Shown one piece after another: positions 1 to 64,000 of a stretch of DNA of 64,000 bases. The position numbers and the translations under genes were made by a program. Positions within the stretch are counted from its first letter, which is position 1. The number at the start of each line of letters is the position of its first letter. A model generated the notes under the pieces. That model was not told the DNA's origin and ran no database searches. It worked only from the letters and a program-made list of their open reading frames with translations. This stretch comes from Escherichia phage BP32, in sequence record OR906198.1; one strand, 5' to 3'.

Positions 1-192
1 ATCTTCTTGTGAATTTATCGATGTCCATTTATTTAATTTCATCATGAAGTGTTCCTTTGATGCATACGTAATAGGAACACGTATAAACTTATCACCAGAT
101 TCTAACTGACGTTTGATTTGGATATTTGAAAACAAATCGCCCATCAAGGTAGCATATCGTCTAAAAGACGAATTATAAAAATAACCAAACAT
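1..192 (-). CDS. 15: gp15 tail sheath stabilizer/connector, N-terminal fragment (continues beyond window start)
   Basis: Minus-strand ATG at 192; translation MFGYFYNSSFRRYATLMGDLFSNIQIKRQLESGDKFIRVPITYA with no stop to position 1; follows 13 and 14 as in T4. Confidence 0.8.
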   Translation of the reverse strand, partial: MFGYFYNSSFRRYATLMGDLFSNIQIKRQLESGDKFIRVPITYASKEHFMMKLNKWTSINSQED

Positions 193-233
193 GATTTCTC
201 CTAATCTGGGCTTTAATTAGTTTATAATATTTA

Positions 234-1935
<1,702 letters not shown>

Positions 1936-1947
1936 TTAAAATCCTTT

Positions 1948-1963
1948 GGGGCCTTGCGGCCCC
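1948..1963 (-). other. GC-rich hairpin in wac-13 intergenic spacer
   Basis: GGGGCC-TTGC-GGCCCC perfect 6-bp stem (GNRA loop on transcribed strand); no U-run follows, so more likely a stability or processing element than a terminator. Confidence 0.35.
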
Positions 1964-1966
1964 ATG

Positions 1967-3424
1967 TTATGCTGGTGATAAAAAGGTAGAAAGTAATACC
2001 CATTCGCCGTCTTTACGAACGTAAGCTTGGCCATCTTTTGGAGCTTCAGGGATATAACCTGCTTCCTGTAAAGTCTGAACATCCCCCTGTAATGAAGATA
2101 CATTACTTTTAATACTACGCATTTCTTGATTAATAGAAGAAATGTTAGTTTCATTAGCTTTTATTGAATTAGTTAATCCGCGCTCTTCTACTGTTGAACC
2201 ATTTGGATTTGTGCCGCTTACTAGTTTATTTAGTGCAACAACTTGGCCTTTAATTCCAGTAGTGTTATTACCAATTTCAACTTGTAAGTTTTGAACATCA
2301 TTGTTCAGTCTATTAACTGAAGTTTCAACAGTTGAAACCCTATTTAAAAGAGACCCAGGAGGAGAAGGCTGACCTCCACTAGAATCAGTTCCAACGATTT
2401 GGTTTAGCCATGAAACGTTTGCTCGTAGTCCAGATGAAGTGTTTTCACCAACAATTCCATTTAAAAACTCAATTGATGTGGTATTATCTTTAATTTGACC
2501 TTTAATACTAGAAGGAATATCATCTGAGCCAATCGACGTTTCAATGACAGTCAATCGTTGTTTAATACCTCCGCTTTTATTTAGTTCATCATTTAAAGCT
2601 GAAATTTCTTGTGTATTAGTGTTAACATCTGTGATTATTGAAGTATTTCCTGGATATCCAATAGAAGTTTTGATAGATTTAATTTCGGAACTAAGATTAA
2701 TTTGAGATTGATCTAAATTATGCACACGTGAATATATGCTTTCACTGAATGAAGATGGTCTTTGTCCAAGTTCTTGTCTAAGATTTCCGACTTCAATTGT
2801 CAGTGAACCTACATCAGATTCAATAAATTTTTCTTCCAAATCACTTAGACGTATTCCTTGGGAAGTTATAGCATCTGTATTATTAATGATGCGGTGCTTC
2901 ATACCCGTGCTGCTATTTCCTACAACAGGAAGACCATTAATGTCTTGCCCAGCATATTGTCCTAATTCCCTTTTAATCCATAACAAATCATTTCTAATCG
3001 TTCTATAAACTGAATTTGCTTGCGAATTAAATGGACCAATATCAGAAAGAATATTATCAACCGTAGTATTTGTACCATTTAATATATCAGTATGTTCATT
3101 CGTGAGTGTCTTTAAATTTGATATATCATTTTTATTAACACTGATCTGTGATAGCGCTTCTATATCTCCTGATACATCTAAAATGCCTTGAATGGTTTTA
3201 ATATCTTCCTGAGATGTTTCAATGGCAGTTTTAAGAATTCCTACATTTTCGTCGAGAACCTCGACATTTTTAAACACAGAAACAGTTGGTCTATTCATTG
3301 ACCCATCGTTTCCATACTTAGTACTAGCTCCTAATATTTCTTCACCATTTTTAATCCATGAAATACGTTCCTGACCTTCGCCAGGAACGCTATCAACAAA
3401 AGGTAACTCTTTTAATTCAATCAT
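1967..3424 (-). CDS. wac: fibritin (whisker antigen control)
   Basis: 485 aa; C-terminus [30 protein letters not shown] is the fibritin foldon; long segmented coiled-coil body. Confidence 0.95.
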
Positions 3425-3433
3425 TTGTAATCC

Positions 3434-4984
3434 TTAGTAATGAATTTTAATAATATAGTTTAATGATATATTCCATGGTCTAGTTTCATAACCAATTAAT
3501 CCTTCACGATTAAGTGTACCAAGGGCATCTCTCGGTCCACCCAATTCAAATCCATCATTAGTGAAGTATGAAGCATTATCCCAGTCGGAATATTTTCTAG
3601 TTCCAAGATATCCTTGATAAACGGACGCGCCAAATGGAGCTTCATGTCTTTGGTATTCTCCCCAACCACCAGCGTGTTTATGGTATGACATTTGTTGTGC
3701 CTGAACACCACCAACATGCATTCCGTCACATCCTACGCCAAGTCTATCCTTCCCATAACCATCTTGTCCACGTTGATTTAAAATATGACCGCCCGTGCCA
3801 GCTCCTCTAACAAAAAGACCTCTCATATCAGGAATCCCTGGATTATTCCAATCACCACCAAATCTTGCTCCAACCGTGTTTCTATAATCAGGATATTGAT
3901 CTCCTGACACGGTTCCGCCGTGGCACATAACCCAACCCGGAGGTGCTGAATCACCTGCAAACATCATAATAGTTCCAACTGGAACTCTTTCGGACGCATA
4001 TCTTTCAGTGGCAACAGGTTGATCGCCATTTTTCCACATTCCGCCGCGCGACCAAATTCCGTTTGCTGTAAGATGGTCTAAATTTAAAGAACCATTAATA
4101 GTTTGTCCACCACGAGTATTAATTACATCTGCGTTCCATGCTAATGCACCAGAGCTATCACCTTCAGGGGCAATACCGGCTTGCGTCGTTAATTTAACTA
4201 CTCCGCGCATAGAACCAGTAGCTCCTCGACCATTTAGTGTTTCACCTGTTACTGCAACATCTCCCAAATTACTGTTAATTTCTGATTGTGTTCCTAAACG
4301 TATAACACCCTTATATTCTTGTGTTGCAACAGAATTCATAAAGGTATACGGAGAAATTGCATATCCTTCGCGGAGAGTTCCTTGACGAGTTTGCGCAACA
4401 GTAGATAATTGAACTACACCTCTCACAGATTCTGATGCAGTATCTTCGGAAGGAGCTATTTGTGAAATTAATTTTATTGCAAGTTTTTGTGTTTTTAATG
4501 GAGTCATTGCCGTAGTATCATCAACTCCAGCTAAAGCTGCAGGTGTAGATGATATTTTAATAACCCCGTTTGATGACTCAGACGAATATCTATTTTGGAA
4601 CACATCGTCAGTGTGGTATTTCAGTTTTTGCGGCGTTATTGATGAATTATTATCTGAACCTTCTAATGTTTCTTCATTTGTTGAATAACGCGTTAAACCA
4701 TATTTAGTTTCAGTAGCATTTGGATACAATAATCTTGTTGCTAATGTAGCTGGTGTAACGATTTTGGAATTATTAGTTCCATCTAAAACCTCTTGCTCTG
4801 ACGCAATCATTGCTATTCCTTTAACTTCCATAGTTGCATCAGGAATACCATTTACGCCGATATTACTTATTTTTGATAATGCAGACTGCACTGTCGTGAC
4901 AGTGTCAGGAAAATTCGATCCTGCAGGATCGAATTTAACATATTTTGATTCATTTGATACGTGCTGATATGTATTGTTACTCAT
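3434..4984 (-). CDS. 12: gp12 short tail fiber
   Basis: 516-aa ORF between wac and 11, T4 gene order; ATGA overlap with gene 11 stop. Confidence 0.9.
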
Positions 4985-5640
4985 GCTATTCTCTCAAAAT
5001 AATAAAATACCGTAGGTTGTGTGTGACTATCTAGCGTGACAGTTTGCGCACCTAATAATTGCCAAGTTCCGTATCCAGGTTTAGAAGGAGAAATTATTTC
5101 TTGTTTGAAAGTAATTCCTTTATCAGAGTATTGTTCTAAGATATGTTCTTGGTTATCTAAATACTTAACTTGTATTTTATTTCCTATGGTAGGATGGTCT
5201 TCAAATGAATCAATTGCAATAAATTTTGCAACCATTTCCTGCAGAGCTGTTCTAACGGCACTGGTAAATTCGATTGAAGTCATTCCGTTAGTAGCTTTAA
5301 CTGGAATACCAAACATGTTAACAATAACTGGGTCACCTGGTTTGGCTGAAGTATCATTGACAGTTCCTTCAAATGACCAATAGTCTGTTTGCTGCACGCC
5401 AGTAGGAGATACACCGCTTATATTAACTAATACAGCTCCAACTTGTTGCTCTGCCATATTTCTAACATCATTGATAGCAGATTCTACATTTGGGTCATAA
5501 AACCCTTTTGCTATTTGTGAAATTGTTACAGCGCCTACTGGCTGATTATTCATAACCGAAATATCATTTTTCTTAGTTCTAAAACCAAGAAAATCTGCTA
5601 AGCGGGAAATAACTCCCGCTTTATTATTAAGTAAACTCAT
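4981..5640 (-). CDS. 11: gp11 baseplate wedge / short tail fiber attachment
   Basis: ORF track gives 225 aa; start placed at internal ATG (MSLLNNK..., 219 aa) whose ATG overlaps the gene 10 stop (TAATG). Confidence 0.85.
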
Positions 5641-7445
5641 TATGCAATCCTTATCCAACGGTATACAGTAATAGACGGTTGAATATTACTAATATTAGCA
5701 GGAGGAGTATGTGAAGAGTTTGTTGTTGCGTAATCTTCACGGTATTTTGTATATATAGGACCAGTTTCATCTGGGTCATATTGGCAACCTCCAATAATAA
5801 CTGATCCGTTTTCGTCTTCAATTAAAACTCTTTCATCGGTTTTAGTCGCAGGAAGATTTGCGTTTTCAAGCGTTACTGATGTTGTTCCAACTGTTCCACC
5901 GGCAGTATGTGAAGGATTTCCGCTAGAATCTAAATCATTATTGTTTAAAGCAAAGTTTGGATCCGTAACATCATCATTCCATCCTACTAAAACTTGTCCT
6001 TTACCAAATAATTTCCATGAACCAAATCCCATATAAGTCACCGGATTATTTGGATTTATAGCATTTTCATAAATTGAACCAACAGGATAAATGCTGTCGA
6101 AAATAGATGATATTGAATTATACATTCTAGTATAAGAATCAACTTTTTCAACATTTGGCCAACCGATTTTATCAAAATCTGTTAAGGCTACATCACCAGT
6201 AACTTCGGTAGATGATCCTTTGCTAACATAACGGTCATCCGTTAATTCAATAATGTCATCTTTTTCTAAAAGAGTTCCTAAATCATTATTGAACCACGTT
6301 ATAACGATTATATCACCTGATTCAAATTTTCTATCAAATAAAAGACTGGTAGGTTTTCCATCTTCATATTCTATAGAATAATCTGTGTTTGATTCTTTCC
6401 ATTCACCACCAAGAGATATACAACCTTCTCGCGTATCTGAACTAGCGCCTTCACACAAAAACAGAGGATATCCAGCGGTTCCAGCCTGCTGCTGTAAAAT
6501 TCCATTAAAACGAACCTCAAGAGAATTAGGATTAATGGGTTCACCAGGAATTAATCCAAATGCAGAAAATGGAATTGATTTCATCGCCGATAAATCAGTA
6601 ACATAAATGCTTCCTTCTAAAGAAGTCTTTGATGTTAGTTTTGAATCTAGTACTTTTATTTGGCGTCTTGTATATGAACTTCTCCATTGTGATACACCAT
6701 CCATAAATGTTTCAATTTGAACGGTGTCACCAATATTACAAGGCTGTCTTAATCGAATATTAAATCCATCAAGAGGAACTAATTCGCCTTCATTTTCGCC
6801 CGGAGAGCCAAAGTCACTATTTTCGCTAAATACATCACCGTAATACAATTCGTTACCACGATGTTTTACTCTGATGTTATTGACATTATAACTAGTTCCA
6901 TTGAAAACATCTAAAAAGTCTGTTTGCCCTTGAACTTCGACTAAAAATTCTTTGCGAGCTACATTACTAATATCTGAACTAATAATTTTGTCAATTTGTT
7001 TATTTTTGACATATTCCCAACGTCCTGGAGCGCAATAAACGAGCTCTAAATCACTAAATTGAATATTAATTTCAACTGACGATGACGACCCTTTAATTGT
7101 ATCTCCGGAAGCAGCTACTAAAGTAACTGGATTGATGTTCCATGTAGCGAATACATCCCTGGCTCTAATTACCTTGTTGTAATCATTGACAGTTCCTTTA
7201 GGAAGTTGTAGAGTTACTCTTCCAGAAGAGGTATTAATAGCGTATGATTTTCCCCATTCTGCCGTTAGTGTTTGACCAGATGAAGCATCATAAGTTTTCC
7301 AGGCACCGGCTGAATATGGAACATCTCCATCACCAAGTTCATAATAAAGCTCATCAAAGTTTTCATTTATTTTTATACCACCTTTACGCAGGTAGTCACC
7401 GGTACCATCATCAACAACATTACCGATATTAATATTTTGTTTCAT
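5640..7445 (-). CDS. 10: gp10 baseplate wedge
   Basis: 601-aa ORF, T4 gp10 length and position. Confidence 0.9.
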
Positions 7446-8311
7446 TATTGAGCCACCCCGATTTTCTGCGTAGCGATAACTTTAACTGCTGCTCTCATAC
7501 CGACAGTTGAAGAACTTATAGTCGCCGTTACATAATTTTCTTTAATACTAAATGCAATATTAGCGATTTCGTCTTCTTCGGTTTCATTCCCAACCCGCAT
7601 GACAGCATATTCAGAAGAAATGACCGTTGAATTAACAGTATCTACAAGAATATTTATTTCTGCCGTTTTAATTTTTCTTCCATCTACCGATTGACAAGTA
7701 ACTAGCAATTTAGCCATGTTATATTCAGTACGATGAAATAATGGAATGTCAACTGACCCAGATGTAGAAATATTCCATGTACCTTCGACCGGTGATTCCT
7801 TTTGGCCAAACATACTTTCAATAGAATAATTCCAAACTGACGTAGAATTATCAGATGAAATACAACGTAAAGTAACTTTACTATATGGGCTAGTTATTAC
7901 CAAATTACCTGAAACACCTTTAATTGAATCAATGGCTTGAATTGTTAAAGGATTAGTAACTGATATCGATCCGTTAGAATTAATGAATTCAACACAGTCA
8001 CCGAGTTCTCCTCTTTCAATGATAACTTTAACACCAACAGTAGAGGTATCAATATCATGCCTAGTACCAACTTTCACCGGAGTTGCGTACTCTGTGATAG
8101 AATGCTTTTGATAATATCCAGTAGCATGGATAATTTGGCCGTCAGCACCAGTACCATTTGCTACTGCCATTTTACGCTGATCGCCAAACGCGTTATAAAT
8201 TGCATTAAAATCACTATTAATTTTATTACCACCGTCGAATAAGATATCACCAGTAGAAGCGTTACCAATTTCGCCGGTATCAATCAATTTCTTTGGTTCT
8301 TGAATGAACAT
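7445..8311 (-). CDS. 9: gp9 baseplate wedge (long tail fiber socket)
   Basis: 288-aa ORF, T4 gp9 length and position. Confidence 0.9.
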   Translation of the reverse strand: MFIQEPKKLIDTGEIGNASTGDILFDGGNKINSDFNAIYNAFGDQRKMAVANGTGADGQIIHATGYYQKHSITEYATPVKVGTRHDIDTSTVGVKVIIERGELGDCVEFINSNGSISVTNPLTIQAIDSIKGVSGNLVITSPYSKVTLRCISSDNSTSVWNYSIESMFGQKESPVEGTWNISTSGSVDIPLFHRTEYNMAKLLVTCQSVDGRKIKTAEINILVDTVNSTVISSEYAVMRVGNETEEDEIANIAFSIKENYVTATISSSTVGMRAAVKVIATQKIGVAQ

Positions 8312-8335
8312 AGCGGTTTCCTTATGAGTTTATAG

Positions 8336-8343
8336 TATTTATA
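8336..8343 (-). promoter_or_regulatory. late promoter (TATAAATA) for gene 9
   Basis: plus-strand tatttata = TATAAATA on minus strand, about 25 nt upstream of gene 9 ATG. Confidence 0.6.
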
Positions 8344-8351
8344 AAGAAAAA

Positions 8352-8369
8352 GGGAGCCCATGGGCTCCC
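8352..8369 (-). terminator. intrinsic terminator after gene 8
   Basis: perfect palindrome GGGAGCCCA/TGGGCTCCC followed on the minus strand by a U-rich run (UUUUUCUUUAU). Confidence 0.6.
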
Positions 8370-8374
8370 TTAAT

Positions 8375-9379
8375 TTAAAATGTAAACAGAATATTGATTT
8401 CTTCTGTTTGATCCATTGCCATAATAATAGGTGGCCTATTTTCCATATAAATCATTTCGCCCGAATGCCTCATTAAATCTTCCGGATCATAGTAATCCTT
8501 TTCAGCTTTAACGTTTGGGTCATTTGGATGAACTTTAGCTTCAAGAGGATTCGTGATTATCGATATTTGTCTAAATCCTTTATTTCCTGGCAATGCAGCT
8601 TCAGGAAAATAAACTGAATCTAAGTATGCTTTAAAACGAATAGTATTTGCCTTAACCCGGTAAATTAATCCAAAATCATCTTGCTGCCAAGTGAGGTTAT
8701 CTTCATACCCCCATCTAGTCGGATCTTCTTTTAATTCCTCAGGCCAAGGAACCACGATATATTCATTCGTGCACCTGTTTATAGATACATCAGGCGGAAT
8801 CTCAAAAAGATATTCCCATACATACCCGTCTCCAGGTTCAATTGTTCCTTCCGCGTCTCCTCGACCTTCAGGAGGAGTCATTGACCTAACAGAAGGAGTC
8901 CATTTTCCACCTAGCTTAAGGCATTCATCCTTATTAGTTAAAGACTCAATTGAGCACATTCCGGTATCAGGAACATCTAAACAACGATATACTAACCAGC
9001 CTGCGCCTGATTCGGTAGCGTTGTAAGGAGCTGAGTTACACACTACAATATCGTTAATTCTAAATGTGTATGGATCCGGATATCTAGTATCTCCCCAATC
9101 TCGACGAGGAATAACTGCATCAAGCATAGATGGAAGAACCTTCACGGTTCCCATCATATGAGTCCACATGTCAGTTACACCTAACACAGAATCAGTGGGA
9201 TAAGGTGGGGCAAATCCCACCTCATTTTCGTTTGATGACCACGGTTCTGATCTTCCAAATGTAATAAAGATAGTGTTTTTATCCGGACCACTTCCAATTG
9301 AATTATAAAAATTCAACATTTTTTCTGTTCTAAATTTTGAAGTAACTATCGCACGATAGATAACACTTGAATCATTCAT
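8375..9379 (-). CDS. 8: gp8 baseplate wedge
   Basis: 334-aa ORF, T4 gp8 length and position. Confidence 0.9.
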   Translation of the reverse strand: MNDSSVIYRAIVTSKFRTEKMLNFYNSIGSGPDKNTIFITFGRSEPWSSNENEVGFAPPYPTDSVLGVTDMWTHMMGTVKVLPSMLDAVIPRRDWGDTRYPDPYTFRINDIVVCNSAPYNATESGAGWLVYRCLDVPDTGMCSIESLTNKDECLKLGGKWTPSVRSMTPPEGRGDAEGTIEPGDGYVWEYLFEIPPDVSINRCTNEYIVVPWPEELKEDPTRWGYEDNLTWQQDDFGLIYRVKANTIRFKAYLDSVYFPEAALPGNKGFRQISIITNPLEAKVHPNDPNVKAEKDYYDPEDLMRHSGEMIYMENRPPIIMAMDQTEEINILFTF

Positions 9380-12300
9380 CTATTTTAACCTGTGTTGGAT
9401 TTTCAGGGTCTCTTGGATTTCCTATATTATCTTTTAGACGTTTATTAACTAAATCCCTAAATTGCGCAAATGTTGTTCCAGATGCATCAAATAGAGGACT
9501 CATTAATTTACGTCGTTCAGATGGCAATTGACCTTGAAATATTGAATTATTATTTTCAGCATTATAGTCATCAGGAAGAGGATATTCTACACCAGCCATT
9601 GGGCCAGGTTCATAAATTGCTTCGCCTGTTACTGAGTCATGCTCAATTTCACCGGTTGGAGTTAATTTAGCTACTCTATCAGCATATTCAGTAGGCAATC
9701 CAGAATCCCATTTATAGTTTTTGTATTTATTAATTATAGTCTCTGTATGTTTAAGAGTTAAACCGACATTAATAAACATTGTTAAAAGGGTAATTGCTAT
9801 AAATCCAAATCCTACTGGATGAACAAAACGAATAACGTCAGATTTCCAGCGGGAAGAAGGTAAATTGGATTTAATTTTCATTACATAATATGATCTACTT
9901 CTATTAATATAGTCTATATTATTTTGAAGCAAATCCTTTCCTTTAACCCCGCGAATAATTTCGCCTTCGAAACTAGGGAGTCTTTCTGCTTTAACTTCTT
10001 GACCGGCAATTAATCTTCCCAAAAGATTATGAATAGTTACGGTCCATTGCAATTTACCATTAGAATAGCTTCTTTCTATATAAGTAACATTACATCTTCC
10101 TGTAGCTGTATAAATCGTTTGTCCTACTAAGTCTTCGGTTAAAGAATCAGATTGAACGATTATATCATATTCAGTACCAGCTCCAGATTCAATTTCAATT
10201 TCAACTTCTTCATTATAAAGAACTTTAAAAAGAAATTTGTATGATGCTTCAATTCCTTTAGTAGAATAAAAATCATAGCTACGTGATTCAAAAAATCTTG
10301 CAACAGCATCACGTTTATCAGCATTTAAATAAATGTTTCTTTTATATATCTCTGACCACAAATATTCCCACGCGTGCTCTTCTCGCGGATATTGGTTACG
10401 AATTAAATTTCGTAAATTATTATACTGAGTTCCATATCCATCAGAAAGATACTGAATATATGCTTCGCAGAATGCCTCAAAATTAGAATCCTGTAGCAAA
10501 TAAGAATCAGGCATCATTGTGCCAATCAATGGTCTTAAATCAGGATCAGCTAATCCATGCTCTTCTTCCGGGGACCAAGGAGTTTCACGCTCTTGGTTTT
10601 GTAAAAATGCTTTTAAAAATATTCCAGTTGGCTTCCAAATTATTTCAACCGTGTCTCTCACTCGATAGTTAAAATCATAGTAAGAAATTATTTCACCAGA
10701 AGACTTATAAAAAAGCATCCCAGACGCGTATTTTTTAAATCCCGTGAATTTAACATTTGGCATTACTATCGTGCAATCACCATCATCCCAATATTCATGA
10801 ACTAATCTATCTGGCGATGTTTCCGGAATATTTTCTATAACTTTGGTGTATTTTAAATCAGCATAAACTACTACAGCTCTATCAGAGTTGTTTATCCAAC
10901 AGCGTGTGTTAGATTTTTTAGACCAGTTAAAGAATGGTTCTGCATAGTATTTCATCGGCTGAGGCGTAAAAGTTTCCCAATCAGATTTTTCATCTGCTAT
11001 AAATGCCATCATATGATAATGCTTATCAGCTAGCCATTCACGAGGAAATTCATATTTAACAGCACCGATTAACTGATATTTCGCTGCAGTTTCAGGGTCA
11101 TTAACAATGTTATCACTTAAAAATTTAAAATTACTCGAAGACAGAGAAACTAATTTACCGTCAGTTGACATATTCGCATATCCAGGTTGAATACGTCTTC
11201 TTTCTTCTTCAGTGTTGCCAAAAACTCTTTTCCATGTTTTCGTGCCATGATTTAAAACATATATTCCTTTATCAGCAGAATCAATTATTTTTGATGTTCT
11301 AGGATTAGCATTTAATGTTTCAACTTCTCCGATAATAAGAGCAAAAACTTTATCACCAATAGAATCCATTTTATAACATACTGCTTTAGGATTTCCGGTT
11401 ATAGTCATCGTATCAGGTTCAAATAGCCTTTCCGAATATGTTGGAGATAATGGGTCAGAATCTATAGGTGCATTACTCGTTTTTATGTATCTAACTTTGT
11501 CTCTGGCGACAACGTAAATGTAATCATCAGTGCAAGTAATAGCTTCTGCAATGCGGTATACATTAGCTGGCAAAGTCGCGTAAGTGGCAAAAATTTCTAC
11601 ATCAAATCCTAGATGTAATTGGTCGCCAAGTTTAGCAAATGTTATATCCTGCGAACTAAATCTGACATCATCAGCTGACCATCTAACATCAGTAGATTTG
11701 CGGCCGTAGAAAATCTTGTCGTATCCTAGAACGTATGTTGTGTTTGCAGATTGGTAATATACAGTCTTAGATAAAGGATATCCTACGCGGTCATTGAAGA
11801 GCTTTACAGCTTTCCAGGTTTGTCCTTTATCATTAGATACTTTAACTACAGGTTGATAACGCTCAAAAAGATATAGAATCCCTTCTGATTCCATCAAATA
11901 AACTCGGTTAATATCCTTACATACTTGCTGAATAGAACCTTGTATTTCATGATACTCATTTTCACCAATAATAAAATTACTTATTGATGAAACATCAACA
12001 TATGATGGGCTGAATTGAAACGATTCATTCATCAATGCAGCCATTATAGTGTCATTATTAAAATTAACATAGTCAGAATTATTAAGAGTAAATTTTTCTT
12101 GAATGAATTTATTAGCTAATTGCATTTCAATCATGTTTTGAAATGTATAAGCGTTTGTAGCAAAAGTTTCAAACTCTTCAGTATAAATCCAATCAGACTG
12201 CTCAAAATCCTGCGCAGCTGTAGCTACTCTAATAATGTACGATGTCAATGGATTAGCATTATCAAAAAAGAAGCTGTTATTTGCAGTATATCCTAAGTTA

Positions 12301-12470
12301 ATCCATCTGTATTGATTACTCGGGAGATTTTCCCCCGAGTTTGTTTTTGTCTCAGCGATTTCTACAAAATAGTAGAAATTAGCACCAACGTCATCCCAGC
12401 GTACTTGCACCTGATTTGCGGATAACTTGGAAATTCTGAGACTAGTGACTGAAGGTGCTTTTACTGTCAT
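9372..12470 (-). CDS. 7: gp7 baseplate wedge initiator
   Basis: 1032-aa ORF, T4 gp7 length and position. Confidence 0.9.
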   Translation of the reverse strand: MTVKAPSVTSLRISKLSANQVQVRWDDVGANFYYFVEIAETKTNSGENLPSNQYRWINLGYTANNSFFFDNANPLTSYIIRVATAAQDFEQSDWIYTEEFETFATNAYTFQNMIEMQLANKFIQEKFTLNNSDYVNFNNDTIMAALMNESFQFSPSYVDVSSISNFIIGENEYHEIQGSIQQVCKDINRVYLMESEGILYLFERYQPVVKVSNDKGQTWKAVKLFNDRVGYPLSKTVYYQSANTTYVLGYDKIFYGRKSTDVRWSADDVRFSSQDITFAKLGDQLHLGFDVEIFATYATLPANVYRIAEAITCTDDYIYVVARDKVRYIKTSNAPIDSDPLSPTYSERLFEPDTMTITGNPKAVCYKMDSIGDKVFALIIGEVETLNANPRTSKIIDSADKGIYVLNHGTKTWKRVFGNTEEERRRIQPGYANMSTDGKLVSLSSSNFKFLSDNIVNDPETAAKYQLIGAVKYEFPREWLADKHYHMMAFIADEKSDWETFTPQPMKYYAEPFFNWSKKSNTRCWINNSDRAVVVYADLKYTKVIENIPETSPDRLVHEYWDDGDCTIVMPNVKFTGFKKYASGMLFYKSSGEIISYYDFNYRVRDTVEIIWKPTGIFLKAFLQNQERETPWSPEEEHGLADPDLRPLIGTMMPDSYLLQDSNFEAFCEAYIQYLSDGYGTQYNNLRNLIRNQYPREEHAWEYLWSEIYKRNIYLNADKRDAVARFFESRSYDFYSTKGIEASYKFLFKVLYNEEVEIEIESGAGTEYDIIVQSDSLTEDLVGQTIYTATGRCNVTYIERSYSNGKLQWTVTIHNLLGRLIAGQEVKAERLPSFEGEIIRGVKGKDLLQNNIDYINRSRSYYVMKIKSNLPSSRWKSDVIRFVHPVGFGFIAITLLTMFINVGLTLKHTETIINKYKNYKWDSGLPTEYADRVAKLTPTGEIEHDSVTGEAIYEPGPMAGVEYPLPDDYNAENNNSIFQGQLPSERRKLMSPLFDASGTTFAQFRDLVNKRLKDNIGNPRDPENPTQVKIDE

Positions 12471-14449
12471 TGTGATATAGGCTCCAAATCGATAGTTAAG
12501 TATTGTGGACGTAAATCATTTTCAAATACAATCAGTGAACCATCGCGCGTGAAAATAACATCGTCTATTGGATCAGAATATAGCTCAATAGTCTGAACCT
12601 CAAATTTATCGGATGTTAAATTAATTTTAGCGATATTCCAATAAATCATGTCAGCTGGATAATTTATTTCACCGATAACGTAGTATTTGTCGCGTCCATC
12701 GGAACTTGCTAATTTATTAAAATCATTGCCTGTATATGGCTGAATGTTTTCATTTTCTGTAACATCACCCGAAGCAAATGGACCAATAATAACTTTACCA
12801 ATTCCTTTAGAATCTCGGTCTGTTGATACTATACGAACGTCATATAATACATCTTCTTCTAAGCCAGTATCAGGATTTACAACCTTTCGTCCGGAATTAA
12901 ATGAAAACGTATTAGATTCCATAGAACGATCTTTTATTTGATTATTGTATTTAATACCCGCTTCAGGCGTTTTATAGAAGTTTTGTACTTCACGAACCAT
13001 TTGAATTGTCGCGGATGAGCCAATGATAGAATGATCTGCATCATCTACGTATGTCAACATCTTAGATTTAGCAAAAGATGAGTTAAAAATTTCTACATCT
13101 TCGGTATAATAACGATCAATTTTATCAATTATTTGACCTTCTAGCCACTGTTCTGATTCTTGCAGCTTATTTAAAGCATATGTGACTTTTAAATTAGTCT
13201 TAACAAAAAGATAATTAGGAGAAATAATTGATGGTGTAATAGGAGCTAAATTATAATCTTTGAGATAATTTTTAATATCTTCACGTTGTACAGTAGTTAA
13301 ATATAGTCCTGATTTAGGTTTAGCAGCAATAAATGCATAACCAGGTTTAGTAGAATCAGTGAAAGTCTGAACCGCTTGAATAATAGAACCGAATCTTTCT
13401 GAAACGAATGTATCATAGTCGGTTGCAGTTACGCAGCGTTGCTGGGTTTCGCGTTTAATAGTGCCCAATTCGCGAATACGCTCAATATCTTCTGGATCGC
13501 CGCCGCCATCTGCCCCAACAAAATCTGGGTCATCGTTTGGGTTTTCGTTAATATTGATGACAGTTATATTTGTTAATGTATCTGCGTATGAAAATCCGAC
13601 TGCACCGTTCGCATCTGCACCGTTAGTACTGATATACTCAATAACAATCGTAGAGTTCTGAGTAGGTTTAAGACCTCCAATATAATTAGCGGTCAATGCT
13701 CCTTCTGCCGCGTTAACAGAAATCTCACCTTCACCAAAATAAAATTCAGTATTTCCATCAATAGTTTCACGCATGTAGTAAATTGTTGATGTAGAACCAG
13801 CATGAACCATTGACTTTCTTGTCCAGTTAATCCATTCTGCTCCATCAACGTATAGTTTAACTTGGTTTCTATCTATATTTTTGTCATAAATGATAATAGG
13901 TGTTAATTTATCATAAATGATTTCAGTTCTTACTATACGTCCTTGGGCCAATTTTAAACGTGGAAAATATTGGTTATTTTTATCACGAATAGCAATAACA
14001 TCTTCGGTAGAGACAAAGTTATAAGGATTAACAGAAGTATCCTTTGCATATGCTAAAAAGCGAGTACCGCGAGGAATAGTAATGTAATTTCTATTCAATG
14101 CATCTGTACAAGTTAGCATAATTTCAGTTTGAGCAGCTGATTTTGAAGTAGGTAAATATCCATTATCTTGTGCCGCTTGAACTACTGAACTACGTAAGTT
14201 AGCAGTACGCATAAAGCTTTCATATACGGCAGCATTACCAAACTGCTGAATGTATAATGTATTATAAGCTAAAAGGTCACACAGAACGTTTAATCTTGAG
14301 CCTTCAAAATCATAATCCAAAAATTCATTTTGGCCATTAAGCCATTCAATGAGGTTTTGTTTTATTTCAGCAAATGTACCCCCGACGAATATCTCGGGAA
14401 TAGCATTTGCTGTTCTTGTTAATTGATAATTTACAGGGGTATTTGCCAT
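12467..14449 (-). CDS. 6: gp6 baseplate wedge
   Basis: 660-aa ORF, T4 gp6 length and position. Confidence 0.9.
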   Translation of the reverse strand: MANTPVNYQLTRTANAIPEIFVGGTFAEIKQNLIEWLNGQNEFLDYDFEGSRLNVLCDLLAYNTLYIQQFGNAAVYESFMRTANLRSSVVQAAQDNGYLPTSKSAAQTEIMLTCTDALNRNYITIPRGTRFLAYAKDTSVNPYNFVSTEDVIAIRDKNNQYFPRLKLAQGRIVRTEIIYDKLTPIIIYDKNIDRNQVKLYVDGAEWINWTRKSMVHAGSTSTIYYMRETIDGNTEFYFGEGEISVNAAEGALTANYIGGLKPTQNSTIVIEYISTNGADANGAVGFSYADTLTNITVININENPNDDPDFVGADGGGDPEDIERIRELGTIKRETQQRCVTATDYDTFVSERFGSIIQAVQTFTDSTKPGYAFIAAKPKSGLYLTTVQREDIKNYLKDYNLAPITPSIISPNYLFVKTNLKVTYALNKLQESEQWLEGQIIDKIDRYYTEDVEIFNSSFAKSKMLTYVDDADHSIIGSSATIQMVREVQNFYKTPEAGIKYNNQIKDRSMESNTFSFNSGRKVVNPDTGLEEDVLYDVRIVSTDRDSKGIGKVIIGPFASGDVTENENIQPYTGNDFNKLASSDGRDKYYVIGEINYPADMIYWNIAKINLTSDKFEVQTIELYSDPIDDVIFTRDGSLIVFENDLRPQYLTIDLEPISQ

Positions 14450-14457
14450 TTTAAGTC

Positions 14458-14751
14458 CTATTTAATGAATACTTTAGATGATGCCTGAGCCACAGTATCA
14501 CCGCATGATATTGGATCAGCCATTTGAACAGCTTTCTTTCCAGTGACATATACCTTAGAAGTTCTAGGTTGTGTCACTCCGCCATGTGTTTCGTATGGCT
14601 TTTTAATTTCTGTATGTTCTGTAATTGGATCACCTGCTACGAGAACAGCAATTCCTCCAGTGAATACTTTACTTTGTGTAGCATTCACAACTGTTGGAGG
14701 CCATGCTTCATGGCCAGCAGTAACACACTTATCATAACTTAATCCTGACAT
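14458..14751 (-). CDS. 5.4: gp5.4 PAAR-repeat tip of the baseplate spike
   Basis: 97-aa ORF between 5 and 6, as T4 gp5.4. Confidence 0.85.
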
Positions 14752-15309
14752 TTATTTCCTCTCATACACGTAGCTTCTTAATTTATTAGCCCAACGACTC
14801 CAATTTCCAACTATAGTTTTTGTGTAATTTTTAACAAGGGTTTTTCTTATTGGAGCTGGAGGATCGGTTGGTTCAGTAGTATCAGAAGATGACCTAGAAT
14901 TACTGCCAGAACCTCCAGATTCACTTTGTTCTTGGTAGTCATATATTAATGTTACTTCGTAAGTGAATGTCTTCTGGAGGTTTTGAGGAGCTTTCCATAG
15001 ATATAACTGAGTATTAGAATCAGTTGGAAGGTCTTCCCATGAAGCAGCAGTTTTAAATTCATTATCTAAACGATATTTCAATGCGTCATTTCCAAATCCA
15101 AATACAGATTCATACGTTCCATATAAACGATTTTCTTCTACTAAAACCCCAGGAGTTTCTTCGTAACTAGTTATATTTATAGATACTAACGTTTCACCCG
15201 TTTCTAATTGAGCGGTAAAGGTGACGTCGATAGAAGAACCTTCCATGGATTCTCCTAAATCAGCGCTCATTGGAAGTATATTAGCCAATGTCAATCCTCG
15301 ATCCATCAA
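14752..15309 (-). CDS. 5.1: gp5.1-like protein
   Basis: 185-aa ORF immediately downstream of gene 5; assignment by position only. Confidence 0.6.
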
Positions 15310-17008
15310 TTGTGTATTGACCAGATGAAATAGAACTCATAGATGCCATTTTTTCTGTCCAATCACCACCAACGTCCCAATCAACTGTCCCAGCAACTTT
15401 CCAAGAAAGATTTCCATTTACTGTATTAGTCTGATTTCCTTCAACTAAAGTGGTAGCATCTCCTTTAACTGTAATGTCAGCATTACCTTCAACTACAATA
15501 GTAACATTACCTTTTACTAGGATAGTTCCATTACCTTCAACTGTCTTGGTTTCATCGCCACGCACAAATATTGTGTTGCTTCCATCTATTTGGTGAAGAC
15601 GATTATCCATGTTGTAATAAATTTCTGATCCACCGACGTTAGTCTTTTTATCGCCGGCTACCAAAAAATTACCATCAGCATTTGTTATATCATACAAATT
15701 ATCAACAGTTTTTCTTGTTCTTCTTCCTGATGGTGATACTTCCTCATACGTTCCAGTCGGATGAACTAATCTGTATCGCTCTTGCCCAGGGGTATCATCA
15801 AATTCCTGAATATGACCGCTTTCAGTTTCCATTGTGTGAACATACGGATACTCACCTTTATATGAAGAAACAGGTTCTTTGAATAAAATTCTCGAATCAT
15901 TCGGAATAGGAGGGTCAGCCGGGTCAGAAGACTTTGCTACAGTAGCAGCCATTGCAGACAAAGACCTAGCTGGCGTTTTCACTTCAATACCGTATGATTC
16001 CAAATTGCCTGTAAGAATAATCATGGTAACACGGGATGCACGGCCTTTTGTTTGTTGATACCACAATGAATCACGACCGGCTTTATATGCTTTTTCCCAA
16101 TCTCCGGCTAACATAGCAGTTAACATTGTGTTAAATTTAGCTACACCGCCAACACCCATCTGAAATGCCATATTTTCTAATGCCATTTGACGAGAACGAT
16201 TAACTGCTTTCCAAACTGGGCCAACTTTAGAATGTGATTTAATGTCACGTTGCATATCAGCTAAATCACGTTCAAATAAAGTTACCGCTTCTTCCATTGT
16301 AATAGAACCTGGATTTCCGGTAATTTCACGACCAACTTGTTTTGATAAAACTTTATTAATTTGGGCCATATCACGAACTGGCTGCTTCATGATAAGATGA
16401 CCAATACCAATTGTCGGATATCCTTCTGTATCCCAATAAACTTTTAGTCTTAATCCTTCATCACGGCGAAGCATTTCAGCCATTGACATATTTGGATTAT
16501 CATCAGTTGGAATTTCTGATAATGGTCTATCATCAGGATTTATCGCAGTGTCTAGATTGCTATCTTGGATAATATTAGAAGACGAATCATATCCTACTTC
16601 TCCGCCTTGGTTTAATACGTTAGTATCATTTCCTAGACGTCTAGGATACTGCCCAGTTGGGTCAGAAAATCCTTCAAGTCTATTAGGTTTTTCGCGAACT
16701 ATCCCACCATACGTGCCAAGGACAATTCCGTTAGTTTTCCATTTGTCTAAAAAATGACCATATACTCTAGTTCCTTCTACTGGCCCTGTAACAGAACCTC
16801 CAATTCCAGACATTGCTGCAGAAGTTATCGGTTGAATAACTGACATCCATGGCAATTTATCGGTTGGAATACCCATTACATCGCCTTGTGCTCTTTGGGG
16901 TGGATGCAGACCAACCACACGAACACGAACACGACCTAATTTTAATGGGTCCATTCTATCTTCAACAACACCAACAAACCAGTTGAGGTTATTACTTATC
17001 ATTTCCAT
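15281..17008 (-). CDS. 5: gp5 baseplate hub / tail lysozyme / cell-puncturing spike
   Basis: 575 aa; central lysozyme domain (LRLKVYWDTEGYPTIGIGHL) and C-terminal VEGN-type beta-helix repeats. Confidence 0.95.
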   Translation of the reverse strand: MEMISNNLNWFVGVVEDRMDPLKLGRVRVRVVGLHPPQRAQGDVMGIPTDKLPWMSVIQPITSAAMSGIGGSVTGPVEGTRVYGHFLDKWKTNGIVLGTYGGIVREKPNRLEGFSDPTGQYPRRLGNDTNVLNQGGEVGYDSSSNIIQDSNLDTAINPDDRPLSEIPTDDNPNMSMAEMLRRDEGLRLKVYWDTEGYPTIGIGHLIMKQPVRDMAQINKVLSKQVGREITGNPGSITMEEAVTLFERDLADMQRDIKSHSKVGPVWKAVNRSRQMALENMAFQMGVGGVAKFNTMLTAMLAGDWEKAYKAGRDSLWYQQTKGRASRVTMIILTGNLESYGIEVKTPARSLSAMAATVAKSSDPADPPIPNDSRILFKEPVSSYKGEYPYVHTMETESGHIQEFDDTPGQERYRLVHPTGTYEEVSPSGRRTRKTVDNLYDITNADGNFLVAGDKKTNVGGSEIYYNMDNRLHQIDGSNTIFVRGDETKTVEGNGTILVKGNVTIVVEGNADITVKGDATTLVEGNQTNTVNGNLSWKVAGTVDWDVGGDWTEKMASMSSISSGQYTIDGSRIDIG

Positions 17009-17582
17009 AAGATTTCTCCATTATACGTATAAGGTCGTTCATAAATGAATTGATGTCTGATTTTGCTATTATTTTTATTTGACGAAGTTTTTCATTTTCA
17101 AGAACAGCAGCTTCATACGTATCGACCGCAGCAAGTGCTCCTTCGTATTGAGGATATTTTCTAGCTTTATCGCCTTTATCATACCAAACATATGGATTAT
17201 CATCGTATGATATTAAATTATAAAATTTTTCACCATTCTCATTCACGTGATATACTATTTGGTCTCCACCTACATTTTTGTATTTTTGTATAGATGCTTG
17301 ATAAGCAGCTTCTTGCGAAGTAATCCATCCATAATACGGATCATAATTATCATTACACATCAATAAAACCCAATACAACTGTGGATTTCCATATATAGCA
17401 TTTGCTAATTCTTCCGGGCGTGGTGAACCTTTAATATAATAAGTACGTAAACGGTATCCCGCAAGAGCGCGTTTGAAATAGTCTTTATAGTTTCTAAAAA
17501 TATCTGTCATAGGAATAGTCGGCGCGTTTTTATTCACCGTTTTGGCCGCATATTCAATCGGATCAAAAAATGTAAAGAGCAT
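16992..17582 (-). CDS. 53: gp53 baseplate wedge
   Basis: 196-aa ORF upstream of gene 5, T4 length and order. Confidence 0.9.
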   Translation of the reverse strand: MLFTFFDPIEYAAKTVNKNAPTIPMTDIFRNYKDYFKRALAGYRLRTYYIKGSPRPEELANAIYGNPQLYWVLLMCNDNYDPYYGWITSQEAAYQASIQKYKNVGGDQIVYHVNENGEKFYNLISYDDNPYVWYDKGDKARKYPQYEGALAAVDTYEAAVLENEKLRQIKIIAKSDINSFMNDLIRIMEKSYGNDK

Positions 17583-17595
17583 GGGCCCTCCTGTT

Positions 17596-17603
17596 TATAA
17601 ATA
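17596..17603 (+). promoter_or_regulatory. late promoter (TATAAATA) for genes 4-2-3
   Basis: exact TATAAATA 27 nt upstream of gene 4 ATG. Confidence 0.55.
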
Positions 17604-17610
17604 TATTATC

Positions 17611-17618
17611 TATTTATA
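17611..17618 (-). promoter_or_regulatory. late promoter (TATAAATA) for gene 53
   Basis: TATAAATA on minus strand about 30 nt upstream of gene 53 ATG; divergent partner of the plus-strand box. Confidence 0.55.
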
Positions 17619-17629
17619 AGGAGAATCCA

Positions 17630-18082
17630 ATGGCATATTCTGGAAAATGGGTTCCTAAAAATATATCAAAATATAGAGGTGACCCTAAAAAAATTACGTA
17701 TAGATCAAATTGGGAAAAATTCTTTTTTGAATGGTTAGATAAAAATCCAGAAATTATTGCATGGGGTAGTGAAACAGCAGTAATTCCTTATTTTTGTAAT
17801 GCAGAAGGGAAAAAACGTAGATACTTCATGGATATTTGGATGAAAGATTCTTCTGGACAAGAATTTTTTATTGAAATAAAACCTAAAAAAGAAACACAAC
17901 CGCCGGTTAAACCAGCACATCTAACAACCGCAGCGAAGAAAAGATTTATGAATGAAATTTATACATATTCCGTTAATACCGACAAATGGAAAGCAGCACA
18001 ATCGTTAGCTGAAAAGCGTGGAATAAAATTTAGAATTCTAACAGAAGATGGATTACGAGCTCTTGGCTTTAAGGGGGCATAA
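17630..18082 (+). CDS. 4: gp4 head completion protein
   Basis: 150-aa ORF divergent from 53, T4 length and position. Confidence 0.85.
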
Positions 18083-18906
18083 TGGCTATTTTTCAAATAA
18101 TTAATGAAAGCACTCCCCAAGTTCCAAAGGTTAAACAATCATTAAACGAAAAGAAATGGATTCAGATAGGTCTTGAATACAAAAAGGCCAAAGCAAAAGG
18201 AATGACAGGAAAGCAATTTGCTGAAGAAAGAGGAATCAAATACTCTACGTTTACTTCGGCAATGTCAAAATATGCTTCAGGAATTAAAACAGCTGAAAAG
18301 ATTCAAAAGCTTGAATCAAAACCAATGAATAAACTCAATAAGCAAGAAAGACAACTGCTTATGATAAATTCATTCAGACAAACATTGCGTGATAAAATTC
18401 GTAATGAAGGTGCAGCAATTAATAATAAAACCAGAAAGTGGTTTGCTGAAACTATTAAACAGGTAAAAGGACATAAAGTTGTTCGCCCGCAGCCGGGACG
18501 AATATATGCTTTTGCTTATGATGCTAAACACAAAGAAACTCTTCCTTATTGGGATAAATTTCCTTTGATAATTTATCTTGGTTTAGGTAAACATAATTTA
18601 ATGTACGGATTGAACTTGCACTATATTCCACCTAAAGCTCGTCAGCAATTTCTAGAAGAGCTTTTAAAGCAATATTCAAATACACCTACTATTACTAATA
18701 AAACGAAATTGAAAATTGATTGGAGTCAAGTGAAAGGATTTAGGGGTGCAGATCAAATGATTAAGGCATATATACCTGGTAATATTATGGGTAGCCTTGT
18801 TGAAATCGCCCCGAAAGACTGGGCGAACGTTGTGTTAATGCCACTTCAGCAGTTCGTTTCAAAAGGAAAACGTTTCTCTGCAAACAAAGTCTGGTCAAAT
18901 ATCTAA
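18082..18906 (+). CDS. 2: gp2 DNA end protector
   Basis: 274-aa ORF, ATGA-coupled to gene 4, T4 length and order. Confidence 0.85.
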
Positions 18907-19012
18907 TTCTATTATCTTCCATTCTTTTCTATTGTTTGTTCTAATTGGAATTGAATGGAAGGGACTTAGACCCATTATACCACCAACATTTATAAAGCAT
19001 TATGAGGAATAT

Positions 19013-19543
19013 ATGTCGCAAGCACTACAGCAAATTTTTAACCAAGCAAATACAACTAACTTTGTAGTATCAATACCACATAGTAATACTACATCTGCTT
19101 TTACTTTAAATGCTCAGTCAGTTCCTATTCCGGGAATTAGGATACCTGTTACTGATACCGTGACTGGGCCGTTTGGACTAGGCCGAGCACAACGTCCAGG
19201 TGTTACATTTGAGTACGATCCACTCATCGTGAGATTTATAGTTGATGAAGAACTTAAGTCGTGGATAGGAATGTATGAATGGATGCTAGGAACTAGTAAC
19301 TATCTTACAGGCGAAAATACTGCCCAAAAAACAGGTCCTGAATACATTACGCTTTACATTTTAGATAATAGTAAAACTGAAATCGTGATGTCAATAAATT
19401 TTTATAAGCCTTGGGTTTCTGACTTGTCTGAAGTAGAATTTAGCTACACGGAAGATTCAGACCCAGCTTTAGTATGTACAGCAACGATTCCTTATACGTA
19501 TTTTCAAGTAGAAAAAGATGGTAAAATTATAGCAGAAGTTTAA
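19013..19543 (+). CDS. 3: gp3 tail completion / sheath stabilizer
   Basis: ORF 18932-19543; start placed at ATG 19013 (MSQALQQ...) behind GAGGAA RBS, giving the T4-like 176 aa. Confidence 0.8.
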   Translation: MSQALQQIFNQANTTNFVVSIPHSNTTSAFTLNAQSVPIPGIRIPVTDTVTGPFGLGRAQRPGVTFEYDPLIVRFIVDEELKSWIGMYEWMLGTSNYLTGENTAQKTGPEYITLYILDNSKTEIVMSINFYKPWVSDLSEVEFSYTEDSDPALVCTATIPYTYFQVEKDGKIIAEV

Positions 19544-19567
19544 TGCTTCAGTTTCATGTGTTATAAT
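19541..19567 (+). promoter_or_regulatory. candidate MotA-dependent middle promoter for gene 1
   Basis: MotA box taaTGCTTcA at 19541-19550, then TATAAT at 19562-19567 after 11 nt. Confidence 0.4.
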
Positions 19568-19592
19568 CTTAACTAAATTTGAGGAGAAACAT

Positions 19593-20317
19593 ATGAAACT
19601 AATCTTTTTAAGTGGTGTAAAGCGTAGTGGAAAAGATACTACTGCAGATTTTATCATGAATAATTATTCTGCAGTTAAATATCAACTTGCTGGTCCTATT
19701 AAGGATGCATTGGCTTATGCGTGGGGTGTATTTGCAGCAAACACTGACTATCCTTGCTTAACTCGCAAAGAGTTTGAAGGAATTGACTATGATCGTGAGA
19801 CTAATTTAAATCTGACTAAATCAGAAGTAATCACGATTATGGAACAAGCATTTTGCTATCTTAACGGTAAAAGCCCAATTAAGGGTGTGTGTGTTTTTGA
19901 GGACGAAGGACAAGAATCAGTTGATTCCGTAGCATGTAACAAGATTATTGACGTTATAAATAATATTGAAGATCAATGGTCAGTCCGTCGTCTGATGCAA
20001 GCCCTAGGTACGGATTTGATTGTTAATAACTTCGACCGCATGTATTGGGTAAAATTATTTGCTTTAGATTATCTTGATAAATTTAATTCAGGTTATGATT
20101 ATTATATCGTTCCTGATACTCGTCAAGATCATGAAATGGATGCGGCTAGGGCGATGGGTGCTACAGTAATTCATGTAGTTCGTCCTGGTCAAAAATCCAA
20201 TGATACTCATATTACAGAAGCTGGATTGCCAATTCGTGATGGCGATTTAGTAATTACAAACGATGGTTCTCTTGAAGAACTTTTTTCTAAAATTAAAAAT
20301 ACACTAAAGGTACTATA

Positions 20318-20318
<1 letters not shown>
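19593..20318 (+). CDS. 1: gp1 deoxynucleoside monophosphate kinase
   Basis: 241 aa; N-terminal P-loop GVKRSGKDT; T4 length and position. Confidence 0.9.
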
Positions 20319-21016
<698 letters not shown>

Positions 21017-21023
<7 letters not shown>

Positions 21024-21045
21024 GTTGATGAGGTAGTGATACTAT
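21017..21045 (+). promoter_or_regulatory. T4-type early promoter
   Basis: -35 TTTACA (21017-22), 17-bp spacer, -10 TACTAT (21040-45). Confidence 0.65.
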
Positions 21046-21075
21046 TATCTCATCAAAATTAATTAGGAAAATAAA

Positions 21076-21333
21076 ATGAAAACTTTCAAAGAGTTTGCTA
21101 CAAAAACTACTATCACTGAATCTTCTCACGGTATGGAAGTAAAGCTTGGAATGGCTTTAGCTGAAGCTGAGCGTCTTTTCTCTCGTATTAAAGAACTTGC
21201 TGCTGCAGTCGATCCTTCATCTTTTAAAGGAGACCAAACTAAAGTTAAAGCGCTTTTAGCATTATGCTCTGATGCAGGCGAAATCGCTAAGAACGGTTCT
21301 AAGATGAAGAAACGATTAGAAGATTTAAAATAA
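21076..21333 (+). CDS. internal-protein-like ORF at ipI locus
   Basis: 85 aa; N-terminus MKTFKEFATKTTITE resembles the capsid-targeting leader of T4 internal proteins with an I-x-E prohead-protease site; located after 57B. Confidence 0.6.
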   Translation: MKTFKEFATKTTITESSHGMEVKLGMALAEAERLFSRIKELAAAVDPSSFKGDQTKVKALLALCSDAGEIAKNGSKMKKRLEDLK

Positions 21334-21353
21334 TTTCACAAAGTTGTTTACAT
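21318..21353 (+). repeat. direct repeat copy B
   Basis: second copy of the 36-bp element, spanning the stop of the ip-like gene and the next early promoter. Confidence 0.7.
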
Positions 21354-21375
21354 AGGGTTTTAGTTGTGATACTAT
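21347..21375 (+). promoter_or_regulatory. T4-type early promoter
   Basis: -35 TTTACA (21347-52), 17-bp spacer, -10 TACTAT (21370-75). Confidence 0.65.
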
Positions 21376-21403
21376 TACCCTATCAACTACTGAGGAGAAT
21401 AAA

Positions 21404-21589
21404 ATGAAACGTTGTGAATTAATTCGAAATGTTGCTATTGCAATTTCTGCTTCTGCTTTTAGTTTTTCAATGTTTGTTGGATTTATATGCGGATTATTGA
21501 CTACAGCAGAAAATGTGTTTTCACTTGTAGTAGCATTTTTAATTGGTTTAATCGCTATTGTTATGGATAAAATTTCTAAAGGTGAATAA
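21404..21589 (+). CDS. small hydrophobic (membrane) protein
   Basis: 61-aa ORF behind GAGGAGAAT RBS; two predicted TM stretches. Confidence 0.55.
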   Translation: MKRCELIRNVAIAISASAFSFSMFVGFICGLLTTAENVFSLVVAFLIGLIAIVMDKISKGE

Positions 21590-22000
21590 ATGAGTATTAA
21601 CGAATATTATGTTTATGCTGGGGATTATGCAAATCCTTCTCATTTTGAAGGTAATTTAATACCTGATAAAGTTTTTAATACTCCTTTTGAAGCGTGGAGT
21701 TGGATTGAAAGCAAAAATGGATTTTCTTACCGTTATGTTGAAGTAACTGATTGGAGAGGAACTAAATATCCTAAAGACCGTTATTACGTAAATCCATCTA
21801 AGGTAAATTTTCTTTTATTCGCAGGTGATAATTATTATCCTTGTGGTGGATATGATGATTTAATTGCGTATGCTGAAACAGAAGATAAACTGCGTGATAT
21901 CATTAAAGAAAATGAAAATAAACCAGAGTATGGTTCCAATCGTTTCGACTGGTGGCAAATCGTAAATGCTCATACTCATGCTATTGTTGATAGAGGTTAA
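21590..22000 (+). CDS. hypothetical early protein
   Basis: 136-aa ORF, ATGA-coupled to the preceding gene. Confidence 0.6.
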   Translation: MSINEYYVYAGDYANPSHFEGNLIPDKVFNTPFEAWSWIESKNGFSYRYVEVTDWRGTKYPKDRYYVNPSKVNFLLFAGDNYYPCGGYDDLIAYAETEDKLRDIIKENENKPEYGSNRFDWWQIVNAHTHAIVDRG

Positions 22001-22002
22001 TA

Positions 22003-22290
22003 GTGATTCTTTATGCGAAAGTATCGTCCATTGAAAATGGATATAAATATGATCAAGAAGCAGTTAAAGCCTTGATTGATGATTATGGCATTTTAACGTG
22101 TTTTGAAGTTGAAAAGGTTTACATTGACCGTTCATCTTCTCAGGTTAAATTAGTAAAGGAAGACCGTAAATTTAACACAGTTAACTTTGATTTCTTTATT
22201 GAAACAGAAAAAGGTCCTCTTGAATATGATATTTTCAAGAATCCTTTGGGTCTTGAATGCATCGTAAATATGTATCATCATAAATGGTAA
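22003..22290 (+). CDS. hypothetical early protein
   Basis: 95-aa ORF, tightly packed after previous gene. Confidence 0.6.
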   Translation: MILYAKVSSIENGYKYDQEAVKALIDDYGILTCFEVEKVYIDRSSSQVKLVKEDRKFNTVNFDFFIETEKGPLEYDIFKNPLGLECIVNMYHHKW

Positions 22291-22318
22291 ATATGCTTTA
22301 AGAATTATTTGTTATTAT
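22291..22318 (+). promoter_or_regulatory. candidate MotA-dependent middle promoter
   Basis: MotA box ataTGCTTtA (22291-22300), TATTAT 12 nt downstream. Confidence 0.35.
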
Positions 22319-22400
22319 TAACTCATATCGCACTGATTAATACCCTCTATCATCAAGGGTTCTTGTTAGAGAGCCTTTGTTAATAATTGGGAATTATATT

Positions 22401-23009
22401 ATGGATACTAAATTAGCTGAAATTTTTGAAGGAAAACATCCAAATTTTAGTACAGGAAAGCTGAAAGACAAAATAATAAAAGAAAATATTTTTCCATATG
22501 AGTGTGCAATTTGTAAAATTTCAAAATGGCAAAATAAGCATATTGTTCTGCAATTAGACCATATTGATGGAAATAACAAAAATCATCTTAAATCAAATTT
22601 AAGATTATTATGTCCAAATTGCCATTCGCAAACTGATACTTTTGCTGGTAAAAATATTAAAAATAATAAAAAGCGTTATAATGTTAGTGATGAAGAAATT
22701 TTAAACGCACTATTAAATTCGGCTACTATATCATCTGCAATTACTTCATTAGGTTTAAGTAAAGGCGGAAACTATAAAAGATTCATTAAAATTGCTAATG
22801 ATAATAAATTATATCATTTACTGGTAAATATTAATGAAAAGATTTTAACTGATGAAATTTACGAAGAATTAGTTAAAATCGATTATTCTAAATTTGGATG
22901 GGTTAGTAAAGCTGCTAAAATAATAGGTATAAGCCCACAAAAAGCTAGAAAATGGATAGAACGAAAGTGCCCAGAATTGATAGAACAATCTTTTTCACGT
23001 AATAAATAA
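22401..23009 (+). CDS. HNH homing endonuclease-like protein
   Basis: HNH motif LDHIDGNNKNHLKSNLRLLCPNCH; ORF track starts at TTG 22377, first ATG at 22401; ends 7 nt before tRNA-Leu. Confidence 0.75.
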   Translation: MDTKLAEIFEGKHPNFSTGKLKDKIIKENIFPYECAICKISKWQNKHIVLQLDHIDGNNKNHLKSNLRLLCPNCHSQTDTFAGKNIKNNKKRYNVSDEEILNALLNSATISSAITSLGLSKGGNYKRFIKIANDNKLYHLLVNINEKILTDEIYEELVKIDYSKFGWVSKAAKIIGISPQKARKWIERKCPELIEQSFSRNK

Positions 23010-23015
23010 TATAGA

Positions 23016-23102
23016 GCGAGAATGGTCAAATTGGTAAAGGCACAGCACTTAAAATGCTGCGGAATGATTTCCTTGTGGGTTCGAGTCCCACTTCTCGCAC
23101 CA
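23016..23102 (+). tRNA. tRNA-Leu (anticodon UAA)
   Basis: 7-bp acceptor GCGAGAA/TTCTCGC, anticodon loop cuUAAaa, long variable arm, T-arm GGTTCGAGTCC, encoded CCA. Confidence 0.85.
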
Positions 23103-23107
23103 AATTT

Positions 23108-23181
<74 letters not shown>

Positions 23182-23191
23182 ATTTAATTTA

Positions 23192-23265
23192 CTCCGTGTA
23201 GCTCAGTTTGGTAGAGCGCCTGATTTGGGATCAGGAGGTCCAAGGTTCAAATCCTTGTATGGAGA
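23192..23265 (+). tRNA. tRNA-Pro (anticodon UGG), no encoded CCA
   Basis: anticodon loop uuUGGga, T-arm AAGGTTCAAATCCTT; 3' end lacks CCA; 2-nt spacer to tRNA-Ser. Confidence 0.8.
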
Positions 23266-23267
23266 CT

Positions 23268-23354
23268 GGAGGCGTGGCAGAGTGGTTTAATGCACCGGTC
23301 TTGAAAACCGGCAGTCGCTCCGGCGACTCATAGGTTCAAATCCTATCGCCTCCG
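23268..23354 (+). tRNA. tRNA-Ser (anticodon UGA), no encoded CCA
   Basis: acceptor GGAGGCG/CGCCTCC, anticodon loop cuUGAaa, long variable arm, no CCA. Confidence 0.8.
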
Positions 23355-23361
23355 TAATTTC

Positions 23362-23437
23362 GCTGATTTAGCTCAGTAGGTAGAGCAACTCACTTGTAAT
23401 GAGAAGGTCGGCGGTTCGATTCCGTCAATCAGCACCA
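23362..23437 (+). tRNA. tRNA-Thr (anticodon UGU)
   Basis: acceptor GCTGATT/AATCAGC, anticodon loop cuUGUaa, T-arm GGTTCGATTCC, encoded CCA. Confidence 0.85.
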
Positions 23438-23438
23438 A

Positions 23439-23515
23439 GGCCCTGTAGCTCAATGGTTAGCAGCAGTCCCCTCATAAGGGAAAGGTTACCAGTTCAAATC
23501 TGGTCTGGGTCACCA
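23439..23515 (+). tRNA. tRNA-Ile (anticodon CAU; Met alternative)
   Basis: anticodon loop cuCAUaa, T-arm CAGTTCAAATCTG, encoded CCA; one U-U mismatch in acceptor stem. Confidence 0.7.
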
Positions 23516-23524
23516 AATTAATTA

Positions 23525-23611
23525 GGGGAGTTATCCCGTAGAGGTAGCGGTGTGGACTGTAAATCCATTGTCATTGCGACTCGGGTGGTTCGACTCCACC
23601 ACTCCCCACCA
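23525..23611 (+). tRNA. tRNA-Tyr (anticodon GUA)
   Basis: acceptor GGGGAGT/ACTCCCC, anticodon loop ACTGTAAAT as in bacterial tRNA-Tyr, long variable arm, encoded CCA. Confidence 0.8.
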
Positions 23612-23657
23612 ATTTATGACTCGTCGTGAGACGCTCAGTTCTTTATTAGGGACTGAT

Positions 23658-24323
23658 ATGCATTTTTATCTTTATAAAATAACAAATAAAATTAATAATA
23701 AAATTTATATTGGTGTGCATTCTACCGAAAATTTAGATGATGGATATATGGGTTCTGGTAAATTATTAAAAAGAGCCCAAGATAAGTATGGTATAGAAAA
23801 TTTTTCTAAAGAAATATTAGAGTATTTTGATGATAAAGAATCTATGCTTGAAGCCGAGAAAAATATTGTCACAGAAGAGTTTTTAAATAGACCAGATGTG
23901 TATAATTTAAAACTTGGCGGTGAAGGTGGATGGGACCATATAAATATTCCTGGGATGCTAAACCAGAAGAAAGATGCTAGCTTAAAAGGAGCTAAATCGT
24001 TTAAATCACGTTTTGAAAATGATATTTTACTTCAAGAAAAATATCGTAAAATTGGTTCAAATGTATTTAAACGTTTGTGGTCAACTCCTGAATACAAGGA
24101 AAAATTTTTAAATAATAGCAGATTTTTAAATAAGCATCATACTCCTGAAACTATTAATAAAATGAAAGAAATTCACGCTAAAAATAATCATCAGAAAGGA
24201 GAAAAGAATTCCCAATTTGGTATGATGTGGATTCATTCATTAGATGAAAAAGTTTCTAAACGTATTAAGAAAACTGACCCAATTCCAGAAGGATGGTTTA
24301 AAGGTCGAAAAATGAAATTTTAA
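23658..24323 (+). CDS. segB: GIY-YIG homing endonuclease SegB
   Basis: 221 aa from ATG 23658 (ORF track start 23550 would overlap tRNA-Tyr); GIY-YIG motif YLYKITNKINNKIYIGVHS; embedded in tRNA cluster. Confidence 0.8.
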   Translation: MHFYLYKITNKINNKIYIGVHSTENLDDGYMGSGKLLKRAQDKYGIENFSKEILEYFDDKESMLEAEKNIVTEEFLNRPDVYNLKLGGEGGWDHINIPGMLNQKKDASLKGAKSFKSRFENDILLQEKYRKIGSNVFKRLWSTPEYKEKFLNNSRFLNKHHTPETINKMKEIHAKNNHQKGEKNSQFGMMWIHSLDEKVSKRIKKTDPIPEGWFKGRKMKF

Positions 24324-24326
24324 TTA

Positions 24327-24402
24327 CGGGGCATAGCTCAGAAGGAAGAGCAAGGACCTTCTAAGTCCTAGGTCGTAGGTTCGATCCCTACTGCCTCGAC
24401 CA
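24327..24402 (+). tRNA. tRNA-Arg (anticodon UCU)
   Basis: acceptor CGGGGCA/TGCCTCG, anticodon loop cuUCUaa, T-arm GTAGGTTCGATCCCTAC, encoded CCA. Confidence 0.85.
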
Positions 24403-24418
24403 ATTAAGTGAGGAAAAT

Positions 24419-24769
24419 ATGAAAGGTAATGTTTATTTAGTAGTTCATGATTTAACATTCTATTTTAATCACAATGATACTGTTATTTCTGAACGTGTAA
24501 TTAATTTACTTTATCAGCATGCAGATTATGTTTATGTCGAAAACGAATACGGTCATTGGCAATTTCTCAAAAATCGTTCATTTGGTTTAGATGGTTACGA
24601 ATATTTTGAACGTAAAGACCTTTTAGATAAAATTCCGTTATCTACACAATATCAAAATCATAAGTCTTTATATAAATGCCGTCCAATTCGAAATGCTGAA
24701 TCTGCGTATGAAGCAATTGATTTATGGCGTAAACGCCGTGAACAGATTGATGCATTAAAAGAATATTAA
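24419..24769 (+). CDS. hypothetical protein
   Basis: 116-aa ORF with GAGGAAAA RBS directly after tRNA-Arg. Confidence 0.6.
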   Translation: MKGNVYLVVHDLTFYFNHNDTVISERVINLLYQHADYVYVENEYGHWQFLKNRSFGLDGYEYFERKDLLDKIPLSTQYQNHKSLYKCRPIRNAESAYEAIDLWRKRREQIDALKEY

Positions 24770-25107
24770 GAAGCCGGGTCGCTACCGGTAAGTCGTCGGA
24801 CTGATGTTCCCTGGGTAAGGACTGGCATTAACAAATCTTTACGATCTGTTAATGTCCCCTTACATCACAGCAGAAACGGCGCACCGAATTATCGATTCGA
24901 GGAAATATCTTTGCCGTAAGCCGAGTAGCGTTTTTGACGGAACGTTCGGATATGGTCGAGATATGGCCTTTTAAAATATTGAGTAGCGTCAACTGCTTAA
25001 TAACCGGGTTCGAATCCCGGCGTTTCGTACAAACACTTGCCTTAGCAGGTGGAACCCCGACAAGGTTGCCGCAAGGCTTAGCCCCAGCCGAAAGGTTGGG
25101 GCTTTTT
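24770..25107 (+). ncRNA. structured non-coding region; candidate stable small RNA(s) (T4 rnaC/rnaD-like position)
   Basis: about 340 nt, GC-richer than surroundings, no credible ORF; tRNA-like T-arm CCGGGTTCGAATCCCGG at 25004-25020; ends in GNRA-loop terminator. Confidence 0.35.
25081..25107 (+). terminator. intrinsic terminator
   Basis: GCCCCAGCC-GAAA-GGTTGGGGC stem-loop followed by TTTTT. Confidence 0.6.
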
Positions 25108-25241
25108 GATATCTAGGCCTTTCTGGACCTCTCTAGGCATCATTTAGTTTATACCCTTTATAATATATTATCCTATCCTTTAATTGCCCATCCCTGCCCT
25201 AGAATTCCCTAAAACTTTTTAAAAATTTTTTCACAAAACTG

Positions 25242-25270
25242 TTTACACCCTTGTCATTCCATGGTACTAT
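25242..25270 (+). promoter_or_regulatory. T4-type early promoter
   Basis: -35 TTTACA, 17-bp spacer, -10 TACTAT; shares identical 21-nt GGTACTATACAACTATCAACT with promoters at 40499 and 41938. Confidence 0.65.
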
Positions 25271-25312
25271 ACAACTATCAACTACTGATACAAAAACAAC
25301 TTGGAGAATGAA

Positions 25313-25576
25313 ATGGATAATTACGGCGAACTGTTCAACTTCTTTATGAAATGCGTTTCAGAAGATTTCGGTCGTACAGTGAATGATATTAAAGTTATCG
25401 GTCCTGATCATCCGATGTTTGAAACTTACGCAGTAATGGGTAATGAAGATGGTCAGTGGTATACTGTAAAGGTTGTGATTAACATGTTCACTGCTGAAGG
25501 TTATGTTAAACTGTCTTCTAAAGTTTACCATGATAACGACGAAATCGCAGAAGAATATTTTAATAATATGAAATAA
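25313..25576 (+). CDS. hypothetical early protein
   Basis: ORF track starts at TTG 25301; ATG 25313 behind GGAGA RBS gives 87 aa. Confidence 0.6.
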   Translation: MDNYGELFNFFMKCVSEDFGRTVNDIKVIGPDHPMFETYAVMGNEDGQWYTVKVVINMFTAEGYVKLSSKVYHDNDEIAEEYFNNMK

Positions 25577-25577
25577 G

Positions 25578-25612
25578 TTTACATAGGCTCATGATTGAGA
25601 TATTATGAGCCT
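25578..25612 (+). promoter_or_regulatory. T4-type early promoter with overlapping hairpin (PeSL-like)
   Basis: -35 TTTACA (25578-83), 17-bp spacer, -10 TATTAT (25601-06); 8-bp inverted repeat AGGCTCAT/ATGAGCCT (25585-92, 25605-12). Confidence 0.55.
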
Positions 25613-25631
25613 ATAATTTGAGGAAACTGTT

Positions 25632-26162
25632 ATGTCTCTTTATACCGAACTGAATGAAACTTCCGAAAAATCTTTTGATGGTATCTTATCAATAATGCAA
25701 AAGCAGGTATTAGAACAGCTTAGTGAAGCCGCAAGCAACGGACATAAGGCTTGTCGAATCCCAAGCCCACATCGTCGCCTGTATGAACGCCCTCTTATTA
25801 ATTGGCTAGAAAGCGAAGGTCTTACGGTTAAGATTTGTCCTGCCAAATTTGATATCCCACGTATTCTTAATATTTACTGGGATAAACCGATTGAGAAACC
25901 GATTGAGAAAAGTGACCCTTGGGTTGTTAATGTAAAAACATATGATAATGGATGCTCACTTGAGGTGTCTGCTGTAATTAAAGGCACTCACGGTGAAAAA
26001 TCGTGGGGTTGGCCTGGTAAAGATAAAGAAATCGTGTTAAGTGTAAAAGCTACTAGTATTAGTACTCCTATAGCTAAAAGCATTATCGCCGCCGCTGTTG
26101 AAGAAGCTGAACGAATTTGTAAAATTAAAAATAGTTTACATCTCTTAAATAGCATGATATAA
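25632..26162 (+). CDS. hypothetical protein
   Basis: 176-aa ORF; contains 12-bp tandem duplication (PIEKPIEK) at 25887-25910. Confidence 0.65.
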   Translation: MSLYTELNETSEKSFDGILSIMQKQVLEQLSEAASNGHKACRIPSPHRRLYERPLINWLESEGLTVKICPAKFDIPRILNIYWDKPIEKPIEKSDPWVVNVKTYDNGCSLEVSAVIKGTHGEKSWGWPGKDKEIVLSVKATSISTPIAKSIIAAAVEEAERICKIKNSLHLLNSMI

Positions 26163-26205
26163 TTCTTCCACAGATTTTAATTTTTAATCAACCTAAGGAA
26201 ATACT

Positions 26206-26799
26206 ATGAACACACTGAAGAAAATTGTTGAGTTTATTCGCACTAAACTTGGTTCTGCTATGGCTAAAAATCTATCTGTTGAAGAACAGTATACTGCTGC
26301 AGCAGCAAAACTACTTGATAAAATTAAAGATCTAAAAACTGCTTCTGTTAAATCTATTAATGAAGAAAAACGTATTCGTGAACTTGTTATCGAAAAGAAT
26401 CGACAGGCCGAATCAAAAGAGCGTGAAATTCGTAAACTTCTTTCCGAAGGTCAAGATGTAACAATGCATGCTAAACTCGGTTTGCTATATCGTCGAACAG
26501 CTGAGCAGTTGACTACTAAAGCTGATGGTTATGCTGAAATGCGAATTGAAATCGCCAAGAAAGTAGTTGAGTTAGATGATGCTCGTCAAGAACTTGCGGT
26601 TAAATTGGAATATATCCGTGAAACTCGTGCGGCAAATGCCCTTGGAATTAGTACTGCCGATGATGTAGTTGAAATCGCAGCACTGACTAAAGTTGATATT
26701 GAAGATACTCTTGCTCGAGTTGAAACCTTTAACGGTAATATTTCTGGGGTTGAAACTACCTCTGCCGATGTTCAGGAATACATTAATTCTCTGAAATAA
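26206..26799 (+). CDS. coiled-coil protein (possible PspA/IM30-like)
   Basis: 197 aa, amphipathic N-terminus then heptad-rich helices; similarity to PspA is impression only. Confidence 0.6.
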
Positions 26800-26803
26800 T
26801 GAT

Positions 26804-26821
26804 AAGGGGCTTCGGCCCCTT
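26804..26821 (+). terminator. UUCG-tetraloop stem-loop (weak terminator or stability element)
   Basis: AAGGGGC-TTCG-GCCCCTT directly after stop codon; no strong U-run. Confidence 0.4.
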
Positions 26822-26840
26822 ATACTTGGAGTAAATAGGA

Positions 26841-27455
26841 ATGAAAATGAAAATGCAAAGTGATTTCAATTCAATGTTTGAAGAGTTCCAAAGACAGGTT
26901 GATGTTCCAGACCAATTACTAAATGCTCTTAAACGTATGGCAGAAGGACGTAATTACTATTGGGGGTCTTCATATGAAACTGATGAAAGTCTTTCTGGAA
27001 GATTTTCTAGAGGTAAAAAGTCTTTAATACGTCCTGGAATACTCATTAACAGTATTGAATCAATTCATTCATTGACGTGTGATTTTGATGTTGAATTTAC
27101 TGATTTCATTTCTCCTGAATGGACAGTTTGTTATTTAAATGACGATTATGATTATCTTGGCGTTTATAGTTTAAGTGACGCATGGTTTAAACGTAATTTA
27201 CAAAAGTCAAATTTATTTTATATTGATACTACGGTAAAATTTCAGGGAAAGAAATATTTCTTTACTCTTATAGTTGACTCTGAAACAAAATATGAAAATA
27301 AGCGTATTCTTAATAAAAGGAATATCTTGACTATTATTGATGATCTTTTTGATAAATTCGTGGAAAATCCCAATTTTGAAAGCGATTTATTACTAGAAAA
27401 ATTTGTTAAGGAATGTAGAGAATATGTCAAAGCCATCACTATACCTTCCAAGTAA
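26841..27455 (+). CDS. hypothetical protein
   Basis: 204-aa ORF; C-terminus EKFVKECREY encodes the RBS of the next gene. Confidence 0.65.
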   Translation: MKMKMQSDFNSMFEEFQRQVDVPDQLLNALKRMAEGRNYYWGSSYETDESLSGRFSRGKKSLIRPGILINSIESIHSLTCDFDVEFTDFISPEWTVCYLNDDYDYLGVYSLSDAWFKRNLQKSNLFYIDTTVKFQGKKYFFTLIVDSETKYENKRILNKRNILTIIDDLFDKFVENPNFESDLLLEKFVKECREYVKAITIPSK

Positions 27456-27804
27456 ACCTTTGAAGTATGAACCAAAGCACCAGATAATTTCTACCGATGT
27501 ATTAATGGGTCCTGTTGTAGTTGTATCATTTATAGCTGGAATGGTTATAGACGTTATGACTGCTAATAAATTTGATGTAATATTTGTGTCAACACTAATT
27601 CTTCCAATGATAGTTCCATTTTTATTAGTACCTGTAAATTGGGTAGGATACTGGTATCAAGGAAGACATTATCGTAAACGCGTACGTGAATGGAAAGCTC
27701 AGTGTAAAAAGATTAAAAAGGAACACCAGCTTAAACTAGATATGTATGAATTTAACGAAATTATGAAATTTGTTAAGGAATCACGATGCAAAAGCCAAAA
27801 CTAA
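27424..27804 (+). CDS. small membrane protein, paralog family member A
   Basis: ORF track starts at TTG 27403; ATG 27424 gives 126 aa; two hydrophobic helices; C-terminal FVKESRCK. Confidence 0.6.
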   Translation: MSKPSLYLPSKPLKYEPKHQIISTDVLMGPVVVVSFIAGMVIDVMTANKFDVIFVSTLILPMIVPFLLVPVNWVGYWYQGRHYRKRVREWKAQCKKIKKEHQLKLDMYEFNEIMKFVKESRCKSQN

Positions 27805-28148
27805 ATAAAGTCAAATATTCGTTTCCTGAGGTATTATTAATTCTTGCCGTATCAGTATTTGCAGCTCTTGCGGGTAGTCTTATTGGATTAATGATTGATT
27901 GTATTATTTTAAACATCGATGGTTCAGCAATTATAACAGAGGTTTGGAGTGAACTTCGTTTTACTATAGCGATTTCATTATTTTCATTCTTTGGCACTAT
28001 ACTATATTTTCATTATGATAATTTTAACATAAATTGGCAAAGAAAAAAGGATTACAAAATACAATTAAAAGAATACAATAGCTACATGTCTTATATTGAA
28101 AATGAATCAATGAAAGAGTTTGTGAGCGATTGCAGGAAAATTAAATGA
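27786..28148 (+). CDS. small membrane protein, paralog family member B
   Basis: 120 aa; two TM helices; C-terminal EFVSDCRKIK; overlaps upstream and downstream genes. Confidence 0.6.
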   Translation: MQKPKLNKVKYSFPEVLLILAVSVFAALAGSLIGLMIDCIILNIDGSAIITEVWSELRFTIAISLFSFFGTILYFHYDNFNINWQRKKDYKIQLKEYNSYMSYIENESMKEFVSDCRKIK

Positions 28149-28633
28149 TTTTAAAAACTCGCTGGTATGATTTAGATGATGGGGATGATGGCATTTCAGT
28201 TGATAGAGTTGACTGGAATGGCTGTTCCGAAGATATGAAAAATTTGTTGATTAGGGAGTTTAGAATGGGATATCAACCAGTTAAGCCATCTACTGCAACA
28301 GATGATAAATTCGTGTGTATTTATAATGGTCGCGCTAAGTTAACGAACGCTGATTGGTTCACAGATAAGATTATGATTCTGTGGTATATTATTAGTCTTC
28401 CTGTGACATCATTCGTATTTTACTTTTTTATAAAAAATCCAATGGACAGAATAGGAGATTGGATTCTTTTAACCATACTTGTTAATATTTTTACAGCAGC
28501 AATATTATCTGGGATATGGTACACGTTCATTGAAATGCCATGGCGGCTACGCAGACAACAAAAGATTTTTGATGAAAAGAAATATACTCAAAATTTAAAT
28601 AACTTTATCACTGAATGCAGGAAATTAAAATGA
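28145..28633 (+). CDS. small membrane protein, paralog family member C
   Basis: 162 aa; two TM helices; C-terminal NFITECRKLK; ATGA overlaps at both ends. Confidence 0.6.
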   Translation: MILKTRWYDLDDGDDGISVDRVDWNGCSEDMKNLLIREFRMGYQPVKPSTATDDKFVCIYNGRAKLTNADWFTDKIMILWYIISLPVTSFVFYFFIKNPMDRIGDWILLTILVNIFTAAILSGIWYTFIEMPWRLRRQQKIFDEKKYTQNLNNFITECRKLK

Positions 28634-29070
28634 AAACATTATCGGCTGGTATTATCTTTATGACAGAAGATAAAGATTTATTTATGGGTCGGGTTACTGG
28701 TTCTCGTAAGCCTGGAATGATGGCACATCGCTGGGATATCCCAAAGGGCCGCGTAGAAAATTCTGATTTAAACGCACTAGATGCAGCACGAAGAGAATGT
28801 TTAGAAGAGACTGGTTTTAGCAATTATAATCCAGACCTTCTAGAAGACCTAGGTGTATTTAAATATTCTAGTAATAAAGACTTACAGTTATTTTATTATA
28901 CGATTCCAGTAGAGCATGAGATGTTTAGAAATTGCCATTGCGAGTCTTATTTTGAAAATAAAGATGGCGTTATGATTCCAGAGATGGATGCTTTTGCTCT
29001 TATTCCTCGTACTCAGTGGCAATATGTGATGGGTCCTTCACTTTACCGAATAATGAACAGCCTCTTTTAA
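28630..29070 (+). CDS. nudE: Nudix hydrolase NudE (e.1)
   Basis: Nudix box GRVENSDLNALDAARRECLEETGF; ORF track start 28615, but ATG 28630 has AGGAAA RBS and ATGA coupling (146 aa). Confidence 0.8.
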   Translation: MKTLSAGIIFMTEDKDLFMGRVTGSRKPGMMAHRWDIPKGRVENSDLNALDAARRECLEETGFSNYNPDLLEDLGVFKYSSNKDLQLFYYTIPVEHEMFRNCHCESYFENKDGVMIPEMDAFALIPRTQWQYVMGPSLYRIMNSLF

Positions 29071-29601
<531 letters not shown>

Positions 29602-29606
29602 AGTGG

Positions 29607-29635
29607 TTTACTTTCTCCTAGAATTGTGATAGTAT
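29607..29635 (+). promoter_or_regulatory. T4-type early promoter
   Basis: -35 TTTACT, 17-bp spacer, -10 TAGTAT, upstream of denV. Confidence 0.6.
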
Positions 29636-29660
29636 ATTCACAGTTACTTGGAGGGATAAA

Positions 29661-30077
29661 ATGACTCGTATTAATTTGACTTTAGTATCTGAACTTGCTG
29701 ATCAACATTTAATCGCAGAATACCGTGAATTGCCACGCGTTTTTGGTATAGTTCGTAAACACGTGGCAAATGGTAAGCGGGTTAAAGATTTTAAAATATC
29801 TTCCGAGTTTATTTTAGGTTCTGGTCATGTTACGTTCTTTTACGACAAGTTAGAATTTTTGCGAAAGCGTCAATCAGACATTATAATGGAATGCTTAAAA
29901 CGTGGGTTTAGTATAAAAGATACTGAAGTTCCTGACATCAGCGATATTCCAGCAGAATGGAAAAATGATTATAATCCATGCAAATCAGCTATTAAATTGA
30001 GTCAACAACGACTCGATAAAAAAATTTTAATGAAGCCACACTGGTACAAGTATTACGGCAAAAATATTTACATTTAA
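29661..30077 (+). CDS. denV: endonuclease V (pyrimidine dimer glycosylase)
   Basis: 138 aa, N-terminus [29 protein letters not shown] as T4 DenV. Confidence 0.9.
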
Positions 30078-30086
30078 AGGAAACAT

Positions 30087-30560
30087 ATGAAAACATATCA
30101 AGAATTTATCACTGAAGCAGCTATTAATTCTCAAATTATTGCTGAATCTTTTACTGATCTTTTGAAATTTAAAAAAGGTCAAAAAATCACTGCTGTATTG
30201 GATGATGGTACAGAAGTTGAGATGGATGTACAGGGATATAATTATGCAGTAGATGGAAAACTGTATAATAAATCCCATGCTAAATTTGATTCATTTGACG
30301 ACTTTGTTAATACAGTTGAAGATGAAAAAACTCGTAGATCAATTTCAACTGGTGATGCTAAGGTTCTTATGGCACACGGTCATGAACGTATTCGCGCTAA
30401 ACAGAATAAAATGGGTGAAGATAATTTCGCATTAGTTGGTTATCAATCTGGTAAACAAACTTATGGCTATCAGCGTACTGCTACCATGTATAATAAAAAT
30501 GGTAAAATCGCTTTCGTGAATAGTAAAGGTTCTATTCAGTACGTCAAATCATTCAAATAA
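30087..30560 (+). CDS. internal-protein-like ORF with capsid-targeting leader
   Basis: 157 aa; N-terminus MKTYQEFITEA matches the T4 internal-protein targeting consensus with I-x-E cleavage site; body does not match ipII/ipIII as I recall them. Confidence 0.65.
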   Translation: MKTYQEFITEAAINSQIIAESFTDLLKFKKGQKITAVLDDGTEVEMDVQGYNYAVDGKLYNKSHAKFDSFDDFVNTVEDEKTRRSISTGDAKVLMAHGHERIRAKQNKMGEDNFALVGYQSGKQTYGYQRTATMYNKNGKIAFVNSKGSIQYVKSFK

Positions 30561-30713
30561 GCAAATAAGAAATATGGGAACAAGCTGGACCTCATGATTC
30601 TATGAGGGATTCCCGCCAACCTGTAATAAGGTCGAGCCCAAGTGCGGTAATGGGTAAATACAGAAATGGACAATTCACGCGCCATGGAATGGCCCAAATT
30701 TAGAGAGAATAAA

Positions 30714-31256
30714 ATGAGAACATTTTTAACTGGTCCTTATCTATCCCTGATGAATGCTTTTACACACCATTCTGATGCTAGAGTAGAAGAAATTTGTAAT
30801 AGTGGATTTTATGTACCTGATTCGCCACATTTATTTAAAGAATACTGCACACTTCGACTAGATGGTGGACGTCAATCCGGTAAATCAACTGCAGTAACTA
30901 ATTTTGCCGCTAATTGGTTGTATGACGGTGGAACAGTTATTGTTCTTTCTAATACTTCAGCTTACGCTAAAATTTCTGCGGGCCACATTAAAAAAGAATT
31001 TTCACGCTATTCTAATGATGATATTCGATTCCGTTTATTTACTGATTCTGTCCGTAGTTTTGTTGGTAATAGAGGTAGCAAGTTCAGAGGTTTATCGCTT
31101 TCGCGGATTTTGTATATAATCGATGAGCCTGTTAAATCTCCTGATATGGATAAAATTTACGATATTCATATTGAAACTGTGCACCACTGTTGCAATAGTA
31201 AATGCTGCATTGGTGGTATTACTCGTCCACAGTTTTTCATAATCGGAATGCAATGA
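30714..31256 (+). CDS. small P-loop NTPase
   Basis: Walker A GGRQSGKST and Walker B ILYIIDEP; ORF track start 30666, ATG 30714 has AGAGAGAAT RBS (180 aa). Confidence 0.6.
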   Translation: MRTFLTGPYLSLMNAFTHHSDARVEEICNSGFYVPDSPHLFKEYCTLRLDGGRQSGKSTAVTNFAANWLYDGGTVIVLSNTSAYAKISAGHIKKEFSRYSNDDIRFRLFTDSVRSFVGNRGSKFRGLSLSRILYIIDEPVKSPDMDKIYDIHIETVHHCCNSKCCIGGITRPQFFIIGMQ

Positions 31257-31582
31257 TGACAGACACGCAACTTTTCGAATATCTTTATTTTTCGCCAAAA
31301 ACTATTAAAAATAAATTGGTGAATCATTTTGAAATTTTGGCAAATAACAACGTCTTGAGCGAATTTTATCCTAAGCAATACAAATTACAAAAAGGCGTAT
31401 TCAAAGGATGCAGAGTTTTGTGCACTGCTCCTAATGCAAGATTAATGAATAAAATTCCATATTTTACCATGGAATTTATTGATGGACCTTTTAAAGGACT
31501 AATCACCCAAAGTTTAATGGCATATGATTCTGAGCCATTTTTAATTAAAGAGCAATCTTGGATAAATTTATTTTCTAATTGA
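31253..31582 (+). CDS. hypothetical protein
   Basis: 109 aa from ATG 31253, overlapping previous stop. Confidence 0.55.
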
Positions 31583-31590
31583 GAGGTTAT

Positions 31591-31953
31591 ATGAAAGCAT
31601 ATCAAATTCTTGAAGGCACGCATAAAGGTACTATTTATTTTGAAGACGGTATTCAAGCACGAATTATTGTCTCTAAAACTTTTAAAGAGGACTCTTTTGT
31701 AGACCCAGAAATTTTCTATGGTTTGCATGCCCGTGAAATTGAAATTGAAACACAGCCTACAGTTAAAATTGAGGGTGGTCAACACCTGAACGTAAACGTT
31801 CTGCGTCGTGAAACTCTGGAAGATGCAGTTAAGCATCCGGAAAAATATCCGCAGCTGACCATCCGTGTATCCGGTTATGCAGTTCGCTTTAACTCTCTGA
31901 CTCCGGAACAGCAGCGCGACGTTATCGCTCGTACCTTTACTGAGAGTCTATAA
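31591..31953 (+). CDS. autonomous glycyl radical cofactor (GrcA/YfiD-like)
   Basis: C-terminal glycyl-radical motif [27 protein letters not shown]; start at ATG 31591 (120 aa); I recall a T4 GrcA homolog (Y06I). Confidence 0.8.
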
Positions 31954-32174
31954 TGGCAAAGATAATTATTGAAGGTTCTAAAGATGTGCTAAATGCTTTC
32001 GCCGAGTGGTTTAGTAATTCAGGCGAACAGCAATTTAATGAAGCGTGGAACATGGGTGATATTAGTGGAATTTATCCTACAACAGAAATTTCTGTTCAGG
32101 GATATGGCATTCATGAACCTATTCGTTTAGTTGAATATGATTTATGTACTGGTGAGGAAGTCAAATATGATTGA
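31953..32174 (+). CDS. hypothetical protein
   Basis: 73-aa ORF, TAATG-coupled to upstream gene. Confidence 0.5.
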   Translation: MAKIIIEGSKDVLNAFAEWFSNSGEQQFNEAWNMGDISGIYPTTEISVQGYGIHEPIRLVEYDLCTGEEVKYD

Positions 32175-32433
32175 AGACATTAAGGGTTATAAGCCACATA
32201 CTGAAGAGAAAATCGGTAAAGTGAATGCTATCAAAGACGCTGAAGTTCGTTTAGGACTTATCTTTGATGCTTTATATGATGAATTCTGGGAAGCACTAGA
32301 TAATTGTGAAGACTGCGAACTCACAAAGAATTATGCTGAAAGCCTCGATCAGTTAACTATTGCTAAAACGAAACTCAAAGAAGCCAGTATGTGGGCTTGT
32401 CGTGCTGTGTTCCAACCAGAGGAAAAATATTAA
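32167..32433 (+). CDS. hypothetical protein
   Basis: 88 aa from ATG 32167 behind GAGGAAG RBS. Confidence 0.5.
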
Positions 32434-32711
32434 TGGCTCAATTAAGCGCAGGGTTTGGTTATGAGTATTATACTGCCCCTCGTCGTGTATCTGTCGCTCC
32501 TAAGAAAATTCAAAGTCTTGATGACTTCCAAGAAGTAGTCCGTAAAGCTTTCCAGGACTACGCACGTTATCTTAAAGAAGATTCACAGGACTGTCTCGAA
32601 GAAGATGAAATTGCTTACTATGAGCAGCGTCTTGAACAGCTTAAAAACCTACATGAGGTTCGTGCAGAAGTTTCAAAGTCTATGAATAAATTGATTAGAT
32701 TTAAAGAATAA
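32433..32711 (+). CDS. hypothetical acidic protein
   Basis: 92 aa from ATG 32433 behind AGAGGAAAA RBS, TAATG coupling. Confidence 0.55.
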
Positions 32712-32714
32712 CTG

Positions 32715-32743
32715 TTTACTTTTCCTCTTGACTGTGGTATAAT
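32715..32743 (+). promoter_or_regulatory. T4-type early promoter
   Basis: -35 TTTACT, 17-bp spacer, -10 TATAAT with TGG extension; upstream of regB. Confidence 0.65.
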
Positions 32744-32770
32744 TTTTCTATCAGTTAAGAGGAGAATAAC

Positions 32771-33232
32771 ATGACTATCAACACAGAAGTTTTTATCCGT
32801 CGAAATAAGCTCCGTCGTCACTTTGAGTCGGAGTTTCGTCAAATTAACAATGAGATTCGTGAGGCATCAAAAGCAGCAGGGGTCTCATCGTTTCATCTAA
32901 AATATTCTCAGCATCTTCTTGATCGTGCAATTCAACGGGAGATTGATGAGACATATGTTTTTGAATTATTCCATAAAATAAAAGACCATGTTTTAGAAGT
33001 TAATGAATTTCTGAGTATGCCTCCGCGTCCTGACATTGATGAGGATTTTATTGATGGGGTTGAATATCGTCCTGGACGTTTAGAAATCACAGATGGAAAT
33101 CTTTGGCTTGGATTTACAGTTTGTAAACCTAATGAGAAGTTCAAAGACCCGTCACTTCAGTGCAGGATGGCAATCATCAACAGTCGTCGTTTACCAGGAA
33201 AGGCTTCTAAAGCAGTAATTAAAACTCAATGA
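32771..33232 (+). CDS. regB: RegB endoribonuclease
   Basis: 153-aa ORF at T4 regB length behind GGAGAAT RBS. Confidence 0.8.
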   Translation: MTINTEVFIRRNKLRRHFESEFRQINNEIREASKAAGVSSFHLKYSQHLLDRAIQREIDETYVFELFHKIKDHVLEVNEFLSMPPRPDIDEDFIDGVEYRPGRLEITDGNLWLGFTVCKPNEKFKDPSLQCRMAIINSRRLPGKASKAVIKTQ

Positions 33233-33239
33233 GGTAAGC

Positions 33240-33785
33240 ATGAGAAAAGCACTACTCGCTGGTCTATTGGCCATTTCTATGATGGCACATAGCTCCGAGC
33301 ATACTTTCAGTAATGTCCAACTCGATAACATGCGTTACGCGTATCAATTCGGGGAACAATTTTCTAAGGATGGAAAATATAAAACACACAAAAATATCCA
33401 CAAGAGCGGATTGGGTCATATAATGGCTGCTATTTTATGGCAAGAAAGCTCTGCCGGAGTTAATTTAAAATCTAAACCAAAGCATCATGCCTATGGAATG
33501 TTCCAAAATTATTTGCCTACTATGCGAGCAAGAGTTAAGGAACTTGGTTATAATATGACCGATGCTGAAATAAAAAGAATGTTGAATAAACGGTCCAATT
33601 CAGCTTCCTGGGCGTACATTGAACTTTCTTATTGGTTAAATATACATAAGGGCGATATAAGAAAGGCGATATCCTCTTATAATTCGGGATGGAATGTTAA
33701 AGCAGGTTCTAAATATGCTTCTGAAGTCCTAGAAAAGGCTAATTACCTTAAAAATAATAAACTTTTGGAAATAGTAAATGACTAA
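33240..33785 (+). CDS. secreted lytic transglycosylase (SLT domain)
   Basis: signal peptide MRKALLAGLLAISMMAHS; SLT motifs WQESS, YGMFQ, SYNSGW. Confidence 0.7.
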   Translation: MRKALLAGLLAISMMAHSSEHTFSNVQLDNMRYAYQFGEQFSKDGKYKTHKNIHKSGLGHIMAAILWQESSAGVNLKSKPKHHAYGMFQNYLPTMRARVKELGYNMTDAEIKRMLNKRSNSASWAYIELSYWLNIHKGDIRKAISSYNSGWNVKAGSKYASEVLEKANYLKNNKLLEIVND

Positions 33786-34119
33786 AATTTTGGTTTTATG
33801 TATAGGATTAATTTCATTTTCTGCGTTAGCAAATACATCATACACTGAAATTAGAGAGTATGTAAACCGTACTGCCGCGGATTATTGTGGGAAAAATAAA
33901 GCATGTCAAGCCGAATTTGCGCAGAAATTAATATATGCATATAAAGATGGAGAAAGAGATAAATCAAGTAGATACAAAAATGATACATTGTTAAAACGAT
34001 ATGCTAAAAAGTGGAATACCTTAGAATGTTCAGTTGCGGAGGAGAAAGATAAAGCCGCCTGTCATTCAATGGTTGACCGTTTGGTAGATTCTTATAATCG
34101 AGGATTGAGTACTAGATGA
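33778..34119 (+). CDS. small secreted protein
   Basis: 113 aa with signal peptide MTKILVLCIGLISFSALA and four Cys; overlaps SLT gene end. Confidence 0.6.
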   Translation: MTKILVLCIGLISFSALANTSYTEIREYVNRTAADYCGKNKACQAEFAQKLIYAYKDGERDKSSRYKNDTLLKRYAKKWNTLECSVAEEKDKAACHSMVDRLVDSYNRGLSTR

Positions 34120-34595
34120 TTGTAAAATATATCAAGGGCGATATTGTCGCCCTATTTCTTCAAGGTAATATTATTGCGCACGGGTGCAATTGTTTTCATA
34201 CAATGGGCTCTGGCGTAGCAGGTCAATTAGCAAGAGCCTATCCCAAAATTTTAGAAATAGATAAAACCACTACTGAGTACGGTTCTCGTGATAAATTAGG
34301 CGATATGTCTATTGTTTTTAAACATAATCCTACGGGATTTGGTATATGCTATAACTTGTATACGCAATACGAACCGGGTCCTAATCTTGATTATGGTGCT
34401 TTAGTAAACTGCATGATAGAATTAAATCTACAGGCAGAGACCCTTTTGTTTAAACCAGTAATTTATATTCCACGCATAGGTTGTGGTATTGCTGGTGGTG
34501 ATTGGGATAAGGTTTCTAAATTAATCGACATGTTTACTCCTGATATTGATTTAATAGTGGTGGATTATGAAAGTACATTACCCGCATCCGTTTGA
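34116..34595 (+). CDS. macro-domain protein (ADP-ribose binding/processing)
   Basis: 159 aa; N-terminus IKGDIVALFLQGNIIAHGCNCFHTMGSGVAGQL matches macro-domain glycine-rich pattern. Confidence 0.7.
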   Translation: MIVKYIKGDIVALFLQGNIIAHGCNCFHTMGSGVAGQLARAYPKILEIDKTTTEYGSRDKLGDMSIVFKHNPTGFGICYNLYTQYEPGPNLDYGALVNCMIELNLQAETLLFKPVIYIPRIGCGIAGGDWDKVSKLIDMFTPDIDLIVVDYESTLPASV

Positions 34596-34779
34596 TCCTA
34601 AAAACAAAGTGGAAATTATTCGTCAATGGGAACGCATTTGCCGTACTAAATGTCCAATTAATAGTCCTCATGATGTAGATAAAGACTATATAGGAACATT
34701 CGTTGAATATACCTTTATTGATAAGAAAGGTCGTAAACAGCACGTAGAAGAATATTGCTTAAAGGTTACATGGTTATGA
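34567..34779 (+). CDS. hypothetical small protein
   Basis: 70-aa ORF overlapping neighbours. Confidence 0.45.
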   Translation: MKVHYPHPFDPKNKVEIIRQWERICRTKCPINSPHDVDKDYIGTFVEYTFIDKKGRKQHVEEYCLKVTWL

Positions 34780-34982
34780 GCCAAACTAGTATTCTTAAAA
34801 ATGCTCATTGTGAAAAGTGTAAATGGCCGGTTGTTTTTGCTTTATGTAATGATGAAATGGCTTGTGATTTCGATTATTGGTGCTATTGTTCTAATAAAGG
34901 ATGCATCAATCATAAAGGTGAAGGATTTTATTCAGGATTTTATCCTTATCCTGATTTCGTTAAAGAAGGTAAACCAAAATGA
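34770..34982 (+). CDS. Cys-rich small protein (zinc-ribbon-like)
   Basis: about 71 aa with CEKC...C...CYC...C pattern; start uncertain (ATG 34755/34770/34776). Confidence 0.45.
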   Translation: MVMSQTSILKNAHCEKCKWPVVFALCNDEMACDFDYWCYCSNKGCINHKGEGFYSGFYPYPDFVKEGKPK

Positions 34983-35155
34983 ATGATGATTTAAAATATC
35001 AATTATTACGTGAACTTGATGTTTTGATTGAACTTTCTGCACAAAAAGGATTTATAATTGGATCGGGTCAAAAAGACCCCAACGGTCATTCAATCGTAGC
35101 GGTTATGAATCAGAAACGAGTCATTTTAAAACTTTTGGGGATTGACATACTGTGA
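34979..35155 (+). CDS. hypothetical small protein
   Basis: 58-aa ORF (below ORF-track cutoff), ATGA-coupled. Confidence 0.35.
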   Translation: MNDDLKYQLLRELDVLIELSAQKGFIIGSGQKDPNGHSIVAVMNQKRVILKLLGIDIL

Positions 35156-35337
35156 GCCTAAGCAAAGAACAAAAAGATAAATTGTTTGAGCTTATCCATG
35201 AACTTCTAGATGAGCATACAGAAGCAAACACCTTTTATGATGAATACGGCCCGCTATCTCCCGAACAGCAGGAAGAATTTGCTGATCGGTTTGATAAGAA
35301 AGAAAATGAATTAATAGCTTATGTGAATACGCTTTAA
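35152..35337 (+). CDS. hypothetical acidic small protein
   Basis: 61-aa ORF with GTG start overlapping previous stop. Confidence 0.4.
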   Translation: MSLSKEQKDKLFELIHELLDEHTEANTFYDEYGPLSPEQQEEFADRFDKKENELIAYVNTL

Positions 35338-35346
35338 GAAGGTGAT

Positions 35347-35928
35347 ATGGCGAGTTTAATTTTTACTTATGCAGCAATGAATGCTGGAAAATCTGCTTCT
35401 CTTTTGACTGCTGCGCATAATTATAAAGAACGTGGAATGAGTGTATTAGTTCTTAAGCCTGCTATTGATACTCGCGATTCTGTCTGTGAAGTCGTTTCTC
35501 GCATTGGAATTAAGCAGGAAGCGAATATTATTACGGATGATATGGATATTTTTGAGTTTTATAAATGGGCTGAAGCACAAAAAGATATTCATTGCGTATT
35601 TGTAGATGAAGCTCAGTTTTTAAAAACTGAACAGGTGCATCAATTAAGCCGAATTGTCGATACATATAATGTTCCTGTTATGGCTTATGGACTAAGGACT
35701 GATTTCGCTGGAAAATTATTTGAAGGTTCTAAAGAACTTTTGGCGATTGCAGATAAACTTATTGAACTAAAGGCAGTTTGTCATTGTGGTAAAAAAGCGA
35801 TTATGACAGCTCGATTAATGGAAGATGGAACACCAGTTAAAGAAGGTAATCAAATTTGTATTGGTGATGAAATTTATGTTTCTTTGTGTAGAAAACATTG
35901 GAATGAATTAACTAAAAAGCTCGGTTAG
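35347..35928 (+). CDS. tk: thymidine kinase
   Basis: 193 aa; P-loop NAGKSASLL; T4 Tk length. Confidence 0.9.
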   Translation: MASLIFTYAAMNAGKSASLLTAAHNYKERGMSVLVLKPAIDTRDSVCEVVSRIGIKQEANIITDDMDIFEFYKWAEAQKDIHCVFVDEAQFLKTEQVHQLSRIVDTYNVPVMAYGLRTDFAGKLFEGSKELLAIADKLIELKAVCHCGKKAIMTARLMEDGTPVKEGNQICIGDEIYVSLCRKHWNELTKKLG

Positions 35929-35937
35929 TGCAAAAGT

Positions 35938-35945
35938 TATAAATA
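35938..35945 (+). promoter_or_regulatory. late promoter (TATAAATA)
   Basis: exact TATAAATA 25 nt upstream of ORF 35971, ahead of rI. Confidence 0.45.
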
Positions 35946-35970
35946 GGTTTATCTAACTAAAGGGGTATAT

Positions 35971-36183
35971 ATGCTACAATTAACTGAAAAGCAACTTCGC
36001 AATCTTACTGTTCTTCAATTAGATGAAATTCGTAGGGAAGTTGGAAATATCATTTCAGCTTTGCGTCGAGAAGTATCACTCAACCAATCTCCGGCAGACT
36101 ATACTAGATTGCGAAATTTTGAAAAATACCTTGATAAAGTTAAGGCCGTGCATCGGCATAAAGTAAATACAGGACAAAAATGA
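35971..36183 (+). CDS. hypothetical protein
   Basis: 70-aa ORF behind AAGGGG RBS. Confidence 0.55.
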
Positions 36184-36195
36184 TAGGAGGCCTTT

Positions 36196-36489
36196 ATGGC
36201 CTTAAAAGCAACGGCACTATTTGCCATGCTAGGATTAGCGTTTGCTTTATCTCCACCAATTGAAGCGAATGTCGATCCTCATTTTGATAAATTTATGGAA
36301 TCTGGTATTAGACATGTTTATATGCTTTTTGAAAATAAAAGCGTAGAATCATCTGAACAGTTCTATAGTTTTATGCGAACGACCTATAAAAATGACCCGT
36401 GCTCTTCCGATTTTGAATGTATAGAACGAGGCGCGGAGATGGCACAATCATACGCTAGAATTATGAACATTAAATTGGAGACTGAATGA
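36196..36489 (+). CDS. rI: lysis inhibition regulator RI
   Basis: 97 aa with N-terminal signal-anchor (MALKATALFAMLGLAFALSPPIEA); T4 RI length and position near tk. Confidence 0.8.
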   Translation: MALKATALFAMLGLAFALSPPIEANVDPHFDKFMESGIRHVYMLFENKSVESSEQFYSFMRTTYKNDPCSSDFECIERGAEMAQSYARIMNIKLETE

Positions 36490-36872
36490 AATTCAGCGAC
36501 TTTTCACAAAGTGGAAAACCTTCAAAGGCAGATGAATATTTAGGTTTATTAATGGCTGCGCAAGCTTATTTTCATTCTGCGCATTTTGAAACTAAAAGTT
36601 ATGCTAGACACAAAGCATACGATTTTATTTTCTCTGAGTTGCCAGATTTGATTGACAAATTTGGTGAGCAGTATTTGGGGTATTCTGGTAGAAAATACAC
36701 ACCTTCAATTCCAGATGCTAGTAAACTTCCTACCGACACAATTAAAATGATTGATCGTATACTAGACCAATCTAACAGCATTTATAAAGAAATGCCTCCA
36801 GCCATTCAAAGCACGATAGATGATATTACTGGGATGTTTTACCAGAGTAAATATCTTCTTTCCCTCGAATAA
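36486..36872 (+). CDS. hypothetical protein (rI-adjacent)
   Basis: 128-aa ORF, ATGA-coupled to rI. Confidence 0.6.
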
Positions 36873-36876
36873 CATT

Positions 36877-36899
36877 AGTCTCCTTCGGGAGACTTTTTT
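36877..36899 (+). terminator. intrinsic terminator
   Basis: AGTCTCC-TTCG-GGAGACT stem-loop followed by TTTTTT. Confidence 0.7.
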
Positions 36900-36910
36900 C
36901 ATTTTACCGG

Positions 36911-36939
36911 TTTACTTTCCATTTGAGCTGTGATACTAT
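36911..36939 (+). promoter_or_regulatory. T4-type early promoter
   Basis: -35 TTTACT, 17-bp spacer, -10 TACTAT. Confidence 0.65.
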
Positions 36940-36967
36940 ACAACCATCGGATAAAGAGGAGAACATC

Positions 36968-37156
36968 ATGAAAATTGAAGCACTCAATCAAGAAGGAAAT
37001 ATCTACGTCATCATTAATGGTGATTTTTTCGTCGACATGGATGAAGTTACTAGTGAAGAACTTGTAGAACTTCTTAAGAAACGTTATGATATGTGTGATG
37101 AAGCTGCAACTCACATGGCGTGTGCAATATTCTCTCTTTCATATGTGGTGGAATAA
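36968..37156 (+). CDS. hypothetical small acidic protein
   Basis: 62 aa from ATG 36968 behind AAAGAGGAGAA RBS. Confidence 0.5.
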
Positions 37157-37359
37157 TGATTAGTATTGAACAAGCAGATAAAATTAAAGAATTGGTAGCT
37201 TTAATTCGCAAAGCAGATGAGGAACTTAGTGACTTTGCTTGGTTTTCGTCAGGCATTGCAAATAAAGGTATTGAAGAATTTGAAGCTAAAGTTGATAATG
37301 CTGTAGAAGCTTTAGATATGTTTCTTGATGAAATTATCGATCACAATACGAGAGTTTAA
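37156..37359 (+). CDS. hypothetical small protein
   Basis: 68 aa from ATG 37156, TAATG coupling. Confidence 0.5.
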   Translation: MISIEQADKIKELVALIRKADEELSDFAWFSSGIANKGIEEFEAKVDNAVEALDMFLDEIIDHNTRV

Positions 37360-37361
37360 GT

Positions 37362-37556
37362 ATGCTGACACACGAACAGTTTGAAAAAATCATTAAATTA
37401 GCACGTGATGTTGAAATAGATTCATATCAATTAGCAGTTGAGCACTGTGAAGGATATTCATACGAAGGTATAGCAGCAGCTAAAAAGGATTTGGATAAAT
37501 CTAAAGCTAAGTTAGTTCAATATCTTGAAATGATTAGGTGGAATAATGAAAACTGA
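37362..37556 (+). CDS. hypothetical small protein
   Basis: 64-aa ORF. Confidence 0.5.
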   Translation: MLTHEQFEKIIKLARDVEIDSYQLAVEHCEGYSYEGIAAAKKDLDKSKAKLVQYLEMIRWNNEN

Positions 37557-37719
37557 AAAGCAGATGTTTTTAATGAAGCTAATTGAAGAATATGCTAATG
37601 CAGTTTCTGACTATGAGTATTCTGCTCGGGAAAGAGGTACAGCTTTCGCAAAGGAAGAAATGAAAATCATGGTTGATGCTCACACAAAACTCCAGAATTT
37701 TATTGAAAACGTCATTTAA
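37546..37719 (+). CDS. hypothetical small protein
   Basis: 57-aa ORF (below ORF-track cutoff) overlapping previous stop. Confidence 0.4.
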   Translation: MKTEKQMFLMKLIEEYANAVSDYEYSARERGTAFAKEEMKIMVDAHTKLQNFIENVI

Positions 37720-37722
37720 TGG

Positions 37723-37751
37723 TTTACAAGTTGGCAAGGTTATGGTATAGT
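37723..37751 (+). promoter_or_regulatory. T4-type early promoter
   Basis: -35 TTTACA, 17-bp spacer, -10 TATAGT with TGG extension. Confidence 0.6.
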
Positions 37752-37779
37752 AATCTTGTCAACTGTCAAGGAGAAGAGA

Positions 37780-37884
37780 ATGAAAGTTTTGTTTGTTGTG
37801 TATGTGATGATTCAATATAATTACCCAATGTTTACTTATAATCTGGTGAACAACATTATTGATATTATTCAAAGGAGTATGTAA
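37780..37884 (+). CDS. candidate 34-aa hydrophobic leader peptide
   Basis: ATG 37780 behind AAGGAGAAGAGA RBS; MKVLFVVYVMIQYNYPMFTYNLVNNIIDIIQRSM; its 3' end carries the RBS of the next gene. Confidence 0.35.
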   Translation: MKVLFVVYVMIQYNYPMFTYNLVNNIIDIIQRSM

Positions 37885-37886
37885 TT

Positions 37887-38441
37887 GTGAGTGAGTCGAA
37901 GAGAATCAATATGAAACGATTAGTATTAGAAGTTAGTCCGCTTTTTGGTGAATTGGCTATAGAAAAAGTAAATAACATGTATCGTTTGACGCAAGAAGAC
38001 GATATGCTATATTTTACGCCTAGTGAAATCATTCATTTAACCCAAATTGAATATCCTTATACCGATAAAATAGTAAGCATCAATGATGAGCATAAAATTC
38101 ATTTTTGTTCTTTATGCTCGGGATTTAGTATTAAAAGTGAGTCAATATGCTTATCAATTGATAATTGGGATAATTTTATAACTAAGATTAAATATTTTTA
38201 TTATTCTAATGAAAGGAAACATAGTTTAAAATGGTTTAAAAAATGTAATGCTATTATTACTAACACTTGCAATCAGAACGGTGAAACTATTTTAAACGTA
38301 TCAAAATGTTATGAAGATGGAGATGTCTTAACTATTCGTCAATCGGTAAATGATGTTAATGTTGTTGTATTAAACAAAGAAGAAGCTGTTTTATTAAAGA
38401 CTTATCTTGATTCTGTCATTCCAACTATGATTTCAAAGTGA
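37887..38441 (+). CDS. hypothetical protein, paralog of 38448 product
   Basis: 184 aa (GTG start 9 nt after AAAGGAG; alternative ATG 37911); C-terminal region aligns with the next ORF. Confidence 0.6.
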   Translation: MSESKRINMKRLVLEVSPLFGELAIEKVNNMYRLTQEDDMLYFTPSEIIHLTQIEYPYTDKIVSINDEHKIHFCSLCSGFSIKSESICLSIDNWDNFITKIKYFYYSNERKHSLKWFKKCNAIITNTCNQNGETILNVSKCYEDGDVLTIRQSVNDVNVVVLNKEEAVLLKTYLDSVIPTMISK

Positions 38442-38447
38442 GGAAAT

Positions 38448-38969
38448 ATGTTTATTTCAAGTGGAAGTGGTTTAATTCGTGTTGAATTTAAAAATGACAT
38501 CTTCCTTATTCAAGGAGATGATATTATTAAAATGAGTTATGACGAAATCAAGAAAATTTGTCACGCTCTTGAAAGTCATGGAAAGGAAAATGCTACTATC
38601 GATATAGGTGATTTATGGGTAACGCTTTATGAAGTATCCGAAGGATTTAACATTGAAGATGAAAATAACATTTTAGCTATTGATAAAAGGACCGATTTGT
38701 TTGATGTGTTAAAAGTTTATGAACAGTCAAACGGTGGAAGAAAAGCCGTATTGATTTATCAAAAACCGCATTCATGTGGAACTGCTTCAATCATTTCAAA
38801 TATTGAAGATGAAACTGATACCTATATGTGTGTTTTGAAAGCTGGTGGTGACCGTCATCCGGATTTTATTTCTATTCGTCAAAACAATGGAGAAATTTCA
38901 TTATCAAAATCAGAAGCTGAAGCTATGATTAAGTATTTAACAACTGTTACACCTTCAATGAAAGGATAA
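38448..38969 (+). CDS. hypothetical protein, paralog of 37887 product
   Basis: 173 aa behind GAGGAAAT RBS; shares C-terminal pattern with upstream ORF. Confidence 0.65.
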   Translation: MFISSGSGLIRVEFKNDIFLIQGDDIIKMSYDEIKKICHALESHGKENATIDIGDLWVTLYEVSEGFNIEDENNILAIDKRTDLFDVLKVYEQSNGGRKAVLIYQKPHSCGTASIISNIEDETDTYMCVLKAGGDRHPDFISIRQNNGEISLSKSEAEAMIKYLTTVTPSMKG

Positions 38970-38971
38970 TT

Positions 38972-39418
38972 ATGATTATTAATGAAAACTCTTGGCACGT
39001 TCGTATGCATGATTTCTTTTACTGGCAGCGTCCGAATTCTTTGTGTAAATATTTCTGGAAAATGGCGTGGACGTTCTTAGTTATCGGTGTTATTTGCACA
39101 TCGGGGCTATTAGGTAGTTGGGTGGTAGGACAAGCTATTTTAAGTCAATTTGGTGTTACAGGATTCTGGCTTCTACATGCAGGCGGAACCGTATTTGGTG
39201 TACTGATATTTGCTACGATTGTCATTATTGCAGTAGGTATAGCATATATTGTAGCTAAGATTTCAGGTTTATGGGAAGGAGTCAGGTATGATAGAGCGTG
39301 GAAGCGTCAACAAGACGAAGAAAACGGTATTGAACATCCTAAGAGTGTAATCGTTGAATACCTTAAAGCTAGTAAATCTAAAATCTGCCCTATGATAGAA
39401 TTTAAGGATGTTAAATGA
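38972..39418 (+). CDS. small membrane protein
   Basis: 148 aa with 2-3 predicted TM helices; ATGA-coupled to next gene. Confidence 0.65.
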   Translation: MIINENSWHVRMHDFFYWQRPNSLCKYFWKMAWTFLVIGVICTSGLLGSWVVGQAILSQFGVTGFWLLHAGGTVFGVLIFATIVIIAVGIAYIVAKISGLWEGVRYDRAWKRQQDEENGIEHPKSVIVEYLKASKSKICPMIEFKDVK

Positions 39419-40425
39419 AAACAGTAATGAAAAGCTATTTTGGTAGTCATCTTTATGGAACTTCTACTCCAGAATCTGATGTAGATTTCAAAGAAATCTT
39501 TGTTCCTCCTGCTCGCGACATTCTTATCGGAAATGTTAAAGAGCATATGAGTAAAAACACTAACAACACATCATCTAAAAACACTAAAGATGATATTGAC
39601 CATGAACTATACAGTCTTAAGTATTTCTTTAAATTAGCAGCAGATGGTGAAACTGTAGCATTGGATATGCTCCATACTCCACCTGAACTGGTAGTTAAAT
39701 CTGATTTGCCTGATGTATGGAAGTTTATTCAAGACAATCGTTCTCGTTTTTATACGACTAACATGAAATCCTATTTAGGATATGTCCGCAAGCAAGCTTC
39801 TAAATACGGTGTCAAGGGTTCTCGTTTGGCTGCATTGCGTGATGTATTGAAAGTAGTTAATCAAATCCCTGATCAGTGGGTTGATTATCAAGAAGACGGT
39901 TCCATTAAGCAACGTCGTACTAAAGTTGAAGATATTAAGCATCGTCTTCCAGAGAACGAGTTCTGTGAATGGGTGTTCCATAATCACGAGAAAACAGGCC
40001 CGCAAACGTTCTATACTGTGTTGGGTCGTAAATATCAGACAACGCTTTCTCTTATTGAGCTTAAGCAGTCACTGAACAAATTAGATGCTGAATACGGCGA
40101 ACGTGCTCGTAAGGCTGAAGCGAATGAGGGCATTGACTGGAAAGCTCTTAGTCATGCTTGCCGTGGTGGACTCCAACTATTGGAAATTTACAAAACTGGT
40201 GATTTGGTTTATCCACTCCAAGATGCTCCATTTATTCTCGACGTGAAGTTGGGTAAACATCCATTTAAAACTGTTCAAGAGTTTTTGGAAGATGTGGTCG
40301 ATCAAGTAGAAGCAGCATCCATTGAAGCTTCTAAGAACGGTATGCAGCAAAAAGTAGACATGAGTTTCTGGGATGACTTCCTTGAGAGGGTTTATCTTGA
40401 AAACCACCGAAGTTATTATAAATGA
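39415..40425 (+). CDS. predicted nucleotidyltransferase-fold protein (Pol-beta superfamily)
   Basis: 336 aa; N-terminal G-S-x9-S-D-V-D (FGSHLYGTSTPESDVDF) fits hG[GS]x9-13Dh[DE]h; candidate third acidic residue in VALDML. Confidence 0.6.
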   Translation: MKTVMKSYFGSHLYGTSTPESDVDFKEIFVPPARDILIGNVKEHMSKNTNNTSSKNTKDDIDHELYSLKYFFKLAADGETVALDMLHTPPELVVKSDLPDVWKFIQDNRSRFYTTNMKSYLGYVRKQASKYGVKGSRLAALRDVLKVVNQIPDQWVDYQEDGSIKQRRTKVEDIKHRLPENEFCEWVFHNHEKTGPQTFYTVLGRKYQTTLSLIELKQSLNKLDAEYGERARKAEANEGIDWKALSHACRGGLQLLEIYKTGDLVYPLQDAPFILDVKLGKHPFKTVQEFLEDVVDQVEAASIEASKNGMQQKVDMSFWDDFLERVYLENHRSYYK

Positions 40426-40428
40426 TAA

Positions 40429-40452
40429 GGGAGCCTTCGGGCTCCCTTTTTT
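40429..40452 (+). terminator. intrinsic terminator
   Basis: GGGAGCC-TTCG-GGCTCCC stem-loop followed by TTTTTT. Confidence 0.7.
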
Positions 40453-40477
40453 ATTTCAAAAATTTTTCATAAAACTG

Positions 40478-40506
40478 TTTACAAGCATAAAGCTTTATGG
40501 TACTAT
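40478..40506 (+). promoter_or_regulatory. T4-type early promoter
   Basis: -35 TTTACA, 17-bp spacer, -10 TACTAT; conserved GGTACTATACAACTATCAACT leader. Confidence 0.7.
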
Positions 40507-40540
40507 ACAACTATCAACTGATACGGATTTGGAGAATAAA

Positions 40541-41509
40541 ATGAAAACTGTAACTATCAATAAAGGTATCTACTTCGGTAAAGAAATCTCTGGAACTTTT
40601 GAGCTCTTAGGCGAATGGTTCCCAGATAATGCTCCGGTAGATGCACAAGGAGATGGTAAAGTTTTTGTTGAAATTGACGGTAAACGTCGCGGTGTTTGGG
40701 TTTACAAATCAGATATTTCATATGATGGTGTAAAAGTTGAAGAAGTTAAAGAATCATATGAAGATATGAAAACCCGCATTAATAAAAGATTTAATGTTAT
40801 GGGAATGATGACGAATGGTATTATTAATGGAAATATTCGTTCATTAATTATCTCTGGCGCAGCAGGTATTGGTAAAACGTATTCTTTAGATAAAGCTTTA
40901 AATAAAGCAAATGATATTGGATACATTGAATATAAAAGCATTAATGGTAAAATCTCTGGTATTGGTCTTTATGAGCAGCTTTGGAATAATCGTGAAGAGA
41001 ACTCTGTCCTTTTGATTGATGATGTGGATGTTTTCTCTGATATGGACATTCTTAATCTTCTGAAAGCTGCTCTGGACACTGGAGAGACCCGTAAAGTCTG
41101 CTGGAGCACTGCATCTTCTTACTTAGAAGAAAAAGGCATTGACCGTGAGTTTGAATTTAAAGGAACGATTGTTTTTATCACAAACGTTGATATTGACCGC
41201 GAATTAGACCGTGGTACTAAACTTGCCCCACACTTACAAGCATTAGTGTCCCGCTCAGTTTATTTAGATTTGGGTGTTCACACTAATGAAGAAATTATGG
41301 TCAGGGTTGAAGATGTTATTCTTTCAACCGACATGATGCAAAAGCGCGGTCTTTCTGATGAAGAAACTTATAAAGCATTATCATGGATGAAAGTTAATGT
41401 TAATCGTTTACGCAATGTTTCACTGCGTACTGCTCTTTATCTTGCTGACTTTATTATGACCGACAAAAACGGTTGGGAAGAAATTGCTGAGGTTACTCTT
41501 CTGAAATAA
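40541..41509 (+). CDS. P-loop ATPase (AAA-like)
   Basis: 322 aa from ATG 40541 behind GGAGAAT RBS; Walker A ISGAAGIGKTYS, Walker B VLLIDDVD, sensor-1-like FITN. Confidence 0.7.
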   Translation: MKTVTINKGIYFGKEISGTFELLGEWFPDNAPVDAQGDGKVFVEIDGKRRGVWVYKSDISYDGVKVEEVKESYEDMKTRINKRFNVMGMMTNGIINGNIRSLIISGAAGIGKTYSLDKALNKANDIGYIEYKSINGKISGIGLYEQLWNNREENSVLLIDDVDVFSDMDILNLLKAALDTGETRKVCWSTASSYLEEKGIDREFEFKGTIVFITNVDIDRELDRGTKLAPHLQALVSRSVYLDLGVHTNEEIMVRVEDVILSTDMMQKRGLSDEETYKALSWMKVNVNRLRNVSLRTALYLADFIMTDKNGWEEIAEVTLLK

Positions 41510-41610
41510 TTCATAAGAGGACTTCTATGACAAAAAGGCAGTTCAGAAATAGATTATATGGACTGCCATTAAAAAGATGACTAGAATTAAACTGGTGAAT
41601 GGAGGTAGTG

Positions 41611-41913
41611 ATGTTATACTCAAAGGCTCGTGAAATTTACGAAACTAAAATTAAAGAAGCAGTATTTCAATTCGCAACGACAATGCGATGGACAAATGAC
41701 TGGGAGTATTCAAAAAATCATAAGAAGCCCATGGTGACAAGAAAGGCTCATATGTTAGTGTTAATAGACCGTGAGCAGATTAAAGCCCGAGAAGCCCTCC
41801 AGAATCATAAAAAGGCTGCCTTTGAATGGTTTATGGATAATACTGCTCCTGAGACTAAGAAAGCGGTAAGTGCATGGTTCAGTGGAAAAAATTGTGAAAG
41901 AAGTTTCTTTTAG
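41611..41913 (+). CDS. hypothetical protein
   Basis: 100 aa from ATG 41611 behind GGAGG RBS (ORF track start 41599). Confidence 0.5.
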   Translation: MLYSKAREIYETKIKEAVFQFATTMRWTNDWEYSKNHKKPMVTRKAHMLVLIDREQIKAREALQNHKKAAFEWFMDNTAPETKKAVSAWFSGKNCERSFF

Positions 41914-41916
41914 TTG

Positions 41917-41945
41917 TTTACAAGACTGTTCCTCTGTGGTACTAT
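41917..41945 (+). promoter_or_regulatory. T4-type early promoter
   Basis: -35 TTTACA, 17-bp spacer, -10 TACTAT; same conserved leader. Confidence 0.7.
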
Positions 41946-41973
41946 ACAACTATCAACTACGGAGGAACAGAAA

Positions 41974-42501
41974 ATGAACGCTAAAGATATTTTCAACTTG
42001 GTAAATTACAACGATGGTAAATTTAAATCTGAAGCACAAAGCAAGTTCTTTAACGACATCTCAATCGGAGGTGAAATCACTGTTGATGGAGGACAAATTT
42101 ACAAATCCCGTTGGAATTGGATCGTTATTATTGATGAGATCGGTATTGTAGAAATTTACAAGAATACGAATAAAAATAGTACATTACACTGGTCTCGTGA
42201 TACTAACGAACAGTACAAAAAGGATAAAGCATCTAAATTATCTCGTGTAACTCAAGAAGATATTGAGTTCATCAAGAAAGATATTTTAATGTATGATAAC
42301 TTAATTGCTGAAGAGCAAGCTGTTATTGATAAATTTGACGAGATTAAAGCTTCTCGTGAAATTCCTGATTTTATGAAAGAATCAGTAAATGAACGATACA
42401 CTCTCATTTCAGAGCGTATTGAAACTTACAAAAAGCAAAGAGCTGAACGCCAAAATACTCTTCGGAAGTTTGAAGAACGGTTAAAGACGGTACTCGCATA
42501 A
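41974..42501 (+). CDS. hypothetical protein with C-terminal coiled coil
   Basis: 175 aa from ATG 41974 behind GGAGGAACAG RBS. Confidence 0.6.
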   Translation: MNAKDIFNLVNYNDGKFKSEAQSKFFNDISIGGEITVDGGQIYKSRWNWIVIIDEIGIVEIYKNTNKNSTLHWSRDTNEQYKKDKASKLSRVTQEDIEFIKKDILMYDNLIAEEQAVIDKFDEIKASREIPDFMKESVNERYTLISERIETYKKQRAERQNTLRKFEERLKTVLA

Positions 42502-42556
42502 CCGCTTTATACCAAGGATGGTATAATGGTTCTAAGCCCTTTTAATTGAGATTATT

Positions 42557-42964
42557 ATGAAACAGCTGATAATTAAAAGATTGAATTTATTGATATGTTG
42601 TTTATGTGTAGTAGTTGCATATGGTTATTACGCAATTAATGATTATATGCATTATAAAGATTATGATGTTACTGTAGTTAATACCATTACAGGAACACAA
42701 GGAAAAGGGTCTAGTTTATCGTTTATTGCCGTATATGAACTCAAAGACGGTTATAGATTTAGTGAATATATTTCACCAGAGATGTATTCGTCAATAGAAA
42801 AAGGTGATAATATTACTGTAAGTTTACGTCCTTTCGACGTAAAACAGACATTGTTTGATAATATTGTTTGGTTCTTTGGAATGGTATTAGTTCAATCTGT
42901 GTGTGGTGCTTATATAGTCTTTTCCATCATATTCTGTGTATTTAGTAAAATTGAAATTGAGTGA
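42557..42964 (+). CDS. membrane protein (N- and C-terminal TM helices)
   Basis: 135-aa ORF; hydrophobic segments LLICCLCVVVAYGYYAI and IVWFFGMVLVQSVCGAYIVFSIIFCVF. Confidence 0.6.
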   Translation: MKQLIIKRLNLLICCLCVVVAYGYYAINDYMHYKDYDVTVVNTITGTQGKGSSLSFIAVYELKDGYRFSEYISPEMYSSIEKGDNITVSLRPFDVKQTLFDNIVWFFGMVLVQSVCGAYIVFSIIFCVFSKIEIE

Positions 42965-42971
42965 GGAAAAT

Positions 42972-43859
42972 ATGTCAGTCGTAATTAATAATGTCAATGC
43001 AGTAATTAAATCTTTAGTTAATAAAAAATCAAATGAATGGACTGTACTTCAACACGACGAGTCAGATAAATTTTTTCATAAATTTAACCCAGTACTAAAT
43101 TTAAATGTTATTGATAAAGATGTTCACGCCGAAATTTTAGATAAGTTTAAAGTTGATATTGGATTTGGATTAGAAAAACATTTACAACGAACAAACGGGT
43201 CTGGAATGCTTTTATCTAATCGCATCATGAAAGCCCTTAATAAAATTGGAGCGTTGTCTCGCATTAACGCGAGTGAAATTCTTCGCAATTATAATAAAGG
43301 ATATGACCTTTATGGTCGACTAATGCCGAAATTATCATTTGACCAAATGATCGCAGATTTGTGGGAAAATCAACGACGATTATTAGCATTAGGCGCTCGA
43401 TTAGCTAAAGGTCTAGATAAACAAATGATTTTTAAAACTAATAATACAGAAGACCTTAAATGCTTTAAATTTAGTACTCGTGGAGATGATTATTACGTCA
43501 GAGCTCGCTCTACAGATTATGTTAATATGGGGCATCATCTCTGTTTAGCTTTTGAAATTTTAAAAGAAGCTGGAACATTAGAATATGTGTCTGGTGCTAA
43601 ATGTCCGATTGGTTCAAGTTGTATTTTAATTTATCGCCCGGATGAATCCAGTTCAACTAAATTGCCTACAAAACCTGTACCAGTTCATAGTAATGAAAAA
43701 CATTCTGAACAAATTGATTATTTTAATAAGCAAATTGAAGAGCTGAATATTTCTATTCAACAATATGACGATGAAATCTTTAGACTATCCGGATTGAGTA
43801 GTAAAGCTAAATCTGAACGTGAAAAATTAATTAAAATTGTTGATTTACTTAAATCTTAA
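42972..43859 (+). CDS. paralog family protein 1 (C-terminal coiled coil)
   Basis: 295 aa from ATG 42972 behind GTGAGGAAAA RBS; shares central motif and C-terminal coiled coil with next three ORFs. Confidence 0.65.
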   Translation: MSVVINNVNAVIKSLVNKKSNEWTVLQHDESDKFFHKFNPVLNLNVIDKDVHAEILDKFKVDIGFGLEKHLQRTNGSGMLLSNRIMKALNKIGALSRINASEILRNYNKGYDLYGRLMPKLSFDQMIADLWENQRRLLALGARLAKGLDKQMIFKTNNTEDLKCFKFSTRGDDYYVRARSTDYVNMGHHLCLAFEILKEAGTLEYVSGAKCPIGSSCILIYRPDESSSTKLPTKPVPVHSNEKHSEQIDYFNKQIEELNISIQQYDDEIFRLSGLSSKAKSEREKLIKIVDLLKS

Positions 43860-43867
43860 GGAACACC

Positions 43868-44896
43868 ATGAAAACTCGTTCTCAAATTGAAGATATGGTT
43901 CGTAATGCCAGTTATACTCGTGATGTTATGACATTTTTGTGTGAAAATAATTTAGACCTTAATAAAGTTAATTGTTCCATTCACGCCTTTAAACATCTGA
44001 ATAGCAGTGAATGGGTGCGTAATTTTAGCGAAGCAGGGTATATTACACAAATGACGGCTCGTGAGCAGCTCACTGATTTCTGTAAAACTATCGATTATAA
44101 AAATCCTCTATTTGTTCAAGGCGTTGGTCAAAGTAAGGTCGATTTATCATCTGGATTTTTTAATCCAAATCATTATCGTATTGAATGGAGATTTATTGCT
44201 CTGTTCCGCAAGCAACTAAAACAAATTTTATCAACTGCGAGTCGATTAAAAGGTTCTGATATTAACTTAAAGAATCTGAAATTTGATGGTTATACTCTTC
44301 AGATGGAAGTAAGACCATTAAAAGAAAATAATAGAACTGCACGAATTAGCTTTAAACCTAATACAAAAAATTCTCTTTCAATTTGTGAATGCCTTAAATC
44401 GCAGTTGACAGAAGCATTTAAGTATATGGATGTTGTTGCTGCTGTCCAGTCTAAGATTTCACAGCGTTTCGAACTATTTAAATTAGACACAACAACATAT
44501 AAACTTGATATGATCGTTTCATTTAAATACGATTTTTTGAGAAAGGACGAAGTCACACAAGAGAAAAAGCAGGAAGTGCAAGATAACTTAAATTTAAATT
44601 TATCCAATTACTCATCAAACGATCCTAAATTTTGGATGTATAGTTCAGGTAATAAAGATGCATGGAAATTCAATAAAGTGAATTTTCTTCCTATTGAAAA
44701 TCCGAGTCTTAAACCTGTTGAAAAATGGCATGCAGATGCGATTGAAAAGTCTATCAAGGCAGTAGATGATGAACTCGTTAAAGCAACTAATGAAGTGTTA
44801 GAAGCTGAAAAGATGCTAGAAAAAGCTCAAGAAAAAGTCAAAAATCTCACGAAGCAACGTTCTAAACTGAACAATGCACTAAATGCACTGAACTAG
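43868..44896 (+). CDS. paralog family protein 2
   Basis: 342-aa ORF; RFIALFRKQLKQILSTASRL motif and C-terminal heptad-repeat helix. Confidence 0.7.
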   Translation: MKTRSQIEDMVRNASYTRDVMTFLCENNLDLNKVNCSIHAFKHLNSSEWVRNFSEAGYITQMTAREQLTDFCKTIDYKNPLFVQGVGQSKVDLSSGFFNPNHYRIEWRFIALFRKQLKQILSTASRLKGSDINLKNLKFDGYTLQMEVRPLKENNRTARISFKPNTKNSLSICECLKSQLTEAFKYMDVVAAVQSKISQRFELFKLDTTTYKLDMIVSFKYDFLRKDEVTQEKKQEVQDNLNLNLSNYSSNDPKFWMYSSGNKDAWKFNKVNFLPIENPSLKPVEKWHADAIEKSIKAVDDELVKATNEVLEAEKMLEKAQEKVKNLTKQRSKLNNALNALN

Positions 44897-44925
44897 TTTA
44901 CTTTACCACAGGGATGTGGTATAAT
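44897..44925 (+). promoter_or_regulatory. T4-type early promoter
   Basis: -35 TTTACT, 17-bp spacer, -10 TATAAT with TGG extension. Confidence 0.65.
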
Positions 44926-44953
44926 GTTCTTACTTTCTACTGAGGAGATTAAT

Positions 44954-45955
44954 ATGACTCGTAACGAATATATCAAATCATTCAATAGCGTTATTGATGA
45001 TAAAGCTATACCGATGTTTGGCCAAAATAGCGTTCTTTCTATTATCAATCAATGGCTCAATAGTGTTGATGCAGGTATTGTTTCTTCTACTAAATTTATT
45101 CATGAAATTCGTAAAATTTCTAGTCGTGTAGATAAAGATGTTATCAAGAAAACCTTTAAAGAGTCTCGTCTTCTTTCATATTTGGTTAATCGGGATATTC
45201 TTGGTAATTTTGGGAAAGAAATTAAACGAACCAAAGATGTAGTAGGATATAATTGGTTCGGTGATGTTAATACTTATCATCTTAATACTAAAGAAGACCC
45301 TGAGAATATTTTTACTCGTCGTTGGGTTAGTGAATTTAGGAGTTTTACGAAGCAAATTCTAAAATCAGCTTCTAAATTATGTTATGGCGATTATCGTCAA
45401 ATTCATCCCTTAGCTGATGATATGATTATAGCAGAAGAATATGAGCTTGATAAAAACAAAGTAGCTATTTTTATTAATTACAGATTTTTTACACCAGAAA
45501 CTAACCAAAGGAATATTAATAAATTTTTCTCAATTGCTAGCACTATAACTCGTCAATTAGAGACTGCACTACTTTGTATGGAAACGGTAGAAAATATTCA
45601 TACTTATCCTTTTAAGAATATGTGCGGCTGGGAAGGATATAAAATTGTAGTTAGTCTTCGTGAAGTGAAATGTGCTTATTCACCGACTGATAAAGAAATT
45701 TACCAACAAAAATGCGAAGAAATTGTGAATACTCCTAAAGAAGAAACTACCCTTGAGGAACTAATGGAATGTCTTGATGATTCGCCTGAACCGGTAGAAA
45801 TTCGTCCAGAAGTTATTGCATTAGAAAAAGCTTATAAAGAAGTTTTAGAAATTTCTAATAAAGCGCAGAAAGAATATGAGAAGGCTAAAAGGATTTGGGA
45901 AGAATCTGTTAATCGCTTGGATCGTCTTGAACAAGCTTTACAGTTAATTAAGTAA
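44954..45955 (+). CDS. paralog family protein 3
   Basis: 333 aa from ATG 44954 behind GAGGAG RBS; same architecture. Confidence 0.7.
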   Translation: MTRNEYIKSFNSVIDDKAIPMFGQNSVLSIINQWLNSVDAGIVSSTKFIHEIRKISSRVDKDVIKKTFKESRLLSYLVNRDILGNFGKEIKRTKDVVGYNWFGDVNTYHLNTKEDPENIFTRRWVSEFRSFTKQILKSASKLCYGDYRQIHPLADDMIIAEEYELDKNKVAIFINYRFFTPETNQRNINKFFSIASTITRQLETALLCMETVENIHTYPFKNMCGWEGYKIVVSLREVKCAYSPTDKEIYQQKCEEIVNTPKEETTLEELMECLDDSPEPVEIRPEVIALEKAYKEVLEISNKAQKEYEKAKRIWEESVNRLDRLEQALQLIK

Positions 45956-46007
45956 TTTAAAGCCAAGGATGGCTCGGAGTATAAATCATTAACTAAGTGA
46001 GAAGAAC

Positions 46008-46937
46008 ATGAAAACTCGTAAACATTATATTGATTATTTTGACAGTCTTATTACTAAACATCGTAATTATCAGATCGGGCACAGAGCAGTAATCAATAAT
46101 ATTCTTCGTGATTTCCTTCAATATGTTGGCCAGGAAAATCATATCTGTAAAGATACTCAAAACGCTTATTCTCATTCGTTGGGCAATTTGCTTCAATGGT
46201 TTAAACGTTCTCGTCTGTTATCTTCTACTGTAGCTAGTGATAACATTAAAAACTTTATGAAGCCGAGCTTCATTAAATCTGCGACATCTATAACCGATTT
46301 GGTTGAATTTACTATTGTTAACGATGTTAAAAAGACCCATTTGGCTGATTGGTTATCTACCATTCCTGAAACTAAATTTGCTGATAAATTCGCTTGTCAA
46401 TTCAATGACCAAGTGAATATGCTTTTTAAGCATGCTCGTAAACTATTTACCGCGGGTGATGACCGTACAAATACAGTTCATGTTAAGGACTGGGTTATTG
46501 CTGATGAAGTAACACACAAGCCAGGTGGTTCATCAGTATTAATTAATATCCAGGTTCCTTATTATTACTCACGTAATCTCGGCACCATGACAGCTAGAGA
46601 AATTAATAAGCATAACAAAACTATTCGTTCGTTGTCTTATAAACTCTGCACGATGGTGGAGATGATGGACGTAGTGGAAATGTATGACGAAACCGAAGAT
46701 AATGGTTCAATGTTATACAGTTCACGCATTCTAATTAAACTGAAGAACCCTAATACGTATAAGCCAGTTGTAAAAGAACCTAAAATAGAAAAGGTTGATA
46801 ACTTGAGCGAAGAACGTGAATACCTCAAATCTCGACTAGTTGAAGTTGAAGCTCAGATTGCCGAACACACTAAATTGTTAAAAGCTCTTAATGCAAAAGC
46901 AAATGGTTTACGTAATGCTATTGAGGTATTGAAATGA
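46008..46937 (+). CDS. paralog family protein 4
   Basis: 309-aa ORF; same architecture. Confidence 0.7.
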   Translation: MKTRKHYIDYFDSLITKHRNYQIGHRAVINNILRDFLQYVGQENHICKDTQNAYSHSLGNLLQWFKRSRLLSSTVASDNIKNFMKPSFIKSATSITDLVEFTIVNDVKKTHLADWLSTIPETKFADKFACQFNDQVNMLFKHARKLFTAGDDRTNTVHVKDWVIADEVTHKPGGSSVLINIQVPYYYSRNLGTMTAREINKHNKTIRSLSYKLCTMVEMMDVVEMYDETEDNGSMLYSSRILIKLKNPNTYKPVVKEPKIEKVDNLSEEREYLKSRLVEVEAQIAEHTKLLKALNAKANGLRNAIEVLK

Positions 46938-47251
46938 AAAAGCGTCTATTAGAAGATATTGCAGCTTCAAGTAATTCCAGTCTAATTAAAATTATTATGG
47001 CTGGTGAAGAAGACGATTTAGAAATGCGTGGAAAGATTCATGGTTGTGACGATCTAGACTTTAAACCTCCTGCTTGGGATGCCATTATGGCTATGGTTGA
47101 ACGCCGCGAAAGGGCTTCTAAGAATGTTCCGAACTGCCCAAAATGTGGTACTAAACAGGTCCAATTGGTCAATTGGCATAAACCAGAACTTGAATATAAA
47201 TGTCGTCATTGCAAACACCGATTTAACCGAGAAGAAAATGCCCAAGCGTAA
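46934..47251 (+). CDS. zinc-ribbon protein
   Basis: 105 aa; CPKCG...CRHCKH four-Cys motif; ATGA-coupled. Confidence 0.6.
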
Positions 47252-47480
47252 AGAATATATGGAGATTGCTGAAAAAGCAGTCCGTGAATTAGCAATAGCT
47301 TATTATAATGAACACGGTAAATTTCCTGATAGATATAGCGTTCTTAAATCTGCTTTAACTCGTTCATATAAAAATATGCTATCAGAAGTAAGTGATATTA
47401 TATACAAACATAAAGAACAAACGGGCCAAAGTCTTGATTATGACGAGACTTTTAAACAAGTACTAGGAATTAAGGAATAA
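47238..47480 (+). CDS. hypothetical small protein
   Basis: 80 aa from ATG 47238 behind GAGAAGAAA RBS (ORF track 47079). Confidence 0.45.
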
Positions 47481-47481
47481 T

Positions 47482-47745
47482 ATGTTTAAAGTATATGGTT
47501 ATGATAGCAACATCCACAAATGTGTGTATTGCGATAATGCAAAACGTCTTTTGACTGTGAAGAAACAGCCGTTTGAATTTATCAACATTATGCCGGAAAA
47601 AGGTGTTTTTGATGATGAGAAAATTGCTGAACTTCTGACTAAACTAGGTCGTGACACTCAAATCGGATTGACGATGCCTCAGGTATTTGCTCCTGATGGA
47701 AGTCATATTGGTGGATTTGACCAATTGCGGGAATACTTTAAATGA
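47482..47745 (+). CDS. nrdC: glutaredoxin/thioredoxin NrdC
   Basis: 87 aa with CVYC active-site motif; T4 NrdC length. Confidence 0.85.
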   Translation: MFKVYGYDSNIHKCVYCDNAKRLLTVKKQPFEFINIMPEKGVFDDEKIAELLTKLGRDTQIGLTMPQVFAPDGSHIGGFDQLREYFK

Positions 47746-47957
47746 TGCTCGAAGGAACTGATTATATCCATGACTACCGCGGAAGCGCGGTATATGTGGG
47801 TGATGAGGTTGCAGTTTATTATGGGTATGGAACTTTGATGACAGCAAAGGTTATTCAAATTAAAAATGGCCGTGCTAAACTCGAAGTTTATTATTCTAAT
47901 GGTGAAAAGTCTATTTCTAAATGGAAATACGGCGATTGTATGGTCAAATTGGGGTAA
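47742..47957 (+). CDS. hypothetical small protein
   Basis: 71-aa ORF, ATGA-coupled to nrdC. Confidence 0.5.
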   Translation: MMLEGTDYIHDYRGSAVYVGDEVAVYYGYGTLMTAKVIQIKNGRAKLEVYYSNGEKSISKWKYGDCMVKLG

Positions 47958-47959
47958 AT

Positions 47960-48130
47960 ATGATTTACGATATTAGTGTATCAAGAACTCCGTCAATGGT
48001 TACTATTCCAGCTGAAGAATTAGATCGTCTTCAGAAAATTGAAGAACTTCTTTGGGAAATTGAATCTGATTTGCCATCAGGATTAGAATCCTGGATTGAT
48101 TATGAAGAACTTAATAAATTGCGAAATTAA
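47960..48130 (+). CDS. hypothetical small protein
   Basis: 56 aa from ATG 47960 behind GGGGTAAAT RBS. Confidence 0.4.
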   Translation: MIYDISVSRTPSMVTIPAEELDRLQKIEELLWEIESDLPSGLESWIDYEELNKLRN

Positions 48131-48140
48131 GTGGTGACAA

Positions 48141-48461
48141 ATGACTATTGAAAATAAATTAGATGTTGATGCAGTTCTGAGTGAAATCATCGAAGACCAT
48201 GATGCATTTTCAGAAAACTATGATTTCGATTTTTCGGATTATCTTAAACCTGTCGAAATAGAAGACTGGGTACAAGATGGCAAATGCCAATATCGGCAGT
48301 GTGTTTATTTTAGCCCAAAACATAATGTACATGTTTCCGTAAATGAATGCCGTTCAGGTTCTTACCATTCTGACTGGTATTATGCAGTTCCGACTGTTGA
48401 ATTAGTCGAGCCCCGTGAACGTGTAGTAACTCAGACAATACGAGAATGGATTACGCTATAA
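48141..48461 (+). CDS. hypothetical acidic protein
   Basis: 106-aa ORF. Confidence 0.55.
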   Translation: MTIENKLDVDAVLSEIIEDHDAFSENYDFDFSDYLKPVEIEDWVQDGKCQYRQCVYFSPKHNVHVSVNECRSGSYHSDWYYAVPTVELVEPRERVVTQTIREWITL

Positions 48462-48584
48462 AACCTTGGTGGGCGGCTAGATGGGAAACAGTAGAGCCAG
48501 AGCCGGAAGAACCGGTTTACACTGATGAAGAAACAGTATATAATGAACCAACGATAAATGACTTAATTGATATGGAGATGGGAC

Positions 48585-49031
48585 ATGATTACAGTAGATA
48601 AGTGGTTTAGAATTAATCGTGCTGATAAAGGGCTGTGTAATTACTGGCCGGAACTTAGTGCAGGTACTGTCTTTAAAGTTCGTGAACTCGCAAAAGAATG
48701 CGAAGATGATATAGAACCTGATACTGGAATTATTGAAATTGAACTTTCTGATGGAAAGATTATTAACATCTATGATAAGCCAATTACGTATTGGTGCTTA
48801 TGGAATACTGAATCAGTAGAAAATGGCGAAATTGAAGAAGTTGTAGAACGAGCTGATCAAGCTCTTCATAAACCTAAAGCTGGATTTCAGGGTGAACGCA
48901 TTTCATATGCATTATCTAAATCGGCGTTGAAAAAAGATATTGATGATTATGAAGGAAATTTGATGCAAGCTGCGGCAGAATATATTGAATGGCTTGAAAC
49001 TCAAATTTCTTTTTCTGACCGAGCGTTTTAA
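48585..49031 (+). CDS. hypothetical protein upstream of gene 49 (position of T4 pin/49.x)
   Basis: 148 aa from ATG 48585 behind GGAGATGGG RBS; identity as Pin not verifiable. Confidence 0.55.
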   Translation: MITVDKWFRINRADKGLCNYWPELSAGTVFKVRELAKECEDDIEPDTGIIEIELSDGKIINIYDKPITYWCLWNTESVENGEIEEVVERADQALHKPKAGFQGERISYALSKSALKKDIDDYEGNLMQAAAEYIEWLETQISFSDRAF

Positions 49032-49049
49032 TACTTGAAAATAATAAAT

Positions 49050-49074
49050 ACCCTTATCTATTTAAGGTAAGGGT
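49050..49074 (+). promoter_or_regulatory. hairpin spanning the gene 49 ribosome-binding region
   Basis: ACCCTTA/TAAGGGT stem flanks loop containing AAGG just upstream of gene 49 ATG; resembles the RBS-sequestering structure I recall for T4 gene 49; near-consensus AATAAATA at 49043-49050. Confidence 0.45.
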
Positions 49075-49080
49075 TTTATT

Positions 49081-49554
49081 ATGTTATTGACTGGCAAATT
49101 ATACAAAGAAGAAAAACAAAAATTTTATAATGCGCAAAATGGTAAATGCTTAATTTGCCAACGAGAACTAAATCCTGATGTTCAAGCTAATCACCTCGAC
49201 CATGACCATGAATTAAATGGACCAAAAGCAGGAAAGGTACGTGGATTGCTCTGTAATCTCTGCAATGCTGCGGAAGGTCAAATGAAGCATAAATTTAATC
49301 GTTCTGGCTTAAAGGGACAAGGTGTTGATTATCTTGAATGGTTAGAAAATTTACTTACTTATTTAAAATCCGATTACACCCAAAATAATATTCACCCTAA
49401 CTTCGTTGGAGATAAATCAAAGGAATTTTCTCGTTTAGGAAAAGAGGAAATGATGGCTGAGATGCTTCAAAGAGGATTTGAATATAATGAATCTGACACT
49501 AAAACACAATTAATAGCTTCATTTAAGAAGCAGCTTAGAAAGAGTTTAAAATGA
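49081..49554 (+). CDS. 49: endonuclease VII (Holliday junction resolvase)
   Basis: 157 aa, MLLTGKLYKEEKQKFYNAQNGKCLICQREL..., matches T4 gp49. Confidence 0.9.
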   Translation: MLLTGKLYKEEKQKFYNAQNGKCLICQRELNPDVQANHLDHDHELNGPKAGKVRGLLCNLCNAAEGQMKHKFNRSGLKGQGVDYLEWLENLLTYLKSDYTQNNIHPNFVGDKSKEFSRLGKEEMMAEMLQRGFEYNESDTKTQLIASFKKQLRKSLK

Positions 49555-51368
49555 CAATTGAAAAAGAAATTGAAGGATTAATTCATAAAACTAATAAAGA
49601 CCTTTTGAACGAGAATGCTAATAAAGATTCTCGTGTTTTTCCAACTCAACGGGACCTTATGGCTGGTATTGTGTCTAAACACATTGCCAAAAATATGGTC
49701 CCGTCTTTTATTATGAAAGCGCATGAAAGCGGAATTATTCATTTCCATGATATTGATTATTCCCCTGCTCTTCCATTTACTAATTGCTGTTTAGTAGATT
49801 TAAAAGGAATGCTTGAGAACGGATTTAAGCTCGGTAATGCACAGATTGAAACTCCTAAATCAATCGGCGTTGCTACTGCAATTATGGCGCAAATTACTGC
49901 ACAGGTTGCTTCCCATCAATATGGTGGAACGACTTTTGCGAATGTAGACAAAGTACTTTCTCCTTATGTTAAACGCACCTATGCAAAACATATTGAAGAT
50001 GCAGAAAAATGGCAAATCGCTGATGCGCTGAATTACGCCCAGTCTAAAACAGAAAAAGACGTATACGATGCATTCCAAGCTTATGAATATGAAGTAAATA
50101 CTCTCTTTAGTTCAAACGGACAAACGCCCTTTGTAACAATTACATTTGGCACGGGAACTGACTGGACTGAACGAATGATTCAGAAAGCAATTCTGAAAAA
50201 TCGTATCAAAGGTCTTGGTCGTGATGGGATAACTCCTATTTTCCCTAAGCTTGTTATGTTCGTTGAAGAGGGTGTTAATCTTTATAAAGACGATCCGAAC
50301 TATGATATTAAGCAGCTTGCTCTAGAGTGTGCAAGTAAAAGAATGTATCCTGACATCATTTCGGCTAAGAACAATAAAGCTATCACAGGTTCATCTATTC
50401 CTGTTTCTCCAATGGGTTGCCGCAGTTTCTTAAGTGTATGGAAAGATTCGACTGGTAATGAAATTCTTGATGGACGTAATAATCTTGGCGTTGTAACACT
50501 GAATCTTCCTCGTATTGCGTTAGATTCTTATATTGGAACACAGTTCAATGAACAGAAATTTGCCGAATTGTTCAATGAACGAATGGATTTATGTTTTGAA
50601 GCTTTGATGTGTAGAATCAGTTCCTTAAAAGGAGTTAAAGCTACTGTTGCTCCTATTCTTTACCAAGAAGGTGCATTCGGGGTTCGTCTTAAACCTGATG
50701 ACGATATAATTGAGTTATTTAAAAACGGTAGAAGTTCAGTGTCCCTAGGATACATTGGTATTCACGAATTGAATATTCTTGTCGGTCGTGATATTGGACA
50801 AGAAATTTTAACTAAAATGAATACTCATCTTAAACAATGGACTGAAAGAACCGGATTTGCTTTTAGTTTATATTCTACTCCTGCTGAAAACCTGTGCTAT
50901 CGCTTCTGTAAACTTGATACCGAAAAATATGGAAGTGTAAAAGATGTTACCGATAAAGGCTGGTACACTAACAGTTTCCACGTTTCAGTAGAAGAAAATA
51001 TTACTCCGTTTGAAAAGATTTCTCGCGAAGCACCGTATCATTTCATTGCGACAGGTGGTCACATTTCTTATGTTGAACTTCCTGATATGAAAAATAACCT
51101 AAAAGGTCTTGAGGCTGTATGGGATTATGCTGCACAACATTTAGATTATTTTGGTGTTAATATGCCAGTAGATAAATGTTTTACATGCGGAAGTACCCAT
51201 GAAATGACTCCTACTGAAAACGGATTTGTTTGTTCTATTTGTGGAGAAACTGATCCTAAAAAGATGAACACAATAAGAAGAACATGTGGCTATTTGGGAA
51301 ATCCGAATGAACGCGGATTTAATCTTGGCAAAAATAAAGAAATCATGCATAGGGTTAAACACCAATGA
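49551..51368 (+). CDS. nrdD: anaerobic ribonucleoside-triphosphate reductase NrdD
   Basis: 605 aa uninterrupted; C-terminal zinc ribbon and glycyl-radical motif RRTCGYLG. Confidence 0.9.
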   Translation: MTIEKEIEGLIHKTNKDLLNENANKDSRVFPTQRDLMAGIVSKHIAKNMVPSFIMKAHESGIIHFHDIDYSPALPFTNCCLVDLKGMLENGFKLGNAQIETPKSIGVATAIMAQITAQVASHQYGGTTFANVDKVLSPYVKRTYAKHIEDAEKWQIADALNYAQSKTEKDVYDAFQAYEYEVNTLFSSNGQTPFVTITFGTGTDWTERMIQKAILKNRIKGLGRDGITPIFPKLVMFVEEGVNLYKDDPNYDIKQLALECASKRMYPDIISAKNNKAITGSSIPVSPMGCRSFLSVWKDSTGNEILDGRNNLGVVTLNLPRIALDSYIGTQFNEQKFAELFNERMDLCFEALMCRISSLKGVKATVAPILYQEGAFGVRLKPDDDIIELFKNGRSSVSLGYIGIHELNILVGRDIGQEILTKMNTHLKQWTERTGFAFSLYSTPAENLCYRFCKLDTEKYGSVKDVTDKGWYTNSFHVSVEENITPFEKISREAPYHFIATGGHISYVELPDMKNNLKGLEAVWDYAAQHLDYFGVNMPVDKCFTCGSTHEMTPTENGFVCSICGETDPKKMNTIRRTCGYLGNPNERGFNLGKNKEIMHRVKHQ

Positions 51369-51835
51369 ATTATGATAGATTTTATCCTTGCGATTTTGTG
51401 AATGGCCCTGGATGCAGGGTCGTTCTTTTCGTTACAGGTTGTTTGCATAAATGCGAAGGGTGTTATAATAAATCAACGTGGAATGCTAGAAATGGCGTTC
51501 CATTCACTGGTGAAACACTGGAACAATTAATTGAATGTTTGAATAATGATTATATAGAAGGATTAACTATAACTGGAGGAGACCCTCTTTATCCTGATAA
51601 TCGAGATGTTGTTCATTGCATTGTTCAAACAGTAAAAAATCTTTATCCAAATAAAAGCATTTGGTTGTGGACAGGATATAAATTTGAAGATATTAAACAA
51701 CTAGAAATGCTTAAATATGTTGATGTTATTATTGATGGGAAGTATGAGAAAAATCTTCCGACCAAAAAGCTGTGGCGAGGTTCAGATAATCAGCGACTTT
51801 GGTCAAATACCGATGGGGTGTGGAAACATGATTAA
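51365..51835 (+). CDS. nrdG: anaerobic NTP reductase activase NrdG (radical SAM)
   Basis: 156 aa; CxxxCxxC cluster GCLHKCEGCYN; ATGA-coupled to nrdD. Confidence 0.9.
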   Translation: MNYDRFYPCDFVNGPGCRVVLFVTGCLHKCEGCYNKSTWNARNGVPFTGETLEQLIECLNNDYIEGLTITGGDPLYPDNRDVVHCIVQTVKNLYPNKSIWLWTGYKFEDIKQLEMLKYVDVIIDGKYEKNLPTKKLWRGSDNQRLWSNTDGVWKHD

Positions 51836-51949
51836 ATTGAATTATATTATGGACACTATAAATGATATGATTTTTCATTTTGGTCCAGAATTTTATTCGC
51901 AGTATAGTTTAGTACTTATCAATGCTTGGTTAATCAATTAAGGGTAAAT

Positions 51950-52162
51950 ATGTATAAATTTCGTAAAGGTTTAGCTGATTTTCTTACAACCGTAACGTTC
52001 TTTTTGTTTATGGCAGTTGGAGCTATTTTCCTTATTCCTTTTATTGCTATATTTTTCGTGATTAGTTTGATTTCTCCAGAAAAAGGACTATCTTCTAGCG
52101 AATTCAATGAGCGTCTGGATAAAATTACTAACAAGCTGAATGCTGCTCTTAGTAAGGAATAG
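51950..52162 (+). CDS. small membrane protein
   Basis: 70 aa from ATG 51950 behind AAGGG RBS; hydrophobic core FFLFMAVGAIFLIPFIAIFFVISLI. Confidence 0.5.
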   Translation: MYKFRKGLADFLTTVTFFLFMAVGAIFLIPFIAIFFVISLISPEKGLSSSEFNERLDKITNKLNAALSKE

Positions 52163-52164
52163 TT

Positions 52165-52473
52165 GTGAAACAAAACAAGATTGAAGTCTATGGAATTCCA
52201 GATGAAGTAGGTCGTTGTCCTGGATGTCAATCAGTTACAAAACTTCTAAAGGAGCTCAATGCTCCTTTTACTTTCTATAAAGTTCTTACAAATAATGGTA
52301 AGATTGAGTATGATCGTCCACTGATTGTATCTCTTGCTAAACGAGCTGGATTCACATCTCTTAACATTCGTTATCCAGTCATTTTCATCAATGATTCTAG
52401 ACAAAAGAACATTAAACACTTCAAAGAAACTCTCATTTCACTTGGATATGATAGAGATATCATAGAAGATTAA
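52165..52473 (+). CDS. nrdH: glutaredoxin-like protein (NrdH-like)
   Basis: 102 aa with CPGC redox motif. Confidence 0.7.
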   Translation: MKQNKIEVYGIPDEVGRCPGCQSVTKLLKELNAPFTFYKVLTNNGKIEYDRPLIVSLAKRAGFTSLNIRYPVIFINDSRQKNIKHFKETLISLGYDRDIIED

Positions 52474-52476
52474 GAT

Positions 52477-52497
52477 GGGCCCTCTGGGCCTTTCTTT
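52477..52497 (+). terminator. intrinsic terminator (short stem)
   Basis: GGGCC-CTCT-GGGCC stem-loop followed by TTTCTTT. Confidence 0.5.
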
Positions 52498-52572
52498 CTC
52501 ACATTCTGTATATTACCATTCTAAGCTATCGTTCCCTTCTTATCATTCCCTAAAATAATTTTCACAAAGTTG

Positions 52573-52601
52573 TTTACAAGAAGTTTAAACTGTGGTATTA
52601 T
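52573..52601 (+). promoter_or_regulatory. T4-type early promoter
   Basis: -35 TTTACA, 17-bp spacer, -10 TATTAT; upstream flank AAAATAATTTTCACAAAGTTG resembles the 21001/21331 cassette. Confidence 0.65.
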
Positions 52602-52631
52602 TAACATATGAATTGCCTTTGAGGATTTGAT

Positions 52632-52814
52632 ATGGTTGTGGTTGATAAAGAAATTAAAAAGGGACAATATTATTTTATTAATGGTAATGTTGTTCGTGTT
52701 ACTTATGTAAACGGTTTTGAAGTTTATTATCTTATACTCAAGTTACATAAACAGATGATTTGTGATCGTGCTGTATTTAGTTCAGTTGCTAAGGAAATTA
52801 AACTCCATGGGTAA
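52632..52814 (+). CDS. hypothetical small protein
   Basis: 60-aa ORF. Confidence 0.5.
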   Translation: MVVVDKEIKKGQYYFINGNVVRVTYVNGFEVYYLILKLHKQMICDRAVFSSVAKEIKLHG

Positions 52815-53100
52815 AACGTATCGTCGTAAAGATTTAAAAGTACGTGATTATGACTATTTCGGAAAGCGTAAAGCTCCTGATGGTGTAAGTCATAAAGATA
52901 TGGTTGAAAACATTTTTCGCTCTGATAAATGGCGTAGAATGAAAGGCATTGATTCAGAAGTTAAAGATGAGTTAAATCGTCAATTGCGTGGTGAAGTAAG
53001 AAAGTTGAAAAAATCAGTTTACATTGACGATGATTTTGATTACAATACTTCTCAACGAGTTGCTAAGCGTAAATCAAACGAGTGCTATCGTTACAGCTGA
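52807..53100 (+). CDS. hypothetical basic protein
   Basis: 97 aa from ATG 52807 behind AAGGAAA RBS (ORF track 52762). Confidence 0.5.
   Translation: MGKTYRRKDLKVRDYDYFGKRKAPDGVSHKDMVENIFRSDKWRRMKGIDSEVKDELNRQLRGEVRKLKKSVYIDDDFDYNTSQRVAKRKSNECYRYS
53018..53046 (+). promoter_or_regulatory. candidate internal early promoter
   Basis: -35 TTTACA, 17-bp spacer, -10 TACAAT inside the preceding ORF. Confidence 0.3.
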
Positions 53101-53107
53101 GGAAAAT

Positions 53108-53239
53108 ATGAATATCAAACGCATGCTTTTTAAACAAGGATTATACACTTTAAATATTGCTCCAAAAGGCGATACGACCAAGTGGTCAGTAAATGACTGG
53201 ATTAAATTCATTGATGAAAACGGTAACTGGAAAATTTAA
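53108..53239 (+). CDS. hypothetical small protein
   Basis: 43 aa from ATG 53108 behind TGAGGAAAA RBS. Confidence 0.35.
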   Translation: MNIKRMLFKQGLYTLNIAPKGDTTKWSVNDWIKFIDENGNWKI

Positions 53240-53440
53240 ATGAATCCTGAATCTAAATTATCACAACGAATTGCCGAAGCTCGTCGTCAGTTCTTTGAAA
53301 ATATGATAGCCCAAGGTATTGATGACGAAGTTTTTCTGAACTGGTTTTGGAATCACAAATATTCAAGCTGTTCAGGGGCAATATTAATATCAGCCGCAAT
53401 GATGTATGAAGGCTGGAAAGGTGCCAAACAGTTTAGCTAA
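53240..53440 (+). CDS. hypothetical small protein
   Basis: 66-aa ORF. Confidence 0.5.
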   Translation: MNPESKLSQRIAEARRQFFENMIAQGIDDEVFLNWFWNHKYSSCSGAILISAAMMYEGWKGAKQFS

Positions 53441-53457
53441 GGGCTTCGGCCCTTTTT
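53439..53457 (+). terminator. intrinsic terminator
   Basis: AGGGC-TTCG-GCCCT stem-loop followed by TTTTT. Confidence 0.65.
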
Positions 53458-53492
53458 GGATAATAAAATTTTAACGCAATTGAGGATAATGT

Positions 53493-53819
53493 ATGACTAT
53501 TCAAATTAAAAACGCCATCAATTCTTATGCATATGATAAAGTAGTTTCTCTGCTAGAAAAAGGCGATATTGTAACTCCTCAAATTTTGGATAAATGGGAA
53601 AAAGAGCTTCATCAGACGATGAAACAGAATGATCAGAAGATTGGACGAAATACTGTCCGTGAATTGATGGTTCAATATATCTTGTCAGAATTTGATGTTA
53701 AAGCTTTTGGTGTAGAATCTAAAGCTTATCAAAAGCATGAAATTTCTGATAAAACTATTCGTCGTATGAAAAATCAACGCAAGAAAAAATTTGCTGATCT
53801 GAAAATTACTAAGGTATGA
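53493..53819 (+). CDS. hypothetical protein
   Basis: 108-aa ORF behind GAGGATAAT RBS. Confidence 0.6.
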   Translation: MTIQIKNAINSYAYDKVVSLLEKGDIVTPQILDKWEKELHQTMKQNDQKIGRNTVRELMVQYILSEFDVKAFGVESKAYQKHEISDKTIRRMKNQRKKKFADLKITKV

Positions 53820-54037
53820 ATATGAATGAAGCTCTTATTAACGATTTGCGTCTTGCCGGATATGAAGTAAATACTAATGGCATTGGTTTAACTCAAATTG
53901 AAGGAAACGGATTCATCCTTGAGTATGAATTTAGCCAATGGTGGTTATATGCTAATTATGGCGAATTAATTGAATATGTCGATCAATTTGATTCACTAGA
54001 TGCAGCTCTTGAAGCGGCTAAGTTGATGAATACATGA
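53816..54037 (+). CDS. hypothetical small acidic protein
   Basis: 73-aa ORF, ATGA-coupled. Confidence 0.55.
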   Translation: MNMNEALINDLRLAGYEVNTNGIGLTQIEGNGFILEYEFSQWWLYANYGELIEYVDQFDSLDAALEAAKLMNT

Positions 54038-54303
54038 AATTTATTAATATTTCTATTACTATTGAAAATTATGGAATTTTCTATGTTGACCAATATATGA
54101 AAATTTCATTTTTCCCAAATAAGACTGGTGTTGGATATTGGGAAAGCCATGTTTCTGAATTAAATGAAAGTGAATATGTTAGCACACATGAAAAGTTTTT
54201 AGACTTTTTATATCATGCTGATTTAACTAGTCATTACATAGATATTCATGAATTTAAAAAGATGATGGAGAAAGTGTTCCAAGCATACTGTTTACTTAGA
54301 TAA
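54034..54303 (+). CDS. hypothetical small protein
   Basis: 89-aa ORF, ATGA-coupled. Confidence 0.55.
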   Translation: MKFINISITIENYGIFYVDQYMKISFFPNKTGVGYWESHVSELNESEYVSTHEKFLDFLYHADLTSHYIDIHEFKKMMEKVFQAYCLLR

Positions 54304-54314
54304 CTGATATCCTC

Positions 54315-54344
54315 TATGCTTTAAGATAGATCTTCAAATATTAT
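54315..54344 (+). promoter_or_regulatory. candidate MotA-dependent middle promoter for gene 55
   Basis: MotA box taTGCTTtA (54315-23), TATTAT at 54339-44; overlaps inverted repeat GATAGATCT/AGATCTATG. Confidence 0.4.
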
Positions 54345-54381
54345 GATATAATAGATCTATGAATTGAGCTAAGAGGTGAAA

Positions 54382-54939
54382 ATGTCAGAAACTAAGCCTA
54401 AATATAATTACGTAAACAATAAAGAGCTTTTACAAGCTATTATTGATTGGAAAACAGAATTAGCAAATAATAAAGACCCAAATAAAGTAGTTCGTCAGAA
54501 TGATACTATCGGATTAGCCATTATGCTTATTGCAGAAGGCTTATCTAAACGTTTCAACTTTTCAGGATACACCCAGTCTTGGAAACAAGAAATGATTGCA
54601 GATGGTATAGAAGCTTCTATTAAGGGGCTTCATAATTTTGACGAAACGAAATATAAAAACCCACATGCATATATAACTCAAGCTTGTTTTAATGCATTCG
54701 TCCAACGTATTAAAAAAGAACGTAAGGAAGTTGCAAAGAAATATAGTTACTTCGTTCACAATGTCTATGACAGTCGTGACGACGATATGGTTGCGTTAGT
54801 AGATGAAACTTTTATTCAAGACATTTACGATAAAATGACGCATTACGAAGAATCAACCTATAGAACACTAGGGGCTGAAAAGAAAAGTGTTGTAGACGAT
54901 TCTCCTAGTTTGGATTTTTTATATGAGGCTAACGATTAA
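54382..54939 (+). CDS. 55: gp55 late sigma factor
   Basis: 185 aa from ATG 54382 ([23 protein letters not shown]...) behind AAGAGG RBS. Confidence 0.9.
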
Positions 54940-55141
54940 CCTCTCCGGATTCTTGGAAGAAATACCCGAAGTTGAAGCTATTCCCTATTTACTTAAAATG
55001 TATCTCAGGGAAGTTTTAGCTCTTGACATTGATATTGATCCAGAAAATCCGTATGATACCGCTTTTAAATCTAATGGTGTAGAATTAAACTATCGGTATC
55101 ATTTAACAGATGATGATTTTTATTTTATATTAGAGAAATAA
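54923..55141 (+). CDS. hypothetical small protein
   Basis: 72-aa ORF overlapping end of gene 55. Confidence 0.5.
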
Positions 55142-55142
55142 T

Positions 55143-55460
55143 ATGACTGATAAACCCGAAATTAATGATGAAGTGGAAAAGCTTATTTCTTCTATTGAAG
55201 AAAAGAACCGTCTTGAAGCAGAAAGAAAAGCAAATAAGTTATTGTCTAAAAATAAACGCGAACTGAACCGTCTTTATAAACACGCTCAAATTGCAGCTGA
55301 AAACAATAATTTTGCTCAATACGAATATGCTATCAAGAAAAGTCGGGATATTCTAAAACAGCCATATAATGATGAACTCATTAGTATTCTTTGGAAGACT
55401 ACTAGATCACAGATTGAGGATATGATTGATGCTTACACACGTAAAATTCAAGCGTCTTAA
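55143..55460 (+). CDS. hypothetical coiled-coil protein
   Basis: 105-aa ORF. Confidence 0.6.
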   Translation: MTDKPEINDEVEKLISSIEEKNRLEAERKANKLLSKNKRELNRLYKHAQIAAENNNFAQYEYAIKKSRDILKQPYNDELISILWKTTRSQIEDMIDAYTRKIQAS

Positions 55461-55632
55461 AATTAATGCAGGATTTACTGAATCTTTGAATGGTCATCTT
55501 TGTGTGAAAATTTCTGAAAAAGAATACCATGATAGTTCAATTAAAGAAGTTAATCCTCCTATTGTAAGAGCAGACCCTAATATGAAAGTGTGGGTTGATT
55601 CTTATCAAGTCAAAAAATGGTGGCAACTGTGA
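55429..55632 (+). CDS. hypothetical small protein
   Basis: 67 aa from ATG 55429 behind GAGGA RBS; overlaps previous ORF by 32 nt. Confidence 0.4.
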   Translation: MLTHVKFKRLKINAGFTESLNGHLCVKISEKEYHDSSIKEVNPPIVRADPNMKVWVDSYQVKKWWQL

Positions 55633-55635
55633 AAG

Positions 55636-55809
55636 ATGAACACCCAGACTTCTGAAATAGATTATAATAAAATTCGTTCCTCTAAAGTAGAAATGATGAG
55701 ACGTTTTAAAGAGTCTCATGATAAAGCTAAAGCAGAAGGAACTATAACATATAAGCGTATAAAATTTAGAAGCTCTAATGAGCCTCTGTATGGCGTATTA
55801 TGTGGATAG
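55636..55809 (+). CDS. hypothetical small protein
   Basis: 57-aa ORF (below ORF-track cutoff) followed by stem-loop. Confidence 0.4.
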   Translation: MNTQTSEIDYNKIRSSKVEMMRRFKESHDKAKAEGTITYKRIKFRSSNEPLYGVLCG

Positions 55810-55824
55810 GAGCCTCGGCTCCTA

Positions 55825-55851
55825 TATTGCTTTATAAATTTTTGGTAAAAT
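55825..55851 (+). promoter_or_regulatory. candidate MotA-dependent middle promoter for agt
   Basis: MotA box tatTGCTTtA (55825-34), TAAAAT 11 nt downstream. Confidence 0.35.
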
Positions 55852-55875
55852 AAACCAAAACAATGAGGATATTAA

Positions 55876-57078
55876 ATGAAAGTATGCATTTTTATGGCTC
55901 GAGGTCTTGAAGGTTGTGGTGTAACTAAATTTTCTCTTGAGCAACGTGATTGGTTTATTAAAAATGGTCATGAAGTAACTTTGGTTTATGCTAAAGATAA
56001 ATCATTTACTCGTAATTGCGCGCATGATTATAAGTCATTTTCAATTCCAGTTTTATTGGCAAAAGAATACGATAAAACACTTAAGCTGGTAAATGATTGT
56101 GATATTCTAATTATCAATTCAGTTCCTGCTACTTCAGTAGAAGAAGACACTATTAATAACTATAAAAAAATTATTGATAACATTAAACCTTCGGTTCGTG
56201 TTGTAGTTTATCAGCATGACCATTCTTCTCTTTCTTTGCGCCGAAATTTGGGATTAGAAGAAACTGTTCGTCGAGCTGATGTTATTTTTAGCCATTCTGA
56301 TAATGGTGATTTTAATAAAGTTCTGATGAAAGAATGGTATCCGGAAACTGTTTCTCTGTTTGATGATATTGAAGAAGCACCGACCGTATATAACTTTCAG
56401 CCTCCTATGGATATTGCGAAGGTTCGATCAACCTACTGGAAAGATGTTTCTGAAATTAACATGAATATCAACCGTTGGATTGGTCGTACTACTACATGGA
56501 AAGGCTTTTATCAGATGTTTGATTTTCACGAAAAACATCTTAAACCTGCAGGACTAAGTACTATTATGGAAGGTCTGGAACGTTCTCCAGCTTTCATTCC
56601 TATTAAAGAAAAAGGAATTCCATACGAGTATTATCGTCTTCATCAAGTAGACCAAATTAAAATTGCTCCTAATTTGCCGACGCAAATTCTCGACCGTTAT
56701 GTAAATAGCGAAATGCTTGAACGCATGAGTAAATCCGGATTTGGTTATCAGCTGAGTAAGTTGGACAAAAAATATCTACAACGTTCTTTAGAATATACTC
56801 ATCTCGAGCTTGGTGCATGTGGAACAATTCCGGTATTTTGGAAATCTACGGGCGAAAATTTAAAATTCCGTGTTGATAACACTCCGTTAATTTCTCATGA
56901 TAGCGGTATCGTTTGGTTTGATGAAAATGACATGGAATCAACATTTGAACGTATTAAAGAACTGTCATCTGACCGAGCTCTTTATGACCGCGAACGTGAA
57001 AAAGCTTATGAATTTTTGTATCAGCATCAAGATTCAAGCTTCTGCTTTAAAGAACAGTTTGACATTATTACAAAATAA
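55876..57078 (+). CDS. agt: DNA alpha-glucosyltransferase
   Basis: 400 aa, MKVCIFMARGLEGCGVTKFSLEQRDWFIKNGHEVTLVYAKDK..., matches T4 alpha-gt. Confidence 0.9.
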   Translation: MKVCIFMARGLEGCGVTKFSLEQRDWFIKNGHEVTLVYAKDKSFTRNCAHDYKSFSIPVLLAKEYDKTLKLVNDCDILIINSVPATSVEEDTINNYKKIIDNIKPSVRVVVYQHDHSSLSLRRNLGLEETVRRADVIFSHSDNGDFNKVLMKEWYPETVSLFDDIEEAPTVYNFQPPMDIAKVRSTYWKDVSEINMNINRWIGRTTTWKGFYQMFDFHEKHLKPAGLSTIMEGLERSPAFIPIKEKGIPYEYYRLHQVDQIKIAPNLPTQILDRYVNSEMLERMSKSGFGYQLSKLDKKYLQRSLEYTHLELGACGTIPVFWKSTGENLKFRVDNTPLISHDSGIVWFDENDMESTFERIKELSSDRALYDREREKAYEFLYQHQDSSFCFKEQFDIITK

Positions 57079-57094
57079 AGGGCTTCGGCCCTTT
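57079..57094 (+). terminator. intrinsic terminator
   Basis: AGGGC-TTCG-GCCCT stem-loop followed by TTT, right after agt stop. Confidence 0.6.
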
Positions 57095-57117
57095 AGCTTT
57101 ATACGGAGTTTGATATA

Positions 57118-57258
57118 ATGATATTCCTTGGATATGTGATACTTTTTCTAGCGTTTTATCTATTCACTAGAGCATGTTGGATTGGGTTCTTTAGCACCCC
57201 AGATGGATTTATTTCAATAATTTTATTTTGCATTTCAATGACGGTTCTTGATATATGA
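57118..57258 (+). CDS. candidate 46-aa hydrophobic micro-protein
   Basis: ATG 57118 behind ACGGAG RBS; MIFLGYVILFLAFYLFTRACWIGFF...; stop overlaps next ATG (ATGA). Confidence 0.4.
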   Translation: MIFLGYVILFLAFYLFTRACWIGFFSTPDGFISIILFCISMTVLDI

Positions 57259-57878
57259 AAAAATATATAACTTATTTAACAATATATAGTGGAGATAAAC
57301 TTCCTCCTTTTTATATTGGATCTACATCTTTAGATAGGCATTTAGCCGGATATCATGGATCAGTTTTATCTAAAAAGTATAAGAAAATTTATAATGAAGA
57401 ACTTTCAAATAACCCACATTTATTTGATTCATGCATTTTAGATGAATTTGATACGCGCGAAGAAGCTATTAAATGCGAGCTATATTATCAACGTTTGCAT
57501 GATGCGGTTAAAAATCCATTATTCTTTAATATGTCATATGCTGCTCCAAAAGGTTCATTTGGAAGAGATATTAAAGGACAAAATCATCCATTATATGGTT
57601 CTCATAATTGTAAAGGAAACATACATTCACATGACCCATTAACAGGAAAATCTGCCTTTTTACCGTATATTCCAGAAGGTTATGTAAAAGGAAGGTCAAA
57701 TAAATTTAAAGCTTCATCACATAATAAAGGTAAAAAATGGTATAATAACGGAGTTAAGCAAATGTTATGTCATGAACCTCCTGGTCCTGAATGGACAAAG
57801 GGAAAAATTAAAGAACTAGTTTCAAAAGCAGCTAAATTAGGATGGAAAAGACACCATGAAAATACTAAACTTGGGTGA
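57255..57878 (+). CDS. GIY-YIG homing endonuclease-like protein (Seg-like, possibly degenerate)
   Basis: 207 aa; N-terminus YITYLTIYSGDKLPPFYIGSTS...R...E resembles GIY-YIG core; basic Gly/His-rich C-terminus. Confidence 0.55.
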   Translation: MKKYITYLTIYSGDKLPPFYIGSTSLDRHLAGYHGSVLSKKYKKIYNEELSNNPHLFDSCILDEFDTREEAIKCELYYQRLHDAVKNPLFFNMSYAAPKGSFGRDIKGQNHPLYGSHNCKGNIHSHDPLTGKSAFLPYIPEGYVKGRSNKFKASSHNKGKKWYNNGVKQMLCHEPPGPEWTKGKIKELVSKAAKLGWKRHHENTKLG

Positions 57879-58875
57879 TTGGCATTTAGGCGTTAAAGCT
57901 GATGATGAGTGGATTCGCGGTATTCAAATTGATGGAATTAAGCAAGCGATAGAATATTCTAAGAAAAATGGAATTACGGTATGGATTCAATACGGTGATA
58001 TTTTTGATGTACGAAAAGCGATCACGCATAAAACTATGGAGTTTGCTCGTGAAATAGTTCAAATGCTTGATGGCGCTGGAATCACATTACATACTATTGT
58101 AGGAAATCACGATCTCCACTATAAAAATGTAATGCATCCAAACGCTTCTACTGAGCTTTTGGCTAAATATCCTAATGTTAAAGTATATGATAAGCCTACT
58201 ACAGTAGATTTTGACGGATGTTTGATTGATTTAATTCCTTGGATGTGTGAAGAAAATACTGGTGAAATTCTTGAACACATCAAAACTTCATCTGCTTCTT
58301 TTTGTGTTGGTCACTGGGAGCTGAATGGATTTTATTTTTATAAAGGAATGAAATCTCACGGTCTTGAACCTGATTTCCTTAAGACTTATAAAGAGGTTTG
58401 GTCTGGTCACTTCCATACTATCTCTGAGGCTGCTAACGTCAAATATATTGGGACACCATGGACACTAACTGCAGGTGACGAGAATGACCCTCGCGGGTTC
58501 TGGATGTTTGATACAGAAACAGAACGAATGGAATTTATTCCAAACAACACTACCTGGCATCGTCGAATTCAATATCCATTTAAGGGAAAAATTGACTATA
58601 AAGATTTTACAAATCTATCAGTACGTGTTATAGTAACTGAGGTAGACAAAAATCTGACGAAGTTCGAATCTGAACTAGAAAAAGTTGTGCATTCATTACG
58701 AGTTGTGTCAAAGATTGATAACTCTGTTGAGTCAGATGATAGTGAAGAAGTTGAAGTTCAATCTCTTCAGACGTTGATGGAAGAATATATTAATGCAATT
58801 CCAGACATCACTGATTCTGATCGCGAAGCACTTATTCAATATGCAAATCAGTTATATGTAGAGGCAACACAATGA
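57856..58875 (+). CDS. 47: gp47 recombination endonuclease subunit (Mre11-like)
   Basis: 339 aa; phosphoesterase motifs DWHLG, GDIFD, GNHD. Confidence 0.9.
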   Translation: MKILNLGDWHLGVKADDEWIRGIQIDGIKQAIEYSKKNGITVWIQYGDIFDVRKAITHKTMEFAREIVQMLDGAGITLHTIVGNHDLHYKNVMHPNASTELLAKYPNVKVYDKPTTVDFDGCLIDLIPWMCEENTGEILEHIKTSSASFCVGHWELNGFYFYKGMKSHGLEPDFLKTYKEVWSGHFHTISEAANVKYIGTPWTLTAGDENDPRGFWMFDTETERMEFIPNNTTWHRRIQYPFKGKIDYKDFTNLSVRVIVTEVDKNLTKFESELEKVVHSLRVVSKIDNSVESDDSEEVEVQSLQTLMEEYINAIPDITDSDREALIQYANQLYVEATQ

Positions 58876-59135
58876 CTTTTGATGAATTTAAAAATGTTAT
58901 GATGAGTCAGCATTTTGAATGCGAAGTAAAAGATGATATTGGGCATAAAGAAATTATTGAATATTGGTTTGAACCGTTAGAGGTTGAAGATAATTGTATT
59001 AAAAAGGTTACGGTCTGCACTGACTGGGCTGTATCTTTTAACTTCAACATTTTAGATAATGACACACCTAAATCATTACAAGATATGGCTGTATCTTGTA
59101 TTAAGGATGCATACTGTGAAGTTTTCGACATTTGA
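58872..59135 (+). CDS. hypothetical protein (46.x position)
   Basis: 87-aa ORF, ATGA-coupled to gene 47. Confidence 0.55.
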   Translation: MTFDEFKNVMMSQHFECEVKDDIGHKEIIEYWFEPLEVEDNCIKKVTVCTDWAVSFNFNILDNDTPKSLQDMAVSCIKDAYCEVFDI

Positions 59136-59322
59136 CATTAACGATGAATTCATAGCAAATATTGATTACACCGAAGAAGATTCTAGATATGTTGGAATAA
59201 TTTATATCACATCAAAAGCAGCACAAGGTGTTGTTTGCATGGCTGAATTTGATGAATACTTTTTAGATTATGATGATATGATAGAATGGTCTAAAAGATA
59301 CATTAAAAGGAATCTTTTGTGA
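59107..59322 (+). CDS. hypothetical protein (46.x position)
   Basis: 71 aa from ATG 59107 behind TAAGG RBS (ORF track 59059). Confidence 0.45.
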   Translation: MHTVKFSTFDINDEFIANIDYTEEDSRYVGIIYITSKAAQGVVCMAEFDEYFLDYDDMIEWSKRYIKRNLL

Positions 59323-61001
59323 AGAATTTTAAACTAAACCGAGTTAGGTATCAAAATATAATGTCAGTAGGTGGAAATCCTATTGACATTCAATTAGATA
59401 AGGTTCAAAAAACTCTTATTACTGGACGAAATGGTGGTGGTAAGTCTACTATGTTAGAAGCCATCACATTTGGGCTTTTTGGCAAGCCATTTCGTGATGT
59501 AAAGAAAGGTCAATTAATAAACAGCACAAATAAGAAAGAGCTTTTAGTTGAACTGTGGATGGAATATGATGAGAAAAAGTACTATATCAAAAGAGGACAA
59601 AAACCAAATGTTTTCGAAATCACCGTTAACGGTACACGTCTTAATGAATCTGCCAGCAGTAAAGATTTCCAAGCAGAATTTGAACAGCTTATCGGAATGT
59701 CATACGCCAGTTTCAAACAGATCGTCGTACTCGGCACGGCTGGATATACCCCTTTTATGGGCCTATCCACTCCTGCAAGAAGAAAACTCGTCGAAGACCT
59801 GCTCGAGGTAGGAACATTAGCTGAAATGGATAAGCTTAATAAAGCACTAATACGTGAATTAAATTCACAAAACCAAGTGCTTGATGTTAAAAAAGATAGT
59901 ATTATCCAACAAATTAAAATATATAATGATAATGTTGAACGCCAGAAAAAATTGTCTGGTGACAATCTTACTCGTCTGCAGAATATGTATGATGATTTGG
60001 CAAAGGAAGCTAGAACGCTAAAATCGGAAATAGAAGAAGCTAATGAAAGATTAGTTAATATTGTTTTAGATGAAGACCCGACTGATGCATTTAATAAAAT
60101 CGGTCAAGAAGCATTTTTAATTAAATCAAAAATTGACTCGTATAATAAAGTCATTAATATGTATCACGAAGGTGGATTATGTCCAACCTGTTTGTCACAA
60201 TTAAGTTCCGGTGATAAAGTTGTTTCTAAAATTAAAGATAAAGTTTCTGAATGCACCCATTCGTTTGAACAGCTTTCAACACATCGTGATAATTTAAAAG
60301 TTCTTGTTGATGAATACCGAGATAATATTAAAACCCAGCAGACGTTGGCGAATGATATTCGCAATAAAAAGCAATCCTTAATCACGACAGTAGATAAAGC
60401 TAAAAAGGTTAAAGCGGCTATAGAAAAAGCATCATCCGAGTTTATTGACCATGCTGATGAAATAGCACTGCTTCAAGAAGAACTTGATAAAATTGTTAAG
60501 ACAAAAACTAATTTAGTAATGGAAAAATACCATAGAGGAATTTTGACTGATATGCTCAAAGATTCTGGTATTAAAGGTGCTATTATTAAAAAGTACATTC
60601 CATTATTTAATAAGCAAATTAACCATTATCTTAAAATAATGGAAGCGGATTATGTGTTTACATTAGATGAAGAATTTAATGAGACAATTAAATCCCGTGG
60701 TCGTGAAGATTTTAGTTATGCTTCATTTAGTGAAGGTGAAAAAGCACGAATTGATATTGCTCTTTTATTTACTTGGCGTGATATTGCTTCTATCGTATCT
60801 GGGGTTAGTATTAGTACATTAATTCTTGATGAAGTGTTTGACGGGTCATTTGATGCCGAAGGTATTAAAGGTGTAGCTAATATTATAAATTCAATGAAAA
60901 ATACTAATGTTTTTATAATTTCGCATAAAGACCATGACCCGCAAGAATATGGTCAACATCTTCAAATGAAGAAAGTTGGTCGATTTACTGTAATGGTTTA
61001 A
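59319..61001 (+). CDS. 46: gp46 recombination endonuclease subunit (Rad50-like)
   Basis: 560 aa; Walker A TGRNGGGKST, central coiled coil with CPTC zinc hook, C-terminal Walker B ILDEVFD. Confidence 0.9.
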   Translation: MKNFKLNRVRYQNIMSVGGNPIDIQLDKVQKTLITGRNGGGKSTMLEAITFGLFGKPFRDVKKGQLINSTNKKELLVELWMEYDEKKYYIKRGQKPNVFEITVNGTRLNESASSKDFQAEFEQLIGMSYASFKQIVVLGTAGYTPFMGLSTPARRKLVEDLLEVGTLAEMDKLNKALIRELNSQNQVLDVKKDSIIQQIKIYNDNVERQKKLSGDNLTRLQNMYDDLAKEARTLKSEIEEANERLVNIVLDEDPTDAFNKIGQEAFLIKSKIDSYNKVINMYHEGGLCPTCLSQLSSGDKVVSKIKDKVSECTHSFEQLSTHRDNLKVLVDEYRDNIKTQQTLANDIRNKKQSLITTVDKAKKVKAAIEKASSEFIDHADEIALLQEELDKIVKTKTNLVMEKYHRGILTDMLKDSGIKGAIIKKYIPLFNKQINHYLKIMEADYVFTLDEEFNETIKSRGREDFSYASFSEGEKARIDIALLFTWRDIASIVSGVSISTLILDEVFDGSFDAEGIKGVANIINSMKNTNVFIISHKDHDPQEYGQHLQMKKVGRFTVMV

Positions 61002-61012
61002 TTTATAAGAGA

Positions 61013-61039
61013 TTATGCTTTAATTTATTAGAGTATAAT
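61013..61039 (+). promoter_or_regulatory. MotA-dependent middle promoter upstream of rpbA/45
   Basis: consensus MotA box ttaTGCTTtA (61013-22), TATAAT at 61034-39 after 11 nt. Confidence 0.45.
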
Positions 61040-61056
61040 CTCTATGGAGGAAAAAC

Positions 61057-61245
61057 ATGGAATATTCAACTGGACAGCATCTATTAACTATTCCTGAAAT
61101 AAAACGATATATTCTGAGAAATAATTTTTCTAATGAAGAGCATATAGTTACTGAATCTATGCTTAAGAATGCATTTAAAGCAGAATATACGAAAATAATG
61201 TCCAACAGAAATGAAGCTTGGACTGTTACTGATTATTATGACTAA
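61057..61245 (+). CDS. hypothetical small protein (45.2 position)
   Basis: 62-aa ORF behind GGAGGAAAAA RBS. Confidence 0.55.
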   Translation: MEYSTGQHLLTIPEIKRYILRNNFSNEEHIVTESMLKNAFKAEYTKIMSNRNEAWTVTDYYD

Positions 61246-61254
61246 AGGTGTATT

Positions 61255-61644
61255 ATGACTAAAATTACTGTGAATTATACTGTTGATGTAAAAGATATTC
61301 AGCCAAAACACGTGCGTTCTGAATCAAATCCACAAAACCAAAATAAAATTCGTCGAGCATGGGTTTTGTCTCTTTCTGATAACGCGATGGAAGTTATTCA
61401 GAACAAAATTAAATCTGCACCTGCTCGTCATGCGTATTATGAAGCTATCGATCGTGAAGTGAGTGATAAATGGATTGAACTGATGCGCAAACATACGACA
61501 GAATCTCTAAACGCTGGTGCTAAATTTATTATGACTTCATGTGGTGAACGCCTTGAAGATGATTATTGCGGTAATGCAGATGAACGTCTAATTGTTGCTG
61601 CTCAAATTGTTGCGGAAACAATTGCTGCTGATTTTAATCGTTAA
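61255..61644 (+). CDS. rpbA: RNA polymerase-binding protein RpbA
   Basis: 129-aa ORF immediately upstream of gene 45, T4 length and position. Confidence 0.8.
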
Positions 61645-61699
61645 TTGCTTTATTAAATTAGTTATAAAATTAAATCTCATTTGAATTGAAGGAAATTAC

Positions 61700-62386
61700 A
61701 TGAAACTGTCTAAAGATACTACTGCTCTGCTTAAAAATTTCGCTACTATTAACTCTGGTATTATGCTTAAATCCGGTCAATTTATTATGACTCGCGCGGT
61801 TAATGGTACAACTTATGCGGAAGCAAATATTTCTGACACTATTGATTTTGATGTAGCAATTTACGATTTGAACGGTTTTCTCGGTATTCTGTCTCTAGTT
61901 AATGATGATGCAGAAATTTCCCAGTCAGAAGATGGTAATATTAAAATTGCTGATGCCCGTTCAACAATTTTTTGGCCAGCAGCCGATCCGAGTACAGTAG
62001 TTGCTCCTAATAAACCAATTCCATTCCCGGTAGCATCTGTTGTTACTGAAATTAAAGCTGAAGACCTTCAACAGCTATTGCGTGTATCTCGTGGTCTGCA
62101 GATTGATACAATTGCTATCACAGTAAAAGAAGGTAAAATCGTAATTAACGGTTTTAATAAAGTAGAAGATTCTGCTTTGACTCGTGTTAAATATTCTTTG
62201 ACTCTTGGTGATTATGATGGTGAAAATACATTTAATTTCATTATCAATATGGCAAATATGAAAATGCAACCAGGAAATTATAAACTGCTGCTCTGGGCAA
62301 AAGGTAAACAAGGCGCTGCTAAATTTGAAGGTGAACATGCGAATTATGTAGTAGCTCTTGAAGCTGATTCTACCCACGACTTTTAA
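61700..62386 (+). CDS. 45: gp45 sliding clamp
   Basis: 228-aa ORF, T4 length and position. Confidence 0.9.
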   Translation: MKLSKDTTALLKNFATINSGIMLKSGQFIMTRAVNGTTYAEANISDTIDFDVAIYDLNGFLGILSLVNDDAEISQSEDGNIKIADARSTIFWPAADPSTVVAPNKPIPFPVASVVTEIKAEDLQQLLRVSRGLQIDTIAITVKEGKIVINGFNKVEDSALTRVKYSLTLGDYDGENTFNFIINMANMKMQPGNYKLLLWAKGKQGAAKFEGEHANYVVALEADSTHDF

Positions 62387-62387
62387 T

Positions 62388-62405
62388 AAAGGGCTTCGGC
62401 CCTTT
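62388..62405 (+). terminator. intrinsic terminator after gene 45
   Basis: AAAGGGC-TTCG-GCCCTTT stem-loop. Confidence 0.65.
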
Positions 62406-62437
62406 ATAATTTACACTAAAACTTGAATGAGGAAATT

Positions 62438-63397
62438 ATGATTACTGTAAATGAAAAAGAACACATTCTTGAACAGAAATATCGTCCATCTACTATCGAT
62501 GAATGTATTCTTCCCGCCTTTGATAAAGAAACCTTTAAATCTATTACAAGTAAAGGTAAGATTCCACATATTATTCTTCATTCTCCTTCTCCAGGAACAG
62601 GTAAAACAACCGTAGCAAAAGCATTGTGTCATGATGTAAATGCTGATATGATGTTTGTGAATGGCTCAGATTGTAAAATTGATTTCGTTCGCGGTCCTTT
62701 GACCAATTTTGCTAGCGCAGCTTCATTTGATGGTCGTCAAAAAGTAATCGTTATTGATGAATTTGACCGTTCAGGGTTAGCAGAGTCTCAGCGACATCTT
62801 CGTTCCTTTATGGAAGCTTATAGTTCAAACTGTAGTATTATTATTACTGCTAACAATATTGATGGTATTATTAAACCACTTCAGTCACGCTGTCGAGTTA
62901 TTACATTCGGTCAACCGACCGATGAAGATAAAATTGAAATGATGAAGCAGATGATTCGTCGATTGACTGAAATCTGTAAGCATGAAGGAATTGCTATAGC
63001 TGATATGAAAGTTGTAGCAGCTTTGGTTAAAAAGAATTTTCCTGATTTTCGTAAAACTATTGGTGAGCTCGATAGTTATTCATCTAAAGGTGTTTTGGAT
63101 GCTGGTATTTTATCACTGGTTACTAACGATCGTGGTGCTATTGATGATGTTCTTGAATCTCTCAAAAATAAAGATGTTAAACAGCTCAGAGCTTTAGCAC
63201 CAAAATATGCAGCTGATTATTCGTGGTTCGTAGGTAAACTTGCCGAAGAAATCTATACACGTGTAACTCCACAGAGTATTATTCGTATGTATGAAATTGT
63301 TGGTGAAAATAACCAGTATCATGGAATTGCGGCTAATACGGAATTACATTTAGCATATCTTTTCATTCAATTGGCATGCGAAATGCAGTGGAAGTGA
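62438..63397 (+). CDS. 44: gp44 clamp loader large subunit
   Basis: 319 aa from ATG 62438 behind GAGGAAA RBS (ORF track starts at TTG 62423); Walker [11 protein letters not shown], Walker B VIVIDEFD. Confidence 0.9.
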
Positions 63398-63398
63398 T

Positions 63399-63962
63399 AT
63401 GAGCTTATTTGAAGATGATATTCAATTAAACGAGCATCAAGTTGCTTGGTATTCAAAAGATTGGACAGCTGTCCAATCTGCTGCTGATTCTTTTAAAGAA
63501 AAAGTTGAAAATGAATTTTTTGAAATAATTGGAGCTATCAATAATAAAATTAAATGCTCTATTGCTCAAAAAGATTATTCAAAATACATGGTTGAGAATG
63601 CATTATCACAATTTCCGGAGTGCATGCCAGCTGTATATGCTATGAATTTAATTGGATCAGGTTTAAGCGATGAAGCCCATTTTAATTATCTGATGGCTGC
63701 TGTTCCTCGGGGTAAAAGATATGGTAAATGGGCAAAACTGGTTGAAGATTCTACCGAAGTATTGATTATTAAGTTACTTGCTAAGCGGTATCAAGTTAAT
63801 ACAAATGATGCAATTAACTATAAATCAATTCTTACTAAAAATGGAAAACTTCCTTTAGTATTAAAAGAACTAAAAGGTTTAGTCACGGATGATTTTTTGA
63901 AAGAAGTGACTAAGAATGTAAAAGAACAGAAACAACTCAAAAAACTAGCATTGGAATGGTAA
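63399..63962 (+). CDS. 62: gp62 clamp loader small subunit
   Basis: 187-aa ORF after gene 44, T4 length and position. Confidence 0.9.
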
Positions 63963-63963
63963 A

Positions 63964-64000
63964 ATGATTGAAATTACTCTTAAAAAACCTGAAGATTTTC
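63964..64000 (+). CDS. regA: translational repressor RegA, N-terminal fragment (runs off window end)
   Basis: ATG 63964, MIEITLKKPEDF..., overlaps gene 62 stop; truncated by window. Confidence 0.8.
   Translation, partial: MIEITLKKPEDF

Follow-up and report, generated by a model that had tools for sequence, protein, structure and literature searches.

The window analysed here, a stretch of 64,000 nucleotides from Escherichia phage BP32 (OR906198.1), comes from a Tequatrovirus. The region of interest is 97% identical at the DNA level to Tequatrovirus genomes and is colinear with the nrdC.11/nrdC.10 region of T4. Its features are listed in Table 1. The nucleotidyltransferase (NTase) is the orthologue of T4 NrdC.11 (NP_049709, 98.5% protein identity) and the ATPase that of T4 NrdC.10 (NP_049708, 99% protein identity). 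The earlier note on this DNA was right about the positions of both open reading frames, the motifs quoted from them, the terminator and an early promoter of the T4 type. Its statement that neither product was recognisable as a characterised T4 protein does not hold, the genes being nrdC.11 and nrdC.10, nor does its suggestion of an undescribed system: RefSeq annotates NrdC.11 as a nucleotidyltransferase, the NTase and AAA domain matches of the two T4 proteins were published in 2006 (PMC1524935), and T4 NrdC.11 is named as an RlaP and placed in the RlaP sequence-similarity network in a 2025 preprint (bioRxiv 10.64898/2025.12.29.696909; Carruthers et al. 2025). Both are thus already catalogued T4 genes, and there is little new in the pair itself.

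Table 1. Features of the nrdC.11/nrdC.10 region of BP32 (positions in the window)
Feature	Position	Strand	Remark
Predicted membrane-protein ORF, 148 aa	38972..39418	+	Upstream of the NTase
nrdC.11 orthologue, RlaP-family (PF10127) Pol-beta nucleotidyltransferase, 336 aa	39415..40425	+	
Intrinsic terminator, AAGGGAGCC-TTCG-GGCTCCCTT then T6	40427..40448	+	Ends the NTase transcription unit
T4-type early promoter, GTTTAC-N14-atggTActaT	40477..40506	+	Fits the T4 early-promoter consensus
nrdC.10 orthologue, AAA+ ATPase, 322 aa	40541..41509	+	

The gene order, the terminator and promoter between the two genes, and the flanking genes nrdC.9 and mobD.1 are all the same in T4 and BP32. The two phages differ in mobD, which lies immediately upstream of nrdC.11 in T4 and is replaced in BP32 by two other ORFs (148 aa and 173 aa); apart from this replacement, no meaningful difference was observed between the two versions of the pair. 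The TGA stop of the 148-aa ORF overlaps the ATG of the NTase gene (AATGA), and the NTase is therefore the last gene of the upstream unit. The membrane-protein ORF itself is context only and not a conserved partner of the NTase. The terminator hairpin has a 9-bp stem with 6 GC pairs followed by a T-run, and is likewise annotated in the GenBank records of the relatives MT682709 and OL960581; the latter also annotates the element at the promoter position as T4 early-promoter-like. The ATG of the ATPase gene is preceded by a GGAG at 40531-40534. Read from the sequence, the early promoter drives the ATPase gene alone and the two genes are separate transcription units.

The Pol-beta signature (G-S, D-x-D) read earlier in the N-terminus of the NTase, MKTVMKSYFGSHLYGTSTPESDVDF, is present and conserved, with the correction that 10 residues and not 9 separate S11 from D22. 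Across 137 homologues (34-54% identity), G10 and S11 are invariant and D22, D24, D60, D62 and D84 are each at least 90% conserved. The Pfam RlaP model (PF10127) matched the BP32 protein with 43.9 bits (E=3e-11; gathering cut-off of 23 bits), over residues 6-134 only (profile positions 23-142 of 249), and 136 of the 137 diverse homologues matched it as well (best E=2e-19). The PHROG group of the NTase, PHROG 388, is annotated as nucleotidyltransferase. Because the Pfam match lies above the gathering score and the catalytic residues are conserved in the 137 homologues, the motifs cannot be put down to chance. As judged from its sequence, NrdC.11 is an RlaP-family nucleotidyltransferase carrying the Pol-beta catalytic signature.

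The AlphaFold2 model of the protein is confident (pLDDT 95). It predicts an NTase core (residues ~1-112) with G10-S11, D22-x-D24, D60/D62 on strand 61-67, and D84, followed by helices at 118-149, a beta insertion of ~55 residues (154-208) and, at 213-335, a helical C-terminal domain with conserved D241-W-K, H247, R250 and K278 and a terminal helix at 316-335. In the crystal structure of PfRlaP, the NTase domain is N-terminal, and the helical domain that follows it ends in a helix folded back against the NTase domain (bioRxiv 10.64898/2025.12.29.696909). NrdC.11 shares with the RlaP enzymes the catalytic acids, the order of NTase and helical domains as far as predicted by the model and, as described below, homologues in RNA-repair operons. 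It differs from PfRlaP and PaRlaP by its place in cluster 5 rather than 1a of the similarity network, by the beta insertion of the NrdC.11-type phage clade, which is absent from the description of the PfRlaP structure, and by the alignment of only the N-terminal half of its ~336 residues to the Pfam model. A Foldseek search of a PDB set without RlaP coordinates gave only weak NTase matches (TM 0.25-0.33). PDB sequence searches, run with each of the two proteins and with the profiles of both families, gave no meaningful match in a set that included no RlaP structure.

The biochemistry of the family has been reported for two bacterial enzymes (bioRxiv 10.64898/2025.12.29.696909). PfRlaP and PaRlaP extend RNA 3'-OH ends by one or two NMPs in a Mn2+-preferring reaction with little base specificity and with no activity on DNA or protein. 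When a tRNA is nicked, they favour its 5' half over the 3' half that bears the acceptor end, and in vitro they labelled E. coli RNAs of rRNA, tRNA and fragment size (same preprint). By analogy, NrdC.11 would most likely lengthen a broken RNA at its 3'-OH by one or two NMPs without the use of a template.

Of the NTase families that the earlier note had listed, RlaP is thus retained, and the CD-NTase, MNT and aminoglycoside NTase families are not. PADLOC gave no match for either protein. An MntA identity was not supported: the match to NF047752 reached 13.2 bits, where the cut-off is 60, and the neighbours are a membrane-protein ORF and an AAA+ gene. For CD-NTase/CBASS, no match was found to CD-NTase models or to a cGAS/DncV-like fold. 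Kanamycin nucleotidyltransferase ANT(4') and the NTase-like protein 3c18 combine an NTase domain with a helical bundle as NrdC.11 does; the ANT enzymes are only distant fold matches, and an aminoglycoside NTase identity was not supported. That NrdC.11 nucleotidylylates a protein or small molecule, by AMPylation of the MntA/DrrA type or as an aminoglycoside/lincosamide NTase, appears most improbable: all matches of this kind lie below family thresholds, the assayed RlaP enzymes labelled no proteins, no HEPN toxin partner gene is found and the sequence family is RlaP. Another possible product is a free nucleotide or oligonucleotide acting as signal or decoy, made by a CD-NTase-like or HalB-like enzyme (for example oligo-dA keeping a Hailong-type channel closed). 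According to PMC13276650, the product of HalB is free oligo-dA and its partner is the HalA channel. HalB (PDB 9dbh) is 15% identical to NrdC.11 with no profile-level sequence match, and no HalA-like partner, hence no HalB-type NTase and HalA arrangement, was found at the NrdC.11 locus; we regard such a role as very unlikely. Among the roles proposed earlier, RNA repair is the one favoured by the evidence, nucleotide signalling and protein modification being less supported.

Gene neighborhoods of the NTase homologues were explored. Full-length NrdC.11-type homologues (24-43% identity) are encoded in 78 cellular loci, and in 13 of these a gene for Pnkp, Hen1, RtcB, an RNA ligase or Ro60 lies within 6 kb, several directly abutting the NTase gene. 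The order is Ro60-RtcB-NTase-Hen1-Pnkp in one locus (L189) and Hen1-Pnkp-NTase-ligase in another (L242), and in phage phiM7 the NrdC.11 homologue lies between two RNA ligases. What is new here is that the NrdC.11-type clade itself, and not only the assayed Pseudomonas clade, occurs in operons with Pnkp/Hen1, RtcB, ligase and Ro60. In T4-like phages no ligase is adjacent to the NTase gene, and no ligase or kinase gene (pnk, rnl) lies within 5 kb of it. Clustering of the neighbours in these phages recovered syntenic genes only (rI.-1-like, tk, the macro-domain gene tk.4 and membrane proteins) and no repair enzymes. The pnk and rnl genes of T4 are located elsewhere than nrdC.11. The phiM7 RNA ligase, used as a probe to compare the distribution of the ligase with that of NrdC.11, was too distant from T4 Rnl2 to be informative.

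T4 Pnk and Rnl1 are the textbook case of a virus mending tRNA damage inflicted by its host. RloC is an anticodon nuclease (PMC2610378, PMC3458546), and nucleases of this type were proposed to defeat repair by Pnk/Rnl1 by excising a nucleotide. A prediction of Burroughs and Aravind, as relayed in PMC7824862, is that phage RlaPs restore the nucleotides taken out by RloC before ligation. The substrate of NrdC.11 and its role in T4-like phages we infer along these lines: in vivo the enzyme probably acts on tRNA cleaved and subsequently trimmed by a RloC-type anticodon nuclease of the host, its target being the 5' half. With the ends healed by phage Pnk, NrdC.11 would put back the missing nucleotide on this half, and sealing would fall to a 5'-phosphate RNA ligase, either Rnl1 or Rnl2. 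NrdC.11 would then be an add-on to the classical tRNA-repair counter-defence of T4. Given the little base specificity of RlaP enzymes, few of the repairs would be correct. Against a repair role also weigh the separation of the NTase gene from pnk and rnl in T4-like phages, the modest share of cellular loci with repair neighbours (13 of 78) and the normal growth of T4 nrdC.11 transposon mutants on K-12. If NrdC.11 does refill the RloC gap, T4-like phages have a third repair step, which would account for the retention of a non-essential gene in ~1,500 sequenced phages. That phage RlaPs refill such gaps has been proposed before (Burroughs and Aravind via PMC7824862; Carruthers et al. 2025).

The same chemistry, NMP addition to an RNA 3'-OH, could also serve other RNA ends. 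NrdC.11 might mend trimmed CCA ends of tRNAs, including the eight tRNAs of the phage, or tail transcripts of host or phage and alter their stability. The range of RNAs labelled by RlaP (rRNA-, tRNA- and fragment-sized), the tRNA cluster in the window and the lack of linkage between the NTase and ligase genes in T4-like phages would all agree with such a role. CCA mending, however, fits poorly with the preference for the 5' half over the acceptor-bearing 3' half and with the lack of the base specificity that CCA requires. T4 tRNAs whose genes lack the CCA rely for it on the CCA-adding enzyme of the host. The ligases and end-healing enzymes encoded beside cellular homologues suggest instead that internal breaks are sealed. 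We hold a role at these other RNA ends to be unlikely. A tRNA-Lys(UUU) called by ARAGORN in the window, which would have been relevant to PrrC/RloC, was not supported by Rfam and was dropped.

The association between the NTase and the ATPase was explored in viral genomes. In 38 of 78 viral loci centred on the NTase the ATPase lies no more than 10 kb away, and 39 of 79 loci centred on the ATPase have the NTase at that range. Wherever both lie within 10 kb in the NTase-centred set, they are neighbours on one strand and their order is constant (gaps of 112-2290 bp). This arrangement spans Tequatrovirus, Mosigvirus and T4-like phages of the Klebsiella, Enterobacter and Acinetobacter types, with NTase identities as low as ~51%. 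Anti-defence genes also occur in the island around the pair, and nrdC.1 inhibits Septu according to the HIDEN-SEQ paper. These observations would agree with a two-component early anti-defence module, as the earlier note had proposed. However, the genes are separated by a terminator and by the ATPase gene's own promoter, and among the sampled viral loci adjacency is limited to enterobacterial and Acinetobacter T4-like phages. In KVP40 (Vibrio) and Aeromonas-type T4-like genomes both genes are present 40-110 kb apart, in other phage families each is found alone, and in close relatives of the Mosigvirus type the ATPase has been replaced and the NTase kept. All 78 cellular loci of the NTase lack the ATPase, and the recurrent genes there are those of RNA-repair enzymes. 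T4-like genomes are broadly syntenic, and adjacency therefore carries little weight. A joint module is thus improbable, its co-occurrence being synteny within one T4-like clade.

Mutant data from T4 agree with this. Neither nrdC.10 nor nrdC.11 is essential on K-12 in the HIDEN-SEQ essentiality table, and transposon mutants in nrdC.11 showed no defect on K-12, in a study whose reported hosts did not include RloC or PrrC. In one HIDEN-SEQ conditional-fitness table neither gene changed between the T4 reference library and the ΔrnlA-host library, and the main text of that paper names neither among its conditional hits. The NTase and the ATPase are independent early genes, neighbours by shared ancestry and not a two-gene system. 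The explanation we lean towards is that of two independent early genes, with NrdC.11 an RlaP acting in RNA-end repair and NrdC.10 an AAA+ ATPase that is not its dedicated partner; the ATPase should not be folded into the repair model. Where the two are always adjacent, in enterobacterial and Acinetobacter T4-like phages, NrdC.10 could instead be a clade-specific AAA+ accessory of RNA repair, which might assist NrdC.11 by unfolding or delivering the cut tRNA or by dislodging the anticodon nuclease from its substrate. This we consider decidedly improbable; if true, it would make the pair an unrecognised ATP-driven extension of phage tRNA repair.

NrdC.10 is widely conserved among phages. The BP32 protein has an N-terminal beta domain (residues 1-61) and, from residue 73, an AAA+ core with Walker A (GAAGIGKT, G106-T113), Walker B (LLIDDVD, 157-163, with D160-D161) and sensor 1 (FITN, 212-215, with N215), as well as a 30-residue insertion (179-208) before sensor 1, S237-R238-S239 and the lid arginines R291/R296. 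With Walker A and B, sensor 1 and conserved arginines in place, it is by its motifs a genuine, catalytically intact orphan AAA+ ATPase. Some GenBank records annotate it as a clamp loader. BP32 encodes its own gp44/62 clamp loader, and an hhalign comparison of NrdC.10 with T4 gp44 (E 0.09) was not significant, nor was the similarity to Cdc6 (E 0.16); the NCBIfam Hda match was below threshold (14.6 bits against a cut-off of 195). More generally, no significant sequence match was found to AAA+ ATPases of the clamp-loader/initiator type (gp44, RFC, Hda/DnaA, Cdc6) or the MoxR type (NorQ/CbbQ), from which NrdC.10 is set apart by its own N-terminal beta domain and its insertion. Our best guess, of low confidence, is an accessory role in DNA metabolism, because the ATPase, where it occurs without the NTase, sits among genes of DNA replication and nucleotide metabolism; this gene-neighborhood evidence comes from syntenic phage genomes. 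Distant homologues adjoin nrdA/nrdB, a UvsW-like helicase, topoisomerase gp52, an RFC-like protein, dut or DNA polymerase.

The source phage of the window is a Tequatrovirus. Dozens of T4-like phages of Escherichia, Shigella, and Yersinia match the 2.3-kb region under study at 96-98% nucleotide identity, and its colinear counterpart in T4 lies at 56446-48127 on the opposite strand. The two genes, which an earlier note had presented as a candidate for an undescribed system and had not recognised as characterised T4 proteins, have already been described as T4 nrdC.11 (nucleotidyltransferase, NTase) and nrdC.10 (ATPase), and their NTase and AAA domain matches were published in 2006 (PMC1524935). 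All the motifs quoted for both ORFs were found in the sequence; the spacing from G-S to D-x-D had been miscounted as nine residues, S11 and D22 being 10 residues apart. The terminator and the separate early promoter proposed between the genes were both borne out (see table). The NTase ATG overlaps the stop codon of the upstream 148-aa membrane-protein ORF, so that the NTase closes one transcription unit, and the ATPase promoter is placed after the terminator of that unit. The true ATPase start is the ATG at 40541, with GGAG in front, the mechanical ORF list running this frame upstream to 40373.

Features of the window and of cellular NTase loci (locus rows in contig coordinates)
Feature	Position	Strand	Remarks
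nrdC.11 orthologue (NTase)	39415-40425	+	336 aa; RefSeq name of T4 gene "nucleotidyltransferase"
nrdC.10 orthologue (ATPase)	40541-41509	+	322 aa; T4 gene annotated hypothetical
Hairpin terminator	40427-40448		Intergenic, NTase/ATPase; likewise annotated in two GenBank relatives
Early promoter	40477-40506		GTTTAC-N14-atggTActaT; fits T4 early-promoter consensus; likewise annotated in two GenBank relatives
nrdC.1 orthologue	47238-47480	+	
mobD.1-like ORF	37887-38441		184 aa
mobD replacement	38448-39418		~950 bp
tRNA cluster	23016-25030		
tRNA-Lys(UUU)	24937-25030		94 nt; ARAGORN call alone, no Rfam support
L189, uncultured Nitrosospira contig CAADGK010000054	1555-13378		Ro60/TROVE-RtcB-NTase-Hen1-Pnkp in one 12-kb stretch
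L189 NTase, tblastn match	6001-7380		1380 bp; ~950 bp at other loci
L242, cellular locus	1975-8824		Hen1-Pnkp-NTase-RNA ligase
L197 and L211, cellular loci			Hen1-Pnkp-NTase

The NTase matches PF10127 (RlaP, "RNA repair pathway DNA polymerase beta family") at 43.9 bits, well over the gathering score (23), and its PHROG 388 assignment agrees; CD-NTase, MntA, and defence-system models gave no match. The proposed NTase fold and the RlaP option are therefore upheld, and the CD-NTase and MNT options are not. An exhaustive HMMER search returned 3,421 cluster representatives, of which 137 (34-54% identity) entered the conservation alignment. The G-S/D-x-D signature is conserved among them, G10 and S11 being invariant and D22, D24, D60, D62, and D84 at least 90% conserved. 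The C-terminal half holds another conserved block (D241-W-K, H247, R250, K278), and 136 of the 137 homologues match PF10127 individually. In the AlphaFold2 model, which is confident (pLDDT 95.1), the NTase core (~1-112) is followed by helices (118-149), an inserted beta region (154-208), and a C-terminal domain made of helices.

Iyer et al. 2021, with reference to earlier work, treat RlaP as an NTase family associated with RNA ligases and report that the two are distributed alike among jumbo phages; the same paper relays the prediction that RlaP refills nucleotides taken out by RloC-like nucleases, ahead of ligation (PMC7824862). RloC excises the wobble nucleotide (PMC2610378, PMC3458546). According to a December 2025 preprint, two Pseudomonas RlaPs add 1 or 2 NMPs to RNA 3'-OH ends, are inactive on DNA and protein, prefer Mn2+, favour the 5' half of nicked tRNA, and can partly rescue aminoacylation when a tRNA lacks one anticodon-loop nucleotide; the RlaP network of that study has "T4NrdC.11" in its cluster 5, no function being assigned there (10.64898/2025.12.29.696909).

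Gene neighborhoods were explored by scanning 100,044 species genomes for the C-terminal motif of the NrdC.11 clade. Of the 78 cellular loci found, mostly full-length homologues with 24-43% identity, 13 carried recognisable, Pfam-confirmed RNA-repair genes within 6 kb of the NTase, several abutting it directly, as at L189, L242, L197, and L211: Pnkp (PNKP_ligase, E=1e-161), Hen1 (Hen1_L, E=1e-92), RtcB (E=1e-68), an Rnl-type RNA ligase, and Ro60/TROVE. The NTase homologue of Sinorhizobium phage phiM7 is flanked by two RNA-ligase genes. Among the neighbor genes examined in T4-like phages, no repair gene was found near the NTase; T4 pnk, rnlA, and rnlB lie elsewhere in the genome, away from nrdC.11. 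The cellular gene neighborhoods give new support to a repair role of the NrdC.11 clade, and among the functions first considered for the NTase, RNA repair is the reading best supported.

The most likely mechanism for NrdC.11, with both activity and role inferred, is tRNA repair. A host nuclease would cut and trim the anticodon loop, phage Pnk would turn the ends into 3'-OH and 5'-P, NrdC.11 might then extend the 5' half at its 3'-OH by a nucleotide, and Rnl1 or Rnl2 would seal the nick.

T4 tolerates a deletion of nrdC.11-mobD.3 (PMC9825161). In the parts of the HIDEN-SEQ transposon-mapping study covered here, both genes come out as non-essential, with insertions at 69 of 71 TA sites in nrdC.10 and at 65 of 68 in nrdC.11, and neither changes between the T4 reference library and the ΔrnlA-host library. 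The conditions given there are RexAB, RnlAB, CBASS, DarTG1/2, M9 medium, two clinical isolates, and Mokosh I, and the main text names neither gene as a conditional hit. As this panel has no anticodon-nuclease host, the absent phenotype is uninformative about the repair model.

The proposal that the NTase and the ATPase form one module did not hold. By tblastn, 1,565 phage records carry the NTase and 1,312 the ATPase, with differing genus counts (Klebsiella, 286 vs 149; Vibrio, 59 vs 121). In 38 of the 78 NTase-centred viral loci the ATPase lies within 10 kb, and in each of these it follows the NTase on the same strand, 112-2290 bp further downstream; the other 40 loci lack it at that distance. 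Reciprocally, the NTase is present in 39 of the 79 ATPase-centred loci and not in the other 40, and none of the ATPase homologues of ≤60% identity has an NTase at its locus. Both genes are present 40-110 kb apart in KVP40 and several Aeromonas-type genomes. In Mosigvirus-like genomes the NTase (82% identity) is retained, and ~0.9 kb of small ORFs occupies the ATPase site. The ATPase was seen without a nearby NTase in an Ackermannviridae Vibrio phage (neighbors RFC-like gene, regA, dut) and in Roseobacter siphophage RDJL6 (exonuclease, DNA polymerase), as well as in marine T4-like contigs, where nrdA/nrdB lie on one side of it and a UvsW-like helicase on the other. The 78 cellular NTase loci all lack the ATPase. 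Across T4-like genomes the genes are thus adjacent within one clade and elsewhere unlinked or with one of them missing. As co-occurrence is partial and clade-bound, the adjacency is inherited synteny in one clade, not conserved functional linkage.

NrdC.10 is best treated as a separate AAA+ ATPase and not as a partner of the NTase. The motifs noted earlier are present and conserved: Walker A (G106...K112-T), Walker B (D160-D161), and sensor 1 (N215) are intact in 70 homologues (55-89% identity), in which the S-R-S motif at 237-239 and two arginines of the lid (R291, R296) are kept as well. In the AF2 model of NrdC.10 (pLDDT 90.7), residues 1-61 form a beta domain at the N-terminus, and the AAA+ core carries an insertion ahead of sensor 1. 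Sequence and profile searches with the ATPase gave nothing significant; an alignment with gp44, the clamp loader that this phage encodes, brings the Walker A, Walker B, and sensor 1 motifs and S-R-S/S-R-C into register, but at a nonsignificant E=0.09. NrdC.10 is an orphan AAA+ family, PHROG 1250 (function label: unknown), for which gene context gives a weak hint of a role in DNA metabolism. Marine viral contigs (L135-L163) encode NrdC.10-type ATPases of 32-35% identity at a fixed position in T4-like contigs, downstream of nrdA/nrdB and upstream of the UvsW-like helicase and a ~190-aa protein in 24-28 of 29 loci, suggesting an old, near-core gene of T4-like phages.

Elsewhere in the window, the T4 homing-endonuclease gene mobD is absent, its replacement encoding a 173-aa ORF and the 148-aa predicted membrane protein; the C-terminus of the former resembles that of the adjoining mobD.1-like ORF. 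The nrdD intron with I-TevII, and mobC, are apparently missing relative to T4, with colinearity jumps at ~50086 and ~51385. Eight tRNAs are Rfam-confirmed: Leu, Gly, Pro, Ser, Thr, Met/Ile-CAU, Tyr-GUA (marginal, 30.3 bits), and Arg. A phage tRNA-Lys, if real, would be relevant to defences of the PrrC, RloC, or PARIS type. In the GenBank record of one relative, a terminator is marked behind nrdC.10; in the window, the sequence there (41530-41575) pairs into a stem of just 6 bp (GGCAGT/ACTGCC) around a 19-nt loop, lacks a T-run, and was not called by the terminator scan, so that termination downstream of the ATPase gene is doubtful. Near-identical early-promoter/leader cassettes precede nrdC.8 (41917-41945) and nrdC.10 (40478-40506), each with TTTACA-17-TACTAT, TG upstream, and then a conserved leader translating as ...GTIQLST..., which suggests a repeated module supplying both genes with their own early promoters.
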